Assembly (NCBI GenBank): GCA_965221125.1 | Contig: CBDCRW010000004.1 | Location: 96,001-160,000, forward strand | DNA length: 64,000 nucleotides | Origin: Alphaproteobacteria bacterium | Lineage (GTDB): Bacteria; Pseudomonadota; Alphaproteobacteria; UBA828 | Direction of reading: 5' to 3' | In this document: one piece after another, positions 1 to 64,000 of the stretch | Numbering within the stretch: the stretch's first letter is position 1 | Layout: the number at the start of each line of letters is the position of its first letter | The notes under the pieces: model-generated | What the model saw: only the letters and a program-made list of their open reading frames with translations | Database searches by the model: none | Told to the model about the DNA's origin: nothing | Translations under genes and position numbers: made by a program

Positions 1-528
1 GACCGAGAGGTCGACCGTCCGCCCGCTCGCGTCGATGAGCGCCCTCAGCGCTTCGATCTTGCCGAGCTGGCTTTCTATGAACGTCTGACCGCCGAAGCCG
101 GGATTGACGCTCATCACCAGCACGAGATCGATGTCGCCCAGAACCTGCTCGACGGCGCTGATCGGCGTCGCCGGGTTGAGCGCGACTCCCGCCCGCTTGC
201 CCGTGTCCTTGATGCGCTGGAGCGTCCTGTGCAGGTGCGCGCCCGCCTCGGCGTGAACGGTGATGCAATCGGCACCGGCCTCGGCGAACGGCTCGATATA
301 GGGATCAGGCGGCGTGACCATCAGATGGACGTCGAAGGGCCGCGCGCTGTGCGGCCTGAGCGCCGCTACCACGCCCGCGCCCATGGTGAGGTTCGGCACG
401 AAGTGGCCGTCCATCACGTCGACGTGCAGCCAGTCGGCGCCGGCATCGGAGATCGCTCGCACCTCCTCGCCCAGGCGGGAGAAATCGGCCGCCAGGACGG
501 ACGCCGCGATCCGAAGCTCCTGCTGCAT
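1..528 (-). CDS. rpe: Ribulose-phosphate 3-epimerase (5' part; runs off window edge)
   Basis: Manual translation from ATG at 528: [23 protein letters not shown]...[18 protein letters not shown]...FDVHLMV...[12 protein letters not shown], the hallmark Rpe motifs. Confidence 0.95.
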
Positions 529-547
529 GGCCGGGTCTGGTACCAGC

Positions 548-1861
548 TTAGCCAAGGTGCCGCAAGCGTGCGGCGAAGAAGCCGTCCATCCCGCCCTCGT
601 CCGCCCAGTGGCAGGGGAGCGTGCGGAGATCGCCGGCCGCCGTGACGGCCTCGCCAATGCCGGCAAGCTCGTCCGGCCGCACCGGCAGGCGCGCGAACCC
701 CGGCGACGCCGCGAGAAATGCGTCCACCTGGCGTTCGCATTCCTCCGGCTGGAGCGAGCAGCTCGCGTAGACCAGGAGCCCCCCCGGCGCCACCATGGCG
801 GCGGCGCGGGCCAGCAGCCGGCTCTGCGACGCGGCGAGGCGGGCCACGTCGGCCGGGCCGCGGCCGTGCGGAATATCGGGGTGGCGGCGGATGGTCCCGG
901 TCGCCGAACACGGCGCGTCGAGCAGAACCGCGTCGGCAGGCGCCGGCGGGCGCCAGTCCAGCGCATCGGCCTCGACGATCTCGGCTTCCAGCGCGAGCCG
1001 CGCGAGGTTCTCCCTGAGCCGGGCGAGGCGGGGGGCGGAGCGGTCGAGGGCGGTCACGTGTGCGCCGGCGGCCGCGAGCTGAGCGGTCTTGCCGCCGGGC
1101 GCTGCGCCGATCTCCAGCACCTGCTTGCCCGCGACCGGGCCGAGCAGGCGAGCCGGCAGCGCCGCCGCCGCATCCTGTACCCACCACGTGCCTGCCTCGT
1201 AGCCTGGGAGCCGCGTCACGTCGCCGGCACCGCGCAACCGCAGGGTGCCGCCGGTCAGGCGTTGCGCCCCGAGGGCAGCGCAGAGAGCGTCCGCCGGGCC
1301 CGGCGCGTCGGAGGCCAGCGAGAGGTCGAGCGGGGGCTCGCCCAGGTGGGCCTCGGCGATGGCCCGGCAGCGCGCCGCGCCGTAAGCCTGCGTCCAGCTT
1401 TGCCAGAGCCAGTCGGGGGTGTTGAGGCGGGCCGCATCGAGGCCGGCGATCGCGCCGTGCTCGCGGCTTGCCCGGCGCAGCACGGCGTTGACGAGCCCGC
1501 GGTAGGGCGCGAGCCTGGAGCCTTGCGCGAGCGCCACGGTGCTCGCCACCGCCGCGTGCGGCGCCGTTTCGAGGAAGGCCAGCTGGGCGAGCCCAAGCCT
1601 GAGCAGGTCCTGCACCGCGCCCCGCCGTGCCGGCAGCGGCCGTTCCATGAGCCCGGCCAGAAAGGCGTCGATCTGGCCGAGGCGGCGAAGCGTCGTCAGC
1701 AACAGCAGGCGCGCGAAGGCGGCGTCGCGCGAGGAGAGGGTGTTCAGTCCCGATGACGAGCCGAGCGCTTGGTCGAGGGTACGGCCCCGGCGCAGGATCG
1801 CGCCGAGCGCCTGGGCCGCGACCGCGCGTGCGCCCTGCGGCGGGCTACTGGTCGACGACAA
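548..1861 (-). CDS. rsmB: RsmB/NOL1/NOP2/Sun family rRNA m5C methyltransferase with N-terminal NusB-like domain
   Basis: Motifs [38 protein letters not shown]. Confidence 0.88.
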
Positions 1862-3008
1862 AGCCGTCGCGGTGGGGGCGCATGGTGACCGGGCGCTGGA
1901 TCGGCGGCCGGCGCGCCGCCGCGTCCGGTGTGATCGCCACGCCGAGGCCCGGCACGTCCGGGATGGCGACGAAGCCGTCCTCCATGGGCGGCACGCCCGT
2001 CACCACGTCCGAGCCGAGGAGCGCGAGGCTCGTCTCCATCTTCAGCGCCTCGAATCCGGTCGTGTACTCCTGGATCGCGAAGTTGGGGATCGCGGCGGCG
2101 AGGTGCAGGCAGGCAGCGAGACCCAAGGGCGAAAGCGGGTTGTGCGGCGCCACCATGACGTGATGGGCCTCGGCCATCGCGGCCACCTTGCGCGCACCCG
2201 TGATGCCGCCGCAGAGCGCCACGTCGACGCGCGCGAAGCCTGCGCCGTTGCGCGCGAAGAGGGCGCGGAAATCGTGCAGCGAGGCGTAGCGCTCGCCGGT
2301 CGCGATGGGCGCGTGCACGCGTCTCGCGACCTCGGCCATGGCGTCCGGGTTCTCCGGCCGGATCGGGTCCTCGCACCAGTAGGGCAGGTACTGCTCGATG
2401 CGCGGGATGAAGTCGATGGCCTCGGCAGGCGTGAGCCTGCGGTGCATCTCCAGCAGCATGTCGACCTCGGGGCCGAGCGCTTCGCGCACCCGGCGCACGG
2501 TGTCTGCCCCGCGGCCCATGTGAGCCACGTGGGGGGCGAAGAAGGGCTCGTCCTCGCGCTCGTCGAGGAAGGGGTTGATGTGGCCCACCGCGTTGAAGCC
2601 CGCCTCCTTCAGCGCGACGCAGTTCTCGACCAGCTCGTCGGTGGTCTTGCCGTAGGCGTGGCCGTAGACGCGTGCATGGGTCCGGCACGGCCCGCCGAGG
2701 AGGGAGTGGACCGGCACGCCCAGCGCCTTGCCCTTGATGTCCCAGAGCGCGATGTCGATGGCCGCGATGGCGCCGTTGATCGCGCCGCCCTGGAAGTGGC
2801 TGAAGCGGTGCATGAGGTTCCAGTGGCGCTCGATGGGCCCCGGGTCCTCGCCCACGAGATGGCCGGCGAAGGTCTCGATGGCCGCGCGCGAGGCTGAGAG
2901 ATGCCCCCAGGTGCCGGATTCGCCGAGCCCGGTGACGCCGGCATCCGTCTCGATCTCCACGAAGAGGAACTGGCCGATGGAGACCGGCGTGACTGCGGTG
3001 ATCTTCAT
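1845..3008 (-). CDS. Mandelate racemase/muconate lactonizing enzyme family (galactonate dehydratase-like)
   Basis: AIAAIDIALWDIKGKALGVPVHSLLG, EDP, ATGER, APHNP motifs; GGGAG RBS before ATG 3008. Confidence 0.85.
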   Translation of the reverse strand: MKITAVTPVSIGQFLFVEIETDAGVTGLGESGTWGHLSASRAAIETFAGHLVGEDPGPIERHWNLMHRFSHFQGGAINGAIAAIDIALWDIKGKALGVPVHSLLGGPCRTHARVYGHAYGKTTDELVENCVALKEAGFNAVGHINPFLDEREDEPFFAPHVAHMGRGADTVRRVREALGPEVDMLLEMHRRLTPAEAIDFIPRIEQYLPYWCEDPIRPENPDAMAEVARRVHAPIATGERYASLHDFRALFARNGAGFARVDVALCGGITGARKVAAMAEAHHVMVAPHNPLSPLGLAACLHLAAAIPNFAIQEYTTGFEALKMETSLALLGSDVVTGVPPMEDGFVAIPDVPGLGVAITPDAAARRPPIQRPVTMRPHRDGFVVDQ

Positions 3009-3027
3009 GGGCGCTCCCATCGCGGGG

Positions 3028-4197
3028 CTACTCCGCCGGCTCCAGCCGGAGCAGCATGCCGTCGGGGTGGTCGGTCAACAGGTAGATGAGGCCGTCCGGC
3101 CCCTGGCGCACGTCGCGGAAGCGCTCCTCCAGGTCTTCGAGCATGCGCTCCTCCACCACGGCCCTGCCGCCCGCGACCTCGAGCCGCACCAGCAGCTCGC
3201 CCGAGAGCGCGCCGGCAAAAAAACTCCCCCGCCAGGCGGGGAAGCGGTCTCCGTCGTAGATCGTCAGCCCCGACGGCGAGATCGACGGCACCCAGTAGTG
3301 CACGGGCTGGGCCATCCCCTCCTTGTGCGTCCCCTCGCCGATCTTGAAGCCCATGTAGCTCTTGCCGTAGGTGATGACGGGCCAGCCGTAGTTCACGCCC
3401 GGCTCGATCAGGTTCAGCTCGTCGCCCCCCTTGGGCCCGTGCTCGATGGCGTAGATCCGCCCCGTCGCCGCCTCCAGCGCCATGCCCTGCGGGTTGCGGT
3501 GGCCGATGGAATAGAGCTCGGGCCGCGCGCCCGCGGTGCCCACGAAGGGGTTGTCCGCCGGCACGCTGCCGTCGTCGTGGAGGCGGATGACGCTGCCGGC
3601 CGGGTCGCCCAGGTCCTGCGCGCGATCGGTGTCGCCCCGCTCGCCGGCGGTGACGAAGAGGTAGCCGTCGGCGAACACGAGGCGCGAGCCGAAGTGGCGG
3701 CCGCCGTCGTCGCGTGGCAGGGCGACGTAGATCTCCTCGACGTCTTCGAGCCGGTCGCCTGCGAGCCGGCCGCGGGCGACTGCGGTCGCCGCGTCGTCGC
3801 CGTCGGCGCTCGGGCTCGCGTAGGAGAGGTAGACTAGGCCGTTCTGCGCGAAGTCGGGGTGCAGCGCCACGTCGAGCAGCCCGCCCTGGCCGTCCGCCCA
3901 CACCGCAGGCACGCCCGCGACCGGCTCGGGCACGAGCCAGCCTTCGGCGACGATGCGGAGCCTGCCGGGGCGCTCGGTCACCAGCATCCGCCCGTCGGGC
4001 AGGAAGGCGAGGCCCCAAGGGTGCTCCAGCCCGTCCGTCACCTTGACCAAGTGGAAGCGCTCCTTGTCGCTCTCGTAGGTGCCGAGCCGTTCGGCCGCGG
4101 CGAGCGGCGGAGCCACGCCCAGGATAACCGCGGCCATCGCGAGCACCGCCCATGCGGCGCCTGTGCGTCGTGCCCCTTTACCGCGCGTCTTGGTCAT
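3028..4197 (-). CDS. PQQ-dependent soluble aldose sugar dehydrogenase (YliI/Asd-like)
   Basis: Signal peptide; GLEHPWGLAFLPDG, GQGGLLDVALHPDF, HFGSRL, GHRNPQG, EHGPKGGDELN, NYGWP. Confidence 0.9.
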   Translation of the reverse strand: MTKTRGKGARRTGAAWAVLAMAAVILGVAPPLAAAERLGTYESDKERFHLVKVTDGLEHPWGLAFLPDGRMLVTERPGRLRIVAEGWLVPEPVAGVPAVWADGQGGLLDVALHPDFAQNGLVYLSYASPSADGDDAATAVARGRLAGDRLEDVEEIYVALPRDDGGRHFGSRLVFADGYLFVTAGERGDTDRAQDLGDPAGSVIRLHDDGSVPADNPFVGTAGARPELYSIGHRNPQGMALEAATGRIYAIEHGPKGGDELNLIEPGVNYGWPVITYGKSYMGFKIGEGTHKEGMAQPVHYWVPSISPSGLTIYDGDRFPAWRGSFFAGALSGELLVRLEVAGGRAVVEERMLEDLEERFRDVRQGPDGLIYLLTDHPDGMLLRLEPAE

Positions 4198-4337
4198 CGC
4201 CTGCCCTCATCGCCGGTGCGTGGAACCTATCACCGCGCGGCGCGGGCGTGCCAGTGGCCGCGCCGGTCGCGGGGTTGCGGCAACGGGCGGCTTGGGCCAC
4301 CGTGCCCTCCCCGGACCACGCGACAGGATTGCGCGCC

Positions 4338-4913
4338 ATGACACGGCAGCTCAGCCCCGCCCTGCTGCAACGGGACCGTTCGGCCCTCGTCGTCATCGAC
4401 ATGCAGGAGCGCCTCATGCCCGCCATCGCCGAGGCGGACGCGGTGACCCGCGCGGCCGGCATCCTGATCGAGGCGTCGCGGCAGCTCGACGTGCCCGTGG
4501 TCGTCACCGAGCAGTACCGCAAGGGCCTCGGCCCCACCGTCGATGCCATCGCAAGCCGCCTCCCCAACGGCGCGCCGGTGGTGGACAAGATGACCTTCAG
4601 CGCGGCGCGCAACTTCGATTTCGCGTCGCAGATCGACGGTTTCAAGGCCGCGGGGCGCGATCACATCGTGATCTGCGGGGTCGAGAGTCACGTCTGCGTG
4701 ATGCAGACGGCCGCCGACCTCGACGCGCAAGGCTGCACCGTTCACATCGTGGCCGACGCCTGCAGCTCGCGCGCGCCCGCCAGCAAGGAGGCCGCACTGG
4801 CCCGCTTCGGGACCTTGGGGATCTCCCGCGTGACCACCGAGATGGTGGTGTTCGAATGGCTGGAGGCGGCCGGCACGCCGGAATTCAAGGCCGTCTCCCG
4901 CCTCGTCAAGTAG
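4338..4913 (+). CDS. Isochorismatase-family hydrolase
   Basis: LVVIDMQERL, VTEQYRKGLGPT, KMTFSA, GVESHVCVMQTA. Confidence 0.88.
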   Translation: MTRQLSPALLQRDRSALVVIDMQERLMPAIAEADAVTRAAGILIEASRQLDVPVVVTEQYRKGLGPTVDAIASRLPNGAPVVDKMTFSAARNFDFASQIDGFKAAGRDHIVICGVESHVCVMQTAADLDAQGCTVHIVADACSSRAPASKEAALARFGTLGISRVTTEMVVFEWLEAAGTPEFKAVSRLVK

Positions 4914-4967
4914 CCCCGCCACAATGGCCGCCCGCTCGTTTCGCGTCCCGCCAGCAGGGGGCGGATC

Positions 4968-5525
4968 GTGCTGACGCGCCGCACCGTGCTCGGCGCGGCC
5001 GCGGCAGTGGTTCTGCTTGGCAGTGCCGCGCCCCGCGCGACGGCGACGCAGACCATCCTGATCGGCGGCGGCACGGCGGACGGTGTCGAGACTCTGGCGG
5101 CCCGCCAGATCTGCGCGCTGGTGGACGAGCACGCCGGCCACAAGTACGGCTGCATCCCCCGCACGGCGCCGGGGTCGGCCTTCAACCTCCGCGCCATCGA
5201 GGTCGGCCTGATGGAATTCGGCTTCGTGCAATCGGAAGCGGCGCGCGAGGCCGTTGCCGGGTCGGGCGCGTGGACGGGCGAGCCGCTGGTGAGCCTGCAG
5301 AGCGCCTTCGGCCTGCAGCCCGAGAAGGCGCTGCTGGTGACCGGCGCGGGAATCGCCGACGATCTCGTCTACGACGTGGTGCGGACCGTCTTCGAGAACC
5401 TGGGCGTCCTCAGGAACGCCCATCCGGCGCTCGGCGGGCTCCAGCCTGCGGCGATGCTGCAGGGCCTGCCCGCGCCCATCCACCCCGGTGCCGCGCGCTA
5501 CTACGGCGAGCAGGGATGGCTGTGA
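4968..5525 (+). CDS. TAXI-family TRAP solute-binding protein, internally shortened (185 aa)
   Basis: Twin-Arg-like signal (TRRTVL); TAXI N-terminal motifs GSAFNL and FGFVQSE and C-terminal motifs VYDVVRTVFENL and PIHPGAARYY; central lobe absent. Confidence 0.7.
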   Translation: MLTRRTVLGAAAAVVLLGSAAPRATATQTILIGGGTADGVETLAARQICALVDEHAGHKYGCIPRTAPGSAFNLRAIEVGLMEFGFVQSEAAREAVAGSGAWTGEPLVSLQSAFGLQPEKALLVTGAGIADDLVYDVVRTVFENLGVLRNAHPALGGLQPAAMLQGLPAPIHPGAARYYGEQGWL

Positions 5526-5559
5526 GGGCAGGCATGACGATGGTTCGGGCTCGCTGACC

Positions 5560-6339
5560 ATGCGCCTCCTCTCCCGGCAGCGCGAGCCGACCATCCGCCG
5601 CTCCGACTGGGCGCCGGCGCCCGCGCGCGCGCCCGAGGGCGAGCGCATCTACGCCATCGGCGACATCCACGGCTGCCTCGACCTGCTCAAGATGCTGGTC
5701 GCAGCGATCGAGGAGGAGCAGCGCCTTCTGCCGCCCGCGCGGCCGACCCTTGTGTTTCTCGGCGACTACGTGGACCGGGGGCCGGACTCGTTCAGCGTCA
5801 TCGACTGGCTGTGCCAGCGCCCGCTGCCCGAGTTCGAGCGGGTGCACCTGCGCGGCAACCACGAAGAGTGGTTCGAGAATTTTCTTGCCGACATCTCGGT
5901 CGGGCCGAGCTGGCTCTACTGCGGCGGCGTGGCGACGCTGGCGAGCTACGGCATCCGCGCCGCTCTCGGCGAGGACGACCCCATGCGGCTCCGGGCGATG
6001 CAGGCGGACCTCGCGGCGGCGCTGCCCGCCCCGCACCGCCGCTTCCTCCGCGCGCTCGACCACTACCACGAGAGCGGCGGCTATCTCTTCGTCCATGCCG
6101 GCGTCAGGCCCGGCGTGCCGCTCGCCCAGCAGTCGCCCGACGACCTGATCTGGATCCGCGACGCCTTCCTGCACACGACCGCCGACCACGGCCACGTCGT
6201 CGTGCACGGCCACACCATCGTCAACGAGGCGCAGGTCTGCCCCAACCGCATCGGCATCGACACCGGCGCCTTCGCCACCAACGTGCTCACCTGCCTCGTG
6301 CTGGAGGCAGACCGCTACCGCTTGATTCAGACTGGGTGA
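5560..6339 (+). CDS. Calcineurin-like metallophosphoesterase (PrpA-type Ser/Thr phosphatase family)
   Basis: GDIHG, GDYVDRG, LRGNHE, FVHAG, VHGHT, GIDTG motifs. Confidence 0.9.
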   Translation: MRLLSRQREPTIRRSDWAPAPARAPEGERIYAIGDIHGCLDLLKMLVAAIEEEQRLLPPARPTLVFLGDYVDRGPDSFSVIDWLCQRPLPEFERVHLRGNHEEWFENFLADISVGPSWLYCGGVATLASYGIRAALGEDDPMRLRAMQADLAAALPAPHRRFLRALDHYHESGGYLFVHAGVRPGVPLAQQSPDDLIWIRDAFLHTTADHGHVVVHGHTIVNEAQVCPNRIGIDTGAFATNVLTCLVLEADRYRLIQTG

Positions 6340-6374
6340 GGGCTGTGCGGCAGGCCGGGCCGCGGCACGCGGGC

Positions 6375-6941
6375 CTATTCGGTCGGCAGGTCCGCCGGCT
6401 CCGCGCTGAGGGTGCGGAGGTAGACGAGCACGTTGCCACGGTCGCCGTCCTTGGAGACCCCCTTGAACGCCATCTTGGTGCCCGGCACGTTGCCCTTGGG
6501 ATCGGCGATGAAGGCGTTCAGGCGCTCGAAGTCCCACTCGCCCTCCAGCGCCGCCATGGCGTCGGAGAAGGCGAAGCCCTCGTGGCTCGCGATCGGCCGG
6601 TTCACGATGTTCCAGAGATTGGGGCCGACCTTGTTCTTGCCGCCTTCGTCCACGGTGTGGCAGGCGGCGCATTTCTTGAACACCTTCTGCCCCTTGGCGA
6701 CATCGGCGTCGTCCAGCAGCGCGGCGAGCGACATGGCCGGCATCTCGGGCTCGTCGGCCACTGCCTCGTCGTGCATGGCGTCGTCCTGCTCGAGGCCGGC
6801 GACCACGTAGTGGACGACACGCTCGTGGTGGCTGTGCTCGAGTTTGCCGAAGGCCGCAAGCGAAATGAGCCACGCCGTCATCGCGGTCAAGCCCGCAAAG
6901 AGGATCGCGCCGAAGACCTTGTTCAGCTCGTAGGTGTTCAT
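6375..6941 (-). CDS. Membrane-anchored cytochrome c (CycM/c2 family)
   Basis: N-terminal TM helix (ELNKVFGAILF), CAACH heme motif, KVGPNL, PGTKMAF. Confidence 0.9.
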   Translation of the reverse strand: MNTYELNKVFGAILFAGLTAMTAWLISLAAFGKLEHSHHERVVHYVVAGLEQDDAMHDEAVADEPEMPAMSLAALLDDADVAKGQKVFKKCAACHTVDEGGKNKVGPNLWNIVNRPIASHEGFAFSDAMAALEGEWDFERLNAFIADPKGNVPGTKMAFKGVSKDGDRGNVLVYLRTLSAEPADLPTE

Positions 6942-7131
6942 GCCGCCCGCTGGAGTGGGTGGAACCGGATCGTCGGGAGCCGACAGGGCGCGAGATTAGC
7001 CGCTTCATCCGGCCATGTCCAACCATCGTCGGCCCCGTTCACGATCCTCCTCGACAAGCGCGGCGCGGCGGCTTATCTGGCTCAGCAATGAGGAAGAGTC
7101 GCAGCATCTCCATGCGGGCGAGGGCGCGCCG

Positions 7132-7905
7132 GTGAGCGCCTCCGGCGCGCAGAGGTCGCCGCCCCGCAACCCGGTCGTGCTCATTCCGGCGCGCATGGCC
7201 TCGCAGCGGCTTCCCGGCAAGCCGCTCGCCGAGATCGCCGGGCGGCCGATGATCGTGCACGTGTGGGAGCGTGCCGAGGCCGCGGCGCTCGGCCCCGTGG
7301 TCGTCGCCTGCGCCGAGCCCGCCATCGCCGATGCCGTCGCGGGCGCCGGCGGACGAGCGGTGCTGACCCGTCCCGATCACGCCTCGGGCTCGGACCGCAT
7401 CTTCGAGGCGCTGCAGGCGATCGATCCGACAGTCCGGCACGACGCCGTGGTCAACCTGCAGGGGGACCTGCCCACCATCGACCCCGCGCTGCCGGCCCGC
7501 GCGCTGGCGCTCCTCGCGGACCCCGCGGTCGATGTCGGCACGCTCGCGGCCGAGATCGCCGATCCGGCGGAGCGGACGGATCCCAACGTGGTCAAGGCCG
7601 TGGTCTCCCATCGGCCGGGGGAGGCGCAGGGCCGCGCGCTCTATTTCACCCGCGCTGCCGCGCCCACGGGCGAAGGGCCGCTCTGGCACCATATCGGCCT
7701 CTACGCATACAGGCGCGAGGCGCTCGCCCGCTTCGTCTCGCTCCCGCCGAGCCCGCTCGAGCGCCGCGAGCGGCTGGAGCAGCTTCGCGTGCTTGAGGAC
7801 GGCATGCGCATCGAGGTCGCGTTCGTCGACACGGTCCCGCTCGGCGTCGACACGCCGGCGCAGCTCGAGCAGGCGCGGGCGCTGATCGCGGGCAATGGGG
7901 AGTAA
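7132..7905 (+). CDS. kdsB: 3-deoxy-manno-octulosonate cytidylyltransferase
   Basis: [41 protein letters not shown]; start codon uncertain (GTG 7132 chosen). Confidence 0.92.
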
Positions 7906-7912
7906 AGCGACG

Positions 7913-8449
7913 ATGATCGAACAGGTTCTCTCGTTCTGGTTCGAACGCCACGAGCCCGAGCAGTGGTGGGCCAAGGAGCCCGCCTTCGACGCGGCGATCT
8001 GCAGCGAGTTCGGCGCGCTTCACGCCAGCGCCGTCAAGGGCGAGCTCTACGACTGGCGCGAAGGGCCGGAAGGCCGCCTCGCCGAGATCATCGTGCTCGA
8101 CCAGTTCTCCCGCAATCTCTACCGCGACGACGCCCGCGCCTTCGCCTGCGACGGCATGGCGCTCGCGCTGGCGCAGGAGGCGCTGCGCGTGCACGCGGAC
8201 CGGGCGGTGCCGCTGGAGCGCCGAAAGTTCTTCTACATGCCCTACGAGCACAGCGAATCGCCCCGCATCCACGAGATCGCCGTGACCCTCTTCGCATCCC
8301 TCGACGATCCCGAGACCTTGAAATACGAGCTGCAGCACAAGGCGATCATCGACCGTTTCGGGCGCTACCCGCACCGCAACGCGGCGCTCGGGCGGACCTC
8401 GACGGCAGAGGAAATCGCCTTCCTCAAGACTCCCAACTCGTCGTTCTGA
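7913..8449 (+). CDS. DUF924 family protein
   Basis: VLSFWF, IIVLDQFSRN, FFYMPYEHSE, RFGRYPHRNAALGR signature. Confidence 0.85.
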   Translation: MIEQVLSFWFERHEPEQWWAKEPAFDAAICSEFGALHASAVKGELYDWREGPEGRLAEIIVLDQFSRNLYRDDARAFACDGMALALAQEALRVHADRAVPLERRKFFYMPYEHSESPRIHEIAVTLFASLDDPETLKYELQHKAIIDRFGRYPHRNAALGRTSTAEEIAFLKTPNSSF

Positions 8450-8540
8450 CCCGGCGCCCTGGCGCTGTTGACGCTCACCCCGGCGGGGGGCATGTTGCGC
8501 GCACTTCCCGGCGCGACGGCGCGGCACAGGACGGGGGCTC

Positions 8541-10562
8541 ATGCCTTCCACATCGGTTGAAGCGCGCGCTCAGCGCGCCGGTCACGCGGACATGGCGAAC
8601 GCGATCCGCGCCCTTTCCATGGACGCGGTGGAGCAGGCGCGTTCCGGCCATCCCGGCATGCCCATGGGCCTTGCCGACGTCGCGACCGTGCTCTTCGGCC
8701 GCATCCTCAAGTTCGATCCCGCCCGGCCCGACTGGCCCGACCGCGACCGCTTCGTGCTGTCCAACGGTCACGGCTCGATGCTGCTCTACGCGCTGCTCTA
8801 CCTGACCGGCTACCCCGATATCGACATCGACGAGATCCGCAACTTCCGCCAGCTCGGCAGCCGCACCGCCGGCCACCCGGAGTACGGGCTCGCCGCCGGG
8901 ATCGAGACCACCACCGGCCCGCTCGGCCAGGGCCTCGCCAACGCGGTCGGCATGGCGCTGGCGGAGCGCAGCATGGCCGCCCGCTTCGGCGCGGACCTGG
9001 TGGATCACCACACCTACGTCGTCTGCGGCGACGGCTGCCTGATGGAGGGCATCAGCCAGGAGGCGATCTCGCTCGCCGGCCATCTCAAGCTGGACCGCCT
9101 GATCGTCCTCTACGATTCCAACGACATCTCCATCGACGGCCCCACCAGCCTCGCCTTCTCCGACGACGCGCGCGCACGCTTCGAGTCCGCCGGCTGGCAC
9201 ACGCAGCAGGTCGACGGCCACGATCCCGAGGCCGTCGCCGCGGCGATCACGGCGGCCAAGGCCGAGCCCCGGCCCTCGATGATCGAGTGCCGCACGGTGA
9301 TCGGCTACGGCGCGCCGACCAAGGCGGGGACCGCCGCGAGCCACGGCGCGCCGCTCGGCGCGGACGAGATCGCCGGCACGCGCGAGAGGCTGGGCTGGTC
9401 CCACGCCCCCTTCGCGGTGCCCGATGCGGTCCTCGCCGCCTGGCGCGCCGCCGGCGCGCGGGGGAGGGCGGCACGCGAGGCCTGGGAAGCGCGCCGCGCC
9501 GCGCTCGACGAGGGCCGCCGCAGCGAATTCGACGCCGCCGTGGCGGGCGATCTCCCGGCCGGCCTCTCGGAGGCGCTCGCGGGCCTGAAGCGAACCTTCG
9601 CCGAGGAGGCGCCCACCATCGCGACACGGGTGGCGAACAAGCAGACGATCGGCGCCATCGCCGACGCCTTGCCGTCCCTCATCGGCGGCTCGGCGGACCT
9701 CACCGGCTCCAACGGCACCAAGACCGACGAACTCGTGCCGATCACGCCCGGCGACTACGGCGGCCGCTACCTCTATTACGGCGTGCGCGAGCATGCCATG
9801 GGCGCGGTGATGAACGGCATGGCGCTCCACGGCGGCGTCATCCCCTTCGGCGGCACCTTCCTCACCTTCACCGACTACTGCCGCCCGGCGATCCGGCTGT
9901 CCGCGCTCATGGAGCTTCGCGTCATCTACGTGATGACCCACGATTCCATCGGCCTCGGCGAGGACGGCCCGACCCATCAGCCGATCGAGCACCTCGCGAG
10001 CCTGCGGGCCATGCCCAACCTGCTGCTATTCCGGCCGGCCGATGCCGTCGAGACGGCGGAATGCTGGGAGCTTGCGCTCGCCAACGCCGAGCGTCCTTCC
10101 GTTCTGGCGCTCACCCGCCAGGGTGTGCCGTGCCTGCGCGCGGGCGGGGGCGGCAACGGCGCGGAGAACGCCTGCGCCCGGGGCGGCTACGTGCTGCGCG
10201 AGGCGAGCGCCGGGACGCCCCGCGTCGTCCTGCTCGCCACCGGCTCGGAATGCGCGATCGCCGACGAGGCGCGGCAGGCGCTGGAGGCGGATGGCGTGCC
10301 GACGCGGCTGGTCTCGCTCCCCTGCTGGGCGCTGTTCGACGCGCAGGAGCCCGCCTGGCGCGAGGGCGTGCTGGGCGGCAGCGATACCGTGCGCGTCGCG
10401 GTCGAGGCCGCGAGCCCCCTCGGCTGGGAGCGCTACGTGGGCCCCGCCGGCACCATCGTCGGGATGCAGGGCTTCGGCGCCTCCGCACCCGCCAAGGACC
10501 TTTACGCCCACTTCGGCATCACGGCCGACGCGGTCGTCGCCGCGGCCAAGGCCCGGCTGTAG
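8541..10562 (+). CDS. tkt: Transketolase
   Basis: [48 protein letters not shown]. Confidence 0.97.
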
Positions 10563-10662
10563 CGCGCTCCAGGCGGGCGCAGGCCGCGCCCGCCGGCATC
10601 GCGGTTGACCGCCGCGGGCCGAGCCGATAGCAAGACGCGGCATCTCACGCATTGGAGGAAGC

Positions 10663-11667
10663 ATGACGGTTCGCATCGCCATCAATGGATTCGGGCGGAT
10701 CGGCCGCAACATCCTGCGCGCGATTCACGAATCCGGCCGCACCGATCTCACCGTGGTCGCCCTCAACGACCTGGGCGACGTGGAGACCAACGCCCACCTG
10801 CTGCGCTACGATTCGGTCCACGGGCGCTTCCCCGGCGCCGTCGCGGTGGCGGACGGCTCCATCGACATCGGCGCAGGGCCGATCCAGGTGCTGAGCGAGC
10901 GCGACCCCGCGCGGCTGCCTTGGGCAGACCTCGGCATCGACGTGGCGCTGGAGTGCACCGGGATCTTCACGGCGCGGGAGAATGCGGCGGCGCACCTGGA
11001 GGCGGGCGCACGCGCTGTGCTGATCTCGGCGCCCGGCACGGATTCCGACCTCACCGTGGTCTACGGCGTCAATCACCGGGCGCTCACGGCTGACCATCGC
11101 GTCGTCTCCAACGCGTCGTGCACCACCAACTGCCTGGCGCCGGTCGCCTCCGTGCTGCACGACGCCATCGGGATAGAGAGCGGCTTCATGACCACGGTCC
11201 ACGCCTACACGCTGGACCAGCCCGTGCTCGACACGCTGCACAAGGACCTGCGCCGCGCACGGGGCGCGGCGGGCTCGATGATCCCCACCTCCACCGGCGC
11301 TGCGCGTGCGGTCGGCCTCGTGCTGCCGGCCCTCGCCGGCAAGCTCGACGGCACCGCGGTCCGGGTGCCGACCGCCAACGTCTCGATGGTCGATCTCAGC
11401 TTCGTCGCCAAGCGCGCCACCTCGGTGGCCGAGATCAACGAAGCGGTGGCCAGTGCTGCCGCCGGCGCCATGGCGGGCGTGCTCGCCTACAGCGAGGAGC
11501 CGCTGGTCTCGGTCGACTTCAACCATCGGCCGGAAAGCTCCATCGTCGACGCCGGCCAGACCGCCGTGGTCGATGGCACCCTCGGCCGCGTGCTCTCGTG
11601 GTACGACAACGAGTGGGGTTTCTCGAACCGGATGGGCGACGTCGCAGCCCATCTGGGCAGCCTGTGA
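10663..11667 (+). CDS. gap: Type I glyceraldehyde-3-phosphate dehydrogenase
   Basis: [30 protein letters not shown]. Confidence 0.96.
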
Positions 11668-11704
11668 CGGAGGGACGAGCCCCGCCGACCCTCCCCCGCG
11701 CAGC

Positions 11705-12910
<1,206 letters not shown>

Positions 12911-12917
12911 GCGGGCC

Positions 12918-13352
12918 ATGAGCGCGCGCCGACCCGTGATCGTCGTGCACGATCTCGACCAGGCAGTCGCTGCGCTCAGGGCGTCCGCCGCGGCCGGGGT
13001 CCCGGTGACGCTCTGGTCGGCGCCCGGCGCTGCCGCGTACGCGGGCCTCGGCTTTCTCGCTTCCGTCTTCGCCGAGGCCTCGGAAGCCGTGCCCGAGGCC
13101 GACCACGACGCGGTCGTCGACTGCAGGGGCAGCGCCGTGCTGGCCCACGAGGCGCTCGGCCGGGGCTTCGCCGGCGTGGCCTTCGCCGGCCAGGGCGCCA
13201 TGCGCAAGGCGCTCCAGGCCATCGCGGACGAGCACGGCGGGCGGCTCGTCACCGCCGGGCCGGGGCGGGGGGCGCTCGACCTCGCCGATTCCACCGCGCC
13301 CGAGCGCGACAGCGCGGATTATCTGGCGAATCGGCGGGCGAGACGGCTATAA
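12918..13352 (+). CDS. Hypothetical protein within the pgk-fba operon
   Basis: Co-directional ORF filling the gap between pgk and the aldolase; SAPGAAAYAG motif; host-like codon use. Confidence 0.6.
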   Translation: MSARRPVIVVHDLDQAVAALRASAAAGVPVTLWSAPGAAAYAGLGFLASVFAEASEAVPEADHDAVVDCRGSAVLAHEALGRGFAGVAFAGQGAMRKALQAIADEHGGRLVTAGPGRGALDLADSTAPERDSADYLANRRARRL

Positions 13353-13391
13353 ACGGCGGCAACGGAGTCACGCCTCGATCAGGATGCGGCC

Positions 13392-14312
13392 ATGCGAATT
13401 ACCCGGCGGGTCAGAGAAATTCTCTCCTGGTACGAGAGCGACAATCCGGGAACCAAGGCCAACCTCGCGCGTATCCTCATGCATGGCCGCCTCGGCGGCA
13501 CCGGGCGCATGGTCATCCTGCCGGTGGATCAGGGCTTCGAGCACGGGCCGGCCCGCAGCTTCGCGCCCAACCCGCCCGCCTACGACCCGCACTATCACTG
13601 GCGGCTCGCCATCGACGCAGGCCTGAACGCGTTCGCGAGCCCGCTCGGCATGATCGAGGCCGGCGCCGCGAGCTTCGCCGGCGCGATCCCCACCATCCTC
13701 AAGGTCAACAACGCCAACTCCCTCGGCGCGGCCAGGGATCAGGCTGTGACCGGGTCGGTCCGCGACGCGCTCAGACTGGGCTGCTCGGCCATCGGCTTCA
13801 CCATCTATCCCGCCTCCGACCACCAGTACGAGATGATCGAGGAGATCCGCGAGCTTGCGGCCGAAGCGAAGGCGCACGGGCTCGCCGTCGTCGTCTGGTC
13901 CTATCCGCGCGGCGGCGCGTTGTCGAAGGAGGGCGAGACCGCGCTCGACGTGGTGGCCTACGCCGCCCACCTGGCGGCGCTCGCCGGCGCCCACATCATC
14001 AAGGTCAAGCCGCCGACGGCGCACCTGGAGCAGGAGGCCGCCGCCAAGGCCTACAACACCGCCGGCGTGGAGGCCGAGACGCTGGAGGCGCGCATCGCCC
14101 ACATCATGCAGGCGGCCTTTGCCGGGCGCAGGCTCGTGGTCTTCTCCGGCGGCGCGGCCAAGGGGCTCGACGGGCTCTTCGGCGAGGTCCGCGCCATCCA
14201 CGCCGGCGGCGGCAGCGGCTCGATCATCGGCCGCAACAGCTTCCAGCGCCCGCGCGCCGACGCGCTCGCCATGCTGGATACGGTCATCGGCATCTACCGC
14301 GGCAAGGGCTAG
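13392..14312 (+). CDS. fbaB: Class I fructose-bisphosphate aldolase (DhnA/FbaB type)
   Basis: ILPVDQGFEHGP, WSYPRG, AHIIKVK (Schiff-base Lys), SIIGRNSFQR. Confidence 0.92.
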   Translation: MRITRRVREILSWYESDNPGTKANLARILMHGRLGGTGRMVILPVDQGFEHGPARSFAPNPPAYDPHYHWRLAIDAGLNAFASPLGMIEAGAASFAGAIPTILKVNNANSLGAARDQAVTGSVRDALRLGCSAIGFTIYPASDHQYEMIEEIRELAAEAKAHGLAVVVWSYPRGGALSKEGETALDVVAYAAHLAALAGAHIIKVKPPTAHLEQEAAAKAYNTAGVEAETLEARIAHIMQAAFAGRRLVVFSGGAAKGLDGLFGEVRAIHAGGGSGSIIGRNSFQRPRADALAMLDTVIGIYRGKG

Positions 14313-14530
14313 AGCGCGTCCGTCTTTGACGGGCGCGCGACAGGCCGCGATAGCGGCCCGCCGCGAATGCGGCGCGCCCGCGCAGGCGCTGGCCGTCGTG
14401 CCGGCAGGCGCGCGAAATCGCAAGACGGCCAGCTGCCGTGAGCGACAAAGAATCAAAGCGCTTCCGTGTAAGACAGATGCGCTCTAAACATCAGGCGCTG
14501 CCGATCCTCGGCCGCGCGGCGGCCGATCGC

Positions 14531-15037
14531 TCAGGCGGCGGAGATGACCGCCCGCCTTGGAAGACGCGCCGGAACCTGGCCGCCCAAAACGTCCAGCAGC
14601 ACCTCGACACGCTCGCGCGGTGCGAGACGCAGGACGACCGCCGCGCACTCGACGAACGGGCCGGCGGCAATGGTGACCGCATCGCCCGGCTTCAGGTCGG
14701 GCGCCGCCGCCGTGCTCACGCCGTTGGTCCCCGTCGCCTCTCTCAGCGCGGTGACGAACTCTTCGGGCAGCGCCTGCGGGCGCGGCCCATCGGCGAGAAG
14801 CTGCTTCACCCCGAAGGTGCCGTTGATCGCGCGCCACGGCTCGCGCGCAATGTCGAGTTCCACGAACAGATATCCGGGGAAGAGCGGCGCGTGTACGGTC
14901 TCGATGCGCCTCGCGTGCCGGCGCGAGCGCTCCATGACCGGCAGCCACGCGCGATAGCCCTGGCGCGCCAGGTTGATCTCGGCCCGCTGCTCCTGATGGG
15001 GCCGGGTATGGACGACGTACCATCGCTTCATCGGCAT
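14531..15037 (-). CDS. NusG-paralogue transcription antiterminator (RfaH/UpxY-like)
   Basis: WYVVHTRPHQE, PLFPGYLFV, INGTFGV (NGN domain) and KOW-like GDAVTIAAGPF. Confidence 0.85.
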   Translation of the reverse strand: MPMKRWYVVHTRPHQEQRAEINLARQGYRAWLPVMERSRRHARRIETVHAPLFPGYLFVELDIAREPWRAINGTFGVKQLLADGPRPQALPEEFVTALREATGTNGVSTAAAPDLKPGDAVTIAAGPFVECAAVVLRLAPRERVEVLLDVLGGQVPARLPRRAVISAA

Positions 15038-15187
15038 TGCTCGATTGACCGAACGTTCGGGCGCAGAACCCAACGGCACGGCACCACCGCCCACCATATC
15101 CGCGATGGCCGCAACATGGAAACAAAAGGGGTACATCCGCACCGTCATACCTGGACGTGGATGATAGCCGCGCGGCCCCTGCTCAAC

Positions 15188-15538
15188 TGGCCCGCAATTC
15201 TCACCAAGGTCATGGTCTGCGCGGCGCTATCCGGCCGACAGGCAAGGAGAGGCGCGCAGCGCGTCGCGCGGGTACGCGCGCCTTCGGCGCGACGCGGGGA
15301 CATCGGGCAAGCGGCTCGACGCAGCCTGTCGGCCGGAGAGCGTCGCCCTTCGGGTCGCGCCCAGGCGCCCGCCCATCGTGCGCTCCGCGCGCGTCCCGCG
15401 CGACGTCGCGCGTCCACGCGCGCGGAGCGCACGATGCGAGCCTCAACCGTATTCCCCGATACGCTTTTCGGCCCGCTCCTGGCGGATCGAACGCCTGGGC
15501 ACGACGCAGGCCGTGACCCTGGTGAGAATTGCGGGCTA
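15188..15538. repeat. MITE-like structured repeat, copy 1
   Basis: About 33-bp imperfect terminal inverted repeats GCCCGCAATTCTCACCAAGGTCATGGTCTGCG / CGCAGGCCGTGACCCTGGTGAGAATTGCGGGCTA; homologous to 36957-37226. Confidence 0.85.
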
Positions 15539-15576
15539 ACATCCCCGCTTCGAAATTCGAGCCTGCCGGAGAGACG

Positions 15577-16509
15577 ATGAGCACGATCAAGGAGACCGAG
15601 TGGATCTGGCGCGACGGGGAGTTCGTCCGCTGGCAGGATGCCACGGTCCATATCCTGTCCACCGCCGTTCAGTTCGGCTCCTCGGTCTTCGAGGGCATCC
15701 GCTGCTACGACACCGAGCGTGGGCCCGCCATCTTCCGCCTGGCCGAGCACTTGAAGCGGCTCCGCAATTCCGCGCGGATCTACCGCATGGAGGTCGCCTA
15801 CAGCGACGATGCGCTGACGGAGGCCTGCTTCGAGCTGATTCGGCGCAACGGGCTCCGCCATTGCTACATCCGGCCGGTGATCATGCGGGGCTACGGCGCG
15901 ATCGGCATGGACGGCGTCGGCAGCCCCATCGAGACCTGGATTCCGGCCTGGGAGTGGGGCGCCTATCTCGGCGACGACGCGCTGGAGAAGGGCGTGGACG
16001 TCTGTGTCTCGTCGTGGAGCCGCGCCGCGCCCAACACCTTCCCCGGCATGGCCAAGGCGACCGGCCACTACAACAACGCGCAGCTTATCAAGCTCGAGGC
16101 GATGGCCAACGGCTTCGTCGAGGCGATCGCGCTCACCCACGACGGGCTGATCAGCGAGGGCAGCGGCCAGAACCTCTTCGCCGTCATGGACGGCGCCGTG
16201 CTCACGCCGCCGATCGACGGCAGCAATCTCTCCGGCGTCACGCGGAACGCCGTCATGACCATCGCGGCCGACCTCGACGTGCCGCTCCGCGAATGCCCGA
16301 TGCCGCGCGAACTGCTCTACTGCGCCGACGAGCTGTTCTTCTCGGGCACCGCGGCGGAGATCACGCCGATCCGCTCCGTCGACCGCATCACCATCGGCCC
16401 GGGCGGGATCGGCCCGGTCACGCGGCGCATACAGCGGCGCTTCGTCGATATCGTGAACGGCCGCACCAACGACGACCACGGCTGGCTGACCCCGGTGCCG
16501 CGCGCATGA
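15577..16509 (+). CDS. ilvE: Branched-chain amino acid aminotransferase
   Basis: SVFEGIRCY, AKATGHY (PLP Lys), EGSGQNLF, DELFFSGTAAEITP. Confidence 0.9.
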   Translation: MSTIKETEWIWRDGEFVRWQDATVHILSTAVQFGSSVFEGIRCYDTERGPAIFRLAEHLKRLRNSARIYRMEVAYSDDALTEACFELIRRNGLRHCYIRPVIMRGYGAIGMDGVGSPIETWIPAWEWGAYLGDDALEKGVDVCVSSWSRAAPNTFPGMAKATGHYNNAQLIKLEAMANGFVEAIALTHDGLISEGSGQNLFAVMDGAVLTPPIDGSNLSGVTRNAVMTIAADLDVPLRECPMPRELLYCADELFFSGTAAEITPIRSVDRITIGPGGIGPVTRRIQRRFVDIVNGRTNDDHGWLTPVPRA

Positions 16510-16558
16510 GCCGCGCCCCAGTCCTCGCCGCGCGCGTCGGCCGAGGGGGACGATCCGC

Positions 16559-17359
16559 ATGACAGGCAATCGCGACCGGGCGGCGGCGCTTGCCGCGCGG
16601 CTCTTCGCCGAGCATGCCGAGGGCCGGCCCTTCCGCCGCCTGCGGGGCGCCGACCGGCCCGCGTCGCTGGCGGAGGGATACCGCGTCCAGCACCTGCTCA
16701 ACCGCCGCTTCGCCGAGGCCGGGCGGGGTGCGCCTGCCGGCTACAAGGTGGGCCTCACCTCCGAGGCCATCCAGGCGATGTACGGCAGCGACCAGCCGAT
16801 CAGCGGCGTGGTCTTTGAGAGCGCGGTGCACCGCTCGCCCGCGCGCATCGGGCTCGCCGACTACGCCCGCCTCGGGATCGAATTCGAGCTTGCCGTGGAG
16901 GTCGGCGACGCCTTCCGGCCGGAGGACGCGCCGTTCGCCCTCAATGACGCGGCGGCACGGGTCGCGGCCTGCATGCCGGCCTTCGAGCTGATCGAGGACC
17001 GCCATGCCGACCACGACGACGTCGACGCGCTTTCCATCCTGGCGGACAACGCGTGGTGCGCGGGGGTCGTTCTGGGCCCGCGGCGCACCGATTGGCGGGC
17101 GCTCGATCTCGCCGGCACCCCGGTCTCGCTGCGGGTCAACGACGCCCCGCCGGCATCGGCGGTCACCGGCGCCGCCATGGGGAATCCGCTTAACTCGCTC
17201 GTCTGGCTCGCCAACCAGCTCGCTTCGAGGGGGGCGACGCTCGAAGCCGGCATGATCGTGATGACCGGGAGCACGCTGGCGACCCGCTTCCCCGCTGCGG
17301 GCGATCGCTTCGTCTACGAAATCCAGGGGCTGGGGGCGGTGGAGGCCACGATCGCCTGA
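16559..17359 (+). CDS. 2-keto-4-pentenoate hydratase / fumarylacetoacetate hydrolase family
   Basis: GYKVGLTS, IEFELA, PAFELIEDR, LADNA, GNPLNSLVWLAN, VMTGS. Confidence 0.85.
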   Translation: MTGNRDRAAALAARLFAEHAEGRPFRRLRGADRPASLAEGYRVQHLLNRRFAEAGRGAPAGYKVGLTSEAIQAMYGSDQPISGVVFESAVHRSPARIGLADYARLGIEFELAVEVGDAFRPEDAPFALNDAAARVAACMPAFELIEDRHADHDDVDALSILADNAWCAGVVLGPRRTDWRALDLAGTPVSLRVNDAPPASAVTGAAMGNPLNSLVWLANQLASRGATLEAGMIVMTGSTLATRFPAAGDRFVYEIQGLGAVEATIA

Positions 17360-17383
17360 AGCGACCGCAGGCGGTTGGCGGAA

Positions 17384-18535
17384 TTACCCCCCGCTGGCGC
17401 CGGGCCGGCGGGTGATGACCTCGTCGCGGTGAACGCCGACGCAGAGCAGCAGGCCGAGACCCAGCATCAGGCTCAGCATGGCGCTCCCGCCGTAGGAGAT
17501 CAGCGGCAGCGGCAGGCCGACGATGGGGATGAGCCCGATCACCATGGCGACGTTGAAGAAGACGTGGAAGAAGAACGTCACCGTGATGCCCATGCCGAGC
17601 ATGCGGCCGAAATGGTTGTTGCTGCGGGCCGAGATCACCACGCCGTAAGTGGCGATCCCGAGGTACAGCAGGAGCACGCCGGCCACGCCGAAGAACCCCA
17701 GCTCCTCCGCCATCATGGTGAAGATGAAGTCGGTCTGCTTCTCCGGCAGGAAGTTGAGGTGGCTCTGCGTCCCCTGCATGTAGCCCTTGCCGAACAGGCC
17801 GCCGGAGCCCAGCGCGATCTTCGATTGCAGGATGTGGTACCCCGCGCCGAGCGGGTCCGCTTCGGGATCGAAGAAGGTGAGGATGCGCGCCTTTTGATAT
17901 TCGTGCAGGAACTGCCAGGCGACCGGCCCGGAGCCGAGAGCGACGACCACGCCCGCGCCGATCTTCCACGCCTTGATCCCTGCGAGGATCAGCATGATCG
18001 CGCCGCCGAGCGCGACCAGCAGGGCGGTGCCCAGGTCCGGTTGGCGGAGGATCAGCGCAGCAGGCGCGAGGATCAGGAGCAGCGGCAGGAGGTAGGTCCG
18101 GACGCGGCCCAGTCCGTCGAGGGCGACGCCGTGGAAGTAACGCGCCAGAGCCAGCACCATCGCGATCTTCATGAGCTCCGAGGGCTGCAGCTGGATCACG
18201 CCGATGTCGATCCAGCGCTGCGCGCCCTTGCCGGCTGCGCCGAGCAGCTCCACGCCGACCAGCAGGGCGAAGGCGATGCCGTAGATCGTGTAGGCCGCGC
18301 GCAGCCAGAAGCCGATGTCGACGATGGCCACCGCGAGCATCACGATCAGCCCGGCGCCGAACCAGACCATCTGGCGCGACGCCCACGGCTCGGTGGTGCC
18401 GCCGGCGGCGGATATCAGCATCCCGATGCCGACCGCGCCGATGGTGCAGACGAGAACGACCAGAAACCAGTCGAGCTTGAGCAGCCGCTCGGCGATGCGA
18501 AGGCCCTGCTGGCGGCCAATCTCCAACTGCGCCAT
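17384..18535 (-). CDS. rodA: Rod shape-determining protein RodA
   Basis: GAQRWI, QPSELMK, QPDLGT, YHILQSKIALGSGG, FLPEKQTDFIF, PLISYGGS. Confidence 0.96.
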   Translation of the reverse strand: MAQLEIGRQQGLRIAERLLKLDWFLVVLVCTIGAVGIGMLISAAGGTTEPWASRQMVWFGAGLIVMLAVAIVDIGFWLRAAYTIYGIAFALLVGVELLGAAGKGAQRWIDIGVIQLQPSELMKIAMVLALARYFHGVALDGLGRVRTYLLPLLLILAPAALILRQPDLGTALLVALGGAIMLILAGIKAWKIGAGVVVALGSGPVAWQFLHEYQKARILTFFDPEADPLGAGYHILQSKIALGSGGLFGKGYMQGTQSHLNFLPEKQTDFIFTMMAEELGFFGVAGVLLLYLGIATYGVVISARSNNHFGRMLGMGITVTFFFHVFFNVAMVIGLIPIVGLPLPLISYGGSAMLSLMLGLGLLLCVGVHRDEVITRRPGASGG

Positions 18536-20418
18536 CAGGCGGTCTCGTTCTGTCGCGGCACGGGCGTGAAGGAACGGGCCCGCGCCGACGGATCGCGGCG
18601 CTGGACCTCGCGCAGGATGTCGCGTGCGATGGGCGCCGCCACGGAGCCCCCGCTGCCGCCGTGCTCGACGACGACGGCGACCCCGTAGCGCGGCCGCTCG
18701 GTCGGCGCGTAGGCGACGAAGAGCGCATGGTCGCGCTCCTCCCACGGGCGATCCTCGTTCTTGATCACGCCCGCGCGGTGTTCGCGCTCCGAAATGCGCT
18801 TCACCTGCACGCTGCCGGTCTTGCCGGCCATGGCGAGCGCCGGCTCCTCGATGCGCGCGCGATAGGCGGTGCCCTTGGGGTCGTTCACGACCTTGAGCAT
18901 GCCGTTGCGGACGATGTCGAAGTGGGCGGGTGAGATGCCCATCGTGGGGAAGGTCTCGCGCGCGCGCTCGATCGGCCGCCCATCGCGAATCGTCTCCGCC
19001 AGAATGCGCGGCTCCACCGCGATGCCGCCGTTGCCGATGCGCGCCACCATGACTGCGAGCTGGAGCGGCGTCGTGAGCAGGTAGCCCTGGCCGATGCCGA
19101 CCACCAGCGTCTCGCCGCCTTGCCAGGGCTCGCCGATCATGGCGAGCTTCCACTCCTTCGTCGGCACCAGCCCGGGCTTCTCGCCGGGCAGCTCGATGTC
19201 GAGCTTGGTGCCGAAGCCGAACCGCTCCGCCATCGCGGCGATGCGGTCTATGCCGATCCGCTTGGCGACCTCGTAGAAGTAGACGTCGCACGACTCCGTG
19301 AGGCCCTTGATCATGTCGACGTGGCCGTGGCCGTGGCGCCGCCAGCAGCGGAACCGGCGTTTGCCCAGCTTCAGCGACCCGTCGCAGAAGAAGCGGTGAT
19401 GCGGACTGAGCCCGCCACCCTCCAGCGCGGCCAGGGCCACGATCATCTTGAAGGTCGATCCCGGCGAGTACTGGCCGGCGATCGACCTGTTGGTGAGCGG
19501 GAAGCGCGGATGGCCGATCAGCTCTCCCCATTGCCGCTGGCTGATGCCAGAGGTGAACAGATTGGGGTCGTAGCTCGGCATCGACGCCAGCGCCAGAATG
19601 TCGCCCGAATGGATGTCGAGCACCACGGCCGAGCCGCTTTCATCGCCGAAGCGTGCCGAGACGTACTGCTGGAGCCCGAGGTCGATGGTCAGCATGTGGT
19701 CGTCGCCCGGCCGGCCAGTCCGGCGGCTGAGCTCGCGGATCACGCGGCCGTAGGCGTTGACCTCGACCTGCCGGGAGCCCGCCTCGCCGCGCAGCGAGGT
19801 CTCCAGCACCTTCTCGGCGCCGTTCTTGCCGATGCGGAAGTCGGGCAGGCTGAGCAGCGGGTCGTCCGTCCGCTCCAGGTCGGCCTCGTTCACGGCGCCG
19901 ACGTAGCCGACGATATGGACCGTGTCCTGCCCGAAGGCGTAGAGCCGGCGGCGGCCGACGTCGATCATCACGCCGGGCAGGTCGGGCGCGTTGACCTCGA
20001 TCTGGGAGACTTCCTCCCACGTCAGGTGCTCGCGCACCGTGATTGGCACGAACTTCTGGTTGCGCCTGGCCTCGCGCAGGACCCGCTCGCGGTCGTGGTC
20101 TTCGACCGGCACGAGCTGGGCGATTTCGTCCAGCGCCTTGTCGAGGTTCAGCGCCGCCTCGGGCACCAGGATCAGCCGATAGTTGAGCCGGTTCTCCGCA
20201 AGCACCTGGCCGAAGCGGTCGAAGATGCGGCCCCGCGCCGGCGGCAGGAGCTGCATGTTGATGCGGTTCTCGTCGGCCAGAACCTGATAGCGCTCGGAGT
20301 CGACGACCTGGAGCTGATAGAGCCGCCCGGCGAGCCCGGCGGTCAGCAGCGCCTGCGCGCCGCCGACGATGATGGCGCGTCGCGTGAAGAGGTTGGCGCG
20401 TCCCGTCTCGCCGCGCAT
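18535..20418 (-). CDS. mrdA: Penicillin-binding protein 2
   Basis: SxxK motif PGSTFK, SCDVYFY, GKTG; position in the mre operon. Confidence 0.96.
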   Translation of the reverse strand: MRGETGRANLFTRRAIIVGGAQALLTAGLAGRLYQLQVVDSERYQVLADENRINMQLLPPARGRIFDRFGQVLAENRLNYRLILVPEAALNLDKALDEIAQLVPVEDHDRERVLREARRNQKFVPITVREHLTWEEVSQIEVNAPDLPGVMIDVGRRRLYAFGQDTVHIVGYVGAVNEADLERTDDPLLSLPDFRIGKNGAEKVLETSLRGEAGSRQVEVNAYGRVIRELSRRTGRPGDDHMLTIDLGLQQYVSARFGDESGSAVVLDIHSGDILALASMPSYDPNLFTSGISQRQWGELIGHPRFPLTNRSIAGQYSPGSTFKMIVALAALEGGGLSPHHRFFCDGSLKLGKRRFRCWRRHGHGHVDMIKGLTESCDVYFYEVAKRIGIDRIAAMAERFGFGTKLDIELPGEKPGLVPTKEWKLAMIGEPWQGGETLVVGIGQGYLLTTPLQLAVMVARIGNGGIAVEPRILAETIRDGRPIERARETFPTMGISPAHFDIVRNGMLKVVNDPKGTAYRARIEEPALAMAGKTGSVQVKRISEREHRAGVIKNEDRPWEERDHALFVAYAPTERPRYGVAVVVEHGGSGGSVAAPIARDILREVQRRDPSARARSFTPVPRQNETA

Positions 20419-20419
20419 C

Positions 20420-20935
20420 TCACTCGGGCCTTGCCGCGGCGAGCGCGCCGAGGGGGCGGAAGAACAGCACGAAGACCGGGAAGAGGAGAATCGTCAGGAC
20501 CACCTGGAAGACGATCGGCAGCAGCGGGACGACCGTGCCGAAGCAGGCCGAGCTGATGATCCAGCCGAGCAGGCCGATCGCCGGCATGGTGAGCGAGAAG
20601 CCCCACCAGACGACGAGGAAGGGCTTGCCGCGGAAGAAGGTCCGTTGCGAGGCGACGACACCCTGGACGATGAGGAGCACCAGCGCCGTCATGCCGAGCG
20701 GCGTGCCGGCCAGCAGGTCCTGCAGCAGGCCGATGGCGAAGGTCGCAGCGTACGGGAGCCGCTCCGGCCGGTAGATGGTCCAGTAGAAGATCGCCATGGC
20801 CGCAAGCGCCGGCGTGACCTCGACGAAGCCCGGCAGCCGCCAGGGCAGCGCGCCTGCGAAGACGAACACCACCGTGACGGTCACCGGAATCATGCCGCGC
20901 AGCGAGCGCTCGGCCGTGTGCAGCCAGTCGCCCAT
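20420..20935 (-). CDS. mreD: Rod shape-determining protein MreD
   Basis: Hydrophobic protein with FYWTIYRP and IGLLQDLL, between mreC and mrdA. Confidence 0.9.
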   Translation of the reverse strand: MGDWLHTAERSLRGMIPVTVTVVFVFAGALPWRLPGFVEVTPALAAMAIFYWTIYRPERLPYAATFAIGLLQDLLAGTPLGMTALVLLIVQGVVASQRTFFRGKPFLVVWWGFSLTMPAIGLLGWIISSACFGTVVPLLPIVFQVVLTILLFPVFVLFFRPLGALAAARPE

Positions 20936-21816
20936 CACTCGAGGCTCCCGGTGCGCGCGGCGCGGCGCGTCTCGGGGAAGACGCCCGGCACCACGTAGTC
21001 GAGGATGGTGACGAAATCGAGCCGCTCCCAGACGACGAAGGGCTGCACGGTCGCGCGGTCCTTCGCGACCGACGAGACGATCCCGACATCGAGCGCCGGC
21101 GGGAACATTCCGCCCTCGCCCGACGTCACGATGCGGTCGCCCGGCTTGACCCTGGCGTCGGTCGCGAGGAAGGCGAGGTAGGGCTGCGGGCTGTTGTCGC
21201 CACGGAGAATCGTCCGGTCCCGGCTCTCTTCCGAGACCACGGGAATGCGCGAGTTCAGGTCCGTGAGCAGGAGGATTCGCGCCGTGTGGTTGCCCACCTC
21301 CAGCACGCGGCCGACCAGCCCCTCGTGGTTGACCACGGCCTGGCCCTTGCGCACGCCGTGGCTCTCGCCGGCGTTCACCATGACCATGTGGATGAAGGGG
21401 CCGCCCGAATCCGCGATCACGCGGGCGGTGATGTACTCCGCTCTCTGGTCCGGCACGACCTTCAGCATCCGGCGGAACATGTCGTTCTCGTAGCCCAGCT
21501 GCTCCGCCACCGCCTGCCACTTGCGGAGCTCGGCGTTGTCGTGCTCCAGCCGCTCGTTGCGCTCGTGGACGGCCAGCATGCCGTTCAGCTCGTCGAACCT
21601 GTCGGCAATCGTCGCCGCCGGGCGCGAGAAGAAGCTGAATATCGGAGCCACCGTGTCGGCGACGCCGACACGGAGCGTCTCCACCAGTCGGGGCTCCGCC
21701 TGGCTCAGGATCATCAGGGTAATCGCCGCACACGCCAGAAATGCGTAGCCGAAGCGCTGGGCGAAGACCCTGCCCGGCACGGCCAGGACGAGATTGCGCC
21801 CCCGGCCTACCCTCAC
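20935..21816 (-). CDS. mreC: Rod shape-determining protein MreC
   Basis: N-terminal TM plus coiled coil, GLVGRV, LLTDLNSRIPV, VTSGEGGMFP. Confidence 0.92.
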   Translation of the reverse strand: MRVGRGRNLVLAVPGRVFAQRFGYAFLACAAITLMILSQAEPRLVETLRVGVADTVAPIFSFFSRPAATIADRFDELNGMLAVHERNERLEHDNAELRKWQAVAEQLGYENDMFRRMLKVVPDQRAEYITARVIADSGGPFIHMVMVNAGESHGVRKGQAVVNHEGLVGRVLEVGNHTARILLLTDLNSRIPVVSEESRDRTILRGDNSPQPYLAFLATDARVKPGDRIVTSGEGGMFPPALDVGIVSSVAKDRATVQPFVVWERLDFVTILDYVVPGVFPETRRAARTGSLE

Positions 21817-21873
21817 TCAGACCTCCATGCAGTGCGCGGTGTTATCCGAATCGAGGCCCGCGTCGCGGAATGT

Positions 21874-24538
<2,665 letters not shown>

Positions 24539-24607
24539 CCTCTCACCCCGGCGGCTACGACGGTCATCGCGCTCCCCTGGTCGGTTGCCGCACGCGCGGC
24601 GCACCGC

Positions 24608-24712
24608 TCAGGGGCGACTAAGTCGCAACCCGCGCAGGGTGGAACGTGCCGCGGCTGCCAACGCGCACGAATCGGGCTTGCCCACCGGCTTGCTTTCCGC
24701 AGGCACCCTCAT
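24608..24712 (-). promoter_or_regulatory. Candidate leuA leader peptide / attenuation region
   Basis: 34-codon ORF ending LRGLRLSRP* (Leu codons CTG, TTG, CTT) about 70 nt upstream of leuA. Confidence 0.4.
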
Positions 24713-24874
24713 TGGACCATCGCCCTCGACCCCATTCGCACGACATAGGCGACCCGCCGGCGCGGCACAAGGCCGGTTCGCCAGCCCAAACTGCAGCCCT
24801 TGTACGCCCAACCCCTTGGGCGAAGCAACGAATTTGTCAACAACCCGTCGCTCTCGTGCCCGCTCGGGGCCGCG

Positions 24875-25894
24875 TCAATTCTTGCTGCGATCGACCAGCC
24901 GGGCTTCGGCGATCCACGGCATCATCGCCCGCAGCCGCTCGCCCACCTCCTCGAGCGGATGCTCGGCCGCGCGCGCGCGCATCGCCTTGAAGGAGGATTG
25001 CCCGGCCGCGTTCTCGGTCATCCACTCGGTGGTGAAGCGGCCGTTCTGGATGTCGGCGAGGATCGTCTTCATGCGCTCGCGCGTCGCCTCGTCGATCACG
25101 CGGGGCCCGCGCGTATAGTCGCCGTACTCGGCGGTGTTCGAGATCGAGTAGCGCATGTTGGCGATGCCGCCCTCGTACATCAGGTCGACGATCAGCTTGA
25201 CCTCGTGGAGGCACTCGAAATAGGCCATCTCGGGCGCGTAGCCCGCGTCCACCAGGGTCTCCCAGGCGGCGGTGATGAGCGACGTGAGCCCACCGCAGAG
25301 CACCACCTGCTCGCCGAAGAGGTCGGTCTCCACTTCCTCGCGGAAGCTGGTCTCGATGATGCCGGCGCGGCCGCCGCCGATCCCGGACGCATACGAGAGG
25401 CCGATCTCCTTGGCGTTGCCGGAGGGATCGCGTGCGAGCGCCAGCAGGCAGGGCACGCCGCCGCCCCGCTGATATTCCGAGCGCACCGTATGCCCAGGCC
25501 CCTTGGGCGCCACCATGAAGACGTCGAGATCGGGCCGGGGCTCGATCAGGCGGAAGTGGATGTTGAGCCCGTGGGCGAAGGCCAGCGCCGCGCCCTCCTT
25601 CATGGCGCCGTGCAGCACGTCGGCGTAGAGCTGGCGCTGGAGCTCGTCCGGGGTCAGCACCATCACCACGTCGCCGAAGCGCGCGGCCTCCTCGATGTCC
25701 ATGACCGTGAGCCCGGCGGCCTCGACCTTGGCTGCGCTGGCGGAGCCGGGCCGGAGCCCTACGGCGACATCGTCGACCCCGCTTTCCTTCAGGTTGTTCG
25801 CGTGCGCGAAGCCCTGGCTGCCGTAGCCGATGATCGAGACCTTCTTCGACTTGATCAGGTTCAGATCGGCATCGCGATCGTAGTAGACCCGCAT
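24875..25894 (-). CDS. ilvC: Ketol-acid reductoisomerase
   Basis: [37 protein letters not shown]. Confidence 0.97.
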
Positions 25895-25936
25895 CCTGTT
25901 CTCCCAAGTTGGCGTTAGGCGCGGCCGGCAGCCGCG

Positions 25937-26443
25937 TCAGATCGATTCCTTGCCGCGCGAGATCGCGACCACGCCCGTGCGCGAGATCTCGGTCAGCCCG
26001 AGCGGCGTCATCAGCCGGATGAAGGCGTCGAGCTTGTCGCCGTTCCCGGTCATCTCGAAGACGAACGAGTCGATCTCGCTGTCCACCACGTGGGCGCGGA
26101 AGATGTCCGCGATGCGAAGCGATTCGACGCGCTTCTCGCCGGTGGCGACGACCTTGATGAGCGCAAGCTCGCGCTCGATGTAGGGGCCCTCGGTGCCGAG
26201 GTCCGAGACCTTGTGGATCGGCACGAGGCGGTCGAGCTGCGCCTTGATCTGCTCGATGACCATGGGCGAGCCCGAGGTCACCAGGTTGATGCGCGACAGG
26301 CGCTGATCGCGCTCGACCTCGGCGACGGTCAGGCTCTCGATGTTGTAGCCCCGGCCCGAGAAGAGCCCGATGACGCGCGCGAGCACGCCCGGCTCGTTCT
26401 CGACCAGCACGGAAAGCGTGCGGCGCTCGGCAGTTTCGTCCAC
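25937..26443 (-). CDS. ilvN: Acetolactate synthase small (regulatory) subunit
   Basis: ACT domain VENEPGVLARVIGLFSGRGYNIESL; ERELALIKV. Confidence 0.95.
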   Translation of the reverse strand: MDETAERRTLSVLVENEPGVLARVIGLFSGRGYNIESLTVAEVERDQRLSRINLVTSGSPMVIEQIKAQLDRLVPIHKVSDLGTEGPYIERELALIKVVATGEKRVESLRIADIFRAHVVDSEIDSFVFEMTGNGDKLDAFIRLMTPLGLTEISRTGVVAISRGKESI

Positions 26444-26462
26444 GGCCGTTCCTCCTGGCCGC

Positions 26463-28256
26463 CTAGACGAGCACCATCCCGTCTTCGGAGCGCTCCTCGA
26501 GCTCGCCGTGCTCCGGCCCGAGCTTCATCTCGTAGTGCGCGGCGCCGGCCGGGATCATCGGATAGACGTTCTCTTCCTTGTCCACGAGGATGTCGGCGAT
26601 CACCGGGCCCGGCGTCTCGATCATGGCCGCGATCACGTCGTCCACCTCCTCGGGCCGCTCTGCCCGGAACCCGGCGGCGCCGAAGGATTCGGCCAGCTTC
26701 ACGAAGTCGGGGAGCGAATCCATGTAGCTCTCGGCGTAGCGGCCGCCGTGGAAGAACTCCTGCCACTGGCGCACCATGCCCATGTACTCGTTGTTGAGCA
26801 GGAAGGTCTTCACCGGCAGCCGGTACTGCACCATGGTGGAGAGTTCCTGGATCGTCATGAGCAGCGACGCCTCGCCGGCGATATCGATGACCAGCGAATC
26901 CGGGTGGGCCACCTGCACGCCCATCGCCGCGGGAAAGCCGTAGCCCATGGTGCCGAGGCCGCCCGAGGTCATCCATCGGTTGGGCTCCTCGAACTTGAGG
27001 AACTGCGCCGCCCACATCTGGTGCTGGCCCACCTCGGTGGTGAAGTAGGCGTCCCGCTCCCTGGTCGCCTCGTAGAGCCGCTGCAGCGCGTACTGCGGCT
27101 TGATGGTGCTGCTGGAGTTCCGGTAGCGCAGGCAGTCGCGCCCGCGCCACGCCTCGAGCTGCTTCCACCACGCCGCCAGCCCCTTGGCGTTTGGCGCAGC
27201 ACCGCTTGCCTCCCATTCGGCCTGGATGGCGTCGAGCGCGAGCCCGGCATCGCCGATGATGGCGACGTCGACGGGGACGTTCTTGTTGACCGAGGACGGG
27301 TCGATGTCGATCTGTACCTTGGTGGAGCCCCGCGAGAAATCGGCGAGCCGGCCGGTGACGCGATCGTCGAATCGTGCGCCGACCGCGATCATCAGGTCGC
27401 ACTCGGCCATCGCCATGTTGGCCTCGTAGGTGCCGTGCATGCCGAGCATGCCGAGGAAGAGCGGATCGGAGCCGGGATAGCAGCCGAGCCCCATCAGCGT
27501 GTTGGTGATGGGGAAGCCGGTGCTTCGCACCAGCGCCGCGAGGCTCCGTGCCGCGTCGGGTCCTGCGTTGATGACCCCGCCGCCGGCGTAGAAGAGGGGG
27601 CGCTTGGCCTTCGCCATCAGCGCGACCGTGCGCTTGACCGCCTCGGCGTCCGGCGTGCGCCGCGGCCGGTAGGAGCGATGGTCCAGGCCGTTGCCCTGCG
27701 CGTCGGCCTCGACGTAAGGCGCCTTGGCCATGACGATGTCCTTGGGCAGGTCCACCACCACGGGGCCGGGCCGGCCGGCGGCCGCGATGTAGTAGGCCTC
27801 GCGGATCACGCGGCTCAGATCGTCGACCTCTTTCACCAGGTAGTTGTGCTTGGTGCAGGGCCGCGTGATCCCCACCGTGTCGGCCTCCTGAAACGCGTCG
27901 TTGCCGATCATGTGGGTCGGCACCTGCCCGGTCAGGCAGACCACTGGGATGCTGTCCATCAGCGCATCGGTGAGCCCGGTGACGCTGTTGGTGGCGCCGG
28001 GGCCGGAGGTGACCAGCACCGTGCCGACCTTGCCGGTGGACCGCGCATAGCCTTCGGCGGCGTGGACGGCGCCCTGCTCGTGCCGCACCAGGATGTGGCG
28101 CAGCTCGTTCTGCTTGAAGATGGCGTCGTAGATCGGCAGCACCGCGCCGCCGGGATAGCCGAACACGACCTCTACGCCGAGGTCGACCAGAGTGCGAACA
28201 ACCAGTTCGGCCCCGGTGAGCTCAGCCGGGGCGTGATCCTCGGCATCCGTTGTCAC
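26463..28256 (-). CDS. ilvB: Acetolactate synthase large subunit
   Basis: FGYPGGAVL, RHEQGA, TSGPGATN, GARFDDRV, SGGLGTMG; GTG start with GGGAG RBS. Confidence 0.96.
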   Translation of the reverse strand: MTTDAEDHAPAELTGAELVVRTLVDLGVEVVFGYPGGAVLPIYDAIFKQNELRHILVRHEQGAVHAAEGYARSTGKVGTVLVTSGPGATNSVTGLTDALMDSIPVVCLTGQVPTHMIGNDAFQEADTVGITRPCTKHNYLVKEVDDLSRVIREAYYIAAAGRPGPVVVDLPKDIVMAKAPYVEADAQGNGLDHRSYRPRRTPDAEAVKRTVALMAKAKRPLFYAGGGVINAGPDAARSLAALVRSTGFPITNTLMGLGCYPGSDPLFLGMLGMHGTYEANMAMAECDLMIAVGARFDDRVTGRLADFSRGSTKVQIDIDPSSVNKNVPVDVAIIGDAGLALDAIQAEWEASGAAPNAKGLAAWWKQLEAWRGRDCLRYRNSSSTIKPQYALQRLYEATRERDAYFTTEVGQHQMWAAQFLKFEEPNRWMTSGGLGTMGYGFPAAMGVQVAHPDSLVIDIAGEASLLMTIQELSTMVQYRLPVKTFLLNNEYMGMVRQWQEFFHGGRYAESYMDSLPDFVKLAESFGAAGFRAERPEEVDDVIAAMIETPGPVIADILVDKEENVYPMIPAGAAHYEMKLGPEHGELEERSEDGMVLV

Positions 28257-28374
28257 GGCGATCTCCCTTTTGCACATGCGCAAGCGGCCCACCCTTCGAC
28301 CAGGGTCGGCCGGCCCGCGTTGGTGCGCTTGGCCACGCACCCGTGTCTGGAGGGCGGACAGTAGTCCTTCACCC

Positions 28375-29316
28375 TCAGCCGGTCAACAGCAGACGTTCCA
28401 AGAGGGCGAGAGATTCCCGTTTCGATTCCGTGCGGTAACGGCCCGGCAGCCGGGCGGTTCCCGGCATCTGGGTGCGGAACCAGGTGGTCTGGCGCTTGGC
28501 GTAGCGGCGCGTCGCCTGGCGGCCGAGCGCTATGGCGCGCTCCAGCGTCGTGATGCCGTTCAGGTGATCGTGCAGCGCACGCACGCCGACCGCCTTCATC
28601 ACGGGCAAGCCGGGGTCGAGGCCGCGTTCGAGCAGGCGCGCCGCTTCGTCGAGCGCGCCCGCCGCCATCATGCGCGTGAAGCGCTCATTGCAGGCGTCGT
28701 AGAGCGCGTCGCGGGGCGGCTCCAGGACGAGCACGGCCGCGCTGCCGGTGTAGCGGTCGTGCCGCTCCGTCTGCCACGCGAGCAGCGAGCGCCCGGTCGC
28801 CTCGATCACCTCGTAGGCCCGCATCACACGCTGGCTGTCGCCCGGCTCGAGCCGGCGCGCCGCCTCGGGGTCGCGCGCGGCGAGGCGGGCATGGAGCGCG
28901 GCGCTGCCCTCCTGCTCGCAGAGCGCCCTCACCGCCGCGCGCACGGGCGCGGGGACTGCCGGCACGGGTGCCAAGCCTTCGAGCAGCGCCCGCAGGTAGA
29001 GCCCCGTTCCGCCCACCAGGATCGGGAGCGCTCCTACAGCCTGCGCGCGCTCGATCTCCGGCACGGCCAGAGCACGCCAGCGGCCGGCGGAGCAGCGCTC
29101 GGCGCCGTCGAGCACGCCGTAGAGCCGGTGCGGCGCCTGCGTCCGCAACGCGTCCTCCGGCCAGGATGTGAGGATCGGCAGGTCGCGGTAGAGCTGCATG
29201 CTGTCGGCGTTGACGACGACACCGCCGAACTCCTGGGCGGCATCGGCCGCGAGCGCCGACTTGCCGCTCGCCGTCGGCCCGCCGATCACTAGGATCGAGG
29301 GTCGGCTCTCGGCCAC
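28375..29316 (-). CDS. miaA: tRNA (adenosine37-N6)-dimethylallyltransferase
   Basis: GPTASGKS, NADSMQLY, VGGTGLYL, YAKRQTTW; start at 29316 or 29331. Confidence 0.95.
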   Translation of the reverse strand: MAESRPSILVIGGPTASGKSALAADAAQEFGGVVVNADSMQLYRDLPILTSWPEDALRTQAPHRLYGVLDGAERCSAGRWRALAVPEIERAQAVGALPILVGGTGLYLRALLEGLAPVPAVPAPVRAAVRALCEQEGSAALHARLAARDPEAARRLEPGDSQRVMRAYEVIEATGRSLLAWQTERHDRYTGSAAVLVLEPPRDALYDACNERFTRMMAAGALDEAARLLERGLDPGLPVMKAVGVRALHDHLNGITTLERAIALGRQATRRYAKRQTTWFRTQMPGTARLPGRYRTESKRESLALLERLLLTG

Positions 29317-29333
29317 GGCGTTCTCGTGCACCG

Positions 29334-30566
29334 TCAGGAGAGGACCAGCGAGACCAGTCCGTCGGCGAGCTTGGGCTCGAACCAGGTGGTTTTCGGCGGC
29401 AGGATCGCGCCGGCGTCGGCCACCGCCATGAGGTCGTCGACGGAGGTCGGATAGAGCGAGAAAGCCACCGATGCTTCGCCGCCGTCCACCGCGGCCGCGA
29501 GAGCACCCAGCCCGCGCCCGCCGCCCACGAAGTCGATGCGCGCGTCCAGCCGGGGATCGCCGATGCCGAGGATCGGCTCCAGCACCAGGCGCGCAAGCCG
29601 CGAGACGTCGAGGCGGTCGACCGCAGGGCCGCTCGCGTCCGCCGCGCCGTCGGCAGCGAGGCGGTACCAGCGCCCCTCCAGGTACATGCCGAACCGCGCC
29701 GGACCTTCGGGCTCCACCGGCCCATCCGCCGGCTCGCAACGCAGCGCCTGGCTGACCTCGCGCAGGAACGCCTCGGATGCAAGGCCGTTCAGACCGCGCA
29801 CGATCCGGTGGTAGCCCAGGATCCGCACCTCGTCGGCGGGGAAGCTCACCGTCAACAGGCGGCCGGCCGCCTCTCCGGCCTGCGGTTCCATGGTCCGGGC
29901 TGCCGATGCCGCCGCGGCGGCGCGGTGATGGCCGTCGGCGATGTAGAGCACGCCGATTCTCTCGAAGCACGCAATCAGCGCGCGGGTCTCGTCCGCGCCG
30001 TCGATCGACCAGAGCGTGTGCGTGACCGCACCGCCCTGGACGGAGCGGCAGAGCGGCGTCGCCTCGCAGGCCGAGGCGATCAGGCGGCGCACCTCCTCGT
30101 CCGGCCGGTGTATCAGGAAGAGTGGACCCGTCTGCGCGCCGAGGGCTTCGATGTGCCGCGCGCGGTCCTCCACCTTCGGCGGGCGCGTGGATTCGTGCCG
30201 CTTGATCGCGCCCTGTCCGTAAGCCGCGAGCGAGGCTGCGGCCACGAGCCCCGTCTGCGCGCGGCCCTGCGCCTCCATGCGCCAGGCGTAGAAGCGGGAC
30301 GCCGCGTCGTGGACCAGGACGCCGTCCTCGATCATCCGGGCGAACCGCGCCGCCGCAGCGTCGTAGAGCGCGGGCGCGCCGGCCGGCGTCTCCGGCGGCA
30401 GATCGATCTCCGGCCGGGAGACGTGGAGGAAGCTCTCGGGCCGCCCTTTTGCGGCAGCCCGTGCCTCCTCGGCCGACAGCACGTCGTAGGGCGGCGCCAG
30501 CACCGCATCCGCATGATGGGGCGCGACGCGGAGCCCTGCGAAGGGTGCGAGAAGCGGCTCGCTCAC
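29334..30566 (-). CDS. DUF1015 family protein
   Basis: APPYDVLS, SFLHVSRPEIDL, IKRHEST, YIADGHHR, PPKTTWFEPKLADG. Confidence 0.88.
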   Translation of the reverse strand: MSEPLLAPFAGLRVAPHHADAVLAPPYDVLSAEEARAAAKGRPESFLHVSRPEIDLPPETPAGAPALYDAAAARFARMIEDGVLVHDAASRFYAWRMEAQGRAQTGLVAAASLAAYGQGAIKRHESTRPPKVEDRARHIEALGAQTGPLFLIHRPDEEVRRLIASACEATPLCRSVQGGAVTHTLWSIDGADETRALIACFERIGVLYIADGHHRAAAAASAARTMEPQAGEAAGRLLTVSFPADEVRILGYHRIVRGLNGLASEAFLREVSQALRCEPADGPVEPEGPARFGMYLEGRWYRLAADGAADASGPAVDRLDVSRLARLVLEPILGIGDPRLDARIDFVGGGRGLGALAAAVDGGEASVAFSLYPTSVDDLMAVADAGAILPPKTTWFEPKLADGLVSLVLS

Positions 30567-30600
30567 GCGGCGCGTCCTTTCCTCGTCACGGCGGCCTCCG

Positions 30601-30795
30601 CTAGTTGACGAGCCAGACCAGCAGGAGGCCCACCAGGGCCGCGCCCATGCCGATGGAGCGCAGCCGGCCCGCAGGCTGGGCGAGCACGCGCTTGATGCTG
30701 CGCCGCATCGCCTCCGGAAACAGCGCGTAGAGCCCGCCTTCGATGACGAAGATCAGCCCGATCGCGGTCAGGAGTGCGGTGAGCCCGTCGCTCAT
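30601..30795 (-). CDS. DUF2065 family small membrane protein
   Basis: LTAIGLIFVIEGGLYALFP...LRSIG, directly downstream of hflC. Confidence 0.85.
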   Translation of the reverse strand: MSDGLTALLTAIGLIFVIEGGLYALFPEAMRRSIKRVLAQPAGRLRSIGMGAALVGLLLVWLVN

Positions 30796-30854
30796 GGCTG
30801 GCTCGCAAGGGGCGGCCGCGGGGCGGCCCAGCACCGGCCCGCGGCCGGAGCGCG

Positions 30855-31769
30855 CTACTCGGTCGCCGCCGGGGCGGGCGCCTGGGTCGTCACGATATCG
30901 TCGAAGAAGCGGAAGAACTCGCTATCGGGCGACAGCACCATGCTCGTATCGCCATCGCCGAGGGCCTCGCGATAGGCCTGCATGGCCCGGTAGAAGGCGT
31001 AGAACTCCGAGTCGCGTCCATAGGCGTCGCGCGAGATGCGCAGAGCTTCCTCGTCGCCCTCGCCGCGCAGGGTTTGGGCCTCGCGCTCCGCCTCGGCGAG
31101 GATGACCACGCGCTCGCGATCGGCGCGGGAGCGGATGCGCTGCGATTCCTCCTCGCCCTGCGCCCTGAACTCCTTGGCCTCGCGCTCGCGTTCCGTCTGC
31201 ATGCGCTGATAGACGGCCTGGCTGTTCTCCTCCGGCAGGTCGGCGCGGCGGATGCGCACGTCGATCACGTCGACGCCGAATCCAGTCGACTGGCGGTTCA
31301 CCTGGTCCCTGATCTCGGTCATCAGCTGGGCGCGCTCGCCGGAGAGCACGGTGATCAGCTCGACCGTGCCCAGCACCTGCCGCGTGCTGGCGTTGAGGAT
31401 CGCGCCGAGCCTGGCGCGTGCGATCGCCTCGTTGCCGACCGATTGGAAGAAGCGCAGGGGGTCGATGATGCGGTAGCGGATGAAGGCGTCCACCACCAGC
31501 CGCTTCTGGTCGCCGAGGATCATCTCCTCCGCCGGCGCGTTGAAGTCCAGGACGCGCTTCTCGAAGTACTCGACGTTCTGGACGAAGGGCGTCTTGAAGC
31601 GGAGTCCCGGCTCGTCCGTGCCCCACTGGTTCACCACCTTGATGGGTTCACCGAGCTGGAGGAGGATCGCCTGCTGGTCCTCCCGCACCTTGTAGGTGGA
31701 GACCAGGATCAGGATGATCGCCACGAGGATGACCGCGGCGCCGATGATGAATTTGAGCCGGGTACTCAT
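30855..31769 (-). CDS. hflC: Protease modulator HflC
   Basis: SPFH domain, DVRIRRADLP, RMQTERERE, SPDSEFFRFF. Confidence 0.94.
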   Translation of the reverse strand: MSTRLKFIIGAAVILVAIILILVSTYKVREDQQAILLQLGEPIKVVNQWGTDEPGLRFKTPFVQNVEYFEKRVLDFNAPAEEMILGDQKRLVVDAFIRYRIIDPLRFFQSVGNEAIARARLGAILNASTRQVLGTVELITVLSGERAQLMTEIRDQVNRQSTGFGVDVIDVRIRRADLPEENSQAVYQRMQTEREREAKEFRAQGEEESQRIRSRADRERVVILAEAEREAQTLRGEGDEEALRISRDAYGRDSEFYAFYRAMQAYREALGDGDTSMVLSPDSEFFRFFDDIVTTQAPAPAATE

Positions 31770-31772
31770 GAT

Positions 31773-32885
31773 CTATTGCGTGTCCGTCGTGCCTTGCCGG
31801 CGCTGAAGCTCGGGTAGCGGCAGATAGGGCACGACGCCGCTGCCTCCTTGCGCCGAATCGATGATGATCTTGTCGATCCCGCCGAGCACCTCTTCCATCG
31901 TCTCCAGATACATGCGCCGGCGGACGACATCCATGTTCTGCGCGTACTCGCTGTAGACCGAGAGGAAGCGCGCCGCCTCACCTTGCGCCCTGGCCACCAC
32001 CTCCTCCTTGTAGGCCGTGCCCTCCTGCACGAGCCGCTCGGCGGCGCCGCGCGCACGCGGGATGATGTCGTTGCGGTAGGCCTCGGCCTCGTTCTTCGCC
32101 CGCTCCTGGTCGGCGCGGGCCGCCTGAACGTCGCGGAAGGCGGCAATCACGGCTTCGGGCGGCGCGATGTCCTGCGGCTCGACCTGGGTGATCTCGATGC
32201 CGGCCCCGTAATCGTCCAGGATCTGCTGGGTCAGCTCGTGCGTCTGCTGGGCCAGCAACAGGCGTTCCTCGGCCAGCGCGGATTGCAGGCGGGACTTGCC
32301 GATCACCTCGCGCATCGCGCTCTCGGCGGCGTCCTTCACCGTGCGCTCCGGCGCCTGGATGTTGAAGAGGAACTGCCCGGCGTCGCGGATGCGCCAGAAG
32401 ACGGTGAACTTCACGTCGATGATGTTCTCGTCGCCGGTGAGCATCAGGCTCTCGTCCGGCACCGGCCGCGTGAAGGCCCCCCGCTGGGAATCGACCAGGG
32501 TCCGGTAGCCGATCTCGGCGCGGTTGATCTTCGTGACCTTGGGCCTGATGACGGTCTCGAACGGCCAGGGCAGGTGGTAGTTGAGGCCGGGCTGGGTGGT
32601 CTTGGTCCACTCGCCCCAGCGCAGCACGACCCCCTGCTCGTCGGGCTCGACCCGGTAGAAGCCCGTCAGCAGCCAGATGCCGATCACCACCAGGAGGAGC
32701 AGGATCAGGCCCCGCCCCCCGCGCAGACCGGGCATCCACCGGCGGAACCGATCCTGGCCGCGCCGGAGCATCTCCTCCAGGTCGGGCGGTGGGGGTTGCC
32801 CGCCACCGCCGCGCCGGCCACCTCCGCCGCCGGGTGAGCGCCCCCACGGGCCGCTCCCGCCGCCGCCTTGGCTAGACCAGGACAT
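31773..32885 (-). CDS. hflK: FtsH protease activity modulator HflK
   Basis: Gly-rich N-terminus with PPDLEE, MLTGDENI, AFRDVQAARADQE, RMYLETME. Confidence 0.94.
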   Translation of the reverse strand: MSWSSQGGGGSGPWGRSPGGGGGRRGGGGQPPPPDLEEMLRRGQDRFRRWMPGLRGGRGLILLLLVVIGIWLLTGFYRVEPDEQGVVLRWGEWTKTTQPGLNYHLPWPFETVIRPKVTKINRAEIGYRTLVDSQRGAFTRPVPDESLMLTGDENIIDVKFTVFWRIRDAGQFLFNIQAPERTVKDAAESAMREVIGKSRLQSALAEERLLLAQQTHELTQQILDDYGAGIEITQVEPQDIAPPEAVIAAFRDVQAARADQERAKNEAEAYRNDIIPRARGAAERLVQEGTAYKEEVVARAQGEAARFLSVYSEYAQNMDVVRRRMYLETMEEVLGGIDKIIIDSAQGGSGVVPYLPLPELQRRQGTTDTQ

Positions 32886-33015
32886 CGTTCGGCCTTCCTC
32901 TCAAGGCTTTGCAAGCCGTCATTGGCGCCTTATAAGTCATGCGGTTGCCGCGCGCAACGGCGCGCTTGCGCGCGCATGGTTTTCTGCGGCACGGCCCCCA
33001 AGTCAGAGTAAAGCG

Positions 33016-34176
33016 ATGGCGTCGGTCACCAAGGAGCAGGTTCTGGCGGTGCTGGCCGACGTCCTGGACCCGGAGAGCGGGCAGAACGTCGTCGCCGGCG
33101 GCCTGGTCAGCGGAGTCGTGGTGCGGGACGGCAACGTGGGCTTCACGCTGGAGGTCGACCCGGCCCAGGGCGCGGCGATGGAGCCGCTCCGCAAGGCCTG
33201 CGAGACCGCGGTCGAGCGGCTCTCCGGCGTGCTCTCCGTGACGGCCGTGATGACCGCCGAGAGACAAGGCGCCGGCCGTGCTCAGGACCGCGCGCAGGGC
33301 CAGGGTCACGCGCACGGTCACGCCCACGGCGGGCAGGCCCAGGCGCAGGGCGCGCAGCAGGCCCCCCAGCTCCTCCCCGGCGTGAAGAGCGTCATCGCCG
33401 TCGCCTCCGGCAAGGGCGGCGTCGGCAAGTCGACGACCGCCGTCAACATCGCCACCGCCATGGCGGCCCAGAACGTGCGCGTCGGGCTGCTCGACTGCGA
33501 CATCTACGGCCCCTCGATCCCGCGCATGCTCAATCTCAGCGGCCAGCCCGAGATGGCGGGCGAGCGCACGCTCCGTCCCATGGCGAATTACGGGATCAAG
33601 TGCATGTCCATCGGCTTTCTGGTGGCTGAGGACACCGCGATGATCTGGCGCGGGCCCATGGTCATGCAGGCGCTCGAGCAGATGATGCGCGACGTCGAAT
33701 GGGGCGCGCTCGACGTGCTGATCTGCGACCTGCCGCCCGGCACCGGCGATGCGCAGCTCACCATGGCGCAGCGGGTGCCGCTCACCGGCGCCGTGATCGT
33801 GTCCACGCCGCAGGACATCGCGCTGCTCGACGTGACCCGCGGCATCAACATGTTTCAGCAGGTCAACGTGCCGATCTTCGGCGTCGTCGAGAACATGAGC
33901 TACTACGTCTGCCCCCAGTGCGGCCACCGGGCGGAGCTCTTCCACCACGGCGGCGCGCGGGAGACCGCGTTTCGGCTGGGCGTGGATTTTCTGGGCGAGA
34001 TTCCGCTCGACCTCGACATCAGGACGACCTCGGATGCGGGCCGGCCCATCGTGGTCACGCAGCCCGAGAGCCCCCACGCCGGCGCCTACCGGCAGATCGC
34101 CGCCGCGCTCATCGACAAGGCGACCTCGGCGGTGGGCGGCGCCGAGCGCCCGCAGCCCCGTATCGTGATGATGTAG
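33016..34176 (+). CDS. apbC: Mrp/NBP35 (ApbC) iron-sulfur cluster carrier ATPase
   Basis: VASGKGGVGKST, DCDIYGPS, WRGPMV, DLPPGTGD, CPQC. Confidence 0.93.
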   Translation: MASVTKEQVLAVLADVLDPESGQNVVAGGLVSGVVVRDGNVGFTLEVDPAQGAAMEPLRKACETAVERLSGVLSVTAVMTAERQGAGRAQDRAQGQGHAHGHAHGGQAQAQGAQQAPQLLPGVKSVIAVASGKGGVGKSTTAVNIATAMAAQNVRVGLLDCDIYGPSIPRMLNLSGQPEMAGERTLRPMANYGIKCMSIGFLVAEDTAMIWRGPMVMQALEQMMRDVEWGALDVLICDLPPGTGDAQLTMAQRVPLTGAVIVSTPQDIALLDVTRGINMFQQVNVPIFGVVENMSYYVCPQCGHRAELFHHGGARETAFRLGVDFLGEIPLDLDIRTTSDAGRPIVVTQPESPHAGAYRQIAAALIDKATSAVGGAERPQPRIVMM

Positions 34177-34188
34177 CGGGAGCCGCCG

Positions 34189-34872
34189 ATGGCGCGCGGA
34201 ACAGCCGACGACGCTCTCCAGGCCCTCTCCCTTCGTTCGGGCCGCAGGCGCTGGGTCGGCGCCGGTCTCGTCGCGCTGCTTCTCGCCCTGCTCGCGGCGG
34301 GATGCGCCCCCTCGGTGCCGGATCGCCAGCAGGATATCTGCGCGATTTTCGCCCAGCACCCCGACTGGTACGACTACGCCAAGGACGCGGAGGACGAGTG
34401 GGGCGTGCCGGCGCCCATCCTCATGGCCTTCGTGCACCAGGAATCGAGCTTCCGCAGTGATGCGCGGCCGCCCCGCAAGTACGTTCTCTGGATCATCCCC
34501 TGGGGCCGCGTGTCGTCCGCCAAGGGCTACGCTCAGGCGCAGGACCCGGCCTGGTCCGACTACACCGACGAGCGCGGCTCGTTCTTCCGCAGCCGTTCGG
34601 ACATGGAGGACGCGCTCGACTTCATCGGCTGGTACAACCACGGGACCTCGCAGCAGCTCGGCATCGCCAAGACCGACGTGCGCAACCTTTATCTGGCCTA
34701 CCACGAGGGGCGCGGCGGCTACCGCAGCGGCAAATGGAAGGGCAAGCCCAAGCTGCAGCAGATCGCGGACCGGGTGGCCCAGACCGCGCGGCGCTACGAA
34801 GCCCAGCTCAGGGACTGCGAATCGGACTTCCGCTGCGATTCCTGGTGGCAGGTCTGGCCCTTCTGTAGCTGA
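34189..34872 (+). CDS. Lipoprotein with transglycosylase SLT-like domain
   Basis: Lipobox LAAGC; QESSF, SSAKGYAQA, DFIGWY, YLAYHEG. Confidence 0.75.
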   Translation: MARGTADDALQALSLRSGRRRWVGAGLVALLLALLAAGCAPSVPDRQQDICAIFAQHPDWYDYAKDAEDEWGVPAPILMAFVHQESSFRSDARPPRKYVLWIIPWGRVSSAKGYAQAQDPAWSDYTDERGSFFRSRSDMEDALDFIGWYNHGTSQQLGIAKTDVRNLYLAYHEGRGGYRSGKWKGKPKLQQIADRVAQTARRYEAQLRDCESDFRCDSWWQVWPFCS

Positions 34873-34875
34873 GGG

Positions 34876-35919
34876 CTAGGGCTCGCGCCCCAGCACCGCC
34901 ATCAGCTCGCGCCACTCGCGCTTGGAGAGCCCGCTCTCCTCCTGGCCCACCGTCTCGCCCGCCAGCATGCGCCTGACCACGTCGAGCGCACCTGCCGAGA
35001 GCGATGCGGCATCCGCCGCATAGTCGCGGAAGGCCTGATGCGTGGCCGGCACCCAGCTCGCCACGATCTTGTCGAGGATCACGTCGGCGTAGGCGCGGAT
35101 CTCGTACTGGGCGTGGGCATCGGCCCGCAGTGAGAGGAAGTGCAGCAGGTTGTGCAGGTCGATCTTCCAGTAGAACTGGGTGTAGTAGTTGACCGGCAGC
35201 GCCGCCCGCGCCAGCTCGCGGGCGAGACCGGCGCGGTCGGGGTCCTTCTTCTCGCCGCTCTCGTTCTCGTTGAGCAGGTTCTCGTAGACGCCGTAGGCGC
35301 GGGTCGAGATCCAGTCGAGGCGCGAGAGCGCCTGCCGGGCCTCCTCGTCCTTCAGGTCGTCGTCCCGGCCCTGCTTGTTGGTGCCGGACTGCGCGGCCAG
35401 CTCCTCACGCTGCTCCGCTGCCGCCCGCCAGCCGAACAGGTCGTTCATGCCGCTGCTGCTGGCGCGCTGGCGGTCGATCTGCTCTTCCCGGACCGATTGC
35501 AGGTGGGCCGGGTCCGGCACGTAGAACTCGCGGTCGAGCCGGGAATAGCGCGCGGAATACTCGTTGACGCTGGCGGTGCGGTGGCGGAGCCACTGGCGCG
35601 CCACGAAGATCGGCGCCTTGATGTGCAGCTTGAGCTCGCACATCTCGAAGGGCGTCGTGTGGCGGTGGCGCAGGAGGTAGCGGATCAGCGCGCGGTCCTC
35701 CCGCACCTTGCGCGTGCCCGCGCCGTAGGAGACCCGCGCTGCCTGCACGATTGCCCCGTCGTCCCCCATGTAGTCGATCAGGCGGACGAAGCCGTGATCG
35801 AGCACGTCGAAGCGCTCGTAGAGGATCGCCTCCATGGCCGGCACCGTGGCGCGCCTGGTCTCGTGCGCGGCAGCGCGCTGGGCCTCGATCTCCGCCCGCT
35901 TGTGGTCGTCGATCGGCAT
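34876..35919 (-). CDS. thyX: FAD-dependent thymidylate synthase
   Basis: AARVSYG, HTTPFE, RQWLRHR...[24 protein letters not shown]; carries an internal insertion. Confidence 0.94.
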
Positions 35920-36044
35920 GGTGGGGAGCAACTCCGGTAAAGTGAAGCGGTGGTCCGGGCTGCGATCATACCCGCTCCCGCGGCCGAGTGCAGAGTTACC
36001 GCTTCCCGCTTCCCAAACGCGTCCCGAGCGCCTATATAGACGGG

Positions 36045-36327
36045 GTCAGCGGGCGACCGCCGACTATGGCGATAAACGCTGCTCGAAATAAGCGTTGCGG
36101 ACCCGGGGGCAGTACCCGGCGCCTCCACCACTCCCTGGGCCGGCGGGCCTCGGTTGCGGGGGCGAACCAGGATCGACGTGCGTGGTAAAGGTGTGGTTTT
36201 CGCCCGGCATGGTACCGCCGTTATCGGGCCAACTCAGAGGTGCGAACGACAACGAAGTCGCCCTCGCTGCCTAGCATCGCTAGGTAAGCGCGGCTTGGGG
36301 GGCGCCGGGCAACAGAAGCCCCCCGCT
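36045..36327 (+). ncRNA. ssrA: Two-piece (circularly permuted) tmRNA
   Basis: Acceptor piece ending ...CCCGGCGCCTCCACCA at 36130; coding piece starting GGGGGCGAA at 36158; tag ANDNEVALAA* at 36242-36274; sspB directly downstream; outer ends approximate. Confidence 0.92.
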
Positions 36328-36451
36328 CACCGCGATATTCTCGTCCCGGTTCAGGCCCGTGCCCCTGGCGCGACGCCAGCCGTGACCGTGCCGCCATATC
36401 CGGGCTAAGCTGCCCGCAGGCGTGGGCAGACGAGCGGACACGGACGCGGGA

Positions 36452-36955
36452 ATGGGAAAGGACCTTATCGGCTACGACGTGTTGGTCGAGACCGGCCTGC
36501 GCTCGGTGATCCGCGAGGCGCTTCGCCGCGTCGCCGCAGAGGGCTGGCCCGGCACCCATCACGCCTACATCACCTTCAGGACCGATGCGCCGGGCGTCGA
36601 CGTGCCGGATTCGCTCCGCGCGCGCTATCCCGACGAGCTGACCATCGTGCTCCAGCACCAGTTCTGGGACCTGGAGGTGGACGACGACCACTTCGCCGTG
36701 ACGCTGAGCTTCAGCAAGGTCGGCCACCGCCTCGTCGTGCCGTTCTCGGCGCTCACCGGCTATGCCGACCCTTCGGTGAAGTTCGGCCTGCAGTTCGGCG
36801 CTTCGCCGAAGGGGAGTGAGAAAGCGGCTTCGCCGAAGGCCGCTGAAACGAAGGCAATGCCGGAGACCGCGCCGGAGGCGGACGAGGGCGATGCTGCGAC
36901 CCCGGAGGCGGGCGGCGAGAAGGTCGTGGCGCTGGAGCAGTTCCGCAAGAAGTAG
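36452..36955 (+). CDS. sspB: ClpXP adaptor SspB (alphaproteobacterial type)
   Basis: HHAYITFRT, YPDELTIVLQHQFWDL, DPSVKFGLQF, C-terminal KVVALEQFRKK. Confidence 0.93.
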   Translation: MGKDLIGYDVLVETGLRSVIREALRRVAAEGWPGTHHAYITFRTDAPGVDVPDSLRARYPDELTIVLQHQFWDLEVDDDHFAVTLSFSKVGHRLVVPFSALTGYADPSVKFGLQFGASPKGSEKAASPKAAETKAMPETAPEADEGDAATPEAGGEKVVALEQFRKK

Positions 36956-36956
36956 C

Positions 36957-37226
36957 CAGCCCGCATTTCTCGCCAGGGTCATGTTCTGCGCGGCGCTGTC
37001 CGGCGGACAGAGTAGGAGCGGCGCGCAACGCGATGCGGGGACATCGGGTAAGCGCCGCGACGCACGCTGTCGGTCGGAGAGCGCCGCCCTTCGGGTCGCG
37101 CCCAGGCGCCCGCCCGCGTCGTTGCGGGCCTCAACCGTATTCCCTGATACGCTTTTCGGCCCGCTCCTAGCGGATCGAGCGCCTGGGCGCGACGCAGGCC
37201 GTGACCCTGGTGAGAATTGCGGGCTA
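36957..37226. repeat. MITE-like structured repeat, copy 2
   Basis: Same terminal inverted repeats and internal sequence as 15188-15538; lies between convergent sspB and SDR genes. Confidence 0.85.
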
Positions 37227-37997
37227 TTCTTCCCATTCGAGGTTACCGCACACCCCGATCAGCTGCCCGGTGATGTTGCGCGCCCCGTCCTGCGCCAGGA
37301 AGAACGCGGCGTCGGCGACCTCTTCGCAGGAGATCAGCGAGCGCGTGGAGATGAAGCTCACGTAGCGCTCGTGCGCCTCCGCCACCGTCTGTCCCCGCTT
37401 GGCCGCGAGGTTCGTGATCAGGCGGCGGCCGCGCGGGTTGTCGATGATGCCGGGCAGGATGGCGTTGCAGCGGATGCCGAAGGGCCCCAGCTCGCGCGCG
37501 AGGTTCCGCGTCATGCCGTCGACCGCGCACTTGGTGGTCACGTAGGAGGTCCGGAGCGGCATGCCCACCCTGGTGGATGCTGTCGAGATGTTGATGATCG
37601 CGCCGCTGGCGTGCGCTTTCATCACCGGCACGGCGCGCTTGATGCAGTGGAACATGCCGTTGAGGTTGACGTCGATCACCCGGTACCAGTCTTCGTCCTC
37701 GATCTCCTCGACCGGCGCGCGCGGGCCGCTGATGCCGGCGTTGTTCACCAGCACGTCGATGGTGCCGAGCGCGGCGATCCCTTCGTCGAACCAGCGCGCG
37801 ACCGCGTCGGCCGAGCCCACGTCGGCGATGCTGCCGGACATGCCGGGGTTGGCGCCGAGAACGTCCTCCAGGCTCGCGGTCGTCAGGCAGCAGATGTGGA
37901 CGCGCGCGCCGGCGGCGTGGAAGCGCTCGGCCACGGCGCGGCCGATGCTGCGGCCGGCGCCGGTGACCATCACCGCCTGCGGAGTCTCGCCTGCCAT
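37224..37997 (-). CDS. SDR family oxidoreductase
   Basis: TGAGRSIG, LVNNAG, NIST, YVTTK (YxxxK). Confidence 0.9.
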   Translation of the reverse strand: MAGETPQAVMVTGAGRSIGRAVAERFHAAGARVHICCLTTASLEDVLGANPGMSGSIADVGSADAVARWFDEGIAALGTIDVLVNNAGISGPRAPVEEIEDEDWYRVIDVNLNGMFHCIKRAVPVMKAHASGAIINISTASTRVGMPLRTSYVTTKCAVDGMTRNLARELGPFGIRCNAILPGIIDNPRGRRLITNLAAKRGQTVAEAHERYVSFISTRSLISCEEVADAAFFLAQDGARNITGQLIGVCGNLEWEE

Positions 37998-38286
37998 GGC
38001 TTACCCTCGGGCTTCCGTGGACGACGGCGCGAGGATAGAGCGGCCACCCGCTTGCGCCAAACGCTCCGCCGGTGGCCAGCGAGGTTTGCGGCACGAGCGA
38101 ACCGGGCCGCAGGCCCGGACGGCGCGACCGCGCGTCGCGCGCCCATGCGCGCGCGGGCGCATGATGCACGGTCACGTGCGCGGAGCGCACGATGCGCCGC
38201 ATGGCGCGAGAGCCAAGCGAGCGGAGCGAGCGCCCGGCGACTGAGGGATATGGTAAAGGAAACGCGCAACCGGAGAGGGTACGGCC

Positions 38287-39693
<1,407 letters not shown>

Positions 39694-39763
39694 CCCGGAA
39701 GGGGATACCCCGCCCGGCCCTGCACCCGAGACGTTGGCCACTGATGGGAAGCTTGTCGCAGAG

Positions 39764-40210
39764 TCAGTCTATCGCGCTCATGCTGAGGTTGACCGGGGTC
39801 GAGTTGGCGATGTTGTCGCTCACCGGGCAGCGTGCCTGAACTTCGGCCAGCAACGCGGCAAGCTGCTCGGGGCTGGCACTGCTCCTGACCTGGATCTCGG
39901 CGTCGATCGACTGGTAACCAGCCCGGACGTTGCGGTCGGTCCCCGCAAACTTGGCCGGGTCCAGTGATCCTCCCAACGTGATCTCCGTGCCCTCGATCTC
40001 GATCCCCATCTCTTTCGCGATGAAGTGGGTCATGTAGTTCAGGCACCCGGCGTGCGCCGCGAGAATGAAGTCCAGAGGCGACGGCGCGGCGTTCTTGCCG
40101 CCCAGCGATTCCGGCTCGTCCATGAAAATCTTGAAGGCGTGCACGTCGGTCATGCTGCGTGCCATGCTCTCGCCCACCGTCCGCACCTGGGCGCTGTACA
40201 TTTCGGTCAT
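39764..40210 (-). CDS. OsmC family protein
   Basis: MDEPESLGG, SPLDFILAAHAGC, RCPVSDNI (two conserved Cys). Confidence 0.85.
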   Translation of the reverse strand: MTEMYSAQVRTVGESMARSMTDVHAFKIFMDEPESLGGKNAAPSPLDFILAAHAGCLNYMTHFIAKEMGIEIEGTEITLGGSLDPAKFAGTDRNVRAGYQSIDAEIQVRSSASPEQLAALLAEVQARCPVSDNIANSTPVNLSMSAID

Positions 40211-40284
40211 GTCTCACTCCCTTTTGGTCTGATGACTGTTCGTCGCGAAAGCACCTGGTCCCTCCCCGTGTACACCGCACGAGA

Positions 40285-42315
40285 TCAGGCGTCTTCCAGA
40301 GGCGCGGTCGCCGCCCTGAGCCAGGCGAGTGTCGCCGCATCGCCTGCGAGCAGGGGCGCGAGGGTCTCCGCCACGCGGGCGTGGTAGGCGTCGAGCCAGG
40401 CGCGCTCGTCCGCCGTCAGCATCGCGGGCTCGATGAGCGCGCGGTCGATGGGAGCGAGCGTCAGCGTCTCGAAGCCGAGGAAGCCATTCTCCGCTTCGTC
40501 CCCCTCGCTCACCGCCACCAGGTTCTCGATGCGGATACCGTAGGCGCCGGTCTTGTAGTAGCCGGGCTCGTTGGAGACGACCATGCCGGGCTGGAGCGCC
40601 GCGCCCGAGCCCGGCCGCGAGATGCGCTGCGGGCCCTCGTGCACGTTGAGGTAGTGGCCGACGCCGTGCCCGGTGCCGTGATCGTAGTCGAGCCCCGCCT
40701 GCCACAGGAACTGCCGCGCAAGCGTGTCGAGCTGCGCCCCGGTGGTGCCGCGCGGGAAGCGTGCCGTCGCCAGCGCGATGTGGCCGCGCAGCACGCGGGT
40801 GAAGCGGTCGCAGTGCTCCGGCTCCGGCGTGCCGATGGCGACCGTGCGGGTCACGTCCGTCGTGCCGTCCAGGTACTGCCCGCCGGAATCGACGAGGTAG
40901 AGCGTGCCGGGCTCCAGCGTCCGGTTCGTCTCCGCCGTCACCCGGTAGTGGACGATGGCGCCGTTGGCGCCTGCGCCCGAAATCGTGTCGAAGCTCGGGC
41001 CACGAAAGTGCTCGCCGCCTGCCCGCATCGCCGCCAGCCGGTCGACCGCGTCGAGCTCGGTCACCGAGCCGGGCGGCGCCGCCGCGAGCCAGGCGAGGAA
41101 GCGCGTGAGCGCCGCGCCGTCCCGGCGGTGGGCGGCGCGGATGCCGTCGAGCTCGGCCTCGTTCTTGCAGGCCTTGGGCAGCGCGCAGGGATCGCTGCCG
41201 CGGACCACACCGGCACCGCCTTCAGCCAGGCGATCGACCATCCAGACCGGCGTCGCCGCCCCGTCGATCAGCACGGCCTTGCCTGCTTCGGCCAAGCCGT
41301 CCAGCACACTCGACAACGCGTCCGGCGCCTGCACCCGCACGGCATTCCCGAGATGCTCTGGCACCTCGGGCAGGAGCTTGCGGCGATCCACGAACCAGTC
41401 CACCCCGCCCTCGCCGTGCACGATGGCGAAGGAGTGGGGCAGGGGGCTGTTGGCTACGTCGGCGCCCCGCACGTTGAGCAGCCAGGCGATCGAATCGGGT
41501 GCGCTCAGCACGGCGGCGTCGGCGTCCTTCTCCGCGAGACGGGCCGCGATCGCCTGCCGCTTCTGGCCGGCGTCCGTGCCGGCGAAGCGCAGCGGGTGCG
41601 GCGCGATAGGGCCGAGCGGCGGCGGCGGCTGGTCCGCCCACAAAGCGTCGATGGGATTGTCCTCGCAAGCGGCGAGGCGGGCGCCCGCGGCCTCGCACGG
41701 CGCCGCCAGCCGGTCGCGGCCCTGCGCGCCGTGCAGCGCCGGGTCGTAGCCGAGCGTCGCCCCGTCGGCGAGGTGCTCCCTGAGCCACGCGTCCGCCGGC
41801 GCCTCGGTGACGTGACGGTGCTCGTAGAGCGTGCCGTCCACCTGCGCTGCCGCCTGCAGGGTGTAGCGCCCGTCGACGAAGAGCGCCGCCCGCTCGGCCA
41901 GCACGATCGCCATGCCGGCCGAGCCCGTGAAGCCCGTGAGCCAGGCCAGGCGCTGGGAGCGCCGCGCCACGTACTCGCCCTGGTGCTCGTCGCTGAGCGG
42001 CACGACGAAGCCGTCGAGCCCGCGCCGCGCAAGCTCGTCCCGGAGCGCCGCGAGCCTTGTCGCCTGCTGCGGCGTGTCGATGCCGTCCGCCGCTGCGGCA
42101 TGGGTCTGCCGCAGCGCTTCGAGCTGCTCGGCCAGCGCGCCGTTGGCCTCGGCGCCGGGGTGGATCAGACGCAGCCAGCTCCGGTCTTGCGGTGCCGCCA
42201 CGGCCACGCCCCGAACCAGCGCCTCGACCTCGCCAACGGGCTTGTCGATCCCGGCGCCGGCCAGTGCGTGCGCGAGCGCAGCCCGACGCTCGCTGGTCGC
42301 GGTTTCCTTTGTCAT
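40285..42315 (-). CDS. Aminopeptidase P family (Xaa-Pro aminopeptidase)
   Basis: DEHQGEYV, GFTGSAG, DSGGQYLDGTTDVTRT, HGTGHGVG, SNEPGYY, GIRIEN. Confidence 0.93.
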   Translation of the reverse strand: MTKETATSERRAALAHALAGAGIDKPVGEVEALVRGVAVAAPQDRSWLRLIHPGAEANGALAEQLEALRQTHAAAADGIDTPQQATRLAALRDELARRGLDGFVVPLSDEHQGEYVARRSQRLAWLTGFTGSAGMAIVLAERAALFVDGRYTLQAAAQVDGTLYEHRHVTEAPADAWLREHLADGATLGYDPALHGAQGRDRLAAPCEAAGARLAACEDNPIDALWADQPPPPLGPIAPHPLRFAGTDAGQKRQAIAARLAEKDADAAVLSAPDSIAWLLNVRGADVANSPLPHSFAIVHGEGGVDWFVDRRKLLPEVPEHLGNAVRVQAPDALSSVLDGLAEAGKAVLIDGAATPVWMVDRLAEGGAGVVRGSDPCALPKACKNEAELDGIRAAHRRDGAALTRFLAWLAAAPPGSVTELDAVDRLAAMRAGGEHFRGPSFDTISGAGANGAIVHYRVTAETNRTLEPGTLYLVDSGGQYLDGTTDVTRTVAIGTPEPEHCDRFTRVLRGHIALATARFPRGTTGAQLDTLARQFLWQAGLDYDHGTGHGVGHYLNVHEGPQRISRPGSGAALQPGMVVSNEPGYYKTGAYGIRIENLVAVSEGDEAENGFLGFETLTLAPIDRALIEPAMLTADERAWLDAYHARVAETLAPLLAGDAATLAWLRAATAPLEDA

Positions 42316-42340
42316 GGCGGCGTTTCTGCCAGCGCGCCGC

Positions 42341-43246
42341 TTACGGCGTCAATATCAGCGTGGCCCAGTCGCCGAGCCGCATGCGCCGCCACAGCCTGAG
42401 CCGGACGGCGCAAAAGGCCGCAAGCACCTGCGGCTCCTCGGTGGTGAGCAGGCCGGAGAGGACCACGACGCCACCCGGCTGCAGATGCCGGGCGAAGGCC
42501 GGCGCCAGCGCCGCGATGGGCCTGGCCCTGATGTTGGCGCAGATCAGATCGGCCCGTCCGAGCCGCGTTCCCGGCCTCGTGCGGAGGCCCTCGCCCTGCG
42601 TCACCGTCACCCGGCGGGAGAGCCCGTTGCGCCGCGCTGTCTCGCGCGCGGCCGGCACCGCCATGGGATCGTTGTCGAGGGCGACGACACGCGCCGGCCA
42701 GAGCTTCGCCGCCGCCACCGCGAGGATGCCGGAGCCCGTGCCGATGTCCAGCGCGAGCCGCACCCGGCGGCGGCGGGCCAGCCAGTCGAGCGCGAGCAGG
42801 CAGCCCTGCGTCGTCTCGTGGCGGCCGGAGCCGAAGGCGGGGCCGGCGGCGACGGAGATGACCAGGCGCCCACTCGGCGGGTCATCGTGTGCATCCACGA
42901 CCGTGAAGCGCCCGACCGAGACGGGCGGAAAGGAGGCGCGGGACTGCGCCGCCCAGTCGGCGGCGCCCACGGGCTCGACCGCCGCGCCGCCGGTGGCGAC
43001 GCCGGCCGCGCGGAGCAGCGCCAGCAGCCGCGCGGGCCTCGGGTCCTCGGCCGCCGGGCCGGCGCCGAACAGGGTGGCGCGCAATTCGTCCGACGGTGCG
43101 TCGCGGCCCGGATGCACTGCCGCCACCGTCTCGGCCACCACGGCGTCGGCCAGCTCGCCGAGCGCGTCCTCCAGCGCCTCGTAGGCCGCCCGGCCGAGCG
43201 TCACCGAGAGCCGCCAGCCTTGCGCCTCCCGGCGATCTCCGCTCAC
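42341..43246 (-). CDS. prmA: 50S ribosomal protein L11 methyltransferase
   Basis: AFGSGRHETT, LDIGTGSGILA, ANI, LSGLL. Confidence 0.85.
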   Translation of the reverse strand: MSGDRREAQGWRLSVTLGRAAYEALEDALGELADAVVAETVAAVHPGRDAPSDELRATLFGAGPAAEDPRPARLLALLRAAGVATGGAAVEPVGAADWAAQSRASFPPVSVGRFTVVDAHDDPPSGRLVISVAAGPAFGSGRHETTQGCLLALDWLARRRRVRLALDIGTGSGILAVAAAKLWPARVVALDNDPMAVPAARETARRNGLSRRVTVTQGEGLRTRPGTRLGRADLICANIRARPIAALAPAFARHLQPGGVVVLSGLLTTEEPQVLAAFCAVRLRLWRRMRLGDWATLILTP

Positions 43247-43314
43247 TGACCGCTCCGGTCCGGTCGATTCCCGGCTATGATGGGGGCAGCGGAACGCACG
43301 GTCGGAGGCCCACG

Positions 43315-44019
43315 ATGCCCGAGATGCCGGACTGGCAGCGCTACCTGAGCGACGAGGACAGGACCACCATCGAACGCGGCCGCTGGGCCAGGAGGGTCGG
43401 CTTCGGCGCGCGCCCCGCAGTCATCCTCATCGACGTGCAGAACTACATGGTGGGGGAGGAGGGCAACCACGACCTTGCCGCCTACCCCTACAGCTGCGCC
43501 ACCGGCTGGGCCGCCGTGGAGCAGACCCGGCGCATCGTCGGCGCGGCCCGCGCCGCCGCGGCCCCGGTGATCTACACCCGCTTCGCCATCGACCGCACCG
43601 TGGGCGACGCCGGGCTCTTCGACGCCAAGATCGGCGCCGAGGCAGGCGAGAACGTCTACTTCGAGGGCACCCACGGCAGCGAGATCGTGCCCGCGGTCGC
43701 GCCCGAGCCCGGCGACCTCGTCTTCACCAAGAAGAAACCCAGCTCGTTCCACGGCACGCCGCTCCTGCCCTACCTGATCGACCGCGCCATCGATACGCTG
43801 ATCGTCACCGGCGGCGCCACCTGCAACTGCGTCCGCGCCACGGTCTTCGACGCCTTCTCCTACAACTATCGCACCATCGTACCGTCGGACGCGGTGTTCG
43901 ACCGCCTGCCGATCAGCCACGCGATCAACCTGTTCGACATGAACCGCTGCTCGGCCGACGTGACGGATACCGACGCCGTGCTCGCCTATTTCGGCGATCT
44001 CGCCAAACGCGCGGCCTAG
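43315..44019 (+). CDS. Isochorismatase-family amidohydrolase (N-carbamoylsarcosine amidase/maleamate amidohydrolase-like)
   Basis: GFGARPAVILIDVQ, KKKPSSFHGT, TGGATCNCVRAT. Confidence 0.85.
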   Translation: MPEMPDWQRYLSDEDRTTIERGRWARRVGFGARPAVILIDVQNYMVGEEGNHDLAAYPYSCATGWAAVEQTRRIVGAARAAAAPVIYTRFAIDRTVGDAGLFDAKIGAEAGENVYFEGTHGSEIVPAVAPEPGDLVFTKKKPSSFHGTPLLPYLIDRAIDTLIVTGGATCNCVRATVFDAFSYNYRTIVPSDAVFDRLPISHAINLFDMNRCSADVTDTDAVLAYFGDLAKRAA

Positions 44020-44158
44020 CTCGCAGGTCCGCGCAACATCGCAATCCGCTCTTGGTTTATGACGTTGCAGGGGCGGCCTTCCTTGGTGCATTGGTGGGAG
44101 GTCGGGCAACGCGGTCATTTTGGTATGCTGCCGTGCTTCGAACATAGGGGATGGCGTG

Positions 44159-44467
44159 ATGGGAAGCCTCGACAACTTTCACCGCACAATCGTCCAGCGG
44201 GTCCACGCGGGTGAGTTGTTGCTAGGCGTCCGGCGAAGCATGTGGAAAGGGAGAACACGGAGGCTGGCGATGTCGGACCCAGCGACGTTCGACCGCTTGT
44301 GGAATGAAGGCGTCCTGTCTCTCAAGCTAGCGATTGTGTCGCCCTCGCGGGCCGGGTCGGAAATCTGCACGTCGCCGGATGACGACTATCGTCAGTTCAT
44401 AGCGCGACACTTCCTTCGCAAGCGCGAGTACGGCAATCGGGTCGAGAGAGCGAGAGTGTTCTCGTGA
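44159..44467 (+). CDS. Hypothetical protein in a visibly lower-GC islet
   Basis: 102-aa ORF with upstream AGGGG; no recognised motif. Confidence 0.3.
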   Translation: MGSLDNFHRTIVQRVHAGELLLGVRRSMWKGRTRRLAMSDPATFDRLWNEGVLSLKLAIVSPSRAGSEICTSPDDDYRQFIARHFLRKREYGNRVERARVFS

Positions 44468-44558
44468 GCGAGACTGTAAACTCATTTCGCTAACCCTATA
44501 GGTCAAGTTTGATGTGCAACTTCCTTTAGGTTGCTCCGATTGATTGGGAGCACTGGCG

Positions 44559-44834
44559 ATGTCGACGTCGGAACGGCTCACCACCACCCTGTCGACAAGG
44601 GGGCAGGTCATTCTGCCCAAGGCGATTCGCCAGGCATTGCATTGGAAGGCCGGAATGCGGCTGGTCGTGGAGAACACGCCCGAGGGCGTGCTGCTGAAGC
44701 CCTTGCCAGCCTTTGTCCAGACCCGACCCGAGGACGTGTTCGGGAGCCTCGCCTGCGACGGCACACCCAAGTCCTTGGCCGACATGGACGCGGGCGTTCT
44801 GGCGGAAGCAAAGCAGAGCCCGTCCGGCGATTGA
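44559..44834 (+). CDS. AbrB/MazE/SpoVT-family DNA-binding protein (VapB-like antitoxin)
   Basis: TTLSTRGQVILPKAIRQALHWKAG...GVLLKP, EDVFGSL; GGGAG RBS. Confidence 0.85.
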   Translation: MSTSERLTTTLSTRGQVILPKAIRQALHWKAGMRLVVENTPEGVLLKPLPAFVQTRPEDVFGSLACDGTPKSLADMDAGVLAEAKQSPSGD

Positions 44835-44893
44835 GAAATACAAACAAGACGCCGGGCGCTGATGCCGGCGCACGTGGCTCCTGCTATAGTGCG

Positions 44894-44996
44894 GGCGGGA
44901 GATCGGCGTCGGACGGCTTTCTCGCTAACCCGGTCAGGTCCGGAAGGAAGCAGCCGTAACGAGTTTCAAGCCGGGTCGTCTGCCGGTCTCCTGCCG
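44894..44996 (+). ncRNA. ffs: Signal recognition particle 4.5S RNA
   Basis: Conserved domain IV CGGTCAGGTCCGGAAGGAAGCAGCCG; terminal pairing GGCGGGAGATCGGC/GCCGGTCTCCTGCC; TATAGT -10 box upstream; precedes dnaX. Confidence 0.93.
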
Positions 44997-45051
44997 CCAA
45001 CCGGACGCGCTGCCCGCCGCGCACTGCGGGCCGAAGGACGCCGATGCACCG

Positions 45052-46800
45052 ATGAGCGAGGACGCCGCCGCCTATCGCGTGCTCGCGCGCAAGTATCGGC
45101 CCACGAGCTTCGCCGGCCTGATCGGCCAGGCCTCCCTCGTGCGCACGCTCAGCAACGCGATCGCGATGGACCGCCTGGCCCACGCCTGGCTGCTGACGGG
45201 CGTGCGCGGCGTGGGCAAGACGTCGACCGCGCGGATCATCGCCCGCGCGCTCAACTGCATCGGCGAGGACGGGAACGGCGGCCCGACGCCGGAGCCCTGC
45301 GGCGTGTGCGATCACTGCGTCTCGATCGCCGAGGACCGCCACGTCGACGTGATCGAGATGGACGCGGCCTCGCGCACCGGCGTCGACGACGTGCGCGAGC
45401 TGATCGAGAGCGTACGCTACCGCCCGGTTTCCGCCCGCTACAAGATCTACATCATCGATGAAGTGCACATGCTTTCGAAGCAGGCCTTCAACGCGCTGCT
45501 GAAGACGCTGGAAGAGCCGCCGCCCCACGTGAAGTTCGTGTTCGCCACCACCGAGGTCCGCCGCCTGCCGGTGACGGTGCTCTCGCGCTGCCAGCGCTTC
45601 GACCTGCGCCGGGTCGAGATGGAGGTGCTGATCGAGCATTTCGGCGCCATCGCCGCCAAGGAGGGGGCGGAGGTGGAGCCTGCGGCGCTCGCGCTCATCG
45701 CCCGCGCCGCCGACGGCTCGGTGCGGGACGGGCTCTCCGTGCTCGACCAGGCGATGGCGCACGAGGGCACGCGGATCACCGAAGACGCGGTGCGCGCCAT
45801 GCTGGGCCTCGCGGACCGCACCCGGCTGTTCGACCTCTTCGACATGCTGATGAGGGGCGCGATCAAGGATGCGCTGGACTGCTTCGCGGAGCTTCACGAC
45901 GCGGGCGCGGAACCGCAGGCCCTGCTGCAGGACCTGCTGGAGCTCTGCCACTGGCTCACGCGGCTGAAGCACGTGCCCGCCGCCGCGGACGATCCGGCGG
46001 TGCCCGAGGCGGAGCGCACGCGGGGCCGCACCATGGCCGAGGCGCTGGCGGTGCCGGCGCTCGCCCAGACGTGGCAGATGCTGCTGAAGGGGGTCGAGGA
46101 GGCCAACCGTGCGGCGCGGCCGGCGCTGGCCGCCGAAATGACCCTGGTGCGGATCGCCTACGCCGCCGACCTGCCGAGCCCGGCCGATGCGCTCCGCGCC
46201 ATCGGCAGCGGCGGCGCGGCCGCGGGGCCGAAGGATGCGCCGGAGCCGTCCGCGCCTGAGCCCGCAGCGCGCAGCGCCGCAATCGCCGGCGGGGCGCCCG
46301 AGCCCACTCCCGCACCGGCACCGGCGACTGCGCCCGCACCGGCGGCTGCGCCTGTGCCGGCGCCCGAGGCGGAGCCCTCCTCCGCGCCGCAGCCGCGCCT
46401 GGACTCGCTCGCGGCGCTCGCCGCGCTCGCCGATGAGCAGCGCGAGCCGATCCTCAGCGCGTGGCTCAGGACCGAGGTGCGCCCCGTGCGCATCGGCCCC
46501 GGCACGGTGGAGATCAACTGCGGACCTTCGCCCGACGGCAGGATGCTCGACCTGCTGCGGGACCGGCTTCAGGAATGGACCGGCGAGCGCTGGATGATCG
46601 CGCTGACCGACGACGGCGGCGCGCCGACCCTGGCGGAGCGGGATCGCGCCCTGCAGGAAGAGGCCGACAGGGCGGCGATGGACCACCCGCTAGTGCGGCA
46701 GGTCCTCGACGCCTTTCCCGGCGCGCGCGTGCGCAAGGTGCATCGGACGACGACCCCACTGCCGCCTGACAGCGGAAACGACGGAGACGCCTCCCCATGA
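45052..46800 (+). CDS. dnaX: DNA polymerase III subunit gamma/tau
   Basis: YRVLARKYRP, GVRGVGKT, IDEVHML, LKTLEEPP, SRCQRF. Confidence 0.96.
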   Translation: MSEDAAAYRVLARKYRPTSFAGLIGQASLVRTLSNAIAMDRLAHAWLLTGVRGVGKTSTARIIARALNCIGEDGNGGPTPEPCGVCDHCVSIAEDRHVDVIEMDAASRTGVDDVRELIESVRYRPVSARYKIYIIDEVHMLSKQAFNALLKTLEEPPPHVKFVFATTEVRRLPVTVLSRCQRFDLRRVEMEVLIEHFGAIAAKEGAEVEPAALALIARAADGSVRDGLSVLDQAMAHEGTRITEDAVRAMLGLADRTRLFDLFDMLMRGAIKDALDCFAELHDAGAEPQALLQDLLELCHWLTRLKHVPAAADDPAVPEAERTRGRTMAEALAVPALAQTWQMLLKGVEEANRAARPALAAEMTLVRIAYAADLPSPADALRAIGSGGAAAGPKDAPEPSAPEPAARSAAIAGGAPEPTPAPAPATAPAPAAAPVPAPEAEPSSAPQPRLDSLAALAALADEQREPILSAWLRTEVRPVRIGPGTVEINCGPSPDGRMLDLLRDRLQEWTGERWMIALTDDGGAPTLAERDRALQEEADRAAMDHPLVRQVLDAFPGARVRKVHRTTTPLPPDSGNDGDASP

Positions 46801-47120
46801 AGAACATCGGCAAGATGCTGAAGCAGGCGCAGGAAATGCAGACCAGGATGGCCGAGCTGCAGGAGAGCCTGGGCAGCCTCGAGGTCGAAGGCACCGCCGG
46901 CGGCGGCCTGGTACAGGTGACGCTGACGGGCAAGGGCGAGATGCGCCGCCTCTCCATCGACCCGGCGCTGGTGAAGGGCGACGAGGTGGAGGTGCTGGAA
47001 GACCTGATCGTCGCCGCCTTCAACGACGGCAAGGCCAAGGTCGAGCAGCTCGTTCAGGAGCGGATGGCCGAGGTCACCGGCGGGCTCAAGCTGCCGCCGG
47101 GTCTCGACCTCGGGATGTGA
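46797..47120 (+). CDS. ybaB: YbaB/EbfC nucleoid-associated protein
   Basis: [26 protein letters not shown]; between dnaX and recR. Confidence 0.93.
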
Positions 47121-47157
47121 GCACGCAGCGCAGCCCCTGCACGAGCGACAGCCGGCG

Positions 47158-47754
47158 ATGACGAGCCCTGCGATCGAGCGGCTGGTGGGGCATCTCGGCA
47201 AGCTCCCCGGTCTCGGGCCGCGCTCCGCCCGGCGCGCCGCGCTGCACCTGCTGGAGCGGCGCGAATCGCACCTGGAGCCGCTGCTCACGGCGCTTCGGAC
47301 GGCGGCCGAGAGCGTCCGCCCCTGCGGCATCTGCGGCAATCTCGACGTCCGGGACCCCTGCGCCATCTGCGCCGATCCCGAGCGCGACCGCTCCGCCATC
47401 TGCGTCGTCGAGCAGGTCGCGGACCTCTGGGCGCTGGAACGCACGCTGATGTTCCGCGGCCGCTATCACGTGCTGGGCGGCCTCTTGTCGGCGCTCGACG
47501 GGATCGGGCCGGAGGATCTCGCCATCGCCGGCCTGGTCGGGCGCGCCGGCGCGCCCGAGGTCAGCGAGATCATCCTCGCCACCAGCGTCACGGTGGACGG
47601 GCAGACCACGGCGCACTATCTGACCGACCGGCTGGCGGACAGCGGCGTCACCATCTCCCGCCTCGCCCATGGCCTGCCGGTCGGCGGCGAGCTCGACTAT
47701 CTCGACGACGGCACGCTCGGCACGGCGCTCAAGGCGCGCCAGCGGCTTCTCTGA
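47158..47754 (+). CDS. recR: Recombination mediator RecR
   Basis: [12 protein letters not shown]4 zinc finger, [14 protein letters not shown]. Confidence 0.95.
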
Positions 47755-47845
47755 ACGGACGCGAATGCACGCTGGATTGTCCGGCGTGCGCCCTCTATGG
47801 TCGCCGCCGCCGCTGGGGCGGCAGACGCGGGCAGCGGAGCAAACG

Positions 47846-48775
47846 ATGGCGGACGAGACGAAGAGCGCGGGCCGGCTGGAGCGCGTGCTGCGCGCGGGCG
47901 AGTTCGCCATCACGGCGGAGATGGGACCGCCGGATTCGGTGGATCCGGCCGACGTTCTGGCCCGCGCGGGGTGCCTCAAGGGGCTCGCGGACGCCGTCAA
48001 CGTGCTCGACGGCGCCGGCGCACGCGCCCACCTCTCGCCGCTGGCTGCGGCGGCGATCCTGGCGCGCGAAGGCATCGAGCCGGTGCTGCAGTTCACCATG
48101 CGCGACCGCAACCGTCTCGCGCTGCAGGCCGACGTGCTGGGGGCGGCTGCGCTCGGCGTGCACAGCCTGCTCTGCCTCACCGGCGATTCGGTCGACGCCG
48201 GCGATCAGCCGGAGACGAAGCCGGTGTTCGACCTCAAGTCCAACGAGTTCATGGCGACGGTCCGCACCATGCGGGACGATGGGGTGCTCCCCGGCGGGCG
48301 GACGCTCGCCTCGGCGCCGCGGCTTCTCATCGGCGGCGCCGATGCGCCCCGCGAGCCGAAGGCGGGCGACACGCCCACCAGCCTTGAGGCCAAGATCGAG
48401 GCTGGCGCGGACTTCTTCCAGACCCAGTTCTGCTTCGACATGGCGATGCTCGGGCGCTACCTCGCCTGGCTGGGCGACTTCGGGATCCCCGAGCGCGCCG
48501 CCATCATCGTCGGCATCGGGCCCATACGCTCGGCAGGCTCGGCGCGCTGGATAAACGAGAACCTTTTTGGGGTGCACATCCCGGACGCCGTCATCGCCCG
48601 CCTCGACGGCGCCGAGGATCCGCAGGCCGAGGGCATCCGCATCTGCATCGAGCTGATCGAGGCGCTGCGCGGCATGGAGGGCGTCGCCGGTGCGCACCTG
48701 ATGGCGCCCCGCGGCGAGCAGGCCATCGCCGAGGTCATCGCTCGCTCGGGATTACGCCCTGCCGGCGACGCCTGA
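47846..48775 (+). CDS. Methylenetetrahydrofolate reductase family protein (MetF-like)
   Basis: ITAEMGPP, DAVNVLD, RDRNRLALQ, LCLTGD, KIEAGADFFQTQF. Confidence 0.85.
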   Translation: MADETKSAGRLERVLRAGEFAITAEMGPPDSVDPADVLARAGCLKGLADAVNVLDGAGARAHLSPLAAAAILAREGIEPVLQFTMRDRNRLALQADVLGAAALGVHSLLCLTGDSVDAGDQPETKPVFDLKSNEFMATVRTMRDDGVLPGGRTLASAPRLLIGGADAPREPKAGDTPTSLEAKIEAGADFFQTQFCFDMAMLGRYLAWLGDFGIPERAAIIVGIGPIRSAGSARWINENLFGVHIPDAVIARLDGAEDPQAEGIRICIELIEALRGMEGVAGAHLMAPRGEQAIAEVIARSGLRPAGDA

Positions 48776-48824
48776 GGCCACCCGCCTGGGCGCGGCCTTG
48801 CCTTATGGCGCCGGCGGCGCCCCT

Positions 48825-49667
48825 TCAGAACCGATACCGGATGCCGATCTCGAGGAAGTGGATGCGGAGGTCGGTGTTCGAGCTGATCGTCAGCCCGTCG
48901 TCGTTGGAGCCGCCGTACGACAGTCCGTTGACCATCTGCAGGCGGTAGCCGACCTGGAGCGTCGTGCTGTCCGACAGCGCATAGCCGATTCCCCCGCCGA
49001 TCTGATAGGCAAAGGCGGTATCGGTGGCTGAAAGCGAAGGCGCGTCGGGGATGGGTACCGGGGGAACCTGCTCGGGAGGGGTGCCCTGCTGTGCGGCCTG
49101 GGCTTGGGCCAGTGCGTTCCCGACCGCTCCCGCCACCGCGCCCGTGTCGTAGCGAAGGCCGCCCTGGTCGACCCGGACGAAGCCGAGGCCGCCGCCGACG
49201 TAGGGGGTCCATGTGTCGCCAACATCGAAGTCGTACCAGAGGTTCACCATGGCACCGAGTTGCTCGGCGCTACCCGACACGGGGACCGGCAGTTCGTTCG
49301 GATGGGTGTAGGAGAGCGCCGGCACCGTGATGCTGCTGTTGGTCAGTCTGCTCACGTCCGCCCGGGCCATGAAGATCTCGCCCTCCACGCGGAGGCCCGA
49401 TCCCAAGTGGCGGCCGATCATGCCGCCGAACTTGAAGCCCGTGTCATGTTCCGTCTTGACGTTCGCCGTGTACTCGACCATCCGCGGGCCTTGACTGAAG
49501 CTCCCCGTGGACGTCGAGTCCGTGTCGTCGATGAACATGAGGGGCATGGTCAGCCCCATGTACCAGTCGCCGTCCTGCGCCTCGGCGCTCGCGGCCCCGC
49601 CGAGCGCCACACATGCGGCCGCGGCTGCTCCCACGAGCAAGCGCGATCCGAAACTGTTTCCCGTCAT
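48825..49667 (-). CDS. Outer-membrane beta-barrel protein (opacity/Omp-like)
   Basis: Signal peptide, RVEGE, MVNLWYDF, PYVGGGLG, AYQIGGGIGY, terminal IGIRYRF. Confidence 0.85.
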   Translation of the reverse strand: MTGNSFGSRLLVGAAAAACVALGGAASAEAQDGDWYMGLTMPLMFIDDTDSTSTGSFSQGPRMVEYTANVKTEHDTGFKFGGMIGRHLGSGLRVEGEIFMARADVSRLTNSSITVPALSYTHPNELPVPVSGSAEQLGAMVNLWYDFDVGDTWTPYVGGGLGFVRVDQGGLRYDTGAVAGAVGNALAQAQAAQQGTPPEQVPPVPIPDAPSLSATDTAFAYQIGGGIGYALSDSTTLQVGYRLQMVNGLSYGGSNDDGLTISSNTDLRIHFLEIGIRYRF

Positions 49668-49825
49668 TTTCCGGTTCTCCCTCGCGACGCCTTACCCACC
49701 CGTCTAGTCTAGGCTATTGCGAGACGAAAGGTGGTGCAAACGTCTGCAGCAGCTACGACGCCTTCGCGTCTCGAACTTGCCGAGATGCGTGTCCGCCATA
49801 AGCGGCGCTGAGCCCGCTTCCCTGC

Positions 49826-50692
49826 TCATCGGCCGGCATCGCGCTCGCGCGCATCCTCGTAGCCAGAGGGCAGGTAGCCGAAGCGCCCCATTTGTGCGCG
49901 GTGACGCTCCACCACGCGACGGACTTGCGCATCGTCCAGCACCTCCCGCCAGCCGTCCACCTTGCCGGCCCGGAAGAAGTGGTCCTGCGACGGGGTACGC
50001 TCGATAAAGCCAGCGCGGTCCTCCTGCGCGCGCAGTGAGCGGAAGGACGAGTGCCGCATCGCCCGCTCCAGGCGCTCGCGCGGCGGCTTGAGGCCGAGGA
50101 AGGCCGCTATGGCGCGAAAGGTCGGGCCGGGCCGGCGGCTCATGTCTTCGTAGCGTACGACGTGGAGCTGCGGGTGCGATCGAGCGGTCCAGCTTTCGAC
50201 ATGGGTGGACCAGTCGCTGTGATGCTCGGGCACCTGCTCAGCGGTCGTAGGTGAATGGAAGCCTCTGGTTTCCATGAGCGTGATGATGTCGTCCGTCGGT
50301 TGGCCCAGGTGGTGGGCGTACGAGACGACCACGTCGAGCGGATTGCGCACGACATAAATCGCCCCAGCCGTGAGCGACTGGGTGATCATGGGCACGCCGT
50401 CGGCCTCCACGAGGGCGTTGTGCGTCTTGACCATGACGGTATCGGGTGCGCTCTCGGCGATGAGAGCGTGCACGCTAGGGCGGAGGCGCGCCAGGTCTCC
50501 CCCGCCCAGCGCCGCTGGCGGTCGGGGGTCAAGGCGCCTGTACCAGTGCGCCTGACTGTCGCCAGCCGTGAGTTCGGACATCCGGTTGATGTCAAAGGGC
50601 GTGCTCGAGTTTCGAAATAAATTGTGCAGGAAGGCACGTAGCCATGTGTTGCCCGACTTGGGGTAGGAGGCGAGCCACAGAATTCCACTCAT
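49826..50692 (-). CDS. Sulfotransferase domain protein
   Basis: PAPS-binding WLASYPKSGNTW, VKTH, YVVRNPLDVVVS, VRYED, FFRAG. Confidence 0.88.
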   Translation of the reverse strand: MSGILWLASYPKSGNTWLRAFLHNLFRNSSTPFDINRMSELTAGDSQAHWYRRLDPRPPAALGGGDLARLRPSVHALIAESAPDTVMVKTHNALVEADGVPMITQSLTAGAIYVVRNPLDVVVSYAHHLGQPTDDIITLMETRGFHSPTTAEQVPEHHSDWSTHVESWTARSHPQLHVVRYEDMSRRPGPTFRAIAAFLGLKPPRERLERAMRHSSFRSLRAQEDRAGFIERTPSQDHFFRAGKVDGWREVLDDAQVRRVVERHRAQMGRFGYLPSGYEDARERDAGR

Positions 50693-50832
50693 ACGAGGTG
50701 TACTTCTCATATGACCGATCCGATGTGATCCCGACAGAGACGGCCCTGCGTGCCGGGCGCAAAGATGGTCATCCCCCGCAGTCTGAACAGCCGTCGCGGC
50801 CGGACGGGCCGACGGCAAAGCCCACGGGGACG

Positions 50833-50867
50833 AAAAAGGGGCGGCGGTGCCAAAGCACCGCCGCCCC
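50833..50867 (-). terminator. Rho-independent terminator downstream of porin 1
   Basis: Minus strand GGGGCGGCGGTGC-TTTG-GCACCGCCGCCCC followed by TTTTT. Confidence 0.85.
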
Positions 50868-50926
50868 CGGAATGATTGGCCGAGGAGGCTGAAGACGCAT
50901 CCAGCCCCTAGACCAACTCCCGAGCG

Positions 50927-51991
50927 CTAGAAGTTGATCGTGGTGCCGAGGATCATCTCGGTTGCCTCGTCGGCGCCACTTTCGACCATGTTGACCTTGC
51001 CGGCAAGGTCAATGCCGGGACCGAGGTTGTAGCCCGCTCCGAGCATGGCAATCGTCGTGTCGTCCCCCATGTCCTTCTCGTGGGATCCATACGCGACGGC
51101 CAGCGAGATCGGGCCTTGCGACCAGCCGATACCGACATCGCTGAGGGTTTCGTCCCCATCGCCGGTGTCGCTTCGCGTTTGCACGGCGCCGCCGATCGAA
51201 ATCTGATCGATGCTGAGGGACGCCCCGAAGCGGGTGGCCGTGGCATCTTCGCCGCCATCCTCGCTTGTATACGTCTCGTAGCCGACATTGGCGGCGAAGC
51301 TGCCGCCCATGACGTCAGTCGAGAAGTTGAGTGCAGCCTGAATGCCCTCCCCATACTTGCCCATATCGTCGTTGGTGCGGCCCGCGTAGGAGTTGGTCGA
51401 GTCCTCGGGCGCGTAGCTCACGCCAAGGCTGAGGCCGTTGAACGCCGGCGAGTAGTAGGAGATCTTGAGGGCGTCCTCGTCCATGGCGCCGGTCGTCCAC
51501 CCACCGATGCCGCTACCGAACCAAGGTGACTTGACGCCGCCGATCGTGTTCCCGCCCGGCGACCAGATCGTCCCATTCTGCGCGGCGCCCTCGACGGTGC
51601 CGTATGCAATGCGGCCGAACCCGCCGCTGAGGTTGACCTCGGTCTCGTCGGTGTTGATGCCTCCGTTGGCCGCGCCGACGTTGCCGTCATCGTCTACTTC
51701 TGCATCATGAGTGTGATCGCCATTGTTCCCGTTGACCCGAATTCTGACGCTGGCCGTAATGCCGTTGTCCAAGGTCGTCGATCCGCCGACCTCCAGCTCG
51801 ATATTCTGGTTGATGCCGTGACCGCGATCATTGTCATTGTCCTTGTCATTGGAAACAGCAACGAGGGCGGCGTGATAGTATCCGCCGACGCCGACCGAAA
51901 TCGGTTCAGCCATCATCTCATCGGCTTGTGCGGCGCTGGCAAACGCACCTGCAGCCACAAGCGCCGTGGTGCCGAGAAGCAACTTCTTCAT
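50927..51991 (-). CDS. Porin (alphaproteobacterial general porin) 1
   Basis: MKKLLLGTTAL signal, TTLDNGIT, KISYYSPAFNGLSLGVSYAP, YNLGPG, terminal Phe. Confidence 0.88.
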   Translation of the reverse strand: MKKLLLGTTALVAAGAFASAAQADEMMAEPISVGVGGYYHAALVAVSNDKDNDNDRGHGINQNIELEVGGSTTLDNGITASVRIRVNGNNGDHTHDAEVDDDGNVGAANGGINTDETEVNLSGGFGRIAYGTVEGAAQNGTIWSPGGNTIGGVKSPWFGSGIGGWTTGAMDEDALKISYYSPAFNGLSLGVSYAPEDSTNSYAGRTNDDMGKYGEGIQAALNFSTDVMGGSFAANVGYETYTSEDGGEDATATRFGASLSIDQISIGGAVQTRSDTGDGDETLSDVGIGWSQGPISLAVAYGSHEKDMGDDTTIAMLGAGYNLGPGIDLAGKVNMVESGADEATEMILGTTINF

Positions 51992-52493
51992 GCTTCTATC
52001 CTCCTGGTTTTCATTAGGTCCAAAGCTCCGGGGTCTCACACCGCCCCTTACCCGGACCGGTCCCAACCCACTACCGCCGCAGGATGGTGCACGCACCCGC
52101 CCCGTGCAATGAAATTGCGTGACAGTTTTCTAACGGACAGTCGTTTTCCCCTCAAACTGTGGCCGAAATGCCACGATCGCGCCTTTCCACCACGCGCTAT
52201 CCCATCGATCCGGCCCACAGTCCCTGACCCATCCTCGCTCTCCGGCCTCGTCATGGACCGGCACCATGCGATGCCGTCTGCACGTCGCGGCTCCCCATCG
52301 CGAATTATTCCCGCCTTCGAGGTGTAGGAGTTTACCGACAAGAATACGGAGGAACACGCTTTCGTTGGAATCAATCCGCTTCCCTGTCGCTTACGGAATT
52401 TTGCAGACGACCGACGGCAGGGTGTCAGGATCGTATTTTATTCCTTTATATCAACGCTATACAGGACTCCCGCCAAATTTCCGCTCGCGAAGC

Positions 52494-53528
52494 ATGAAGC
52501 GAGTTCTATTGGCAACGACGGCTCTCGTAGCCGCCGGCGCTTTCACGGTCGGTGCCGCCCAAGCCGACGAGATGATGGCAGAGCCGGTGTCCGTCGGCGT
52601 CGGCGGCTATTACCGGGTCGCCGGTGGCGCCATCGACATCGACAATTCGATGAACGACCGTGGCCACACCGTCAATCAGAACATCGAGATCAACCTCTCC
52701 GGCGAAGCTGCCCTGGACAACGGGTTGACTGCTGGAGTCAATCTCTGGCTCGATGCGAACCAAGGCTTTCAGGACGACACTTCGGAGACCAGGATCTATC
52801 TGAGCGGCGGGTTCGGGACACTCACTGCCGGTGCGTTCGAGAGTGCCGCGCAGCTTGGCACGGTCTGGGCGCCTGGGGGCAACGCCAACTTCGGCGTCAA
52901 GTCGGCGTTTTTCAATCCCAGCGGCGCTGGAGCCAGCTGGCAAGGCATCATCGGGAACAATGAGGACGATTTGACGCTGATGTATGCGTCTCCGAGTTTC
53001 AACGGGTTCAGCTTCAGTGCCAGCTACGCACCTGAGGACAATAAGGACTCATATGCTGAACGTGGCACGGCGGATACCAATGACGATGGTGATAGCGAAA
53101 TCTCCGAGACCGTGGGGCTCAGCCTGAACATGTCGCTTCCCATGATGGGCGGCAGCGTGAGCGGCGGCATCGGCTACGAAACCGGCACGCCCGAAGTCTG
53201 CACGGGGGAATGCGACGCTACTTCCCTTCGTGGTGGCTTGGTGGTCAGCATCGACGAGTTCTCTGTCGGCGGTGCCGTATTGCAGATCGACAACCAAGGC
53301 GCGGAGACAACGCACTCCGATGTCGGCGTAGGCTGGTCACAGGGTGGCATGAGTATTGGCCTCCAGTACGGAAGCTCGGACTCGGATGACGGCGACACTG
53401 ACATCACGGCCTTCAATGCAGCCTACGCTCTGGGGCCTGGCGTCGAAGTCAACTCGCAAATCGCTGTGGGCTCGGATGGAGATAACGATTGGTCTCAGTT
53501 CTTGCTCGGTACGGCGATCATCTTCTAA
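52494..53528 (+). CDS. Porin (alphaproteobacterial general porin) 2
   Basis: MKRVLLATTAL signal, LDNGLT, YASPSFNGFSFSASYAP, YALGPG, terminal Phe; paralogue of porin 1. Confidence 0.88.
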   Translation: MKRVLLATTALVAAGAFTVGAAQADEMMAEPVSVGVGGYYRVAGGAIDIDNSMNDRGHTVNQNIEINLSGEAALDNGLTAGVNLWLDANQGFQDDTSETRIYLSGGFGTLTAGAFESAAQLGTVWAPGGNANFGVKSAFFNPSGAGASWQGIIGNNEDDLTLMYASPSFNGFSFSASYAPEDNKDSYAERGTADTNDDGDSEISETVGLSLNMSLPMMGGSVSGGIGYETGTPEVCTGECDATSLRGGLVVSIDEFSVGGAVLQIDNQGAETTHSDVGVGWSQGGMSIGLQYGSSDSDDGDTDITAFNAAYALGPGVEVNSQIAVGSDGDNDWSQFLLGTAIIF

Positions 53529-53551
53529 TCGACCATCGTCAATCTGCGACG

Positions 53552-53582
53552 AAGGGGAGCACCCAGTGCTCCCCTTTTTCTT
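53552..53582 (+). terminator. Rho-independent terminator downstream of porin 2
   Basis: AAGGGGAGCAC-CCA-GTGCTCCCCTT followed by a T-rich tail. Confidence 0.85.
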
Positions 53583-53630
53583 ATGCCGAGTATTGAACGA
53601 AGCGTCGGAGAGTCGGCGCCTCTTTTGCGT

Positions 53631-53747
53631 TCAGCCGGCGCTTGAATCCAGCGCGTAGCCGGTTGAGCGGACGGTCCGGATCAGATCCGGGCGCCGGTCC
53701 GCGTTGAGCGCCTGTCTCAGCCCGCTCACGTGCACGGCGGCGGTCCG
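53631..53747 (-). pseudogene. Remnant of an OmpR/PhoB-type winged-helix C-terminal domain
   Basis: Manual translation RTAAVHVSGLRQALNADRRPDLIRTVRSTGYALDSSAG*, preceded by an in-frame stop. Confidence 0.6.
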
Positions 53748-53939
53748 TCAACCGACGGCGATGGCATAATGCCGGGCGACGGCGACTTCATGATGCAGGG
53801 TTTTGCACGACACGCGTACGCTCTGGTGCACAGGACGGCACTGGAGTTGGAATTCACTCGCTTACGCAGTGTTGACGGCGGGCGATTCCGGGGACCGCGG
53901 TCTCTCGGTTTGCGTCGCGCTATATGTCCTCGTGCGCCG

Positions 53940-54040
53940 CCGTCGGCGGTGGTGTAGGTGCCCTGCCCGTGCGGCCTGCCGCCGCGCCACGCGCCTTCGT
54001 AGCGCTCGCCCGGACAGGCGTCCCCTTGCCGCGCTGTCGG
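53940..54040 (-). pseudogene. Remnant containing a MORN-type repeat
   Basis: GERYEGAWRGGRPHGQGTYTTADG matches the YxGxWxxGxxHGxG MORN pattern; no intact surrounding gene. Confidence 0.55.
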
Positions 54041-54299
54041 ACTTCTGTTGGTGACCAGACCCTTCGCGCGATGCCGCTCTGAGCGCAGCATCGGCGACCT
54101 CCCCGTGTGGAACATACAGAGGACAAATGCCCTTTCCATTCGGGTTATCGCGAAACTTTGAGGTCTTTCCCGGTCGTGCTGGGTAGGGCTACAGCACACT
54201 CCAGGGTGCTCTTGACCTCTGAGATCTCTAAAGTCCGATATTTTATATGCAAAAATGTTATAGTTGCTTAGGGGGCTTCTTCCTCTACATTTGTTCTCC

Positions 54300-54475
54300 A
54301 TGAGCATATCGCTGCACAACGACGGCATTGCCCCGAGCAGCCGCCAGGCGCTGATCGACAACATCAAGACGTACATCGCTCGCGAGCGGCTCTCGCGTCG
54401 TGCCTTCGGCGCGGCCGCACTCGGCGACGCGTCCTTCCTTGGCCGGCTCGGCCGGGGCTCGGACGTGCGCCTCGG
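54300..54475 (+). pseudogene. 5' part of a Cro-like/HTH_17 gene interrupted by the transposon
   Basis: MSISL...LIDNIKTYIARERLSRRAFGAAALGDASFLGRLGRGSDVRLG; rejoins in frame with 59102-59669. Confidence 0.85.
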
Positions 54476-54880
54476 TGTTGTTTCGCACGTTATTTGACGC
54501 CGAATCTCCCAGATTATTTGACGTGATCGCTGCCCTGATTTCCCAGATTGCTCGGTCTTTTCCGGATCGAAGCGTAGGAGCTCATGGTCTCTGCGGGCGG
54601 TCCGGGGTCGCTGTCTGATTGAGGTTTGGACTGGTGCTTGAGGAGAGCTGACGAGGTGTCGCGCGGCCGTCGGCGCGTCAAGCGGCTGCGCCGCTCCTGC
54701 GCTTCGCTTCGGCCCTTCGGGTGACTCGCCACCGTCCACACGACGAAGTGCTGCCATGGCCTGAAGCAAGCTTCCGGCCACGGACTGGCCGCTCACCTGA
54801 CGTAGTATCCCGGTGGAGGCGCAGCGCCTTCCGGACCGTTGGGGAAGGGTGGTTCCCGACGGCGGTTCCGGCTCGAACCC

Positions 54881-55921
54881 CTAGGCGTTGGCGGAACCGG
54901 GCTCCGGGAACCGCGGGGCCTGCGGCCGACTGCTGCCGTTGGCGGCGGCGGCCGCCGCCCGCTTGTCCGCTGCGCCTGCGACGACGCTGTAGCCGCCCTC
55001 GGCGTTGCGCGCGACGCGACCCTCCTGGACGAGCTTTTGCAAGATTACGCCGACGGTCTTGTGCCGGGTCGCGGCGCGTTCCCGGATCTGGCGTTGCGAG
55101 AGCGGCGCCCCGGCGTCGGCGAGCGCCTTGAGAACGCGGCATTCGGGTGTTTCGGGCTGAGGCGCCCCGCCGCCGGCCGTGGGCGGCTGGCGCAGCCGGA
55201 AGGAGGGCTCCTCTCCGTCTTCCTTGAGCTCGATCTCGATGTCGTCGAGACCGCGTGCGGCGCGATGCTCGACGGTCATGAGGGTCTGCCGGTCCCGGCG
55301 GCGCAGGTAGAGGTTCGAGTCCCCCCAGGCGTGCAGCTCACTGCTGCCCCGCAGGGCCTGCCCCGGCCTCGTGGCCCCGCTCTTGCGGGCGTGGTGGACG
55401 AGGAGGACGGCGGTCTCGAAGCGGCGTTGCAGGTCGCGCAGGAAGCCGAGGATCGGGGCGACGTCCGCAACCGTGTTCTCGTCCACGCCGTGCAGGCGGA
55501 CCAGGGGGTCGAGGACCACGAGGCGCGGTGCGATGCGCTCCACGGTCTGCTGCAGGCGGCGGCGGTCGTCGAGATGGTCGAGGCGCAGTGTGGGCACGTC
55601 GATGACGGCGATGTCGAGGGTCTCGAAGCGGGCGCCTGCGGCGCGGGCGATCCCCTGCAGGCGCTTGCGCACGAGGTGGCCGGCGTCTTCTGCGGCGAAC
55701 AGCAGGACCGGGCCAGGCCGGGCCGGGGCGAAGTGCCGCAGGCATGGGACGCCGGCGGCGACTGCGACCGCGAGGTCCAGCGCCAGGATGGACTTGCCGC
55801 ACTTCGGCTCGCCGCCGACGATGCCGACGGCCTGCTCGCCCCATAGCGTGTCCACCAGCCATTGCTGCTCGCGCGGCCGCTCCTCCAGCTCGATCGGGGC
55901 GCGGGTCGGGAAGCCGGTCAT
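54881..55921 (-). CDS. RecA/RepA-like AAA_25 ATPase (putative SF4 helicase) with C-terminal winged helix
   Basis: Walker A GEPKCGKS, AAED, Walker B VVLDP, LLVHH, LRGSS; C-terminal LSQRQIRERAATRHKTVGVILQKLVQEGRV; ATGA overlap with the upstream ATPase. Confidence 0.82.
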   Translation of the reverse strand: MTGFPTRAPIELEERPREQQWLVDTLWGEQAVGIVGGEPKCGKSILALDLAVAVAAGVPCLRHFAPARPGPVLLFAAEDAGHLVRKRLQGIARAAGARFETLDIAVIDVPTLRLDHLDDRRRLQQTVERIAPRLVVLDPLVRLHGVDENTVADVAPILGFLRDLQRRFETAVLLVHHARKSGATRPGQALRGSSELHAWGDSNLYLRRRDRQTLMTVEHRAARGLDDIEIELKEDGEEPSFRLRQPPTAGGGAPQPETPECRVLKALADAGAPLSQRQIRERAATRHKTVGVILQKLVQEGRVARNAEGGYSVVAGAADKRAAAAAANGSSRPQAPRFPEPGSANA

Positions 55922-56721
55922 GGCCGCAGTTCCTCGAGCGCGTGCTGCAGGTGGTCGGCACTGACGGTCCTCGCCTCGTCGAGAGCGGCGGCGGAGAGCG
56001 CGTAGTGGGCGATGCGGTTGATCTGGCGCGGCAGGCCGCGCGCGCCCTGGAACAGGGCCTCGACGGCGGGCTCTTCGAACAGCGGCAGTTCGCATCCCGC
56101 GAGCCTGAGGCGGTGCTTGATGTAAGCGTCGACCTCGTCGCGGTCGAGACCGCTCAGGTGGTGGCGGACGACGAGGCGCTGGCTGAGGGATTCGTGCATG
56201 GCCATGGCCAGGCGGCGCCTGAGCTCGGTCAGACCGACGAGGACGAGGCACAGGCGCTGCTCTGCATCCATGGCGAAGTTGGTGAGCAGGCGCAGGTCCT
56301 CAAGGACGTCGTTGCGCAGATGATGGGCCTCGTCGATGACGAGGACCGGCAGCTGCTTGGCCTCGGTGACGAGGCGGGAGATCTCGTTTCGGATGGCCTG
56401 ATAGGCCGAGGCGCGGGAGCGCTCGATGGGCAGGCCGATCTCCCACGCGATCGCCTTGTACATGTCGAGCACGTTGCCCGTGGTCAGCGAGACGTAGTGG
56501 ACCCGGTAGAGGCCTGGATGAAGCTGCGCGGTCAGATGCCGGCACACGGTGGTCTTGCCGGAGCCCACCTCGCCGGTGAGCAGGCCGATGCCGCGCAGGT
56601 CGATGAGGTGGCCGAGCCTGGCCTCGGCCTCGCGGCGCGCGTTGGACTCGAACAGCTCGTCGGTCTCTGCCGGGGTCTCGAAGGGCAGGCGGGTGAAGGC
56701 GAAGTGGCGCAGGTACATCAC
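55918..56721 (-). CDS. ExeA-family AAA+ ATPase (transposition helper, TnsC/MuB/IstB-like role inferred)
   Basis: YLRHFAFTRLPF, Walker A GEVGSGKT, Walker B VIDEAH, YIKHRL, GLPRQIN; start overlaps the transposase stop. Confidence 0.88.
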   Translation of the reverse strand: MMYLRHFAFTRLPFETPAETDELFESNARREAEARLGHLIDLRGIGLLTGEVGSGKTTVCRHLTAQLHPGLYRVHYVSLTTGNVLDMYKAIAWEIGLPIERSRASAYQAIRNEISRLVTEAKQLPVLVIDEAHHLRNDVLEDLRLLTNFAMDAEQRLCLVLVGLTELRRRLAMAMHESLSQRLVVRHHLSGLDRDEVDAYIKHRLRLAGCELPLFEEPAVEALFQGARGLPRQINRIAHYALSAAALDEARTVSADHLQHALEELRP

Positions 56722-58046
56722 TCGTCCTCCTTCTTGTCCTTGAGGTTGCGCATGGCCAGCGGCGAGGGCGGAGGCTCGGGCGCCGGATCTTCGGCCTCGA
56801 TCTCCCTGGCCGGGTAGGTGCGCCTGACGGCGGTATTGGCGTAGGCGTCGAGAGGGCTGGCCTTGCCGGCCGGCTTGCCGTCATGGACCACGTCGAGAGG
56901 GCGCGAGGGCGGCGCGGCCGGGTCGTAGCGCAGGATGACGTTCTGACCCACCAGGAGGGCGTCGACCTCGTAGACGCGGCCGTTCAGACTAACGGTGCGG
57001 TCCTTGTAGACACGGCGCCTGGCCTCGAAGAGGAACAGATCGTCGAGGTCCATGGTGGCGTCGGGATAGCGCACGCCGGCCGAGGCCAGCGCCCACTGCT
57101 CAAGCGGGGTGCGCCCCTCGTCGAGGCCACGATGCGGGCTGTTGTGATACTCCCCCTCGATCCAGGCCCAGAGGCTGCGGTTGAGCGCCTCCAGGCTGTC
57201 GACGTCATCGCCGAGGTGGCGGAGCCAGCCGGCCCGGAGGGTGCGGAAGAAGCGCTCGATCTTACCCTTTCCCGCTGGCTGGAACGCCCTTGCGTGAATC
57301 AACGCAACGCCGAGCCTGGCGCAGACCAGGGAGAGATGACGGGAGCGGTAGGCGCTTCCGTTGTCGACGTACAAGCGGGCCGGGAGGCCGCGCCGGATCA
57401 GCGCGTCCTTGAACACCGGCAGGAACGCCGCAGTGTTCTCCGCCATGGCGAAGGCGGCGAACGGGATGACGCGGGTGGCGTCGTCGATGAAGGCGATCAG
57501 GTAGGTCTTGCGCCGGGTTCGGCCGTGCCGGACCTTGGGTCCGTGCATGACGTCGCTCATCCACATCTCGCCGGCATGCCGGAAGGCGAAGCGGCGGCGA
57601 TCCGCCCCGTCGGGCGGCTTCTTGTCGAACAGGCCCTCGCGGCTGAAGAGGCGGTGCACGGTGGACGAGGCGAGCGGGTGGTCGATACCCTCCTCCTTGA
57701 CCTTCTGGATGATGGCGCGAACCGACAATGCGTCGTTCTCGGTCTTCAGCGCGATGAGGCGCTCGGCGACCTCGGGCGGCAGCCGCCGGGGCTTCCCCCG
57801 GTCGGTGCGGGGCTTGGGGTAGAGCGCGTCGAAGCCGCCGTAGCGGTAGTCCTTGATCCAGCGCCGCATGGTCTCGGCGGCGACCCGGGTCCTGGTGGTT
57901 CCGGGGATCGTGTAGGTCTTCTCGGCTTTGGCGCGCATCATCGCGCCGGCACCCGGTGCACCCACGGGCAGATGCACCAGATCGGCGATGACGTCGTATC
58001 GGAAGAGCGCGATCTGTTGGCGAAGGTCGTCGTCTGAGCTGTTCAT
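56718..58046 (-). CDS. DDE transposase/integrase (rve core with Mu-transposase C-terminal-like domain)
   Basis: N-terminal HTH (TMRRWIKDYRYGGFDALYPKPR); catalytic WMSD, VDNGSAY, KGKIERFF; C-terminal RRVYKDRTVSLNGRVYEV. Confidence 0.92.
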   Translation of the reverse strand: MNSSDDDLRQQIALFRYDVIADLVHLPVGAPGAGAMMRAKAEKTYTIPGTTRTRVAAETMRRWIKDYRYGGFDALYPKPRTDRGKPRRLPPEVAERLIALKTENDALSVRAIIQKVKEEGIDHPLASSTVHRLFSREGLFDKKPPDGADRRRFAFRHAGEMWMSDVMHGPKVRHGRTRRKTYLIAFIDDATRVIPFAAFAMAENTAAFLPVFKDALIRRGLPARLYVDNGSAYRSRHLSLVCARLGVALIHARAFQPAGKGKIERFFRTLRAGWLRHLGDDVDSLEALNRSLWAWIEGEYHNSPHRGLDEGRTPLEQWALASAGVRYPDATMDLDDLFLFEARRRVYKDRTVSLNGRVYEVDALLVGQNVILRYDPAAPPSRPLDVVHDGKPAGKASPLDAYANTAVRRTYPAREIEAEDPAPEPPPSPLAMRNLKDKKEDE

Positions 58047-58091
58047 GGTGCGATCCTCGTTCAGGGACTCCCTGGCCCCGGGATCGTCACG

Positions 58092-58727
58092 CTACGAACT
58101 CTCCGGCGGCGGGTCCGGCCCCGCCCGTTGTTGGAACTGCGGTTTGCGATTCCCCACGTCGATGCCGTGGGGTTGGAAGCCCAGAGGCGCGGGTAGCGTC
58201 CGGAGCTGCCCGGCGACCAGGCCGCGCAGTTCCATCAACGCGCTGTCGCTCTTCAGACGCTCGCGCACCGCGCTCATGGTGGGCGCGCAGCCCGCGAGCA
58301 GGTCGGGGATCAGGCCGATGACGCGCACAAGCGCGTCGTGCACAAGCTTCAGCCTGCGGCGGATCCAACGCACGGCGCCGGGAAGCTCGATGGCGTCCTC
58401 GTCCTCGGGGCAGCGCACCTCGTCCGCTGCCTCCTCCAGGCTGCCGGCCTCCTCCGCCACGACAACAACCGCTTCCAGCGCATCGAGCGTGCCCGGCAGC
58501 CGCGCCGCCAGACAGTCGGCCAGCAGGCCGATGGTCGTATGGCTCTCACGGCAATACCAGCGAGGAACCCTTGCGCCGGGCGGGGTCTTCCGCTCGTAGG
58601 TGCCGTGGCTTGCCACAGAACATCCGCCGTGCGGGTGATTCGGGCAGCGCTCAAGCCTTGCGTCGCGCCACGCCTCGGTCTTAACGTATTCCTCGCTGGT
58701 GAGCCCCGTTTCGTAGCGAAGCTGCAC
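58092..58727 (-). CDS. Transposon-encoded hypothetical protein with putative Zn-ribbon (DUF6431-like)
   Basis: CPNHPHGGC...HGTYERK...RWYCRESHTT..LLADCL pattern followed by a helical region; first gene of the transposon operon. Confidence 0.7.
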   Translation of the reverse strand: MQLRYETGLTSEEYVKTEAWRDARLERCPNHPHGGCSVASHGTYERKTPPGARVPRWYCRESHTTIGLLADCLAARLPGTLDALEAVVVVAEEAGSLEEAADEVRCPEDEDAIELPGAVRWIRRRLKLVHDALVRVIGLIPDLLAGCAPTMSAVRERLKSDSALMELRGLVAGQLRTLPAPLGFQPHGIDVGNRKPQFQQRAGPDPPPESS

Positions 58728-59101
58728 CGGCCCTGGCCCGGCGGGAGTTCCGTCCCCCGGGCCTCTCTTTGTCGTTCAGTGAGAGGCCAAGATTACGGAC
58801 GCTCCCCGCCGCCGCCAAGCTGTGGAGCCGTGGACGCGTCCTGCGGACCGATCGGCGTCCTGCGGACCGTGTGGACAGCCCGTGGACAAGCTGGCGCTTG
58901 CCCACCGCCTGACCACACTCGCCGATCTCGCGCCCACCGCTCCACAGCTTCAACAGCAATGAGGATTCTGCTGAGGATCAAAAAAATGCCGCAGGCAGCG
59001 TCCTTCCCGCACTCGGCCACCATCCCGGGAAATCCACCAACCAATCAAAGTGAGAAAAAAACCCGTGCTTCTATCCGGCTAGACCGGAAAACAACACTCG
59101 G

Positions 59102-59669
59102 CACTGCGGACAAGGTGCTGGCCTACATGAACCTGGAGCCCATCGGCCCCCGCTTCCTGCAGGAGGTCGAGGCCTTCCTCGAGGTGACCGGCATAAAGCC
59201 GCACGTCCTGGGCGAACAGGCGCTGGGAGATCCCAGCTTCGTGCTCCGGCTGGAGCAGGGAAGATCCCCGATGCTCGGCACAGTCGACAAGGTGGGTGCG
59301 TGGATGGCGGACAACGCGAGCGCGGCGGAGCTCGAGGCGGTGCGGGCCGCAGTCGAGGACGCCTCGCCCGCCGTTCCGTTCGATGCGGCAGGACGGGAAG
59401 AGACGGAGGAGGAGGAGACTCACTACATGAGCACGCGTCAAGTGGCGGCGTACCTGGGACTGAGCCCACGCACACTGGAGAACTACCGGTGTCGCGGTGG
59501 GGGCCCGCCTTTCCACGTCTTCGGCGGCGCGGTGCGCTATCTGCTGTCCGACGTGGTGAACTGGGCGTCGAAGCGGCGCAGGCGTTCGACCTCCGACGAC
59601 GGGGTGCGGAGCGCGATCCCGAAAGACAGAGGGCACGCTTTAGATGGGGCTACCTCGTTTTCCGATTGA
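59102..59669 (+). pseudogene. 3' part of the interrupted Cro-like x2 + HTH_17 gene
   Basis: TADKVLAYM...FLQEVEAFLEVTG...LGDPSFVLRLEQGRSPMLGTVDKV...YMSTRQVAAYLGLSPRTLENYRCRGGGPPF. Confidence 0.85.
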
Positions 59670-59677
59670 CCACGCCG

Positions 59678-60409
59678 TCAGACGGTGTCGGCCAATCTTC
59701 GCCCGAGCCTCGCCTTCGCCCACACCTCGAGATCGAAGCGCGCGTACAACACTCGACGCCCGAACTTGTGGAACCCAGGTCCCTCGCCGGTGACCCGGTA
59801 GCTCTCGAGCGTTTTGGACGAGAGCCCGACGACGGTCGCAGCCTCGCGCGGGGTGAGAAAGGTCCGCTCATCGATCTTCGGGATCTGCTCGTCGTCGTCG
59901 GTCCATGGTGGGAACGCTGCGCCAAGCCCGTAGGGCGGGACCGTGACATCGCTTGCGAGCAGCCACGCGATACCGGTGCGTTGGAAATCGTCCGCAGCGG
60001 TGTGCATCCAGAACCTCACCCGCGCAACTCTGTCGAGCGTCGGCGATGCTCCGCTTCGGAGCTCCCGCACGAACGAGGATTTTCCGACCGCCCTGGTCCC
60101 GACCAGGGTCGGGCTGGTCCTGGTGACGATGAGGAACGCCTCGACCTCCCGCCGGAACCTCGGACCGATGGGGGCGATGTCCATGAAGCGGAGCACCCGG
60201 TCGACAGTGTCGAGACCCGGCGAAGCACCGTCATTCAGGTCCGGGACGAACTCGGGATCATCGAGCGCGAGCTCGCCGAGCCTCCTGTCGCTCATCTTGG
60301 AACGCTTGAGATACTCCGAGATGGCGTCCCGAAACGCGGCGTCGATCACGGTCCTCTGCCCGGTCTCCAGCGATGGACCGGGCCGGCGCCGGCCCGAACG
60401 CACGGGCAT
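59678..60409 (-). CDS. Tandem Cro-like HTH domains fused to an HTH_17 (AlpA/Xis-like) domain
   Basis: Two internal repeats (LALDDPEFVPDLNDGASPGLDTVDRV and AVGKSSFVRELRSGASPTLDRVARV) and C-terminal FLTPREAATVVGLSSKTLESYRVTGEGPGF; start codon uncertain. Confidence 0.75.
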   Translation of the reverse strand: MPVRSGRRRPGPSLETGQRTVIDAAFRDAISEYLKRSKMSDRRLGELALDDPEFVPDLNDGASPGLDTVDRVLRFMDIAPIGPRFRREVEAFLIVTRTSPTLVGTRAVGKSSFVRELRSGASPTLDRVARVRFWMHTAADDFQRTGIAWLLASDVTVPPYGLGAAFPPWTDDDEQIPKIDERTFLTPREAATVVGLSSKTLESYRVTGEGPGFHKFGRRVLYARFDLEVWAKARLGRRLADTV

Positions 60410-60473
60410 TCGGAATTCATGCGACACCGTCAGCTGTCCCGGCGGCACCGATCCTGACACGACATCGCCCCGA

Positions 60474-60728
60474 TCAGAGCGCGTCCGGCTGGCCGGTATG
60501 GAACTGGCCGGTGTGGTGATAGCGTTGCCCGGCCGCCCAATCGGCGAGGTCGGCCAGCGCGTAGACGATGGAAGTGCCGAACATGTAATAGGCGGGCCCA
60601 CCCCCACGTATCCGGTAGCGGCGGAGGGACTCTGTGCTCACGCGCAGGATGGCGGCCGCCTCGCGGGGTTTCACGAACTCCGGCAGGATGCCGTCATGCA
60701 CGGCCTGAGTCTCGTCCCGAGTCTCCAT
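60474..60728 (-). CDS. Small HTH_17 / excisionase-like DNA-binding protein
   Basis: FVKPREAAAILRVSTESLRRYRIRGGGPAY...VYALADLADW. Confidence 0.72.
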   Translation of the reverse strand: METRDETQAVHDGILPEFVKPREAAAILRVSTESLRRYRIRGGGPAYYMFGTSIVYALADLADWAAGQRYHHTGQFHTGQPDAL

Positions 60729-61388
60729 CTTCGTCACCGCCGTCGCACCGAAACGGGGACGGGGACCGGGGATGTCGAAGCGTGCCGCCGGTCGACGACC
60801 GGGCCCGATCGCCCCTCCGGCGGTGTCGAGCGGTGGAGCCGCCCTGGTTCGAACCGGACGCTCACGATCATCATCGGCCACGTTCCTCCCCAACTGCCGA
60901 GCGTGCAGTCCGCCCCGCCGGGCGACGACGCCAAACGGCTCCTGGCCACGGCCCGTCTGTCGGTCGCTCGGTCGCCCTCTGACAGTCTCGGTTAGCAGCC
61001 CGCTGCCGGAAATGGAAATGCCTATTGAAGCCAAATGCATGCCACTGCCGTATGCAGGAATGCGAGCAGGGCAGAGCGATCACGGGGTCTGTCTGATCGA
61101 CCCCGCTCCGGGCAGGTTATCGGATATCTCGTGAGATTCTCACGGATGGGACCGCCTCGGCGGCAGCCGGTGCCCCGCGGCCGGTCGCGCTCGGCCGGGA
61201 GCGGGCTGCGGCATGGTGGTGCCACGAGTCCCCTACGATTATGTGAGACTCGATGTCGCGTTGACGACGAGACCACCGGAGGTTGTGTGAGCGACTGGAA
61301 CAATGTGGGACACCCTTCCGGAACTGGGACGGTTGGCCGTCATCGCCAGCTGGTTTTCTACGGTCACCTTTGGAAAGAAGTCGTGTGT

Positions 61389-61535
61389 AAGGCGCACTTG
61401 CGCAAGGCCGCCGAGCGCACTGTAGAAGGCCTGTGGAAAGCCATCGCCGCATCCTCGAAACCTTCCAGCCCCAGGAATGCCGAAACGATTTCGCTGCCGC
61501 AGGATATGATCCAACCCGATCGGATGACGCTCTAG
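61389..61535 (+). mobile_element. IS630-family remnant (transposase C-terminus and right end)
   Basis: KAHLRKAAERTVEGLWKAI then, after a frameshift, ILETFQPQECRNDFAAAGYD; ends ...GACGCTCTAG. Confidence 0.75.
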
Positions 61536-61578
61536 TCTGAACAGGCTCCGCAAGAGGAAAACAGGGAGGAGGCGAACC

Positions 61579-62394
61579 GTGGTGGATTTTTTCGATCGGA
61601 ACCGCCGGACAGTGGCGGACATGCGCGCGATGAAGGCGAGGGGCGAGAAGATCTCGATGCTCTACGTCCAGACACTGGAGGAAGCGGAGGCGGCGGACCG
61701 GGCCGGCATCGACATGCTCTCGATCGAAGCGCGATTCTTCTCGCCCGAAATGCGCGAGGCGGCGGGGCGATGCTTCGTGCAGGTGGGCCTGCCCTACGGG
61801 CAGTTCGGCGATTACGTGACAGCCGAGGACTACCTGCGGGGGGCGTTCCACTTCGCGCGCATGGGGGGCGATTGCTTCTATTGCTCGGCATCCTTCGACA
61901 TCCAGAAGGTGCTCTGCGACAACCACGTGCCGATCGTGGCCCATGTGGGCTTCGTCCCGGCCCTCGTGACCTGGACCGGATGGCGGGCGGTCGGCAAGAC
62001 GGCAGTCGAGGCGCTGGCCGTCTGGAAGCAGGTGAAGCGGCTGGAAGCGGTCGGCGCCTTTGGCGCAGAGCTGGAGGTGGTGCCCGACCGCGTCGGCGAG
62101 ATGATCTCGAAGAACACCTCGATGCTCATGCTCGGCATGGGCGCGGGCCCTCACGCCGATGCGCAGTACCTCTTCGCCGAGGACGTGCTGGGCCACACCT
62201 CGGGCCACAAGCCGCGGCACGCCAAGACCTACCGGAACTTCGCCGCCGAGTACGAGCGGCTTCAGAACGAGCGCGTCGCCGCCTTCGAGGAATTCATCGC
62301 CGACGTGCGCTCCGGCGCCTACCCTGAGCCCGCGCACATCGTGCCCATCTCGGATGAGGAATTCGAGGCGTTCCTGGCAGGCACGGAGGACTGA
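61579..62394 (+). CDS. PanB-like (3-methyl-2-oxobutanoate hydroxymethyltransferase family) protein, atypical
   Basis: GEKISML, AGIDML, VPIVAHVGFVP, AVGKTA, ELEVVP, GMGAGPHADAQYLFAEDVLG, DVRSGAYP; lacks the canonical LVGDS motif. Confidence 0.8.
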   Translation: MVDFFDRNRRTVADMRAMKARGEKISMLYVQTLEEAEAADRAGIDMLSIEARFFSPEMREAAGRCFVQVGLPYGQFGDYVTAEDYLRGAFHFARMGGDCFYCSASFDIQKVLCDNHVPIVAHVGFVPALVTWTGWRAVGKTAVEALAVWKQVKRLEAVGAFGAELEVVPDRVGEMISKNTSMLMLGMGAGPHADAQYLFAEDVLGHTSGHKPRHAKTYRNFAAEYERLQNERVAAFEEFIADVRSGAYPEPAHIVPISDEEFEAFLAGTED

Positions 62395-62632
62395 TCGGAT
62401 GTCGAACACGTGGCCGCCGCCGTCACTCGGCGCCGCACGGGCCGGATGGCGCTGACATGGCCGGCGCGATCGGAATCGGATTGATCGGAACGGGCGGGGT
62501 CGCGACGCTGCATGCGAACGCGATCAACGCGGTCTCGGGAATCGAGGCGGCGGAGAAGGCGATCGGGGGTGCGGCGACGCCGATCGCCTACGACTGAACC
62601 AACGATGCGGGCCAAGAGGGTCGAATGCGGCT

Positions 62633-63412
62633 TCAGTGAGTGACGAGAAGCTCCGTCAGCTCCTCTATGGTGGTCTCTTCCTTGCGGGCGACCTTGATCA
62701 CCCGTCCGTGGGCCATCACCACGAAGCGGTGACAGACCTGCGACGCCTGGTAGAGGTTGTGGGTCACGAAGACGCACGAGACCCCGGTTGACGCGAGCTC
62801 GGTCATGAAGCCCAGCACCTTTTCGGTCTCGCGGACGGAGAGCGCGCTGGTCGGTTCGTCGAGCAGCAGCATGTCGTGCTTGAAATGCACCGCGCGGGCG
62901 ATGGCGACCGCCTGCTGCTGGCCGCCCGAAAGCTCCTCCACCATCAGCTCGGGCGAGGTGATGCCGGCGATGCGGACGTACTTGTCAAGGATCTCCATCG
63001 CGGTGTCGCGCATCTCCTTCATGCGCAGGAAGCCGGCCCGGTTGACCAGCTCCCGCCCGGCGAAGATGTTGCGCATGATCGACATCGAGCCCACCAGCGC
63101 GATGTCCTGGTAGATCGTCTCGATGCCCGCCGCCTCCGACGCCCTGCGGGAGTGGATGGAGATCGGGTCTCCGTTTCGCAGGAACGACCCGCTGTCGGGC
63201 TGCACGACGCCTGACATGATCTTGATGAGGGTGGACTTGCCCGCGCCGTTGTCGCCGAGGAGTCCGACCACCTCGTTGGGATAGATCTCGAAGTCCACGT
63301 CGATCAGCGCTTCCACGTGGCCGTACGACTTCGAAACCCCGCGAACCTCGAAGATCGGTGCGCCCGCTTCGGCGCTGTCGGCCTCGTCGATCGCTACTTG
63401 AGCTTCCGCCAT
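62633..63412 (-). CDS. Monosaccharide ABC transporter ATP-binding protein
   Basis: GDNGAGKST, LSGGQQQAVAIARA, LLLDEPT, VTH. Confidence 0.93.
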   Translation of the reverse strand: MAEAQVAIDEADSAEAGAPIFEVRGVSKSYGHVEALIDVDFEIYPNEVVGLLGDNGAGKSTLIKIMSGVVQPDSGSFLRNGDPISIHSRRASEAAGIETIYQDIALVGSMSIMRNIFAGRELVNRAGFLRMKEMRDTAMEILDKYVRIAGITSPELMVEELSGGQQQAVAIARAVHFKHDMLLLDEPTSALSVRETEKVLGFMTELASTGVSCVFVTHNLYQASQVCHRFVVMAHGRVIKVARKEETTIEELTELLVTH

Positions 63413-63434
63413 TTTCGCTCCTCCCGCGGCGCCG

Positions 63435-64000
63435 TCAGTACTTCTTTCGGGCGAGCTGGTTGAGCACGACCCCGAAGACGATGACGATGCCGATGAACAT
63501 GTCGAGATAAAAGCCCGGCAGCTTCGCCAGAATGATGACGTCCTTGACCATCTGCAGGATGAAGGTCCCGACGACGATGCCGACGATGGCTCCGCGGCCG
63601 CCGGCGAGCGCCAGGCCGCCGATTACGCAGATCGCGATCGCCTCCAGCTCGAGGTAGAGCACGGGCGTCGACGTCGCGGAATTGATTCGCGTGGTGCTGA
63701 TGATGCCCGCGAACGTGGCGAGGCCGGAGCAGAGGACGAAGGCGAGCATCTTCGTCCGCACCACGTTGATGCCGACCGAGAGCGCCGCGTCGCGGTTGCC
63801 TCCGGCAGCGAAGAAGTGGTTGCCCAGGCGATGCCGGTTCAGGAAGAGGTAGCAGACGGCGGCGATCCCGAGGAACCAGAGGAACTGCGCCTGCATGTAG
63901 GAGCCGAGCCGCCCGGTCAGCGCATCCTCGAAACCGTCCGGCGGGAAGAAGCTGAGCGGGCGGTTGCTGGCGATGATGCGTGCCCCCGCACGCAAGATAA
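63435..64000 (-). CDS. Monosaccharide ABC transporter permease (3' part; runs off window edge)
   Basis: RLGNHFFAAGGNRDAA.SVGINV, ELEAIAICVIGG...GGRG (RbsC-type). Confidence 0.9.
   Translation of the reverse strand, partial: ILRAGARIIASNRPLSFFPPDGFEDALTGRLGSYMQAQFLWFLGIAAVCYLFLNRHRLGNHFFAAGGNRDAALSVGINVVRTKMLAFVLCSGLATFAGIISTTRINSATSTPVLYLELEAIAICVIGGLALAGGRGAIVGIVVGTFILQMVKDVIILAKLPGFYLDMFIGIVIVFGVVLNQLARKKY

What the first reader, a model, noticed from the sequence alone, without database searches (positions are those of the whole stretch)
54471..59101. Complete 4.6-kb transposon carrying its own helicase-like Rep gene (Zn-ribbon, DDE, ExeA-ATPase, AAA_25)
Seen in the sequence: TGTTGTTT...AAACAACA termini, an exact 5-bp CTCGG duplication, and four co-directional genes, the last three translationally coupled by 4-nt overlaps. 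Near the left end are repeated motifs (TTATTTGACG at 54490 and 54514; TCCCAGATT at 54507 and 54541) that look like transposase binding sites. Established knowledge: TG...CA ends, 5-bp TSDs and a DDE enzyme paired with an AAA+ ATPase typify Mu, Tn7 and Tn5053-type elements; those classic elements do not encode a RepA/SF4-like helicase as a core gene. Inference: this is a compact, little-characterised transposon class in which the Zn-ribbon protein may select targets (a TniQ-like role) and the helicase-wHTH may replicate or process an excised or strand-transfer intermediate. No resolvase or other cargo is present, so all four genes are probably core machinery.
Basis: partly seen in the sequence, partly recalled or inferred. 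Interest (0 to 1): 0.85.

Follow-up and report, generated by a model that had tools for sequence, protein, structure and literature searches.

The report
Multicopy transposon carrying a helicase cassette
This is a real and very active 4.6-kb jumping gene whose transposase machinery has picked up a swappable DNA-replication cassette (a plasmid-type helicase plus a folded non-coding element), which may let it copy itself without relying on the host's own replication starters.

Summary
Window 54476-59096 is a 4,621-bp element with 8-bp TGTTGTTT/AAACAACA ends and a CTCGG duplication. Its own genome holds 20 identical copies; 15 of 20 have exact 5-bp duplications.

Genes, all on the minus strand:
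- a divergent DUF6431 Zn-ribbon protein
- an IS481/Mu-like DDE transposase
- an AAA_22 ATPase, weakly MuB/TniB-like
- an AAA_25 RepA-like ATPase with a winged helix

The claim that all four genes are core fails. The AAA_25 gene plus a 152-nt covarying structured element behind it forms a 1.27-kb cassette. Two transposon lineages share it at 74-80% nucleotide identity, yet their transposases are only 25-29% identical. Sister elements carry a DUF3991/Toprim gene instead of it or beside it. Plasmid relatives carry neither.

Best reading: a Mu/Tn5053-style replicative DDE transposon with an exchangeable, IncQ-like replication module. The replication role is inferred, not shown. Nine literature searches found no description.

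The parts
54471..54475 (.). Target-site duplication, copy 1 (CTCGG)
   Evidence: Identical to 59097-59101. 15 of 20 genomic copies have exact 5-bp duplications.
54476..54560 (-). Transposon end distal to the genes (right end in gene orientation). It holds the 8-bp terminal inverted repeat (54476-54483) and about three ~22-bp subterminal repeat units, which contain TTATTTGACG (54490, 54514) and TCCCAGATT (54507, 54541). These are probably transposase-binding sites.
   Evidence: The units are conserved in 6 other type-1 elements. A similar TTATTTGAYG pair at the same spacing occurs in type-2 elements. That they bind transposase is inferred.
54649..54799 (-). Conserved ~152-nt structured non-coding element, about 85 nt downstream of the AAA_25 stop. 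It has a 5' hairpin and an 18-bp long-range helix that encloses two small hairpins.
   Evidence: - nhmmer found it at 54 places (21 distinct sequences).
- Covariation: 8 pairs with compensatory changes, 96.5% of cells paired, 0 of 500 shuffles as high, slid controls 26-47% paired.
- No Rfam match.
- The covariance model finds exactly the 20 element copies in the own genome.
54881..55921 (-). AAA_25 RepA-like P-loop ATPase (putative hexameric helicase) with a C-terminal winged helix; 346 aa
   Evidence: - Pfam AAA_25 127 bits; MarR_2 24.8 bits, below its cut-off.
- Profile against PDB: RSF1010 RepA, E 1.8e-12. Walker A GKS, AED, Walker B D, HHA.K and RGSS align.
- 36% identical to phage 'DNA primase/helicase' over residues 21-210.
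- dN/dS 0.26-0.29.
54655..55927 (-). The exchangeable cassette: the AAA_25 gene plus the structured element
   Evidence: This is the only stretch with nucleotide similarity (74-80%) between type-1 and type-2 elements.
55918..56721 (-). AAA_22 ATPase, 267 aa; probable target-capture or regulatory ATPase partner of the transposase
   Evidence: - Pfam AAA_22 95 bits; TniB 20.8 bits, below its 22.4 cut-off.
- NCBIfam ExeA-like pepcterm_ATPase 168.6 bits, below its 324.5 cut-off.
- PDB best match MuB, E 1e-3.
56718..58046 (-). DDE transposase, 442 aa (HTH_32, rve, Mu-transpos_C)
   Evidence: - Domains and NCBIfam score. IS481 model 201.9 bits, below its 224 cut-off.
- PDB best match TnsB, E 5e-7.
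- D165, D228 and E264 are invariant in 8 aligned relatives.
58092..58727 (-). Zn-ribbon protein, 211 aa; a divergent DUF6431 family member
   Evidence: - No direct Pfam hit even at E 10.
- hhalign against three DUF6431 proteins of plasmid relatives: probability 92.8%, E 4e-7.
- ESM Atlas: 28 of 30 hits fall in clusters where 29-57% of members carry DUF6431.
58822..58992 (.). Lineage-specific ~170-bp insert in the gene-proximal end, with 22-nt inverted arms (58817-58838 and 58929-58950) and repeated GTGGAC/GCGGAC motifs
   Evidence: Present only in the window and L013 among 7 aligned type-1 elements, so it is not core. Function unknown.
59000..59096 (-). Gene-proximal transposon end (left end in gene orientation), with the terminal inverted repeat (59089-59096) and subterminal repeat units
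   Evidence: The first ~95 nt are conserved across 7 type-1 elements.
59097..59101 (.). Target-site duplication, copy 2 (CTCGG)

Best explanation
Window 54476-59096 is an autonomous, currently active DDE transposon.

Its three-gene core is shared with a wide, scarcely described family:
- a DUF6431-type Zn-ribbon protein
- an IS481/Mu-like DDE transposase
- an AAA_22 ATPase distantly like MuB/TniB

Proposed transposition steps:
- The transposase binds repeated ~22-bp units in both ends.
- It nicks the TG..CA tips and joins them to a 5-bp staggered cut in target DNA that the ATPase captures.
- There is no TnsA-like second nuclease and no resolvase. The expected product is therefore a Mu-type strand-transfer fork that must be replicated (copy-in).

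A fourth gene is grafted behind the core. It belongs to a 1.27-kb exchangeable cassette made of an RSF1010-RepA-like hexameric helicase fused to a winged helix, plus a 152-nt structured element. I propose that this cassette, like the DUF3991/Toprim gene that replaces or joins it in sister elements, starts replication of the strand-transfer intermediate from within the element. It would stand in for the host's PriA/DnaC/DnaB/DnaG hand-off. This would parallel the way IncQ plasmids owe their broad host range to their own helicase and primase.

What is shown: mobility, copy number, duplications, gene families, and the modularity and conservation of the cassette.

What is inferred: replicative chemistry, helicase activity, the replication role, and any role of the structured element.
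For: Activity
- 20 identical copies; 15 of 20 with exact 5-bp duplications.
- Relatives are multi-copy in other genomes: 65, 24, about 20 and 6 AAA_22-linked copies in four genomes.
- Relatives show 4-6-bp duplications: 9 of 11 type-1 loci and 13 of 14 type-2 loci.

Core families
- rve plus Mu-transpos_C; DDE triad invariant.
- TnsB and MuB are the best PDB matches.
- DUF6431 link.
- Plasmid relatives have the same three genes.

The cassette
- Nucleotide similarity between the two lineages starts at the AAA_25 start codon and stops at the end of the structured element.
- DDE and AAA_22 are only 25-32% identical between those lineages, while AAA_25 is 64-80% identical.
- dS of AAA_25 between lineages (0.50-0.68) is about the same as within type 1 (0.30-0.51). 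dN/dS is 0.25-0.30.

Replication flavour
- RepA match with catalytic motifs aligned.
- Phage primase/helicase match.
- The slot holds AAA_25 alone, Toprim alone, or both.
- 75 of 80 loci retrieved with AAA_25 have the DDE and/or AAA_22 gene directly upstream. The other 5 are 2 contig-end cuts and 3 5'-truncated copies.
- This AAA_25 clade is rare elsewhere. In 300 other genomes of the class, 2 have a match at E<=1e-15, and one of those sits in a DDE context.
- The structured element covaries. It is absent from the elements that have Toprim.
Against: - No experiment or read-level evidence shows replicative transposition. One pair of copies with swapped duplications fits either intramolecular replicative inversion or ordinary homologous recombination.
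- Elements without AAA_25 also reach high copy number (17 copies of the Toprim type). Plasmid relatives have neither accessory gene. The cassette is therefore dispensable for transposition as such.
- IS481/IS3-type enzymes are usually thought to use copy-out-paste-in through a circle (recalled). That mechanism is not excluded.
- The AlphaFold model of AAA_25 was poor (pLDDT 47.6), so the fold rests on sequence alone.
- One solo copy of the structured element lies behind an unrelated DDE_Tnp_1 transposase, without AAA_25. A relative (L013) lacks most of the element. Both weaken a strict functional tie between helicase and element.
Confidence: 0.5

Rival explanations
1. The cassette maintains an excised circular copy. 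The element leaves the chromosome as a circle (copy-out, as proposed for IS3/IS481-type enzymes). The RepA-like protein would then act as initiator plus helicase on the structured element as an origin. It would amplify the circle, or complete copy-out replication, before the AAA_22-assisted paste-in step.
For: - The best transposase family score is IS481.
- A winged helix fused to a RepA-type ATPase, next to a conserved structured DNA element, resembles a minimal replicon.
- Helicase and Toprim together make a plasmid-like set.
Against: - In the run that holds the element best, element unitigs have word depth 388-402 and the two flanking contigs 19 and 23. That is about 17-21-fold, matching the 20 chromosomal copies, so no visible episomal excess. 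These are contig depths and therefore rough.
- The Mu-transpos_C domain and the MuB/TniB-like partner point to direct strand transfer.
Confidence: 0.2
2. The AAA_25-winged-helix protein is a regulator or target or immunity factor of transposition, not a replication protein. It would be an ATP-dependent DNA-binding switch.
For: - It has a DNA-binding winged helix (pLDDT 74-88 over residues ~259-315).
- It is translationally coupled to the AAA_22 gene by an ATGA overlap.
- RecA-fold AAA_25 proteins are not all helicases (recalled).
Against: - The same cassette serves two transposase/ATPase sets that are only 25-32% identical. Specific contacts with them are therefore unlikely.
- Its slot-mates are Toprim primase-like genes.
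- The RepA catalytic motifs are kept.
Confidence: 0.15
3. The cassette is cargo unrelated to transposition, for example a remnant of an integrative element or satellite, or an anti-defence or defence function. It would ride along and be retained because it benefits the element or host in another way.
For: - Relatives transpose without it.
- Related AAA_25 clusters include viral members.
Against: - It always sits in the same position and orientation, coupled to the operon.
- It is under purifying selection (dN/dS 0.25-0.30).
- This clade is almost never seen outside these transposons in the samples searched.
- No PADLOC search was run, so a defence role was not directly tested.
Confidence: 0.1

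Closest known systems
Tn5053/Tn402 and other Tn7-like elements (TniA/TnsB DDE, TniB/TnsC AAA+, TniQ)
   Same: - DDE transposase with an AAA+ partner and a small Zn-ribbon-containing third protein.
- 8-bp TGT..ACA tips, several subterminal repeats per end, 5-bp duplications.
- TnsB is the best PDB match.
- The review PMC11406308 (passages read) says TGT/ACA tips are shared with IS481-family elements, and that TnsA-less members make cointegrates.
   Different: - No TniQ hit.
- TniB scores below its Pfam cut-off.
- No resolvase and no TnsA.
- No sign of site-specific targeting.
- It carries a helicase cassette.
Bacteriophage Mu transposition module (MuA/MuB)
   Same: - Mu-transpos_C domain above its cut-off.
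- MuB is the best PDB match of the ATPase (E 1e-3).
- 5-bp duplications.
- High copy number is consistent with replicative spread.
   Different: - No phage genes.
- Mu relies on the host PriA primosome for replication (recalled; cited in PMC11406308's reference list). This element encodes a helicase-like protein of its own.
IS481 family insertion sequences
   Same: Best NCBIfam model for the transposase (E 1.4e-59), TGT ends and short duplications.
   Different: - The score of 201.9 is below the curated 224 cut-off.
- IS481 elements are ~1-kb single-gene ISs (recalled). This is a four-gene, 4.6-kb element with an AAA+ partner.
IncQ plasmid RSF1010 replication module (RepA helicase, RepB' primase, ssi hairpins)
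   Same: - The AAA_25 protein matches RepA with catalytic motifs aligned.
- Sister elements add a Toprim primase-like gene.
- A structured element sits beside the helicase gene.
- The idea that host-independent helicase and primase underlie broad host range is recalled.
   Different: - No RepC-type initiator or iterons were identified.
- The module sits inside a DDE transposon, not a plasmid.
- No plasmid in PLSDB matched this protein even at E 1e-5.
- That the structured element acts as an ssi-like site is speculation.
DUF6431 + DDE + AAA ATPase three-gene elements on plasmids of Cupriavidus, Geobacillus and Streptomyces
   Same: Same gene order and families. DDE 38-40% identical. Zn-ribbon proteins related at profile level.
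   Different: - They lack AAA_25 and Toprim genes.
- I found them only as automatic annotations. Searching the paper library for 'DUF6431' gave 2 papers that appear unrelated by title and abstract start (listing only).

Membership tests
IS481 family | Transposase reaches NCBIfam NF033577 curated cut-off (224 bits) | tested here: not met
   201.9 bits, E 1.4e-59.
IS481 family | Single-gene IS of about 1 kb (recalled from ISfinder descriptions) | tested here: not met
   Four genes, 4,621 bp.
IS481 family | TGT..ACA tips and short direct repeats | tested here: met
   TGTTGTTT/AAACAACA tips and 5-bp duplications.
Tn7-like / Tn5053 family | TniQ-domain target selector | tested here: not met
   No TniQ hit in Pfam even at E 10. 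The PDB profile search found no TniQ or TnsD. The protein is DUF6431-like instead.
Tn7-like / Tn5053 family | TniB/TnsC-type AAA+ regulator | tested here: inconclusive
   Pfam TniB 20.8 bits against a 22.4 cut-off. No TnsC among the PDB matches; MuB at E 1e-3.
Tn7-like / Tn5053 family | TnsB/TniA-type DDE transposase with multiple binding repeats in each end and 5-bp duplication | tested here: met
   TnsB is the best PDB match, E 5e-7. About three repeat units per end. 5-bp duplications. Binding itself was not tested.
Tn5053 family | Serine resolvase (TniR) and res site | tested here: not met
   No further ORF with a family hit lies inside the element. The four genes fill 54881-58727.
Mu-like transposition module | MuA-type C-terminal domain and MuB-type ATPase | tested here: inconclusive
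   Mu-transpos_C 31.6 bits against a 21.7 cut-off: met. MuB only at E 1e-3 over residues 43-163.
DDE (retroviral-integrase-fold) transposases | Catalytic D, D, E triad | tested here: met
   D165, D228 and E264 are invariant in 8 aligned sequences, including type 2 and plasmid relatives.
RepA/SF4-like hexameric helicases (Pfam AAA_25) | AAA_25 domain above cut-off, with Walker A, catalytic Glu, Walker B Asp and His sensor aligned to RSF1010 RepA | tested here: met
   AAA_25 127 bits against a 27 cut-off. The alignment to 1g8y shows GKS, AED, (L)D, HHA.K and RGSS conserved. These are invariant in 17 homologues.
RepA/SF4-like hexameric helicases (Pfam AAA_25) | Hexamer formation and 5'-3' unwinding | not testable with these tools
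   The AlphaFold model was too poor to use (pLDDT 47.6). No complex job was run.
DUF6431 (PF20020) | Match to the Pfam model | tested here: not met
   No hit even at E 10.
DUF6431 (PF20020) | Profile-level homology to bona fide members in the same gene position | tested here: met
   hhalign probability 92.8%, E 4e-7, over the C..C..HG.Y.RK..R.YC..T..L core. The ESM Atlas neighbours carry DUF6431.
Tn552 (p480/p271/resolvase) | Sequence relationship to p480 and p271 | not tested
   No Tn552 reference sequence was on hand. No Staphylococcus record appeared among the 30 plasmid rows listed of 79 matching records.

The most novel reading that the evidence does not exclude
These would be bacterial DDE transposons that carry their own replication-initiation module. 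The module is a self-loading RepA-type helicase, optionally a Toprim primase, and possibly a structured priming or loading signal. With it, replicative transposition would no longer depend on the host primosome. The module is a plug-in cassette that is traded between unrelated transposon lineages. That could explain bursts to 20-65 copies per genome and the spread across MAGs labelled as at least six phyla, with sponge metagenomes among the runs that hold the element.
Probability: 0.4. Interest if true: 0.85.

Novelty: new variant of a known kind. Interest (0 to 1): 0.72.

Why it matters
Replicative DDE transposons (Mu, Tn3, TnsA-less Tn7-like elements) are thought to hand their strand-transfer forks to host replication-restart proteins. 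How that hand-off works outside E. coli is largely open.

An element family that encodes helicase and/or primase-like proteins in an exchangeable slot would make the question testable. One can delete or swap the cassette, then measure transposition and its dependence on host functions.

The family would also be a natural example of a host-independent DDE transposon. That is relevant to the broad-host-range insertion tools now built from TnsA-less CAST systems, which suffer from cointegrates.

Separately, the 152-nt covarying element is a candidate new structured RNA or single-stranded-DNA signal that is absent from Rfam.

Finally, the element makes up about 2% of this genome and about 5% of one relative's genome (my arithmetic: 65 copies of ~4.4 kb in 5.8 Mb). 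It therefore matters for assembling and annotating these MAGs.

Tried and rejected
Structure prediction
- The Zn-ribbon protein (alignment A2, 17 sequences) gave pLDDT 51.6.
- The AAA_25 protein (A1, 17 sequences) gave 47.6.
- Both models were too poor for fold searches, so none was run. Only the winged helix (residues ~259-315, pLDDT 74-88) is usable.

Sequencing runs (read laying)
- All four runs were assembled contigs, not raw reads.
- No end-to-end (circle) joint and no contig bridging the empty site was listed.
- Contigs drop rare forms, so this says nothing either way.
- RNA-library contigs covered 13 of 30 bins (X18) and 28 of 30 bins (X17). This does not prove transcription and cannot give strand or ends.

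Other searches that led nowhere
- Rfam at E<=1 and ARAGORN on the element: nothing relevant.
- Nucleotide search of the whole element against plasmids: only two trivial short matches.
- PDB profile search with the Zn-ribbon family: only a chance hit at E 0.78.

Ideas considered and dropped
- I first thought the TTATTTGACG repeats might be sites for the winged helix of AAA_25, because type-2 elements share them. Similar units also occur at the other end, and the two transposases are homologous. Transposase binding is the simpler reading.
- I also considered the GTGGAC-rich palindrome at 58817-58950 as iterons. It is a lineage-specific insert, absent from 5 of 7 type-1 relatives.

Unresolved
- Duplications of the Toprim-type element could not be read cleanly in 6 copies. 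One is exact only under one choice of boundary, and two others show partial (4-base) matches.

Not run
- A DDE-seeded census in metagenome contigs.
- A PADLOC scan.
- A complex prediction.
- The 1.84-billion-protein representative search.

Literature
- 9 searches found no description of a DDE transposon with an AAA_25 or RepA-like or Toprim gene, nor of the DUF6431-DDE-ATPase family.
- For all but PMC11406308 I saw only the search listings. For that review I read passages.
- Supplementary files were not consulted. ISfinder and TnCentral could not be queried.

Full report
**1.

- Tips: TGTTGTTT at 54476-54483 and AAACAACA at 59089-59096.
- Flanking duplication: CTCGG on both sides.
- Motifs: two TTATTTGACG (54490, 54514) and two TCCCAGATT (54507, 54541).

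All four genes lie on the minus strand.

| Gene | Coordinates | Length |
|---|---|---|
| Zn-ribbon protein | 58092-58727 | 211 aa |
| DDE transposase | 56718-58046 | 442 aa |
| AAA_22 ATPase | 55918-56721 | 267 aa |
| AAA_25 protein | 54881-55921 | 346 aa |

The last three genes overlap by 4 nt (GTGA and ATGA).

The element interrupts an HTH_17 gene. Its two halves lie at 54300-54475 and 59097-59666.

**2. It is an active transposon**

The window's own genome has 4.58 Mb in 7 contigs at 69% G+C. It holds 20 copies.
- 17 copies are intact and 100% identical over 4,621 bp.
- 3 copies are split by an identical 1.45-kb insertion.

Flanks of the 20 copies:
- 15 have an exact 5-bp direct duplication.
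- 2 have a 4-bp match displaced by one base.
- 1 matches at 4 of 5 positions.
- 2 inverted copies, 45 kb apart (C4:671960 and C4:716887), carry each other's halves (GAGGG and CCCCG). This marks an inversion between them. Homologous recombination and intramolecular replicative transposition both predict this pattern, so it does not discriminate.

Target choice looks nearly random. G is weakly preferred at duplication positions 4 and 5 (13 of 20 each).

In the run that holds the element best, element unitigs have word depth 388-402. The two flanking contigs have 19 and 23. That is about 17-21-fold, which matches 20 chromosomal copies. These are contig depths and therefore rough.

**3. The proteins**

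The transposase:
- It has HTH_32, rve and Mu-transpos_C domains.
- Its best NCBIfam model is IS481, at 201.9 bits, below the 224 cut-off.
- Its best solved relative is TnsB, E 5e-7.
- D165, D228 and E264 are invariant across 8 relatives, including the most distant ones.

The ATPase:
- It is AAA_22 (95 bits) and ExeA-like by NCBIfam, below that cut-off.
- It scores just under the Pfam TniB cut-off.
- Its best solved relative is MuB, E 1e-3.

The last protein:
- It is AAA_25 (127 bits).
- A 17-sequence profile matches only RSF1010 RepA in the PDB, E 1.8e-12. Walker A GKS, AED, the Walker B aspartate, HHA.K and RGSS are aligned and invariant.
- Its ATPase domain is 36% identical to a protein annotated as 'DNA primase/helicase' in 6 of the 10 listed Clostridium phage records.
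- Its C-terminus folds as a winged helix. That is the only confident part of an otherwise poor model.

The first protein:
- It has no Pfam hit.
- It aligns at profile level with DUF6431 proteins: probability 92.8%, E 4e-7.
- The ESM Atlas neighbours agree.

**4. The family and its variable slot**

Plasmid relatives. The transposase has 35-40% identical relatives on 79 plasmid records. The three I opened are from Cupriavidus, Geobacillus and Streptomyces.
- The Cupriavidus and Streptomyces regions show DUF6431, then DDE, then an ATPase in the listed gene table. None of the three shows an AAA_25 gene.
- In the Geobacillus record the (incomplete) table lists only the DUF6431-type gene and the transposase there.

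Loci retrieved with AAA_25. Searching species-representative genomes with an AAA_25 alignment returned 80 loci. All are MAGs. Most are labelled Alphaproteobacteria; others are labelled Dehalococcoidia, Chloroflexota, Acidobacteria, Acidimicrobiales, Gemmatimonadota and Poribacteria.
- 75 of 80 have a DDE and/or AAA_22 gene directly upstream.
- Of the other 5, two are cut by contig ends and three are 5'-truncated copies.
- 20 loci are 'type 1', like the window: Zn 72-99%, DDE 78-98%, AAA_22 81-99% identical.
- The remaining 60 carry AAA_25 at 64-80% identity. Where the upstream genes were detected (55 of the 60), DDE is only 25-32% and AAA_22 25-30% identical. The annotated representatives have a different first gene (CxxC..CxxC plus HTH_23) and different tips (TGAGCG..CGCTCA). 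I call these 'type 2'.
- Type 2 is itself mobile: 13 of 14 copies in one genome have 4-6-bp duplications, 7 of them exactly 5 bp.
- Type-1 relatives in other genomes: 9 of 11 loci have 4-6-bp duplications, 5 of them exactly 5 bp.

Alternative occupants of the slot.
- A sister of type 1 (DDE 53%, AAA_22 58% identical; 4,007 bp; TGTTGAAC..AACCAACA) has a DUF3991 + Toprim_2 gene where AAA_25 would be.
- Two type-2 lineages carry AAA_25 followed by such a Toprim gene.

Census of five genomes:

| Genome | Copies and slot content |
|---|---|
| G302 | 30 type-1 and 35 type-2 copies, all with AAA_25 |
| G301 | 4 type-1 copies and 17 Toprim-type copies |
| G303 | 24 type-2 copies with AAA_25 |
| G304 | about 20 copies with AAA_25 plus Toprim |
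| G305 | 6 copies with AAA_25 plus Toprim |

In an even sample of 300 other genomes of the class, 1 had the transposase at E<=1e-40 and 2 had the AAA_25 protein at E<=1e-15. One of those two is the same short contig, with DDE at 36% and AAA_25 at 49% identity.

**5. AAA_25 is part of a traded cassette**

Between type-1 and type-2 elements, nucleotide similarity (74-80%) begins within a few bases of the AAA_25 start codon. It ends about 180 bp before the tip. Nothing else aligns.

In window coordinates the cassette is 54655-55927.

| Measure | Range |
|---|---|
| dS of AAA_25, window versus four type-2 copies | 0.50-0.68 |
| dS of AAA_25, window versus four type-1 copies | 0.30-0.51 |
| dN/dS, AAA_25 | 0.25-0.30 in seven of eight comparisons; 0.42 in one |
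| dN/dS, transposase | 0.17-0.29 |

The transposases of the two types have diverged to 25-29% identity. The cassette therefore moved between lineages recently, relative to their divergence. It is not simply a slowly evolving gene.

**6. A conserved structured element**

The 3' part of the cassette is a ~152-nt non-coding block (window 54649-54799, sense on the minus strand).

Distribution among the fetched sequences:
- It was found at 54 places, as 21 distinct sequences.

Covariation on a 19-sequence alignment:
- The structure is a 5' hairpin plus an 18-bp long-range helix enclosing two small hairpins.
- It shows 96.5% paired cells and 8 pairs with compensatory changes (24 cells).
- No shuffle out of 500 reached any of the five measures.
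- Controls with the partner slid by 1-3 columns paired at only 26-47%.
- 32 G-U cells (my count) would be A-C mismatches on the other strand. This favours the gene-sense strand.

Other checks:
- Rfam has no match.
- A covariance model finds exactly the 20 element copies in the own genome.
- The same search found three copies behind type-1 AAA_25 genes in G301 and none in the 17 Toprim-type copies.
- It found none in G305 and a single solo copy in G304.
- The solo copy lies about 260 nt behind an unrelated DDE_Tnp_1 transposase. Its long helix has a different but fully complementary sequence. That is further support for the structure, but it shows the element can exist without AAA_25.
- L013, a type-1 relative, lacks most of the element.
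- In the AAA_25 + Toprim lineages, similarity to plain type-2 elements stops just before the end of AAA_25. The Toprim gene occupies the place of the structured element.

**7. Mechanism**

Shown:
- Mobility, copy number and duplications.
- The gene families.
- The modular slot, and purifying selection on it.

Inferred from established knowledge of Mu, Tn5053 and TnsA-less Tn7-like elements (partly recalled, partly from the passages of PMC11406308 read):
- A DDE enzyme of this clade, without a second-strand nuclease, makes a strand-transfer fork.
- That fork has to be replicated. Without a resolvase, host recombination must separate cointegrates.

My proposal is that the helicase cassette, the Toprim gene, or both prime that replication from inside the element. 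This would be analogous to the host-independent RepA/RepB' system of IncQ plasmids (recalled). I give this 0.5.

Rivals:
- Replication of an excised circle or of the copy-out step: 0.2.
- A regulatory or target-related ATPase: 0.15.
- Unrelated cargo: 0.1.

What the structured element does is open. It could be a single-strand initiation or loading signal, an RNA cofactor, or only a 3' UTR structure.

**8. Comparison and novelty**

The element works like Mu, Tn5053 or TnsA-less Tn7-like transposons. It fails the membership tests for IS481 (score and architecture), for Tn7-like elements (no TniQ; TniB below cut-off) and for Tn5053 (no resolvase).

Its nearest kin are unnamed DUF6431-DDE-ATPase elements, known only from automatic annotation.

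Nine literature searches found no paper describing this family or a DDE transposon with a RepA-like or Toprim gene. An existing entry under another name therefore cannot be excluded.

I rate it a new variant of a known kind, with interest 0.72.

**9. Habitat note**

The element, or most of its sampled words, is held by 16 runs at half or more of the words. The 20 holder rows come from 8 studies in all, labelled sponge or marine metagenomes among others. The best holder may be the source sample. Contigs from a sponge and a coral metatranscriptome library cover parts of it or of close relatives. This is not proof of transcription.

Noticed in passing
G000:C6:194952-196404, C5:758404-759851, C7:276233-277685 (loci L105-L107): A 1.45-kb IS256-family insertion sequence (Transposase_mut, 407 bits) has 14 identical copies in the genome. 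Three of them sit inside copies of the 4.6-kb element, with about 8-bp duplications of element sequence.
   Followed up: partly
window 54264-54475 with 59097-59669, and 59678-60607 (minus strand), 60474-61040 (minus strand): The window copy disrupts a gene for an HTH_17 (excisionase-type helix-turn-helix) protein. That gene belongs to a small local cluster of paralogues with repeated 'LDRV..FM...PIGPRF..EVEAFL' modules. The function of this gene family is unknown.
   Followed up: partly
G000:C4:671960-676580 and C4:716887-721507: Two inverted copies of the element carry reciprocal halves of each other's 5-bp duplications (GAGGG and CCCCG). This indicates a ~45-kb chromosomal inversion between them.
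   Followed up: partly
L104:6771-6933 (G304:C12:125770-125932): A solo copy of the 152-nt structured element lies ~260 nt downstream of an unrelated DDE_Tnp_1 transposase gene. No AAA_25, DDE(rve), AAA_22 or Toprim gene lies within 6 kb. Its long helix differs in sequence but is fully complementary.
   Followed up: partly
L088:6001-11079 (G301), also G301:C8:183641-184919: In one genome the Toprim-type sister element sits inside the 3' end of a type-1 AAA_25 gene, which is truncated at about residue 276. The same truncated AAA_25 arrangement appears at a second place (G301:C8), where I did not check the sister element's presence. This may be a nested insertion that was later copied.
   Followed up: no
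G303 (genome of L029), C1:1984109-2099572: Type-2 copies are clustered: seven copies lie within about 115 kb of one chromosome. This suggests local hopping.
   Followed up: no
window 58822-58992: A ~170-bp insert in the gene-proximal end has 22-nt inverted arms and six G(T/C)GGAC motifs. It is shared only with L013 among 7 type-1 elements. Its origin and function are unknown.
   Followed up: partly
P0004: One metagenomic protein of 597 aa carries AAA_22 and AAA_25 domains in one chain. It may be a natural or artefactual fusion of the two overlapping genes.
   Followed up: no
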